From a virus (taxonomy: Duplodnaviria > Heunggongvirae > Uroviricota > Caudoviricetes), in the IMG/VR virus record IMGVR_UViG_2645727775_000011, positions 1 through 7,277 of that record: a stretch of 7,277 nucleotides of DNA; one strand, 5' to 3'. The notes beneath the pieces were generated by a model, which searched no databases, was not told where the DNA came from, and saw only the letters and a list, made by a program, of their open reading frames with translations. Made by a program: the position numbers and the translations under genes. Numbering within the stretch: the first letter of the stretch is position 1; each line of letters begins with the position of its first letter. Of the stretch, positions 1 to 7,277 are shown in pieces.

Positions 1-25
1 TTTATCTAGCTATAAAGCACATCTA

Positions 26-217
26 TTGGATATGCATTTTCAATACATTGATAATTTAACGGAAGAACCAATACCAGTTGAAGATGATCTTATTTCCTAT
101 GCTTTAGACACAGGAAGTTTTTACCATCCAGAAACTGGCGAATTGGTTGATAATTTTAGCCAGTATCTTTATCCATACTTTACTCCTTCGAGTCTTTTGG
201 AGAGTCTGCATGAGTGA
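26..217 (+). CDS. Small acidic ORF, possibly the 3' end of a longer gene running off the window start; translationally coupled to the downstream nuclease-like gene
   Basis: ORF track 26..217 begins at a TTG. The same frame has no stop between position 2 and 25, and the first in-frame ATG (32) has no Shine-Dalgarno, so a 5'-truncated longer gene is likely. Its stop TGA (215-217) overlaps the ATG (210-212) of the next gene. The product is acidic and aromatic-rich. Region is AT-rich. Confidence 0.4.
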   Translation: MDMHFQYIDNLTEEPIPVEDDLISYALDTGSFYHPETGELVDNFSQYLYPYFTPSSLLESLHE

Positions 218-851
218 TGTAAACATCTGTACTGCAGACCTTCAATCATTAATTAGAATGGATCCTGAATTTAGGGGAATGGTTCAAAGAAAATTAGCTG
301 CAGACAAAAATATTTTTGTAAAGCAACTCTATGAAGATTTAGACGACGCTATTCAGAATTTAGAAAATGACAAACACTTCTATCAAGATGCTAAGTGGGG
401 AGAGGACGAGCTAACAGCGTCGATCAAAAATTTCCTGAAAGGTAGGTTTTATGATGTTGAACATGATACTCAACATGGCGGTCACGTTGATTTATTAGTT
501 AAACATCAATTCGGAAAATTCGAATGGATCGGTGAAGCAAAATTATGGAGAGGCCCCAAATCTATTCATAATGGCTGGATTCAGCTAACCGAACGTTACG
601 GCACGGGTACGTCACGTGACGATCATGGAGGAATTCTAATTTATATAAAGTCTGACAAATCAGCAGTAAAATTCAATGAATGGAAAGAATTTTTCTCTAC
701 GACCGTTTCGGACGCAGAAATTGAAGCGGAAGGCTCTCCCCTCCGCTTTAAGAGTATCACAAAGCATCCAGCAACAGCGCTTCCATATCATGTAAGACAC
801 ATGGGAGTATCCTTATACCATTACACTGGTAAAAAAACCGCTGACTCTTAA
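210..851 (+). CDS. Putative PD-(D/E)xK-fold nuclease (about 213 aa): restriction-endonuclease-like, toxin or defence effector candidate
   Basis: ATG at 210 is preceded by GGAG (199-202) at 7 nt; the track's TTG start at 147 is rejected. The translation contains GGHVDLLV followed 16 residues later by EWIGEAK, matching the hhD...ExK core of PD-(D/E)xK nucleases, with a preceding Glu-rich helix. AT-rich composition. No database search was possible. Confidence 0.55.
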   Translation: MSDVNICTADLQSLIRMDPEFRGMVQRKLAADKNIFVKQLYEDLDDAIQNLENDKHFYQDAKWGEDELTASIKNFLKGRFYDVEHDTQHGGHVDLLVKHQFGKFEWIGEAKLWRGPKSIHNGWIQLTERYGTGTSRDDHGGILIYIKSDKSAVKFNEWKEFFSTTVSDAEIEAEGSPLRFKSITKHPATALPYHVRHMGVSLYHYTGKKTADS

Positions 852-1369
852 CTGGTAATTGCTATATATCCAGTCAAAAAACCTAAGGCTTTTTGCAATC
901 TTTTACGAATTGTTCCATCTGAACATCCTTGTTGCTTTGCAATAGCACGAAGAGATAAACCAATCACGAAATGAGCAACAATTAACTCATATTCTTGTTG
1001 CTTATATCTTTCTAACCTAAGGATACTAATGTCAATAATTCGCCCTTCATCATTGCTGCACTGACGACGTGATTTTTTACCATGAGGAACAACATTTTTA
1101 TATTTATCAGCTATTTCCTGCCAATCAATAGAACTATTACCAGCCACAACCCAAGCCCCCCAATCGTCTAAAATCTCACATATATCAACATTACTATCCA
1201 TCTGTTTTTTATTTTCTATTTTGAAATAACCAAGCAGCATTCTAGCCATTGTTGTTATTTCTATACTTGTAACTGACTCATAAGCATGAGGAGAAACAAT
1301 TCTCTCATCACTTAATGCCCAATCACTAAGGTTTGCTATTTCCAACAATCGTTCTTTAGTTATTCCCAT
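848..1369 (-). CDS. Phage antitermination protein Q-like (about 173 aa) with C-terminal sigma-70 region-4-like HTH
   Basis: ATG at 1369 is preceded by GGAG (1378..1375) at 5 nt; the track's GTG at 1381 is probably not the start. Motifs WGAW, RRQCSND and CSDGTIRKRLQKALG recall the Q antiterminator family (QuuD-like), from memory. It is the last gene of the minus-strand early operon. Its stop overlaps the stop of the convergent plus-strand gene (848-851). Confidence 0.55.
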   Translation of the reverse strand: MGITKERLLEIANLSDWALSDERIVSPHAYESVTSIEITTMARMLLGYFKIENKKQMDSNVDICEILDDWGAWVVAGNSSIDWQEIADKYKNVVPHGKKSRRQCSNDEGRIIDISILRLERYKQQEYELIVAHFVIGLSLRAIAKQQGCSDGTIRKRLQKALGFLTGYIAITS

Positions 1370-1380
1370 TATTATCTCCA

Positions 1381-1396
1381 CCGCCCTTTCGGGCGG
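1381..1396. promoter_or_regulatory. GC-only stem-loop (CCGCCC-TTTC-GGGCGG) directly upstream of the Q-like RBS
   Basis: Perfect 6-bp G/C stem with a 4-nt loop. On the minus-strand transcript it ends 3 nt before the Q-like Shine-Dalgarno. No strong U-tract follows on either strand. Confidence 0.35.
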
Positions 1397-1501
1397 CCTC
1401 CTGATGATTTGAGGGTGCAGGAATCCCTCCGGTTAAGGATTTAATAAAAATCGTTTCTGATTTAAATCTTCAGTATTTAGTTGTTAGTCGGTTTATAGCC
1501 T

Positions 1502-1813
1502 TTATGCTTCGACCTTATTTCTCAGCCATACACAAACCGGGCCATCTTCGGTGTCATGTATTGAACCAATAAACCATCCATTGCCCTCTGGTCGTTCCGG
1601 TTCCCATGCAGAAATATCAGCATCACACGCATCAAGGTCAGCACATCCTTCATCTCTGAAGCAGAGGACGTATTGAAGATTATTTTCCTCCATCCAGGCG
1701 TTAAACTCTTCCGTTGAAATATATTCCCGACCGTCACAGAATTTTTCATATTCAGGATGCGTCCAGCAGCCATATTCATCACGTACTACTGGTATTTCTT
1801 TAATTTCATTCAT
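1502..1813 (-). CDS. Hypothetical phage protein (103 aa), acidic with 6 Cys
   Basis: ATG at 1813 is preceded by GGGAG at 7 nt. Clean ORF; the overlapping alternate-frame ORF 1522..1782 is rejected. It occupies the nin-like position between the replication gene and Q. No recognisable family. Confidence 0.6.
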   Translation of the reverse strand: MNEIKEIPVVRDEYGCWTHPEYEKFCDGREYISTEEFNAWMEENNLQYVLCFRDEGCADLDACDADISAWEPERPEGNGWFIGSIHDTEDGPVCVWLRNKVEA

Positions 1814-2056
1814 TTCTGTTCTCCCACGTTTTCAGACTTTCACCACAGAACGGACAAAATGAAACCCGAACTGGTAATTTAGAAAATTCACCGGAACGCA
1901 ACATCACAAAATCAGGACCGCGAGTTAAACTCTCATTTCAGATTTTGTATATCAGCAGACCTTTTCGCATCGTGTATTCAGCATCACGCTCAAGGGACTT
2001 TGCCAGTGCTGCACATGGTTCTATCTTGTTGCCATTAACCTGGCATTTTGATTCAC

Positions 2057-2479
2057 TCACCGCACCACCTCCTCAAAATTCCCCTGATAAAACGCCAGTA
2101 CGCGCTGCATAGCTTCGCTCTTCCGGCACTCGCGACAGATTATGTTCTGACGCCTGTCGTAGCGACGTATTTCTCCGTCAGGTAATGACCAGATAAGGTC
2201 CGGATCAACCGCAGATGGTTTCTTCAGCTTTGCCCTTGAGAGCTTTTTACGGGCATTTTGCCAGTCCTTACGCGCCTGTTCAGACGGGAATAACCCGTAA
2301 CCAGAGTTGTATACATCGCCACTGGCAACCAGCTCTCTGGCCAGAACGCTCATCAGATATCTTGTTGCCCCAGTTTTAGTTTCCAGTTGTCGTAACGTCT
2401 CGCGCCCACTCTGGCGTACGAGTTCAACAACCTGCCCTTTAATTTTTTCCCGCTCTTCTTGTGTAAAAACTTTTGCCAC
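2057..2479 (-). CDS. Hypothetical basic protein (140 aa) with possible winged-helix region and C-terminal CxxC
   Basis: GTG start at 2479 is preceded by a perfect AGGAGG at 5 nt. It lies immediately downstream of the initiator gene in the same operon. The K/R-rich sequence suggests nucleic-acid binding. No recognisable family. Confidence 0.6.
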   Translation of the reverse strand: MAKVFTQEEREKIKGQVVELVRQSGRETLRQLETKTGATRYLMSVLARELVASGDVYNSGYGLFPSEQARKDWQNARKKLSRAKLKKPSAVDPDLIWSLPDGEIRRYDRRQNIICRECRKSEAMQRVLAFYQGNFEEVVR

Positions 2480-2519
2480 AAGCCCTCCTGAAAATTACCT
2501 CATGACCAGAAATTAACAC

Positions 2520-3452
2520 TTACCCCCTGAAGCCCGGCGGAATTTCAGTGTCCGGTTCAGAAATGTGATTCACGCAACGCTGCGCAGGCGAACGCCCCAG
2601 GCGGATAACCAGTTCATCCCATTTTTCCCGGAGTTTTGCCGGACTCATGATGTTTTTTACCCAGAACGAATCCCGCTGGAGACGCCCAAACATTTCACAA
2701 ATTTGTCTGTGAGTTCTGCCATCCAGCATCCGCATTGTGCGAACGTCATTGGCCCATGCTGTCCAGTTGGGTTCTTTCGGTCTAGTGATCTCGCCATCAT
2801 AGCTGGCCGCCTGCTCGTAAAGACTCACGATTCGTCCCCAGATCCACTGTGCGCACACCAAATCTTCCTGACTTCCCCACTGGCGTTTTTTCGCACTGAA
2901 CACAACCGCGTCAGGGTGTCGGGTTAAAAAATCCTGTTCAGCCGTCTGCGGGTCCGGTTGCGAAGCGTCCGGACAAGAAGATCTTTTATCTGACGGATCA
3001 GGTTTTAATACTGACGGATCGGGGTCAATCATCGCCCCCCTAATCGGCAGTTTTTTATCAACAGTTGATCCATCAAAATTTGACGGGTCAACTGTTAACG
3101 GGTCATTTTTTGCCGGGCTAATTTTTCTTTTCGGTTTATATGACTCACGCGCCGCCGCCGCAGCTGCTTCGAGTTTTTCCACATTAAGCCGATAGATATT
3201 GCTTACATTACGCCCACCGACCTTACGCTCTTCCTTCGTCAGCCAGCCCTCTTTCGCCAGTTCTGCAATAGCCGATTTCACTGTGGATTCACTTCTTGCA
3301 CCGATCTGACGCCGGATAGTTTCAATGGCAGGCCATGACACGCCCTCGTCATTGCTGTAGTCTGCAAGACGGGCCATAACCGCCACCCTGGATAAGATCA
3401 TGCCGGTGAAGGCGCACCCTTCCCAGACAAGACCATGAAGCTTGCTGCTCAT
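2520..3452 (-). CDS. Replication initiation protein (lambda O-like architecture: N-terminal HTH, P/D/S-rich linker, C-terminal domain)
   Basis: ATG at 3452 (MSSKLHGLVW...) is preceded by GGGGG; the track's GTG at 3467 has no Shine-Dalgarno. The N-terminus has a winged-HTH-like segment (SWPAIETIRRQIGARSESTVKSAIAELAKEGWL). The middle is a low-complexity Pro/Asp/Ser linker encoded by repeated DNA. Its position after the cro-like and ydaT-like genes fits a lambdoid replication module. Confidence 0.7.
   Translation of the reverse strand: MSSKLHGLVWEGCAFTGMILSRVAVMARLADYSNDEGVSWPAIETIRRQIGARSESTVKSAIAELAKEGWLTKEERKVGGRNVSNIYRLNVEKLEAAAAAARESYKPKRKISPAKNDPLTVDPSNFDGSTVDKKLPIRGAMIDPDPSVLKPDPSDKRSSCPDASQPDPQTAEQDFLTRHPDAVVFSAKKRQWGSQEDLVCAQWIWGRIVSLYEQAASYDGEITRPKEPNWTAWANDVRTMRMLDGRTHRQICEMFGRLQRDSFWVKNIMSPAKLREKWDELVIRLGRSPAQRCVNHISEPDTEIPPGFRG
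2990..3160. repeat. Iteron-like direct repeats plus adjacent AT-rich tract inside the initiator gene: putative origin of replication
   Basis: Motif TGACGG(A/G)TCA occurs at 2991-3000, 3012-3020 and 3081-3090, with TAACGGGTCA at 3096-3105 and a near-inverted copy TGATCCATCA at 3066-3075. A T-rich stretch follows (3105-3145). This parallels lambda ori lying within O. Confidence 0.4.
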
Positions 3453-3474
3453 AAAACCCCCGAACACCGTGCTT

Positions 3475-3900
3475 TTAGTGCATCACCACAGCATTCCCTG
3501 CCGGGCCGCCGCGATTCATCTGGTCATACAAAACAACCGCTGACGCAACAAAATCATCGACATCCTTCACCAGCCGATCCCTCCGTTCGACGATCTCACG
3601 GTAATATTCAGAACTGTGGCTGCGCATACGGGCCACCAGCAAAGGCGGCATCGCCTTTTCGATCGCCGGTAACAGAGCCTGCATTTTTTCAACAGCATCA
3701 GGGGTGTCTTTATCCAGCCAACGGAAAATTTTCTGGGTATTACGGGCCAGGGCTTCCGGATGGCTGTCGTCATACAGTTCCGGGAACGTCATTCCCAGCT
3801 CGAAATACGCTTTGGTAATTTTCGCAGCCGGCACTTTTTCGCCGTCCGGATGCGCCCAGACATTCATCGCCATGCGGATGTGTTCATGCTTGATTTTCAT
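3475..3900 (-). CDS. ydaT: YdaT-like protein (141 aa) of Rac-type prophages
   Basis: ATG at 3900 is preceded by AGGAG at 8 nt. The N-terminus MKIKHEHI matches my recollection of E. coli YdaT. It overlaps the 3' end of the upstream cro-like gene by 17 nt, as in ydaS-ydaT pairs. Confidence 0.65.
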   Translation of the reverse strand: MKIKHEHIRMAMNVWAHPDGEKVPAAKITKAYFELGMTFPELYDDSHPEALARNTQKIFRWLDKDTPDAVEKMQALLPAIEKAMPPLLVARMRSHSSEYYREIVERRDRLVKDVDDFVASAVVLYDQMNRGGPAGNAVVMH

Positions 3901-4165
3901 GAATCAAGCTCCTAGAAAGTGGTTGTGTTAACGTTTTGGTATCTTCCAGCTCGGGCCAAATATTCATCCAATCAAAAGGCCTTAGTTGCTGACGTGTAAC
4001 TTCACCATTACTGGCTCGCTCAATAAGGACACATAACGATGCCCCTAACACTTGACCTTTACTCAATGCCTTTCTTAGATAACCGATGCTGGTACCACAC
4101 TCGCATGCAAACATACGCTGTTCATCTGACGAAAGAGAATTGAGAAATATTCTTAATTCTTCCAT
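3884..4165 (-). CDS. ydaS: Cro-like transcriptional regulator, YdaS family (93 aa)
   Basis: ATG at 4165 is preceded by GGAG at 5 nt. The segment CVLIERASNGEVTRQQLRPFDW resembles the YdaS/Cro-like family as recalled. It is divergent from the CI-like gene across a 100-bp operator region. Confidence 0.65.
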   Translation of the reverse strand: MEELRIFLNSLSSDEQRMFACECGTSIGYLRKALSKGQVLGASLCVLIERASNGEVTRQQLRPFDWMNIWPELEDTKTLTQPLSRSLIHENQA

Positions 4166-4174
4166 AGCTACTCC

Positions 4175-4272
4175 TTAGTAAACACAGCAAAGAATACCCG
4201 CAGGTAAACAAAAGACAATACCCACAGGTTGTTTACCTTGCGGTAATCGCATCTATTATTTACCTATGGACA
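4175..4272. promoter_or_regulatory. Divergent promoter-operator region (oR-like) with TACC-N4-GGTA palindromes
   Basis: Perfect sites are TACCCGCAGGTA (4195-4206) and TACCTTGCGGTA (4234-4245); weaker copies are TACCCACAGGTT (4219-4230) and TACCTATGGACA (4261-4272), the last overlapping the repressor ATG. A candidate promoter for the repressor has -35 TTTACC (4232-4237) and -10 TATTAT (4254-4259), with no Shine-Dalgarno before ATG 4266, suggesting a leaderless mRNA as for lambda cI. Confidence 0.5.
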
Positions 4273-4685
4273 AATATGAATTTAGACGACAGCAACTCAT
4301 CAAAATTCGTGATGAGAAATGCGATGGTAAAGCGGTTAACGTGGCCAGAAAGATCGGGCGCGAGCCTTCTTATGTATCAAGAATGTTGTACCCAGAGGGG
4401 AAAAAGGGAAAAAAACGGATCGCTGATGATATGGTGGAGATTATCGAAGAGTCCTTTGGGTTACCCCGGGGATGGATGGATGGTATCGTTTCATCATCAA
4501 CGAACACAGCCTCCAGTTATGAAACAAGGGTTCTAACGCCACGACAACGTATTTTTTTAGATCTCTTAGACGAACTGCCAGAAAGTGAAGCGGATAAATT
4601 ATTAAAAACTCTTGAAGAGAAAAAACAGTATTACAATATGATCTACGAAGAAATCCGTAAAAAGAAAGCACAAAACGCATCATAG
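4266..4685 (+). CDS. CI-like prophage repressor (139 aa; DicA/RacR-like, XRE-type HTH)
   Basis: It is divergent from the cro-like gene. An HTH lies near residues 20-40 (AVNVARKIGREPSYVSRM). The C-terminal LPESEADKLL segment recalls DicA-type repressors. The alternate-frame ORF 4276..4536 is rejected. Confidence 0.7.
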   Translation: MDKYEFRRQQLIKIRDEKCDGKAVNVARKIGREPSYVSRMLYPEGKKGKKRIADDMVEIIEESFGLPRGWMDGIVSSSTNTASSYETRVLTPRQRIFLDLLDELPESEADKLLKTLEEKKQYYNMIYEEIRKKKAQNAS

Positions 4686-4727
4686 CTCACCAAACAACTA
4701 GTCACCAGTTAAGACACCGCAAAAATT

Positions 4728-4764
4728 TACCCATAGGTATTTACTTTTTAAATACCTATGGGTA
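4728..4764. promoter_or_regulatory. Perfect 16-bp inverted repeat built from two TACC-N4-GGTA sites: oL-like operator and/or intrinsic terminator downstream of the repressor gene
   Basis: Positions 4728-4743 pair perfectly with 4749-4764 around a 5-nt loop, and a T-rich run follows (4765-4775). The arms are TACCCATAGGTA and TACCTATGGGTA, the same motif as in the cro-cI intergenic region. A possible promoter overlaps it: -35 TTTACC (4726-4731) and -10 TTAAAT (4748-4753). Confidence 0.45.
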
Positions 4765-4950
4765 TCCTTCTTTTCATACCAACCCACCCCGCCCCACAGA
4801 ATGCAGGGCAATACTTCGAGTTACCAGGCAGTGGTCAGGGGTTAAGTAGCCAGCCCGAGGCGTAAGAACATGACGGCAGGGTTCAACTTTAATAACTATG
4901 CAGCAGGTTTTTGTTCCGCTACCCCGGCGTTAAGGGGAAATGAGGTCAAC

Positions 4951-5103
4951 ATGGATATGCTCAATCTTGGCAACAACGAATCTCTGGTATGTGGCGTGTT
5001 CCCCAACCAGGACGGCACGTTTACCGCGATGACGTATACCAGAAGCAAAACGTTTAAAACTGAAGCTGGCGCGCGTCGCTGGTTAACCAGAAACACTGAC
5101 TGA
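4951..5103 (+). CDS. ydfA: YdfA-like small protein (50 aa), first gene of the dicB-type operon
   Basis: ATG at 4951 is preceded by GAGG (4942-4945) at 5 nt; the track's upstream ATG at 4870 is less likely. The sequence MDMLNLGNNESLVCGVFPNQDGTFTAMTYT matches my recollection of Qin YdfA. Length is close to the 51 aa of YdfA. Confidence 0.55.
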   Translation: MDMLNLGNNESLVCGVFPNQDGTFTAMTYTRSKTFKTEAGARRWLTRNTD

Positions 5104-5114
5104 TGAGGTTGACG

Positions 5115-5516
5115 ATGGAATTTAAAGATTTACCAGTACCATTCCAGGAAATGGCATCGAATGTGGTTCGCTCTCAACTGGCGACTCTTGACCTGAGTAC
5201 CGTAGAAAAAGAAACCATCGATACTATATCCGGTAACGTGCGTCGTGCCTTTATAGGTCTGTATGAAGAGAAGCGCCTATTCGGCGGACAGAATTCGCCT
5301 GAAAACAAGAATCAAGCAAATGATGAGAAGCTGAAACACATTATCGCCTTACTTTTGGAAGACGCAAAACGTTTACAGCAACTGGAACCAAATGCAGGCA
5401 CAGAGGCCCGCATTTGGATTGCCATGAAATCACTCAAATGTGAAAGCAGTGATTATTTCAAAACAACAATTAAAACTACTCAACTTTCGGGAGAGCTACT
5501 GAAGAAATTGCCATAA
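5115..5516 (+). CDS. Hypothetical protein (133 aa) at the ydfB/ydfC position of the dicB operon
   Basis: ATG at 5115 is preceded by GAGG (5105-5108) at 6 nt; the track's start at 5103 overlaps the upstream stop. The stop of the ydfA-like gene (5101-5103) lies just upstream, indicating an operon. The 3' end overlaps the convergent antisense ORF by 41 nt. Confidence 0.55.
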   Translation: MEFKDLPVPFQEMASNVVRSQLATLDLSTVEKETIDTISGNVRRAFIGLYEEKRLFGGQNSPENKNQANDEKLKHIIALLLEDAKRLQQLEPNAGTEARIWIAMKSLKCESSDYFKTTIKTTQLSGELLKKLP

Positions 5517-5754
5517 GAGCATGGTCTTTCTCTTGTTCTGCAAGATGAGCATTAATACCTGGTATGGTTTTTTCAAATTTATCTATCTGTTGAATAACAA
5601 CTTCGCGGTATACGTTTGTTTTTGTACCACCAAGCGCAGCCGTTAATGCAGAAAGCATATTTAGTATCATATCAGTGCGATATGAAAGAATCCTGATAGC
5701 TTCATCTTGTTTTTCAATAATAGATTGCAGGGCCTCAATTTGCTTTTTATCCAT
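5476..5754 (-). CDS. Hypothetical AT-rich antisense ORF (92 aa), predicted helical, inside the dicB-type operon
   Basis: ATG at 5754 is preceded by a perfect AGGAGG (5765..5760) at 5 nt. The clean 93-codon ORF sits in an AT-rich block between GC-richer flanks. The track's upstream start at 5793 is rejected. No recognisable family. Confidence 0.5.
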   Translation of the reverse strand: MDKKQIEALQSIIEKQDEAIRILSYRTDMILNMLSALTAALGGTKTNVYREVVIQQIDKFEKTIPGINAHLAEQEKDHALMAISSVALPKVE

Positions 5755-6085
5755 TTCACCCTCCTGAGGGTTGGTAATTAAGGAGTTCTCCACGGGTCAG
5801 GTGGAGTGCGTGCGCCGGACACGGGTGAACATCCGGCACTGACAGTTTACTGAAAGGATATGTCCCTGAAAAGTCAGGGCATAACGCGAAAGCGCACGGC
5901 AAAATTGGTCTCTCTGTACGGTGTCGTTAAATTTAGTTCGACCGTGCGCTTCCGGTTGTGGCACTCCGCGAAATGGCGCGGCGGTAAGTATGGCGGGGTT
6001 ATTCCTTCCCCGTTGAGGACACCGGGTTGTCAGGTTGACCATACGCTTAAGCGACAACCCCGCTGCAACGCCCTCTGTTATCAAT

Positions 6086-6140
6086 TTTCTGGTGACGTTT
6101 GGCGGTATCAGTTTTACTCCGTGACTGCTCTGCCGCCGTT
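6086..6140 (+). ncRNA. dicF: DicF small RNA (ftsZ-targeting sRNA of Qin-type prophages)
   Basis: TTTCTGGTGACGTTTGGCGGTATCAGTTTTACTCCGTGACTGCTCTGCCGCC followed by a T-run (6139-6143) matches my recollection of E. coli DicF nearly exactly. It lies about 170 nt upstream of dicB, as in the K-12 operon. Confidence 0.75.
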
Positions 6141-6312
6141 TTTAAAGTGAATTTTGTGATGCGGTGAATGCGGCTGAGCGCACGCGGAACAGTTAAAACC
6201 AAAAACAGTGTTATGGGTGGATTCTCTGTATCCGGCGTTAATTGTTAACTGGTTAACGTCACCTGGAGGCACCAGGCACCACATCACAAAATTCATTGTT
6301 GAGGACGCGATA

Positions 6313-6501
6313 ATGGAAACGTTATTACCAAACGTTAATACGTCTGAAGGTTGTTTTGAAATTGGTGTCACTATCAGTAACCCTGTATTTACTGAAGATG
6401 CCATTAACAAGAGAAAACACGAACGGGAGCTATTAAATAAAATATGCATTCTTTCAATGCTGGCCCGTTTACGTCCGATACAAAAAGGATGCTGGCAATG
6501 A
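6313..6501 (+). CDS. dicB: Cell division inhibitor DicB (62 aa)
   Basis: ATG at 6313 is preceded by GAGGA at 7 nt. The product METLLPNVNTSEGCFEIGVTISNPVFTEDAINKRK... matches recalled DicB sequence and length. It follows DicF. The track's extended start at 6208 is rejected. Confidence 0.8.
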   Translation: METLLPNVNTSEGCFEIGVTISNPVFTEDAINKRKHERELLNKICILSMLARLRPIQKGCWQ

Positions 6502-6689
6502 ATACAGCATTTGCACTTGTTCTGACAGTTTTTCTTGTTTCCGGAGAGCCAGTTGATATTGCAGTCAGTGTTCACAGGACAATGCAGGAGTGTGTGACTG
6601 CAGCAACCGAACAGAAAATTCCCGGTAACTGTTACCCGGTCGATAAAGTTATTCACCAGGATAATAACGAAATCCCGGCAGGTCTTTAA
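6498..6689 (+). CDS. ydfD: YdfD-like small lysis/membrane protein (63 aa)
   Basis: ATG at 6498 overlaps the dicB stop (ATGA) and is preceded by AAGGA. It has an N-terminal hydrophobic segment (AFALVLTVFLVSG) and two Cys. Length and position match ydfD downstream of dicB. Confidence 0.6.
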   Translation: MNTAFALVLTVFLVSGEPVDIAVSVHRTMQECVTAATEQKIPGNCYPVDKVIHQDNNEIPAGL

Positions 6690-6781
6690 AACAGTTCCGT
6701 AATAAACATCCGGTTTCATTCTTATATGCCAGCAATGGCAGGGATTTGTTCACCCTTAAATCTGTAATGAGGTAAAACAAA

Positions 6782-7277
6782 ATGAGTAAAGTCTTTATTT
6801 GCGCTGCTATTCCTGATGAACAGGCCATAAAAGAAGATAGCGCTGTTGCGGTGGCCACTGCCATTGAAGCTGGTGATGAGCGTCGCGCACGCGCAAAATT
6901 TCATTGGCAATTTCTGGAGCAATTCCCTGCAGCTCAGGACTGCGCTTATAAATTTATTGTCTGTGAGGATAAACCCGGCATACCCCGCCCTGCCCTCGAT
7001 TCCTGGGATGCTGAATATATGCAGGAAAACCGCTGGGATGAGGAGTCTGCTTCCTTTGTCCCGGTTGAGACTGAATCAGATCCGATGAACGTCACTTTTG
7101 ACAAGCTGGCCCCTGAAGTACCGAACGCTGTCATGGTTAAGTTCGACACATGTGAAAACATCACCGTTGATATGGTTATTAGCGCACAGGAATTGTTGCA
7201 GGAAGACATGGCAACATTCGACGGACATATCGTTGAAGCGTTGATGAAAATGCCAGAAGTTAACGCCATGTATCCGG
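6782..7277 (+). CDS. ydfE: Acidic hypothetical protein, YdfE-like; 3' end runs off the window (at least 165 aa)
   Basis: ATG at 6782 is preceded by TGAGG (6768-6772). The frame stays open to the window end and was not in the ORF track because it lacks a stop. The product (MSKVFICAAIPDEQ...) is Asp/Glu-rich. Position after ydfD matches ydfE in Qin. Confidence 0.5.
   Translation, partial: MSKVFICAAIPDEQAIKEDSAVAVATAIEAGDERRARAKFHWQFLEQFPAAQDCAYKFIVCEDKPGIPRPALDSWDAEYMQENRWDEESASFVPVETESDPMNVTFDKLAPEVPNAVMVKFDTCENITVDMVISAQELLQEDMATFDGHIVEALMKMPEVNAMYP

Follow-up and report, generated by a model that had tools for sequence, protein, structure and literature searches.

The segment at the left end of the window, by which we mean the whole 7,277-nucleotide stretch of viral DNA that was analysed, belongs to a prophage of E. 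coli and covers the last one and a half genes of an operon of three, which we call A, B and C in the order of transcription. The resemblance of all three encoded proteins to those of a published system makes it very likely that the prophage carries an anti-phage defence operon of the DS-21 family, with three genes, and that this segment (positions 1-851) is its downstream half. By the same comparison, the defence family is one that is already published and experimentally validated through the DS-21 allele, and our cassette is a diverged member of it. Window positions 1-1400 match the E. coli O127:H6 E2348/69 chromosome at 100% identity; of 5426 complete E. coli genomes, only 14 have this interval with an identity of at least 97%. 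Near window position 3093, further to the right, a 30-bp repeat-copy difference separates the window from NC_011601.1, and the source is therefore a very close relative of the strain or a different assembly of it. Coordinates outside the window are given below on the E2348/69 locus, L001, in which position 12001 corresponds to window position 1.

The operon is compact. Gene A (L001 10701-11792, plus strand; WP_000893384.1) lies wholly left of the window and encodes a basic protein of 363 aa (pI 8.8). Gene B (L001 11789-12217, plus strand; WP_000748514.1) encodes a protein of 142 aa; it starts 212 nt left of the window edge in a frame that is open to that edge, and window positions 1-217 hold its last 71 codons and its stop (TGA, 215-217). 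Gene C (L001 12210-12851, which is window 210-851, plus strand; WP_001380433.1) encodes a predicted PD-(D/E)xK nuclease of 213 aa that is near neutral in charge, in contrast to the basic A and the acidic B. In E2348/69, A and B overlap by the four nucleotides ATGA and B and C by the eight nucleotides ATGAGTGA (210-217). The B/C coupling junction (198-217, plus strand) consists of GGAG at 198-201, the ATG of C at 210-212 and the terminal TGA of B, and the three genes are, as judged from these overlaps, translationally coupled. RefSeq places the start of C at window position 258 to give 197 aa; the ATG at 210 is the better start, because homologues of 206-213 aa, including the DS-21 protein, keep the 16 N-terminal residues and the overlap with B. 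At the other end, the stop of C (TAA, 849-851) shares the TTAA at 848-851 with a minus-strand Q-family ORF that ends at 848-850. The sequence features named in the original prediction, namely the coupled genes at 210-217, the nuclease motifs, the acidic upstream product and the overlapping stops, are thus all confirmed. The cassette had been described there as having two genes, and E2348/69 shows a third one, the 363-aa A, further upstream beyond the window. The proposed extension to the left recovered the full upstream gene, which is the 142-aa B, together with gene A. Among the partners that had been suggested for the truncated upstream frame, the small acidic protein is the one that survived, complete at 142 aa, and the methyltransferase or NTPase is dropped.

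The ORFs of A and C are real genes rather than chance ones: a word-indexed search found 45 clusters of C homologues (28-78% identity) from Enterobacterales, Vibrio, Photobacterium, Shewanella and metagenomes, and A has about 498 clusters. None of the three proteins gave a usable match in Pfam or NCBIfam, and each falls in a PHROG family of unknown function. With regard to defence profiles, PADLOC-DB 2.0 returned nothing for A or B and only a weak match of C to the candidate PDC-S54 (E 0.0016, on the nuclease motif), so the suggested PADLOC search of the extended locus gave no defence assignment beyond this one. In the PDB, a search by sequence had no match for A or C and noise alone for B. Upstream of A, a simple scan for promoters gave no sigma-70 match on the plus strand.

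The assignment to DS-21 came from a search of the DefensePredictor supplementary tables for peptide motifs of A and C. DS-21 is a three-gene unit, 'TOXO', of an E. coli ECOR strain (NZ_QOXJ01000032.1, 7805-9963), which is entered in these tables as 'Predicted novel defense gene', defensive TRUE and replicated TRUE (DeWeirdt et al., DefensePredictor, Science 2026, PMC13092281). By BLASTP, all three of our proteins match those of DS-21 end to end: identity is 51% between A and WP_001532221.1 (E 3e-141), 54% between B and WP_021552536.1 (E 1e-48) and 60% between C and WP_001557682.1 (E 6e-93). Both loci therefore have three packed, co-directional genes, for a large protein, a small acidic protein and a nuclease of about 210 aa, with homology over the full length of each. 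The DS-21 clone was challenged with 24 phages, and plating fell by 4.48 log10 units for Bas1 and by 2.0 for Bas11; smaller reductions accompanied by smaller plaques were reported for Bas67 (0.82), Bas3 (0.52), T3 (0.30) and Bas9 (0.18), and the operon was tolerated in MG1655 (PMC13092281). At 51-60% identity, the activity and the phage range of the E2348/69 cassette may differ from those of DS-21. Bas1 and Bas11 are T1-like phages of the Drexlerviridae in the BASEL collection. The original prediction had read the segment as a candidate defence or toxin module, and the published anti-phage activity of the homologue DS-21 supports this reading. On the other hand, its statement that the cassette could not be assigned to a known defence family no longer holds, because the full-length homology of all three proteins now assigns it to DS-21. 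DS-21 is absent by name from the main text of the paper (PMC13092281), and our full-text search found no later paper on it, nor any relevant literature for the RefSeq accessions of the cassette, for PDC-S54 or for RdgC-like proteins. The main text of a 2026 NAR paper on domain-centric discovery makes no mention of RdgC, RexA or BamHI.

The element that hosts the cassette in E2348/69 is a lambdoid prophage beside ompW. Read in the orientation of the window, its left part consists of lysis genes, an IS element, two tRNAs, a Q gene, RusA, DUF968 and hokD; hokD is followed by three plus-strand hypothetical genes, a small minus-strand gene of the antiterminator Q family and DUF977, and the right part continues from DUF977 through an O-like replication gene, ydaT, a cro/cI-like pair, dicB, an exonuclease and xis to int. 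GC content is 0.378 (37.8%) in window 1-851 versus 0.49-0.52 in the replication module (1502-3900), and in the convergent Q-family gene it is 0.345. Since the Q-family gene is as AT-rich as the cassette, the low-GC island comprises both, about 2.8 kb in total (L001 about 10600-13400). In a related E. coli prophage, the same site between hokD and the small Q gene is occupied by a different two-gene cassette, which encodes a DUF6731 protein and a protein of 159 aa, and the hokD-to-small-Q position is on this account a variable cargo site. The DUF6731 protein was considered as a possible relative of A, and its profile comparison with the A family was negative. The view that an AT-rich, acquired accessory module lies left of Q is well supported by the low GC content, the mobile context and the replacement by another cassette in the related prophage.

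The convergent Q-family antiterminator gene (848-1381, minus strand; PF06530, Pfam E 9.4e-32) encodes 177 aa from a GTG start, or 173 aa in RefSeq, and is linked to the cassette as a neighbour, without being part of the defence system. In other E. coli lambdoid prophages, the DS-21 allele lies between a holin and a 128-aa PF06530 Q gene, which is likewise convergent, with 3' ends that overlap by 25 nt; the 177-aa protein of the window and this 128-aa protein are 38% identical. The fact that both alleles, about 40-60% diverged, keep a tail-to-tail overlap with the same Q family points to a long-standing linkage between cassette and Q gene. The placement at the junction of Q and the lysis genes, which had been proposed earlier, is true for the DS-21 allele in those other prophages and not for E2348/69, in which the lysis genes are about 8 kb away, with hokD, DUF968, RusA, a second Q gene and the tRNAs between them and the cassette. 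This arrangement, in which the cassette adjoins hokD and a further block of late regulation that includes a separate Q gene, suggests that the E2348/69 prophage is a mosaic.

Beyond E. coli, the module is conserved and mobile. The A-B-C order, with homologues of the genes, was found in Shewanella, in Acinetobacter and in five metagenomic loci, comprising phages and islands. In Shewanella baltica it adjoins a resolvase and a DUF6538 integrase (B homology E 4e-21), and in Acinetobacter it is on a chromosomal contig (C E 4e-29, B E 3e-7). A metagenomic phage carries it between Mor and a gene for a pRha-domain protein, and the four further metagenomic loci have variously ParE/Phd, BrnT/BrnA or an integrase and a resolvase as neighbours. 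In one of these four loci, A is split into two ORFs.

From its model, C is a restriction-endonuclease-fold protein, BamHI-like, with an intact predicted active site of E65, D94, E109 and K111, and it is the predicted effector of the system, a putative nuclease. The AlphaFold2 model (pLDDT 91.8, pTM 0.88) has a restriction-endonuclease-like alpha/beta core in which E65 is on helix 65-78, D94 on strand 91-98 and E109 and K111 on strand 105-112, in the canonical order of a PD-(D/E)xK core: an upstream helix glutamate, an acidic residue on the second core strand and (D/E)-x-K on the third. Ahead of this core, residues 8-58 form an additional region of four helices at the N-terminus. The motifs GGHVDLLV and EWIGEAK are residues 90-97 and 105-111, and the predicted active-site codons are within 402-542 on the plus strand (E65 at 402-404, D94 at 489-491, E109 at 534-536 and K111 at 540-542). 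The invariant positions in an alignment of 41 C sequences are E65, G91, H92, D94, W106, G108, E109, A110, K111, Q125 and Y130. The nuclease-like core that was proposed for the second gene is accordingly upheld by fold and by the invariant E...D...E-x-K set, and the check that had been suggested for it, on fold and residue conservation, turned out positive, with a restriction-endonuclease-like model and a catalytic set invariant in 41 homologues. A family scan of the C homologues gave a sub-threshold match to PDDEXK_9 in 3 of 41 and scattered matches otherwise. Moreover, several distant homologues end in tails that are rich in lysine and alanine and resemble histone H1 (PF07382, E 9e-6), and such tails suggest DNA as the substrate of C.

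The solved folds closest to C are the Type II enzymes BamHI, OkrAI, BstYI and BglII, followed by McrC, and the HHpred note on the DS-21 nuclease names the DpnII-MboI restriction-enzyme family (0.96) (PMC13092281). These similarities bring up a classical restriction enzyme, either a Type II-like, sequence-specific one with accessory subunits or a Type IV-like one in which A recognises the DNA. We regard such an enzyme as quite improbable here. A methyltransferase is encoded neither within nor next to the cassette, be it in E2348/69 or at any other locus examined, and the cognate methyltransferase of a Type II restriction-modification system is thus missing from them; nor is there a McrB-type GTPase or ATPase partner. 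The tolerance of MG1655 to the DS-21 operon argues against an unprotected sequence-specific cutter. In addition, Bas1 and Bas11, which are sensitive to DS-21, are not known for hypermodified DNA.

B has a pI of 4.67 and a net charge of -12, and it is acidic in all four loci compared (pI 4.6-5.4); homologues of it were found in Shewanella and Acinetobacter. The HHpred notes on the small protein of DS-21 give DUF5939 (0.94) and a winged helix (0.8) (PMC13092281). The DUF5939 assignment was not reproduced for B by hmmscan, and nine B homologues gave no usable family. More informative is a locus (L006) that has two genes only, one for a C homologue and one for a protein of 423 aa, which ends in a B domain of 120 residues (hhalign probability 95.6, E 1e-8). 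This 423-aa protein was considered as an A-B fusion and rejected, as only the C-terminal 120 residues match B and the first 300 are unrelated to A. Since the B domain is fused in this way to another protein, B would physically link the nuclease to an exchangeable upstream module, and the fusion suggests that B is a portable adaptor domain, as we propose.

A small acidic protein encoded directly upstream of a nuclease and coupled to it would also be expected of a toxin-antitoxin addiction module that stabilises the prophage, with C as toxin, B as antitoxin and A as regulator. Such loci are frequent neighbours of the module as well, namely hokD in E2348/69, ParE/Phd and BrnT/BrnA at metagenomic loci and HipA at a metagenomic phage locus. 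Nevertheless, we consider an addiction module unlikely. The phage-specific protection by DS-21 would fit a trigger of the toxin-antitoxin type and contradicts a purely stabilising role, and the B domain at the C-terminus of the 423-aa protein fits an adaptor better than a labile antitoxin. Furthermore, A, the largest conserved component, has no role in the two-part scheme. A module of the toxin-antitoxin type and a role in defence are compatible and not mutually exclusive.

A is, by its model, an RdgC-like fold behind an N-terminal helical bundle. A word-indexed search found A homologues in 32 clusters of Enterobacterales only, and an exhaustive profile search extended the family to 498 clusters at E <=0.001, 290 of them at <=1e-10 (clusters at 50% identity); the length of the homologues is mostly 335-390 aa among the matches listed. 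The AlphaFold2 model of the monomer (pLDDT 83.4) begins with a four-helix bundle (residues 2-61), followed by alpha/beta domains. In Foldseek, two chains of RdgC (PDB 2OWL) were the sole matches with E <0.001 (best 4.3e-5, probability 1.00, 353 columns); TM-scores between A and 2OWL are low because the domains are arranged differently. Iml3, CENP-L and Chl4 also match the model structurally, and lambda RexA is not among the top structural matches. The RdgC-type fold is found despite the lack of a match at the sequence level: A has no Pfam match to the RdgC family PF04381 up to E 10, nor do any of 41 diverse members, and the hhalign probability of the A family was 0.3% with E. coli RdgC and 0.2% with lambda RexA. 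The same 41 members have no consistent Pfam or PADLOC family, with sub-threshold Cas2 in two or three of them, and the HHpred notes on the large protein of DS-21 mention a weak SAP/HeH motif at residues 16-48 (0.64) (PMC13092281). Of the four loci compared, three have a basic A, and the exception is Acinetobacter (pI 6.35). Its strongest conservation is CLRxDxYHHGGE (residues 267-278), which runs into SPILTKxKLGKIWD, and this motif overlaps the sole low-confidence segment of the model (263-275). A conserved stretch modelled with low confidence may correspond to a loop that takes on its structure upon contact with a partner or with DNA.

RdgC modulates RecA and recombination (PMC11077077), and the cassette of E2348/69 stands among phage genes for recombination and late regulation (RusA, DUF968, nin-type), with A, B and C all in PHROG families. 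A role in the life cycle of the prophage itself is therefore conceivable, in which an RdgC-like RecA modulator and a nuclease would act in recombination or in degradation of host DNA. We judge this role to be extremely improbable for several reasons. The cassette is transcribed against the early and late operons of the phage and has a composition of its own; it is absent from most related prophages and replaced at the same site by another cassette; and the module is also present outside phages, in islands with integrase or resolvase and at the chromosomal Acinetobacter locus. Above all, DS-21 protects cells that carry the cloned cassette alone, with no other gene of the donor prophage.

For the defence operon of the DS-21 type, the following scheme may be proposed. 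A, probably a dimer like RdgC and lambda RexA, would bind DNA and sense a feature of infecting or replicating phage DNA. B would serve as an adaptor, holding the nuclease to the sensor and perhaps keeping it in check, and C, once licensed, would cleave DNA, by which either the phage genome is destroyed or the infected cell is killed. Since no methyltransferase is involved, discrimination between self and non-self would depend on DNA structure or on a phage-made trigger rather than on modification. Taken further, DS-21-type systems might form a distinct mechanistic class, in which a clamp of the RdgC/RexA fold (A) reads the structure of phage DNA and licenses the BamHI-like C through the adaptor B. 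The feature sensed would then be free DNA ends or intermediates of replication or recombination, and no NTPase, methyltransferase or second messenger would take part. The pair of adaptor and nuclease would be a portable effector unit that docks onto different sensors, as the fused variant at L006 may illustrate. We put this forward as a tentative idea, rather less likely than not to be right in this full form.

The analysis adds a probable anti-phage system to E2348/69, a reference enteropathogenic strain, in which the three proteins are merely 'hypothetical' in RefSeq. It also provides structural leads for DS-21, for which the published material gives no mechanism, namely the RdgC fold of the large subunit, the adaptor-like B and the pairing with a Q gene. 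The picture of which kinds of defence system exist is unchanged.

Among known systems, DS-21 itself is the closest. Its proteins are 365, 140 and 211 aa versus 363, 142 and 213 aa here, the gene order is the same, and B and C overlap by 8 nt there too (B 8433-8855 and C 7805-8440 on NZ_QOXJ01000032.1). It is likewise carried in E. coli lambdoid prophages, where it converges on a PF06530 Q-family gene that overlaps the 3' end of C. The two differ in their surroundings: the region upstream of A is unrelated to that of the E2348/69 cassette, and the left neighbour of DS-21 is a holin, whereas here it is hokD with a second late-gene regulatory block.

The second comparison is with RdgC and lambda RexA. 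The crystal structure of RexA has RdgC, Iml3 and Chl4 as reported structural relatives, and RexA and its homologues are dimeric, sequence-non-specific DNA-binding proteins (PMC11077077). By its model, A would share the RdgC fold over most of its length, and the relatives RdgC, Iml3 and Chl4 are common to A and RexA; A differs in its added N-terminal helical bundle and in having no detectable sequence relationship to them. The partner of RexA is RexB, whereas the proposed partners of A are a soluble nuclease and an adaptor. By analogy, the precedent of RexA indicates that a protein of the RdgC fold can be the DNA-binding component of a prophage exclusion system.

With regard to nucleases, the Type II endonucleases BamHI, OkrAI, BstYI and BglII are only 8-14% identical to C, which has in addition its N-terminal four-helix region; there is no partner methyltransferase here, and C is encoded with two non-enzymatic partners. 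Lamassu is likewise a three-component, nuclease-based system without a methyltransferase, and, according to the DefensePredictor tables, HHblits relates the DS-21 nuclease remotely to LmuA, the PD-(D/E)xK effector of Lamassu (94.7, coverage 0.55) (PMC13092281). In Lamassu, however, the PD-(D/E)xK domain is within LmuA and is accompanied by the SMC-like ATPase LmuB and by LmuC. Here the nuclease is a stand-alone protein of 213 aa, no SMC/ABC ATPase is encoded, and A and B have no PADLOC match, to LmuB and LmuC or otherwise.

The prophage of E. coli E2348/69 carries two antiterminator Q genes. One encodes a protein of 229 aa and adjoins the tRNAs and lysis genes (7645-8334 of L001, the prophage region around the window), while the other is the small Q-family gene (PF06530) convergent on the three-gene cassette A-B-C (L001 12848-13381, window 848-1381). 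This pair of Q genes suggests that two late-regulation modules were combined in a mosaic prophage; the small Q gene may be a remnant carried along with the cassette. A related prophage of strain 504838 has another two-gene cassette at this site, on the plus strand, with hokD on one side and the small Q gene on the other (L009 4522-5931). Its products are a DUF6731 protein (304 aa) and a second protein (159 aa), and the cassette is unrelated to protein A. It may be a further cargo or defence candidate.

Upstream of gene A, the plus strand of the AT-rich region yielded no consensus sigma-70 promoter. A perfect 10-bp palindrome, TGCGTACGCA, precedes gene A by about 75 nt, in AT-rich sequence that the window does not cover (L001 10619-10628), and is also found in the STEC367 allele (97% identical). 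This palindrome could be an operator. Within protein A, the most conserved motif of the family, CLRxDxYHHGGE, lies in the region of residues 263-278 (L001 about 11487-11534) and overlaps residues 263-275, the only low-confidence segment of an otherwise good AlphaFold model.

The B domain also occurs in a fused form. In a two-gene variant adjoining flagellar genes on a metagenomic contig (L006 6743-8630), a gene for a 423-aa protein is followed by a C homologue; the C-terminal 120 residues of the 423-aa protein correspond to the B domain and the N-terminal 300 residues are unrelated. With regard to protein C, the E. coli protein has no HC2-like tail; the distant homologues P0037, P0040 and P0045 carry lysine/alanine-rich C-terminal tails (columns 225-286 of alignment A1) similar to HC2, a histone H1-like protein (PF07382, E 9e-6).

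Elsewhere in the window, the RefSeq annotation includes a pseudogene on the minus strand (1806-2060), a small hypothetical gene interrupted by an internal stop and flanked by a 103-aa gene and the DUF977 gene. The O-like replication gene is also on the minus strand (2520-3467). Inside it, the window lacks 30 bp of the E2348/69 chromosome record NC_011601.1, beginning at position 3093, thus the window is not strictly identical to the reference. The difference falls within a tract of GACGGGTCAAC-type direct repeats (about 3060-3130), which are probably origin iterons within the replication-initiator gene, the window being one copy short.

In other E. coli prophages, the DS-21 allele of the cassette overlaps the 3' end of the convergent Q gene by 25 nt (L017 7001-7998; also L018-L020). 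A terminator-like hairpin is present there on the minus strand between the gene A start and the holin (5332-5311), the position that would be expected for a late promoter with a tR'-like terminator.

Follow-up and report, generated by a model that had tools for sequence, protein, structure and literature searches.

The short palindromic repeats inside the replication initiator gene of the window, that is, the whole 7,277-nt stretch of viral DNA analysed here, are very probably binding sites of a lambda-O-like prophage initiator. As an array they probably constitute the iterons of the prophage replication origin, situated where the prophage's own O-like initiator gene encodes its linker, a reading based on sequence comparison. 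The arrangement is the ordinary lambdoid one, and the principle of an origin located within an initiator gene is not new.

A motif scan for TGACGGRTCA, allowing at most one mismatch, identified five copies at 2991–3105 and no other match in the 7,277 bases. Four of these are direct and one is inverted within a span of 115 bp, in agreement with the number, orientation and positions given in the initial annotation. The repeat is itself a palindrome, TGAY-NN-RTCA, and the strict core TGAYNNRTCA occurs three times within 120 bp, a number reached by none of 2,000 dinucleotide-preserving shuffles (shuffle mean 0.46); the repeats are therefore non-random. They form two clusters. The distal, GATC-containing pair (2990–3022) comprises iteron B1 (2990–3001, CTGACGGATCAG; core 2991–3000, TGACGGATCA) and iteron B2 (3011–3022, CTGACGGATCGG; core 3012–3021, TGACGGATCG), each with a GATC site inside, the latter carrying one mismatch and directly followed by a half-site, GGGTCAA, at 3022–3028. 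The promoter-proximal cluster (3065–3106), in which the units are spaced at 15 bp, comprises iteron A-inv in the opposite orientation (3065–3076, TTGATCCATCAA; core 3066–3075, reading TGATGGATCA on the minus strand; GATC site inside), iteron A1 (3080–3091, TTGACGGGTCAA; core 3081–3090, TGACGGGTCA), an exact 12-bp palindrome except at its centre, and iteron A2 (3095–3106, TTAACGGGTCAT; core 3096–3105, TAACGGGTCA), with one mismatch. A-inv and A1 stand head to head in a 37-bp palindrome (3060–3096) with 18-nt arms that are 89% complementary, a single strand of which folds at −11.3 kcal/mol (z −5.6). The consensus site derived from the analysis is nTGAY-SS-RTCAn. All repeats are read in a single frame of the minus-strand initiator gene, where they specify the linker tripeptides D-P-S, D-P-L and D-G-S, the last encoded by A-inv in place of D-P-S. 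A scan for promoters and terminators found nothing notable in the putative origin region.

The initiator gene, taken from the open reading frame list, occupies 2520–3452 on the minus strand and encodes 310 aa from an ATG, which RefSeq also uses as the start of identical genes; translation from an in-frame GTG at 3467 would lengthen the protein by five residues. The near-identical gene in locus L001 has a RefSeq CDS. The product matches PHROG 391, 'replication initiation O-like', at 1e-115. Its N-terminal winged-helix domain (aa 1–104; 3141–3452, minus strand), the presumed iteron-binding module, contains a Pfam HTH_36 match (PF13730) at aa 30–76, scoring 27.9 bits where the cut-off is 25, and the same assignment is precomputed for nearly all initiator homologues. 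The AF2 model of this domain has a pLDDT of 73–89 and the topology H-H-H-H-E-E-H. The nearest Foldseek matches in the PDB are MarR/ArsR/PadR winged-helix dimers, generic regulators with E above 1e-3, which are consistent with a dimeric winged-helix domain without being diagnostic of one. The disordered linker (aa 109–170; 2943–3128, minus strand) contains every repeat, and its length, like that of the protein, changes in 5-aa steps among homologues; its predicted disorder (pLDDT below 50) fits the proposal of the initial annotation that the repeats account for the low-complexity linker. The C-terminal domain (aa 172–290; 2583–2939, minus strand) is homologous to that of lambda O and is the only part that aligns in BLASTP (lambda O aa 171–277, 39% identity, E 4e-26).

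The repeat motif is tied to the N-terminal domain. In seven of seven genes with the window-type N-domain, four to seven copies lie in nt 280–520 regardless of C-domain or neighbouring genes, whereas five genes with other N-domains have zero to two copies of TGACGGRTCA-type motifs; four further homologues with the same N-domain have 4 to 12. All 11 genes with the window-type N-domain thus carry the motif, and three genes that share the C-domain and have other N-domains and other repeats lack it. In phages mEp460 and HannyBb, the O genes share 87% DNA identity with the C-domain region, and this identity stops near 2990, at the iteron boundary, beyond which mEp460 has a different N-domain and different repeats, namely five 23-bp units and three 12-bp units. 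Relatives in Citrobacter and Rahnella each have their own 23–24-bp array in mid-gene. Taken together, these comparisons indicate that the N-domain and the repeats are swapped together as one module. Initiators of the window type with the same arrays also occur in the functional phages SfII, SfIV, YeP1 and phiNP.

The array varies by whole units. E. coli alleles of 76, 91 and 106 bp differ by whole 15-bp units, natural alleles have two, three or four proximal units, as seen in the window, EF5-18-41 and DA33137, and the common E. coli allele has seven repeat copies against five in the window. Alignment with the common allele places a 30-bp gap, corresponding to two 15-bp iteron units and ten codons, at 3078–3098, although the repetitive sequence leaves its exact register ambiguous. 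Lacking these two units, the window allele could be a weakened origin. In a scan of IMG/VR, 80 of the 80 loci listed carry the long form; all are near-identical, which makes them informative on allele frequency and not on covariation. Related sequence was found in about 4,160 of 5,426 complete E. coli genomes, and in 1,511 the matches extended over at least 80% of the region; the same initiator type occurs in Shigella SfII/SfIV and in Klebsiella, Yersinia, Salmonella, Edwardsiella and Erwinia phages. A DicF RNA in the prophage and a near-identical locus in a dicB/ydfC context point to a Qin/dic-type prophage, and the comparison with Rac-like prophages suggested initially does not hold, since the initiator does not belong to the YdaU/YdaV type.

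The site of strand opening is less distinct than the repeats. The tract at 3105–3144, the AT-rich tract of the initial annotation and a possible unwinding element, is indeed T-rich (68% A+T, AT skew −0.68 on the plus strand), but its predicted nearest-neighbour duplex stability lies about one standard deviation above the window mean (z about 1), and the window contains many other sites with a higher A+T content. The AT-rich region of lambda ori, measured in this way, has 78% A+T and a z of 3.4, and it lies on the other side of the iterons. No equivalent T-rich tract was found at the same position in the homologues compared. With a weak stability signal and no conservation, the tract was not accepted as an established unwinding element. 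An alternative candidate is the least stable 40-mer in the gene, 2975–3014, which overlaps B1, part of B2 and GATAAAAGATCT and ranks first to third among the 40-mers of the gene in the window, L001, SfIV, YeP1, Kp4866-6 and Erwinia. The best unwinding candidates by the repeats have 68% A+T and z values of 1.0–1.4.

Several other explanations of the repeats were weighed. If they were by-products of a tandemly duplicated, low-complexity DPS/T linker with no function as DNA, this would account for the one frame of all copies and the similar tripeptides that they code, for the predicted disorder and variable length of the linker, and for 15-bp indels, which slippage in a repetitive linker would also give. 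We consider this quite improbable, since synonymous positions are fixed while residues vary: in ten diverged homologues, the serine codon of the motif is TCA in 63 of 76 cases, compared with 39 of 255 in the rest of these genes. For the serine of linker [DENH]xS tripeptides, six diverged genes gave TCA in 37/43 versus 24/146 elsewhere (Fisher p 5e-17) and four further genes 26/33 versus 15/109 (p 5e-12), counts that are not fully independent, since duplication gives rise to the several copies in a gene. Across homologues, TGA...TCA is constant, and the middle codon and the residues vary (DPS, DAS, DGS, DTS, EGS, EPS). Furthermore, the motif is a palindrome in the DNA, and one motif in the same frame yields different peptides in its two orientations, DPS from TGACCCCTCA and EGS from TGAGGGGTCA, so that inverted copies keep the DNA motif with an altered peptide (DPS to DGS or EGS). 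The coding strand of B1 reads GAT CCG TCA GAT, without change in the homologues from Erwinia, SfIV, Morganella and Klebsiella Kp4866-6, and that of B2, GAT CCG TCA GTA, is also conserved in homologues. The spacing of the distal pair differs among homologues (18, 21 or 24 bp; 12 bp in Kp4866-6), a point against the origin reading. The motif also follows the N-domain, not the C-domain or the linker length. Codon usage thus indicates that the constraint acts on the DNA motif and not on the peptide.

Granted a function as DNA, the repeats might be bound by the initiator for a regulatory purpose (autorepression, titration or handcuffing, or a transcription roadblock), with strand opening and helicase loading elsewhere in the prophage. 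This appears unlikely, although it is favoured by the want of a convincing AT-rich unwinding element beside the array, by the division of the array into two clusters that differ in flanks and spacing, and by the conserved GATC of the distal cluster, which could be a methylation-sensitive switch. Against it, every related initiator type retains an array of its own at this place in mid-gene, as lambda does, whose array is the origin, and no second cluster of the motif occurs in the 7.3-kb window, which covers only part of the prophage. Binding of the palindromes by another factor, such as the DUF977/Ren-like protein, a CII-like protein, host SeqA or Dam at GATC, or DnaA, is more improbable still. 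It would draw on four GATC sites in 2980–3070 where 0.32 are expected (post hoc P 3e-4), on a perfect DnaA box at 3175–3183 and a one-mismatch box at 3055–3063, and on the match of DUF977 to a PHROG DNA-binding family. However, GATC is conserved in the distal cluster, whereas most proximal copies use GAC and lack it; the perfect DnaA box is not conserved in SfIV and is therefore not counted as part of the origin; and in homologues that retain the motif the adjacent genes are altogether different (PerC, a methylase, ParB-HTH, DnaC/DnaB or lambda P), with the N-domain alone in common. We therefore favour the reading of the repeats as the iterons of an origin probably served by the initiator in whose gene they lie.

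In lambda, the origin lies inside the initiator gene O, and its repeat array is the origin. The initial annotation had placed the present repeats in the linker-coding part of the initiator gene and likened the arrangement to lambda ori, and both points are upheld by the repeat positions (codons 116–154 of 310 here, 117–145 of 299 in lambda, mid-gene in each case), the homologous C-terminal domain and the link of the motif to the N-domain. Dyad symmetry inside each repeat and the gene order cro, cII, O, ren-like are further likenesses. The two systems differ in their N-domains, HTH_36 here, with no similarity detected and no Pfam match to the lambda O N-terminal family (Phage_rep_O type) at E up to 0.01. 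They also differ in their repeats: the lambda record annotates four direct 18-bp repeats spaced at 20–24 bp, while the present iterons are 10–12 bp long, as against 18–19 bp in lambda, occur in both orientations and two clusters, and are spaced at 15 bp, or about 1.4 helical turns. Because they are shorter and closer than those of lambda, a wrapped complex like the O-some is not simply to be assumed. In addition, the lambda tract of 78% A+T has no counterpart here, and no P gene follows the initiator, which bears an extra DnaT-like tail. Iteron plasmid origins (RepA/pi/RepE) contain 17–22-bp direct repeats; they likewise have repeated sites for a winged-helix initiator in variable copy number, but the present repeats are short palindromes within a coding region in a lambdoid prophage context, and the initiator has no Rep_3-type Pfam match.

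Iteron number also varies between related phages, with four versus six among lambda and Stx phages such as 933W and 'P27', and the Stx types were examined by EMSA and footprinting (Kozlowska et al. 2020, PMC7466680). Since iterons form part of the reading frame, initiator length changes with their number, by 13 aa in the Stx phages (PMC7466680) and by 5 or 10 aa in the E. coli alleles here. Those phages have a lambda-type O and iterons with a P partner, whereas the present type is known from sequence; an identification of their 'P27' with the phiP27 L17 protein analysed here was rejected, as 'P27' has a lambda-type O and P. Closer in domain architecture is DopC of the DopCE system, which joins an HTH_36 N-domain to a DnaT C-terminal motif and is considered to stem from O-like initiators of phages (Brezellec et al. 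2017, PMC5509034). Unlike the window protein, which retains the O C-domain, carries clear iterons and is without a P partner, DopC has no lambda O C-domain, is chromosomal and pairs with the P-like DopE, and it yielded no iterons. The paper on Eru replication types of Stx phages (PMC8044961) makes no mention of iterons, a replication origin or the gene set of the window, the SfIV genome paper (PMC3851460) describes no origin, and the literature searched contained no description of binding or origin activity for any member of the initiator subfamily.

The last 21 residues of the initiator, AQRCVNHISEPDTEIPPGFRG (2523–2585, minus strand), are a near copy of the E. coli DnaT C-terminal tail, with 15 of 21 residues identical to DnaT 159–179 (phmmer against PDB 2ru8, 6aep and 9zbt). 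Only positions 159–179 of the NCBIfam DnaT model (NF002770) match, and the score of 16.8 bits is far below the cut-off of 201, with no full-length match to DnaT. The gene after the initiator is DUF977/Ren-like, and no match to P, DnaC or DnaB was found between the initiator and Q. Among the loci examined, lambda P follows none of the nine initiators that end in a DnaT-like tail, one of which has another C-domain, whereas it follows all five that end in a lambda-like tail. In DnaT itself, the C-terminal domain docks on PriA and the linker on PriB (2026 preprimosome paper, PMC13377028).

From these data we infer a mechanism in which an early rightward-type transcript (cro-like, cII-like, then initiator) would yield the initiator, as in lambda, and dimers of its N-terminal winged-helix domain would bind the 10–12-bp palindromes. 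The resulting nucleoprotein complex might then destabilise adjacent DNA and fire the origin, and the lambda-O-like C-domain and the DnaT-like tail would bring in the host helicase-loading machinery, the module having neither a P nor a DnaC gene. Recruitment through the tail could involve the PriA/PriB restart primosome or DnaB–DnaC. We tentatively propose, as a possibility that is still rather doubtful, a P-less lambdoid module in which the O-like initiator sits on 15-bp-spaced palindromes, on alternating helix faces, and its DnaT tail recruits the host directly, with no need of a phage helicase loader.

The gain from these results is a concrete candidate origin for a widespread initiator type, together with a synonymous-codon signature with which similar origins can be located in other sequences. 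A known origin would help in judging whether a prophage can still replicate and in building phage-derived replicons. The P-less architecture with its DnaT tail is the part that may teach something new about helicase recruitment: if the proposed module is real, the tail would be a portable 'helicase-loading ticket' and would offer a handle on the role of the last residues of DnaT.

All five matches to TGACGGRTCA (at most one mismatch) in the window fall within 2991-3105, inside the gene of the O-like initiator (2520-3452, minus strand), which bears out the four direct copies (starting at 2991, 3012, 3081 and 3096) and one inverted copy (3066) of the initial annotation. The repeat core, TGAY-NN-RTCA, is itself palindromic, and its strict form occurs three times in 120 bp, a count reached by 0 of 2000 dinucleotide-preserving shuffles. 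With its flanks, the core reads TTGAY..RTCAA in the promoter-side proximal cluster (3066, 3081 and 3096; 15 bp centre to centre) and CTGAY..RTCAG in the distal pair (2991 and 3012; 21 bp). Together, the inverted copy and the direct copy beside it make up a 37-bp palindrome (3060-3096), with a predicted fold of -11.3 kcal/mol (z -5.6). The repeats occupy codons 116-154 of the initiator, within a predicted disordered linker.

That linker (residues 109-170) has pLDDT values below 50 in the AlphaFold2 model. The N-domain matches Pfam HTH_36 (27.9 bits against a cut-off of 25), and residues 1-104 are modelled as a winged helix (pLDDT 73-89) whose closest solved folds, at weak scores, are dimeric MarR/ArsR/PadR-type domains. 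The C-domain (residues 172-290) shares 39% identity with lambda O residues 171-277 (E 4e-26) and, judged by its sequence, is genuinely homologous to the C-domain of lambda O. The full-length protein matches PHROG 391, 'replication initiation O-like', at 1e-115.

Four to seven motif copies (at most one mismatch) were found at nucleotides 280-520 in all seven genes first examined that share the N-domain of the window initiator, which differ in C-domain and neighbours (PerC, methylase, DnaC plus DnaB, or DUF977); five genes with a different N-domain had 0-2. In phage mEp460, the C-domain DNA is 87% identical to the window and similarity ends at about 2990, exactly where the repeats start; past that point lie a different N-domain and different repeats, comprising five 23-bp units and three 12-bp units. 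Citrobacter and Rahnella relatives have 23-24-bp arrays of their own in the equivalent position. By these comparisons, the repeat motif goes with the initiator N-domain. Among lambdoid phages, origin specificity is classically argued from the swapping of an N-domain as a unit with its repeats.

The obvious rival explanation is that the repeats merely spell out a recurring D-P-S-like peptide and are constrained at the protein level, and all copies do share a single reading frame and encode D-P-S-like tripeptides. Three results, however, argue for constraint on the DNA. The serine of the linker motif [DENH]xS is TCA in 37/43 cases, compared with 24/146 elsewhere in those genes (Fisher p 5e-17), across six diverged genes (E. 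coli, Erwinia, phage SfIV, Klebsiella phage Kp4866-6, Yersinia phage YeP1 and phiP27), and in 26/33 versus 15/109 (p 5e-12) across four genes fetched afterwards (Klebsiella, Morganella, Edwardsiella and Pantoea), although copies within one gene are related by duplication and the counts are not independent. Within these linkers, serines that lie a few codons from the motif but are not part of it use TCT or AGC. The peptide itself varies (including DPS, DAS, DTS, DGS, EGS and EPS), whereas the outer TGA...TCA is kept. Both motif orientations occur in one frame in Edwardsiella and Morganella, with TGACCCCTCA encoding D-P-S and TGAGGGGTCA encoding E-G-S, and the inverted copy of the window encodes D-G-S. 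The TCA pattern recurs in ten genes whose N-domains share 51-72% identity.

The array also varies in copy number. E. coli genomes carry the region 3040-3115 in versions of 76, 91 and 106 bp, with two, three and four direct 15-bp units, respectively. The four-unit form is the common allele, carried by 80/80 IMG/VR loci returned, and its protein cluster comprises 3163 member sequences; a search of 5426 complete genomes recovered the exact allele of the window once, in strain GN02050. Compared with the common E. coli form, 30 bp (two 15-bp units) are missing from the window at 3078-3098, which by this alignment makes it a 10-codon deletion allele and might weaken the origin. In lambda, the classical ori-minus mutations remove short in-frame stretches of the iterons. 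Linkers contain anything from very few to at least nine units across genera; an extreme expansion is seen in a Klebsiella locus (L101:1501-2514, P0112), with at least nine consecutive 15-bp units of TCTGACACATCAAAA and variants.

The distal pair (DPDPSV..DPS) is nearly invariant, and its Asp codon is GAT, creating GATC, in nearly all genes inspected. Four GATC (Dam) sites (2980, 2996, 3017 and 3067) lie within 2980-3070, where 0.32 would be expected (post hoc P 3e-4). Together, the site cluster and GAT codon use hint at methylation- or SeqA-sensitive control. Near the repeats, perfect DnaA-box matches lie at 3175-3183 (plus strand, TTTTCCACA) and 2460-2468 (minus strand, TTTTACACA), and a box with one mismatch lies at 3055-3063; the box at 3175 is not kept in phage SfIV.

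The window corresponds to the immunity and replication region of an E. coli lambdoid prophage, and its 2400-3600 segment shares 99.4% identity with many E. coli chromosomes. The repressor gene (4266-4685) lies on the plus strand, and genes for Cro-like YdaS (3884-4165), CII-like YdaT (3475-3900), the initiator, a DUF977/Ren-like protein (2057-2479) and the Q antiterminator (848-1381) lie on the minus strand. A 37-bp near-perfect palindrome with a 16-pair stem (4728-4764), directly 3' of the repressor gene in AT-rich surroundings, has a bidirectional terminator-like score. Rac-like prophages had been proposed as the comparison; the window, however, encodes the DicF antisense RNA (6087-6138, plus strand; Rfam RF00039, 72.5 bits against a gathering score of 48), and the near-identical locus of strain DA33137 is flanked by dicB, ydfC, ydfD and hokD, so the element is of the Qin/dic type and not Rac-like. 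DUF1391 and DUF1482 ORFs (4870-5103 and 6444-6689) lie near DicF.

The AT-rich tract reported beside the repeats (3105-3144) is borne out only in part: it is T-rich on one strand, but only 68% A+T and about 1 sd below window-average stability. On that measure the lambda AT-rich region reaches z 3.4, at 78% A+T. The window has a dozen other places that are more AT-rich, and no counterpart was present at the equivalent place in the homologues compared. In most homologues, stability across the gene reaches its minimum in a 40-mer overlapping the distal pair and the GATAAAAGATCT after it (2975-3014 in the window).

We propose that early transcription from the Cro-side promoter would yield the initiator, that dimers of its winged-helix N-domain would bind the palindromes, and that this assembly would destabilise adjacent DNA, at a putative opening site; the C-terminal part would then bring in the host helicase machinery, allowing the origin to fire. 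The predicted origin would work like lambda ori, to which it is related through the C-domain. In lambda, the four annotated iterons span codons 117-145 of 299, much as the window repeats span 116-154 of 310. The N-domain family and the size, spacing and orientation of the repeats nevertheless differ: lambda iterons are about two turns apart, whereas 15 bp is about 1.4 helical turns and would place adjacent dimers on nearly opposite helix faces. No description of an origin for this initiator subfamily was found in the literature searched, which left out many subscription papers.

The window also differs from lambda in having neither a strong AT tract nor a P gene; the interval from the initiator to Q contains no gene for P, DnaC or DnaB. 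The initiator tail, AQRCVNHISEPDTEIPPGFRG (2523-2585, minus strand), nearly duplicates the final 21 residues of the primosomal protein DnaT of E. coli (PDB 2ru8, 6aep and 9zbt), which accounts for the 'primosomal protein I' labels given to phage records. In a small, hand-picked sample that splits cleanly, a lambda P gene follows 0/9 initiators with a DnaT-like tail (..IP[PAR]GFRG; the window, L001 with its near-identical initiator gene, mEp460, E. albertii, SfIV, Citrobacter, Kp4866-6, Klebsiella L101 and Pantoea L104; loci other than the window L001, L002, L085, L089, L092, L093, L101 and L104), whereas a Phage_lambda_P gene follows 5/5 with a lambda-like tail (lambda, Erwinia, Rahnella, Morganella and Edwardsiella; L083, L090, L102 and L103 besides lambda). 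The co-occurrence of HTH_36 and the DnaT C-terminal motif in DopC, of the chromosomal DopCE pair, was already noted by Brezellec et al. (PMC5509034); no statement on a binding partner of the DnaT-like tail was found in the literature searched. This tail may stand in for P-mediated helicase recruitment, and it is this P-less, DnaT-tail architecture that could prove more than routine.

Follow-up and report, generated by a model that had tools for sequence, protein, structure and literature searches.

The 7,277-bp stretch of DNA analysed here (hereafter the window) is very probably the immunity region of a lambdoid prophage of the Rac/CP-933P type, in which a 139-aa protein is the CI-type repressor and TACC-N4-GGTA palindromes on both sides of its gene are the putative operators. 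On sequence grounds, it represents a novel immunity specificity of the known lambdoid (CP-933P-type) switch, and a literature search for the motif strings found no paper with the TACC-N4-GGTA motif as an operator. The window is 99.9% identical to a prophage adjoining ompW in E. coli O127:H6 E2348/69. Moreover, the segment from 4560 to 4776 is present, at a coverage of at least 80%, in 822 of 5426 complete E. coli genomes (~15%), including CFT073.

The features of the region are collected in Table 1. The product of the cro-like gene matches PDB entries 8c7k/8co2, 'antirepressor protein Cro' (E=1e-10), and the YdaT/CII-like gene follows it in the predicted PR operon. Further left, also on the - strand, lie an O-like replication gene belonging to this operon, a DUF977 gene and a gene for a Q-family antiterminator. 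To the right of the repressor locus lies dicB, and genes for an exonuclease, xis and int are found just past the right end of the window. An Rfam scan of the window identified nothing besides DicF. At the cro/ydaT junction there is a perfect TTGATT-N6-AATCAA sequence. This is the type of site footprinted for YdaT, the CII analogue of CP-933P (PMC9986795), and the copy in the window is therefore likely to be a PRE-type control site of the same switch.

Table 1. Features of the proposed immunity region, in window coordinates; operator and promoter assignments are predictions.
Feature	Position	Strand	Description
YdaT/CII-like gene	3475-3900	-	PR operon, after cro
cro-like gene	3884-4165	-	YdaS-type HTH, 93 aa; first gene of PR operon; ORF; phrog_35
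Candidate PRE-type site	3890-3907		TTGATTTTCATGAATCAA; perfect TTGATT-N6-AATCAA (0 mismatches) at cro/ydaT junction
PR candidate	4191-4218	-	-35 TTGTCT (4218-4213), 16-nt spacer, -10 TATTCT (4196-4191); read from sequence
OR1 (putative)	4195-4206		TACCCGCAGGTA; perfect; fills spacer and first two bases of PR -10
OR2 (putative)	4219-4230		TACCCACAGGTT; one mismatch; abuts PR -35; centre at -41.5 from proposed PRM start
PRM candidate	4232-4259	+	-35 TTTACC, 16-nt spacer, -10 TATTAT (4254-4259); promoter scan
OR3 (putative)	4234-4245		TACCTTGCGGTA; perfect; overlaps PRM -35 (TTTACC) and spacer
Repressor gene	4266-4685	+	139 aa; HTH domain 1-73, disordered linker, C-terminal helical hairpin
OL2 (putative)	4728-4739		TACCCATAGGTA; abuts PL -35
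Inverted repeat	4728-4743 / 4749-4764	+	16 bp, perfect; OL2 and OL1 with A/T flanks; 5-nt loop
PL candidate	4740-4768	+	-35 TTTACT (4740-4745), 17-nt spacer, -10 TATCCT (4763-4768); read from sequence
OL1 (putative)	4753-4764		TACCTATGGGTA; fills spacer and first two bases of PL -10
ydfA-like gene	4951-5103		DUF1391; first gene after PL candidate
DicF RNA	6087-6138		Rfam scan

Perfect matches to TACCNNNNGGTA occur exactly four times in the window (starting at 4195, 4234, 4728 and 4753), against 0.04 expected by chance, and four or more sites were reached in none of 200 shuffles. All four flank the repressor gene, as the original prediction had stated. The intergenic region between the divergent repressor and cro genes measures 100 bp and contains three sites, OR1 to OR3. 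Two weaker copies had also been proposed in this region. The copy at 4219, with one mismatch, stands as a conserved site (OR2), whereas that at 4261-4272, TACCTATGGACA, which has two mismatches, was rejected as an operator. The latter copy is kept only by close E. coli alleles: the Salmonella allele has a changed version (TACTTATGGATA), the wider family has none, and this lack of conservation leaves an operator role unsupported.

A genome scan for the DNA-binding domain of the repressor returned 23 loci, which extend from Yersinia and Arsenophonus to the betaproteobacterium Ferrovum. Together with the functional phage mEp043 and the window, these form a comparison set of 25 loci and 191 kb (191,243 bp). 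Four extra loci were obtained by exact protein look-up, giving 29 loci in all, and their layout is identical in kind. Within the 25 loci, 82 of the 83 perfect sites fall either at OR or within a pair downstream of the repressor gene, when only ~3 perfect sites would be expected by chance (our own arithmetic, 191,243 / 4^8). The OR geometry is kept in at least 20 loci and the layout of the downstream pair in 25. Relative to the repressor ATG, the main OR offsets are -72/-73 for OR1, -47/-48 for OR2 and -32/-33 for OR3, and an OR1 site at -71 to -75 is present in 27 of 29 loci. The members of the downstream pair are spaced 25-26 bp apart and bracket a conserved promoter.

The individual sites also differ from each other in a consistent manner. 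The half-sites are nearly invariant in all 27 OR1 sites, with a variable N4, and the OR1 centre is YRYR in 26 of the 27. By comparison, the right half of OR2 is imperfect in all but 3 of 22 loci, reading GGTT in 15 of these 22, and the centre of OR3 is non-YRYR in 27 of 28 loci. Such conserved defects in OR2 and OR3 suggest an affinity hierarchy with cooperativity, which may be inferred to act through indirect readout.

Phages Tritos and Evi provide a natural exchange of this region. Both share the backbone of the window from ~4776-4784 onward, which corresponds to the predicted PL start. Upstream of ~4776, both carry other repressor DNA-binding domains and other repeats at OR as well as OL, these being GTAC-based in Tritos and GTTTAGT-based (the CP-933P type) in Evi. 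The operators therefore travel with the repressor. Across the loci compared, the motif is co-inherited with the repressor DNA-binding domain, its positions are conserved and so are the promoter hexamers that accompany it.

Within the window, a promoter scan of 4100-4900 gave TTTACC-16-TATTAT, the PRM candidate, as the sole promoter-like match. The candidates for PR and PL align with each other block for block, and each matches 8 of 12 sigma-70 consensus positions, which is under the scan threshold. The predicted PR start is near 4184 and is followed by a Shine-Dalgarno sequence, AGGAGT, at 4175-4170; other E. coli alleles have TTGACT at the PR -35, versus TTGTCT in the window. Across loci, reading on the - strand, the GGTA of OR2 is followed directly by TTGACn and the -10 begins at the TA of OR1. 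The predicted PL start is near 4775-4776, and the downstream pair in the 25 loci shows GGTA followed by TTGACn or TTTACT, a 17-nt spacer and a TAnnnT hexamer starting inside OL1. At the homologous PL position mEp043 has TAGACA-17-TATATT, which matches 10 of 12 positions. This promoter and its pair of sites are located between the cI operon and gene N of mEp043, and the downstream pair is therefore assigned to OL/PL.

The repressor mRNA is probably leaderless, with its predicted start at the A of ATG 4266. This ATG is the first start codon of the ORF. As first described, its A lies 7 nt after TATTAT, with no Shine-Dalgarno sequence before it. Of the 29 loci, 25 have a TAnnnT hexamer 6-7 nt ahead of the repressor ATG, and only four show an SD-like 4-mer there. 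The cI mRNA transcribed from PRM of lambda is an experimentally established leaderless message. Support for the predicted leaderless transcript is also provided by two other analogues, namely the PaaR2 mRNA of CP-933P, mapped by 5' RACE (PMC8630535), and the transcript from the strongest racR promoter, which has been shown experimentally to be leaderless (PMC9638921).

The repressor ORF is annotated as a 'hypothetical protein' in RefSeq and matches phrog_5736, 'transcriptional regulator'; a Pfam search and a direct sequence search of the PDB gave nothing useful for it. Over residues 1-73, the repressor shares 65-82% identity with the N-terminal domains of S24/LexA-type CI repressors of 221-242 aa, mEp043 cI among them, which come from Salmonella, Klebsiella, Pantoea, Edwardsiella, Yersinia and other genera. 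Homologues that share this DNA-binding domain carry PF00717, but the S24 peptidase domain is absent from the 139-aa protein, which has no Pfam match for it and aligns with a 50-residue helical segment in its place. The C-terminal part, residues 88-139, is similar to the end of the 139-aa CI from phage Tritos, a protein of the same architecture; identity for the C-terminal region is 39% overall. Pairwise comparison with PaaR2 of CP-933P, using a sequence (MQKKE...) recovered from phage Evi, gave 23% identity over 90 residues (E=1e-8), and a direct phmmer search with the repressor did not match the PaaR2 N-terminal-domain structures 7nkv and 8c3k. The AlphaFold model has a mean pLDDT of 85 and consists of the HTH domain, a disordered linker (residues 76-87) and a helical hairpin (residues 92-138). 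In a Foldseek search with this model, the best PDB match was Rep of phage SPC32H (5d50/5d4z, E=6e-4), and XRE-type HTH proteins were also found. Most likely, the HTH domain binds the 12-bp TACC-N4-GGTA palindrome, with the addition of A/T flanks, as a dimer.

A switch of the following kind would be consistent with these arrangements. OR1 and OR2 would cover the spacer and -10 of PR and reach the edge of its -35; this promoter is predicted to drive cro, the CII-like ydaT and the replication genes. OR3, through its overlap with the -35 of PRM, would lead to autorepression. OL2 and OL1 are placed around PL as their counterparts are at PR, and PL would drive the operon of ydfA, DicF and dicB. Since the repressor sites cover PR and PL, both early operons would be silenced by the repressor in a lysogen. 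An OR/OL layout in which the repressor controls both divergent early operons had been proposed originally, and the comparative evidence and the characterised analogues lend it support. With respect to the proposed PRM start at 4266, OR3 is centred at -26.5 and OR2 lies where OR2 does in lambda, so that activation would be feasible. Nevertheless, lambda-style activation and autorepression may not transfer, because the centres of OR2 and OR3 are separated by 15 bp, versus 23-24 bp in lambda. Repressor binding, the affinity hierarchy, activation and the transcription starts are what we infer from the arrangement of sites and promoters.

The downstream pair of sites also forms the perfect 16-bp inverted repeat at 4728-4764, which is present as first described. 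This repeat had been suggested to be both the operator of the next promoter and a terminator for the repressor gene. The former role is supported by the layout in 25 loci; the terminator role is unproven, with evidence both ways. It is possible, if somewhat doubtful, that in the E. coli lineage the OL2-OL1 repeat also acts as a stop or 3'-stabilising hairpin of the leaderless repressor transcript, either intrinsically or by a roadblock of OL-bound repressor. As RNA, the repeat folds with -22.5 kcal/mol (z = -7.3), the most stable value among the 25 loci, and it was the only terminator-like structure that a simple terminator scan detected after the stop codon at 4685 and before the next gene. 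However, its stem is AU-rich (5 of 16 pairs are G-C), its tail, UCCUUCUUUU, starts with UCC, and its terminator score is -5.0 by a d'Aubenton-Carafa-type formula; by the same formula, the terminators of three relatives scored +2.1, +0.9 and -1.4 (L016).

Unlike 11-13 of 25 relatives, the window has no canonical terminator upstream of OL2; in the relatives this terminator lies 32-175 nt, mostly 36-101 nt, upstream of OL2. Transcription running on into the dicB operon is presumably harmful, which favours a stop after the repressor gene, but hairpin strength does not follow the absence of an upstream terminator, and the notion that OL hairpins are stronger where that terminator is missing was rejected for want of any correlation. 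Several allelic changes preserve pairing on the + strand (A-U, G.U, G-C and U-A to C-G). Against this, a survey of ~150 viral and metagenome contigs showed that the commonest allele is CATG/TATG, with one G.U pair, and that the perfect form of the window is in the minority. Pair-breaking alleles also exist (CATG/CACA, CACG/TATG and CATG/CATA), and the T-tail is missing in alleles L028 and L030. An apparent compensatory change in alleles L028/L029 is outweighed by this survey. Family-wide, the complementarity of the N4 centres at OL (1.44 of 4) is not above that of the untranscribed OR1-OR2 control (1.6 of 4), and YRYR centres often pair with each other by chance. The perfect repeat was accordingly rejected as a conserved family hairpin, and its perfection is treated here as incidental, mainly the by-product of two palindromic operators placed 25 bp apart. 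A stronger form of the proposal, and an unlikely one, is that the E. coli lineage lacks a dedicated terminator and uses the OL2-OL1 pair as its stop or 3' hairpin, such that a single stretch of 37 bp would combine the functions of a promoter, a double operator and a terminator or roadblock. Were this the case, repressor occupancy at OL would set the leakage from PRM into the toxic dicB operon.

The sites at OR and OL are assumed to be common to Cro and the repressor. It is very improbable that they are bound only by the Cro-like (YdaS-type) protein, or by another factor, and not by the 139-aa repressor. In favour of such a reading, 17 of 24 related loci encode a Cro homologue (43-73% identical) divergently beside the repressor, in co-inheritance with the sites, and YdaS and PaaR2 of CP-933P bind to one and the same region (PMC8630535). 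Nevertheless, the seven loci with no Cro homologue within 4 kb still keep sites beside the repressor gene, including five Klebsiella loci in which OR1, OR3 and OL are kept, and the motif therefore tracks the repressor DNA-binding domain. In addition, the offsets of the sites are fixed relative to the repressor ATG, and the short and S24-type repressors have in common only the DNA-binding domain and the sites. Although the motif is short, with eight specified bases, its clustering is hardly conceivable as an accident of chance or composition, given the outcome of the 200 shuffles and the fact that, of 83 perfect sites in loci from different genera and bacterial classes, 82 recur at homologous positions.

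The closest characterised system to the proposed repressor switch is PaaR2/YdaS/YdaT of CP-933P from E. coli O157:H7 (Jurenas et al. 2021, PMC8630535; Prolic-Kalinsek et al. 2023, PMC9986795). The two share a backbone, with homology resuming at the PL start, and a divergent intergenic region of similar size (97 bp there and 100 bp here), in which several palindromes overlap PR and PRM. Each encodes a short repressor that lacks a peptidase domain and is composed of HTH, linker and helical tail, together with a YdaS-type Cro and a YdaT-type CII analogue with a perfect TTGATT-N6-AATCAA at the same junction. PL and its operators lie downstream of the repressor operon in both, and the repressor mRNA is leaderless, by mapping in CP-933P and by prediction in the window. 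They differ in their operators, which in CP-933P are four 18-bp palindromes based on GTTTAGTAA and three OL sites, compared with TACC-N4-GGTA in the window, with three sites at OR and two at OL. They differ also in the DNA-binding domain, which in the window is one common to S24-type CI repressors. Since the window has no paaA2-parE2 cargo, its repressor gene forms a monocistronic unit, with OL starting 43 nt past the stop codon.

In lambda, cI and cro are divergent, the palindromes OR1-3 overlap PR and PRM, and OL1-3 with PL lie downstream of the cI operon. The proposed layout of the window shares this arrangement and also has, as in lambda, OR1 and OR2 24 bp apart and OR2 centred near -42 of PRM. 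It departs from lambda in its lack of an S24 autocleavage domain, in the sequence of its half-sites, in an OR2-OR3 distance of 15 bp versus 23, and in having two OL sites versus three; its CII analogue is a YdaT-type protein, and no N gene follows PL. The RacR/YdaS/YdaT system of Rac likewise has three inverted-repeat operators in the racR-ydaS intergenic region, a leaderless transcript from the strongest racR promoter and a repressed ydaS-ydaT operon (PMC9638921). However, the RacR operators, (T/A)TAGGC-n3-GCCTA(T/A), are unlike TACC-N4-GGTA (PMC9638921), and RacR itself is larger, contains two HTH domains and is unrelated.

The operators themselves have counterparts in mEp043. The DNA-binding domain of its cI is 65% identical to that of the window repressor (up to 82% in other S24-type relatives), its Cro is 73% identical, and it has the same motif at offsets of -72, -47 and -32, with a spacing of 25 bp in the OL pair. 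By contrast, the repressors of mEp043 and the S24-type relatives end in an S24 peptidase domain, from which RecA-dependent induction is predicted. Phages of the mEp043 type also differ in their lambda-type CII, in the gene N that follows PL and in a distinct GC-rich terminator ahead of OL. Rep of Salmonella phage SPC32H, a short repressor that has no peptidase domain and is switched off by an antirepressor, gives the best structural match to the model predicted for the window repressor, but with a sequence identity of 17-24% and a TM-score of ~0.46, and no antirepressor was identified in the window.

Taken together, the paradigm of lambda and CP-933P is confirmed by this region and is conceptually not extended, the window being a solid if unremarkable instance of a familiar switch. 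The analysis does provide a probable function and a predicted DNA target for a protein that RefSeq calls a 'hypothetical protein', including in the model pathogens E2348/69 and CFT073. It also suggests that one DNA-binding domain, together with its operator set, can be joined either to an SOS-cleavable S24 domain or to a short helical domain. As the DNA-binding domain and operators would be the same and the C-terminal domain different, cryptic prophages of this type are predicted to confer superinfection immunity against mEp043-like phages, yet to be induced by a different route.

The operon read from PL, the predicted promoter at the OL1/OL2 operator pair 3' of the repressor gene, is confirmed as dicB-type through the DicF sRNA upstream of dicB. 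A 105-aa ORF lies antisense within this operon, with ydfA-like genes on one side and DicF on the other. In the E. coli O157:H7 prophage CP-933P, the footprint of the CII analogue YdaT has the sequence TTGATT-N6-AATCAA, at operator OM near PRE933P (PMC9986795). The match to this footprint at the cro/ydaT junction of the window implies that the prophage would have conserved CII-type establishment control.

Features of the PL operon and the cro/ydaT junction (window positions)
Feature	Position	Details
TTGATT-N6-AATCAA, perfect (TTGATTTTCATGAATCAA)	3890-3907	Overlaps cro-like gene end and ydaT-like start codon
105-aa ORF	5476-5793	- strand; phrog_18692, function unknown
DicF sRNA	6087-6138	Rfam RF00039, 72.5 bits; 5' of dicB
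dicB	6313-6501	3' of DicF

An A-tract, CAAAAA (4721-4725), is located directly 5' of OL2, at approximately -50 to -55 relative to the predicted PL start, and is conserved at the corresponding site in most loci, where it may represent an UP-element-like sequence. On the - strand, the same tract supplies the T-run to the OL2-OL1 hairpin. The -35 hexamer (4213-4218) of PR, the predicted replication operon promoter, is TTGTCT in the window, which carries the E2348/69 allele, whereas TTGACT is present in CFT073, E2863, STEC299, L028 and the Salmonella allele, suggesting that PR may be weakened in E2348/69.

In some E. coli genomes, proteins P0010 and P0019 (135-136 aa) begin with MNLDDSNSSKFVM before returning to the repressor frame. 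This start corresponds to a +1 frame ORF of the window (4276-4536), read from an out-of-frame ATG at 4276, and both are apparently frameshifted repressor alleles.

Klebsiella loci (L005, L007, L009-L011) have the same DNA-binding domain in another regulatory layout: OR1, OR3 and OL are kept, TTTGCTATATTTT occupies the OR2 position and a divergent Cro homologue is absent within 4 kb. Complete cassettes, comprising the repressor DNA-binding domain, Cro, OR1-3 and OL, are present in the Betaproteobacteria Ferrovum myxofaciens (L019) and a Hydrogenophilaceae MAG (L022), and these copies indicate that the cassette has crossed bacterial classes.

Comparison of window 4266-4685 with P0031-P0116 and L025 shows one DNA-binding domain, with one set of operators, fused either to an S24 peptidase domain in proteins of 221-242 aa, e.g. 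the cI of phage mEp043, or to a short helical domain in proteins of 137-139 aa, including the window repressor. With shared DNA-binding domain and operators and different C-terminal domains, S24-type and short-repressor prophages should be homoimmune, but with different induction routes.

Follow-up and report, generated by a model that had tools for sequence, protein, structure and literature searches.

An antisense open reading frame (ORF) at 5476..5754 on the minus strand codes for a protein of 92 aa, and the manner in which it has diverged from its relatives argues firmly that it is a genuine protein-coding accessory gene. The ORF is one cargo of a variable slot, and there is firm comparative evidence that it has been carried, together with the conserved leader in front of it, into several prophage backbones and immunity types. 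We think it probable that it is a moron-type accessory gene of the early-left (dicBF) operon, placed in a conserved antisense cargo slot and expressed from that leader; accessory, AT-rich and antisense to the operon, it fits the description of a moron put forward when the ORF was first noted.

Prophage context and start signals

The window (the whole stretch of 7,277 nucleotides analysed here) is a segment of a Qin/Rac-like lambdoid prophage, and its positions 4700-6300 are 99.9% identical to the ompW-adjacent prophage of EPEC O127:H6 E2348/69. The left-hand genes are, in order, antiterminator Q, DUF977, a replication-type HTH gene, a ydaT-like gene and a cro-like gene on the minus strand. Among the plus-strand features of the window are a gene in the dicA position (4266-4685), ydfA (4948-5103), a 133-aa gene convergent with the 92-aa ORF (5115..5516, phrog_1363), the DicF sRNA of the early operon (6087..6138, placed by Rfam), dicB (6313-6501) and a ydfD-like gene (6498-6689).

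The original prediction described the ORF as antisense to the dicF-dicB operon, preceded by a perfect Shine-Dalgarno (SD) sequence, overlapping the 133-aa gene by 41 nt and lying in an AT-rich block, with about 570 bp between that gene and DicF, and the sequence bears out each of these points. DicF is on the opposite strand to the ORF. The SD sequence AGGAGG (5765-5760) is followed by a 5-nt spacer, GTGAA (5759-5755), and an ATG codon (5754-5752); a GTG-extended version of the frame would run up to 5793. The overlap with the 133-aa gene spans 5476-5516, and the end of that gene lies 571 nt from DicF; in Qin of K-12, the distance from ydfC to DicF is about 340 nt. The G+C content is 36.9% in the ORF compared with 54.5% in 5755-6086, and 45-55% across the flanks (49% in ydfA and 54.5% in the pre-DicF region), such that the ORF has the distinct base composition, relative to flanking phage genes, by which morons are recognised.

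Evidence for coding and relatives of the 92-aa ORF

Given the composition of the sequence itself, a run of 93 open codons has a probability of about 0.001 in any one frame, in agreement with the earlier suspicion that such an ORF would be unlikely to arise by chance. The AT-rich block, shuffled 2000 times with its dinucleotides preserved, gave an ORF of 92 aa or more 23 times. Comparison with a 72%-identical homologue from Salmonella yields a dN/dS of 0.23 in the frame of the ORF. In the same comparison the remaining five frames contain 4-11 stops each, with ratios of 0.4-3.1, and differences between the two genes are concentrated at third codon positions (19, 9 and 29 at positions 1, 2 and 3 respectively). 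It had been suggested that the ORF would have to be abandoned if the plus-strand gene were the sole coding frame through 5476-5516; the frame conserved in the overlap is that of the 92-aa ORF, and its C-terminal motif SSVALP is kept in relatives that have no overlapping partner.

RefSeq/PGAP annotates an identical ORF as a hypothetical protein (WP_000358771.1), and residues 1-92 match profile positions 1-92 of phrog_18692, a family of unknown function, with E 5.9e-63. A word-indexed search of 5.8 billion proteins returned 22 relatives, exclusively from E. coli or Salmonella, and a full HMM search contributed four more members of 90-93 aa that keep both motifs and length at 33-45% identity. Distant relatives at this level of identity sit in P2-like and other lambdoid prophages, and the distant relatives P0023, P0024, P0026 and P0028 also match phrog_18692. 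Positions conserved in the family are R26, L31, S35, R50, F60, E75-K76, S85 and P89. One further match, a 1384-aa protein (P0025), was rejected as spurious: it is an ankyrin-repeat protein, and its repeat resembles only ORF residues 64-85, a segment that is not conserved in the family. No match was found by tblastn of the 92-aa ORF against 50,697 GenBank phage records, and a scan of representative genomes with the family protein alignment detected no relatives.

An accessory gene within a variable block

The sequence of the 92-aa ORF is present in 127 of 5426 complete E. coli genomes, in all cases on the chromosome, and 121 of these copies are at least 99% identical. The conserved flank before DicF was matched in 3336 of the same genomes. 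Alignment to Qin of K-12, proposed earlier as a means of establishing whether the ORF is an insertion, places ydfC directly against the conserved region at ~5769, with neither SD nor ORF, and the same arrangement is seen in S103EC. The ORF is thus an indel relative to Qin and to most DicF-carrying prophages, as had been suggested, but the inserted or variable block exceeds the ORF: when prophages with other cargo types are compared, it extends over approximately 5280..5754 and takes in the C-terminal half of the forward gene. Its left edge is set by the loss, from about 5280, of nucleotide identity to a prophage carrying one of the alternative antisense genes (type C, below).

Alternative convergent pairs occupy the same site in other prophages, one of 135 aa (+) with 77 aa (-) and another of 124 aa (+) with 73 aa (-). 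Presence or absence at one and the same junction in close prophages, a further hallmark of morons, is therefore observed for the 92-aa ORF. Members of its family are found beside differing repressor types and in a P2-like prophage, always within the early-left or immunity region, near DicF, dicB or YdaE/kil-type genes, and either convergent with the repressor gene or just downstream of it.

A structured leader shared by unrelated cargo genes

The SD and start codon had been taken as signals private to the 92-aa ORF. Closer comparison reveals that they are part of a conserved leader common to at least seven cargo families. Three unrelated antisense genes of E. coli (types A, B and C, type A being the 92-aa ORF) start from identical ...AACTCCTTAATTACCAACCCTCAGGAGGGTGAA-ATG, the AGGAGG being common to unrelated cargo ORFs in other prophages. 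Conservation ahead of the 92-aa ORF extends to Salmonella and to the P2-like prophage. The leader, about 85 nt in length, consists of two hairpins and an anti-SD:SD stem, with a -10-like hexamer in front. Hairpin 1 (GCCGGAUG...GUGUCCGGC) is at 5814..5837 on the minus strand. The second hairpin, CUCCAC-N7-GUGGAG, is at 5788..5806 on the same strand, with covariation between prophages at three of its six pairs. The anti-SD CUCCU (5781..5785, minus strand) is predicted to pair with AGGAG of the SD and includes one covarying pair, which is U-A in 12 sequences and A-U in 4.

Leader loci were collected from representative genomes and IMG/VR with a pattern built on hairpin 1, so this hairpin could not vary and its own conservation is not independent evidence. 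Loci were recovered from Escherichia, Shigella, E. albertii, Salmonella, Edwardsiella and Pluralibacter. The pattern fetched 122 leader instances, 79 of which (~65%) are K-12-like and have no ORF, while 43 bear cargo. The cargo-bearing instances comprise at least seven families unlinked by BLAST: type B (77 aa, 11 instances), type A (the 92-aa ORF, 9 instances), type C (73 aa, 8 instances), type A' (91 aa, 6 instances), type D (a 30-aa peptide followed by a 156-aa protein with two TM segments, 4 instances), type F (96 aa, 3 instances) and type E (104 aa, 1 instance). In Edwardsiella and Pluralibacter, cargo other than types A, B and C lies behind the leader. Type A' is a remote homologue of the 92-aa ORF (hhalign 96%); types B and C were tried as remote homologues and rejected (hhalign probability 0.1%). 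Cargo types A, B, C, D and E were scanned against PHROGs, and each belongs to a family with no assigned function; PADLOC models gave no match above noise against the cargo families.

Across 18 distinct cargo-bearing leaders, which are closely related sequences, the three helices are retained with 97.4% of helix cells paired. Double-sided changes occur at four leader pairs, and the observed covariation score was reached by none of 500 shuffles. RNAalifold independently predicts the identical three helices. Folding of 226 nt gives z = -4.1 for the minus strand and z = -1.6 for the plus strand; the 114-nt leader of the window, folded alone, does not outperform shuffled sequences (z = -0.96), and in its MFE structure the SD is paired in a manner unlike the consensus. 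Variants that can pair on the minus strand only through G-U are found in the cargo-bearing leaders L011, L088, L166 and L165, and the two variants that fit plus-strand pairing better, L157 and L179, both come from prophages with no cargo. Rfam covariance models applied to both strands of 5400-6330 returned DicF, a sub-threshold STnc100 and noise, with no match for the leader.

What might such a leader do? Along its full length it is complementary to the long untranslated region that precedes DicF (the dicBF precursor), and might on that account couple translation of the cargo to the state of the early operon. It is conceivable, though we advance the idea only tentatively, that in DicF-carrying enterobacterial prophages the leader forms a cis-regulatory cargo platform not described before, linking cargo translation to whether the early lytic operon is on or off, in which case the 92-aa ORF and the six other cargo families would constitute a pool of new small effectors expressed in lysogens, for example exclusion or anti-phage proteins. 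On the other hand, since the leader is kept in the ~65% of instances that lack cargo, it may instead serve the plus-strand dicBF/DicF precursor, and may be conserved mainly as part of that precursor.

Candidate promoter and downstream terminators

A consensus promoter scan of the window detected none upstream of the 92-aa ORF, the sole minus-strand match being far off at 6248-6221. By eye, a candidate sigma-70 promoter can be placed at 5844..5872 on the minus strand, with a -35 element TTTTCA (5872-5867), a 17-nt spacer and a -10 element TAAACT (5849-5844); it matches 8 of 12 consensus positions, which is under the scan threshold, and predicts a start near 5837. TAAACT ends 6 nt before hairpin 1. 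We compared ten upstream contexts, several unrelated in sequence and some related: eight have a TAnnnT hexamer 4-9 nt before hairpin 1, four with a TGn extension. Against a background of about 0.12 per search window, the binomial tail is about 1.5e-6, a value to be read in light of some contexts being related to one another. The recurrence of a -10-like hexamer at near-fixed distance supports a putative start of transcription at the foot of hairpin 1.

A terminator belonging to the gene itself, as a moron would have, was not found after the ORF within the window: a minus-strand transcript running out of the ORF would first come upon a terminator-like site at 4728..4764, a 16-bp palindrome that has this character on both strands. 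Relatives in the P2-like prophage L014 and in L017 have a terminator-like hairpin 20-35 nt past the stop codon.

The protein product

The 92-aa protein has a mass of ~10 kDa, a pI of 5.7 and a GRAVY of -0.1; its maximum Kyte-Doolittle value (19-residue window) is 0.93, with no membrane-spanning stretch. Two AF2 runs, from alignments of 8 and 7 sequences, produced three helices (residues 3-41/43, 46/47-59/63 and 69-85) with a mean pLDDT of 69-71, which is modest confidence. The product is accordingly described here as a predicted soluble, slightly acidic three-helix protein.

Searches for known functions were negative throughout. Neither AF2 model had a Foldseek match with E < 1 in PDB or BFVD, and when PDB sequences were searched with a profile, no match fell below E 0.4. 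The 92-aa ORF, its relatives and the other cargo, scanned with Pfam, NCBIfam and PADLOC, yielded nothing above noise, the best of the domain and model scans being a RelB-like match (E 0.011, 15.9 bits against a cutoff of 50); with PADLOC-DB 2.0, no defence model matched the ORF and the relatives gave noise only. The suggestion that the product is a superinfection-exclusion factor or a regulator of operon readthrough thus draws no support from PADLOC, Pfam, NCBIfam, PDB or BFVD. As regards SieB specifically, the ORF has no Pfam match, and there is the low hydropathy maximum given above. Type I toxins are small hydrophobic peptides, typically under 60 aa, with a transmembrane helix and an antitoxin RNA acting in cis or in trans; we rejected this identity for the ORF on its length, its GRAVY value and the lack of any Rfam antitoxin family in 5400-6330. 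Literature searches on WP_000358771.1, on dicF/ydfC antisense and on convergent transcription retrieved no work on the 92-aa ORF, and neither transcriptome nor proteome data came to light in them.

Proposed role and alternatives

Taken together, these observations suggest the following scheme. A weak sigma-70 promoter (TTTTCA-17-TAAACT) would start a minus-strand transcript near 5837, giving a leader of ~83 nt in which two hairpins and an anti-SD:SD stem precede the strong SD and the ATG, and the anti-SD stem would tune translation of the cargo ORF. Behind this same leader, different prophages place unrelated genes. In the window, the 92-aa gene would be expressed in the lysogen, while the early operon is repressed, and its product would bind a protein target, most likely benefiting the lysogen, for instance by excluding other phages; since none of the cargo families matches a known model of defence or exclusion, this benefit is proposed by analogy only. 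With no terminator after the ORF in the window, the transcript would continue into the 133-aa gene and ydfA on their antisense strand, and a reduction of leaky dicBF transcription could be an incidental consequence. A moron-type effector expressed in the lysogen is the most economical guess as to function, with interference in dicBF as a by-product, and we rank below it a function at the RNA level alone, an action on the prophage's own early genes and a toxin-antitoxin pairing.

If the function were instead mainly at the level of RNA or transcription, transcription from the leader promoter would collide, or its product pair, with dicBF transcripts and keep DicF and DicB, both toxic, silent in the lysogen; the protein would then be secondary. 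The leader's full complementarity to the region upstream of DicF would suit such a role, as would the retention of leader and promoter-like element in the 65% of instances without cargo, K-12 Qin included, and an antisense transcript to the 133-aa gene and ydfA would reach 4728-4764, there being no terminator earlier. Selection, however, has acted on the protein frame (dN/dS 0.23), the protein family is kept down to 33% identity in other phage types, and a strong SD is kept before every cargo; moreover, the terminators right after the ORF in the L014 and L017 relatives would limit antisense read-through. We therefore judge this explanation unlikely.

It is likewise improbable that the protein is directed at early functions of its own prophage, either neutralising a division inhibitor (DicB, Kil or the toxicity of the DicF operon) or modulating the repressor switch. 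The constant location of the family in the early-left or immunity region, near the repressor gene, DicF, dicB or YdaE/kil-type genes, is what one would expect of such a protein, but a slot that holds any of at least seven BLAST-unlinked cargo families, or none, is unlike the locus of a housekeeping regulator, and the family occurs with differing repressor types and early genes, including a P2-like cox operon.

The convergent forward gene

The 133-aa gene had been labelled as being in the ydfB/C position; there is no homology (BLASTP E > 1), tblastn of YdfB and YdfC against the window found nothing, and other prophages hold ydfB, ydfC and the 133-aa gene together. Among prophages, the forward genes have a common N-terminal portion of ~55 residues (MEFKDLP...) and diverge beyond it, together with the type of antisense gene. 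The C-terminal half of the 133-aa protein (LLLEDAKRLQQLEPNAGTEARIW) accompanies the 92-aa ORF in both E. coli and Salmonella, and in Salmonella it forms a separate 71-aa gene with the 41-nt overlap retained.

A C-terminal half that switches along with antisense gene type, that can stand as a gene of its own and that meets its partner in a 41-nt overlap recurring in E. coli, Salmonella (L004) and the P2-like L014 might indicate an obligate toxin-antitoxin-like pair coupled via the 3' ends. Co-occurrence leads us to reject obligate type II pairing. Four members of the 92-aa family (L008, L015, L017 and L018) have no neighbour of the 133-aa type, and Edwardsiella L083 has the LLLEDAK...NAGTEARI domain protein with the 92-aa ORF absent. 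The overlapping gene in L014 codes for a DicA-like HTH protein unrelated to the 133-aa protein, the two sharing only a tail of ~17 residues that is imposed by the overlap. The convergent arrangement is, furthermore, not operonic, and no toxin-antitoxin model matched above noise, so that a pair of this kind is very improbable. Across the overlap just one plus-strand frame is open, hence read-in from any gene would give an identical tail. With partners missing in some family members and unrelated in L014, the 41-nt overlap looks like read-in of whichever gene lies upstream, rather than functional coupling.

That the ORF is merely a chance open frame, unexpressed and annotated through a gene-caller artefact, is highly improbable. 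Its shortness, its overlap with another gene, the lack of a known domain and structure models of low confidence speak for this view, but the frame is selected (dN/dS 0.23, with a third-position excess and the other frames closed), its homologues keep motifs and length down to 33% identity, its strong SD spacing is conserved and the chance of such an opening is about 0.001 per frame.

Significance

The stretch from ydfC to dicF has been described as a long untranslated region, in a study that shows non-conserved genes merely as blanks (PMC5069750). Judging by the conserved flank (3336 of 5426 complete genomes), most E. coli genomes harbour a prophage with DicF, and in about a third of the prophages sampled an antisense gene behind one shared structured leader precedes this stretch. 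The cargo families provide a defined and easily cloned set of small prophage proteins for exclusion, defence and host-modulation screens, and the arrangement raises the question of whether antisense transcription from the leader helps to silence the toxic dicBF operon. For annotation, the 92-aa ORF is confirmed as a true gene that does overlap the plus-strand gene. Its product is already listed as a hypothetical protein and its general kind, that of prophage accessory or moron genes, is known; the shared structured leader with its interchangeable cargo may be the new part.

Comparison with known systems

In the excludons of Listeria, and in the convergent-promoter interference of coliphage 186 pR/pL (PMC5001618), converging units overlap at their 3' ends and an mRNA is antisense to the neighbouring operon, as is proposed here; the difference is that in relatives of the 92-aa ORF the overlap would be limited by terminators. 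In the dicBF operon of K-12, YdfB and YdfC resemble the 92-aa ORF and the 133-aa gene in also lying between ydfA and dicF, but neither of our genes is similar to them in sequence, and in some prophages they coexist. The type I toxin mRNAs hok, tisB and zorO have in common with the 92-aa gene a structured 5' leader with anti-SD:SD pairing, and are prophage-borne; the product of the 92-aa ORF differs in being hydrophilic with no transmembrane helix, and the cargo behind the leader is diverse.

The rexAB genes of lambda and sieB of lambda and P22 are closer in position, the 92-aa gene also being near the repressor and the early-left operon and plausibly expressed with the lytic operon off. Unlike them, it is antisense to the operon, and its protein has no sequence or fold similarity to theirs. 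SieB is described as membrane-associated, whereas no membrane segment is predicted in the 92-aa protein.

The moron concept, reportedly due to Juhala and Hendrix in 2000, is that of an autonomous gene inserted between conserved phage genes. Like lambdoid morons, the 92-aa ORF is present or absent between conserved flanks, differs in base composition and has a strong ribosome-binding site; it is, moreover, opposite to the surrounding operon, and its relatives have both a promoter-like element and a terminator. It departs from them in that its candidate promoter and its leader are common to unrelated cargo and in having no terminator in the window.

A comparable organisation is found in the variable cargo hotspots of P2 and P4 prophages, which, according to Rousset et al. 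in 2022, reportedly hold anti-phage systems. The cargo of the leader slot has no PADLOC match, and only one of its flanks, the leader, is strictly conserved, in which respects it differs from those hotspots. The resemblance lies in the succession of a conserved flank and a variable place, which is either empty or taken by one of many small cargo genes unrelated to each other, and in that the leader slot spans several enterobacterial genera and a P2-like prophage.

Possible structured elements beside DicF

The pre-DicF region holds two long-range complementary segments which, in minus-strand reading, are CCGTGCGCTTTC and GGAAGCGCACGG (window 5888-5899 with 5942-5953). The pair is kept in E. coli, in a Salmonella prophage (L004) and in a P2-like prophage (L014), with a variable stretch of 40-50 nt between its members. 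This pattern suggests that the pre-DicF region contains a structured element.

A second feature, a perfect palindrome or hairpin (CCCTGAAAAGTCAGGG, window 5864-5879), overlaps the -35-like hexamer of the antisense promoter candidate. Comparison among prophages shows that others carry CTCTGA..TCAGAG at this site, a symmetric double change. The palindrome might serve as a protein operator or might form a hairpin in the RNA of the dicBF precursor, the plus-strand transcript that contains DicF. Between DicF and dicB, an Rfam scan placed a sub-threshold match to STnc100 (window 6150-6290, plus strand; 35.2 bits vs a gathering score of 47, E 8e-6).

The dicA-position gene and its neighbours

The gene at the dicA position (window 4266-4685, plus strand) codes for a 139-aa product that RefSeq lists as hypothetical. 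A Pfam scan of this product returned no HTH match, and its sole DicA-like match is C-terminal, at 24.5 bits. Between this gene and ydfA, a perfect palindrome of 16 bp is flanked on either side by runs of T (window 4728-4764) and looks like a bidirectional terminator. The 133-aa gene comes directly after ydfA (the two together at window 4948-5516), and a search by sequence similarity found neither ydfB nor ydfC in the window; in strain 214-4, ydfA, ydfB, ydfC and the 133-aa gene are all present in series.

The antisense ORF product and comparison with other prophages

Residues 64-85 of the 92-aa antisense product (IPGINAHLAEQEKDHALMAISS; window 5476-5754, minus strand) are similar to an ankyrin-repeat unit of P0025, a 1384-aa protein from the homologue search. 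We judged this resemblance spurious, because the segment is not conserved across the family of the 92-aa ORF.

Elsewhere, the conserved leader is followed directly on its 3' side by a two-gene cargo unit, found in two Edwardsiella loci (L074 and L083) and in L075. Its first gene codes for a proline-rich peptide of 30-32 aa (MRINQFGG...) and its second for a protein of 156 aa that contains two hydrophobic segments and belongs to phrog_6315, a family of unassigned function.

The lambdoid relative L017 has a clean convergent arrangement (features at L017 1000-1028, minus strand, and 845-865, plus strand): a strong promoter with TG (TTGACA-17-GATTAT) on the repressor side is aimed at the ORF relative, whose own terminator-like hairpin sits between it and that promoter. 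In the type C prophage L011, matches to isrK and the C4 antisense RNA (3122-3310, plus strand) come after a truncated dicB and adjoin a Rha-family gene.
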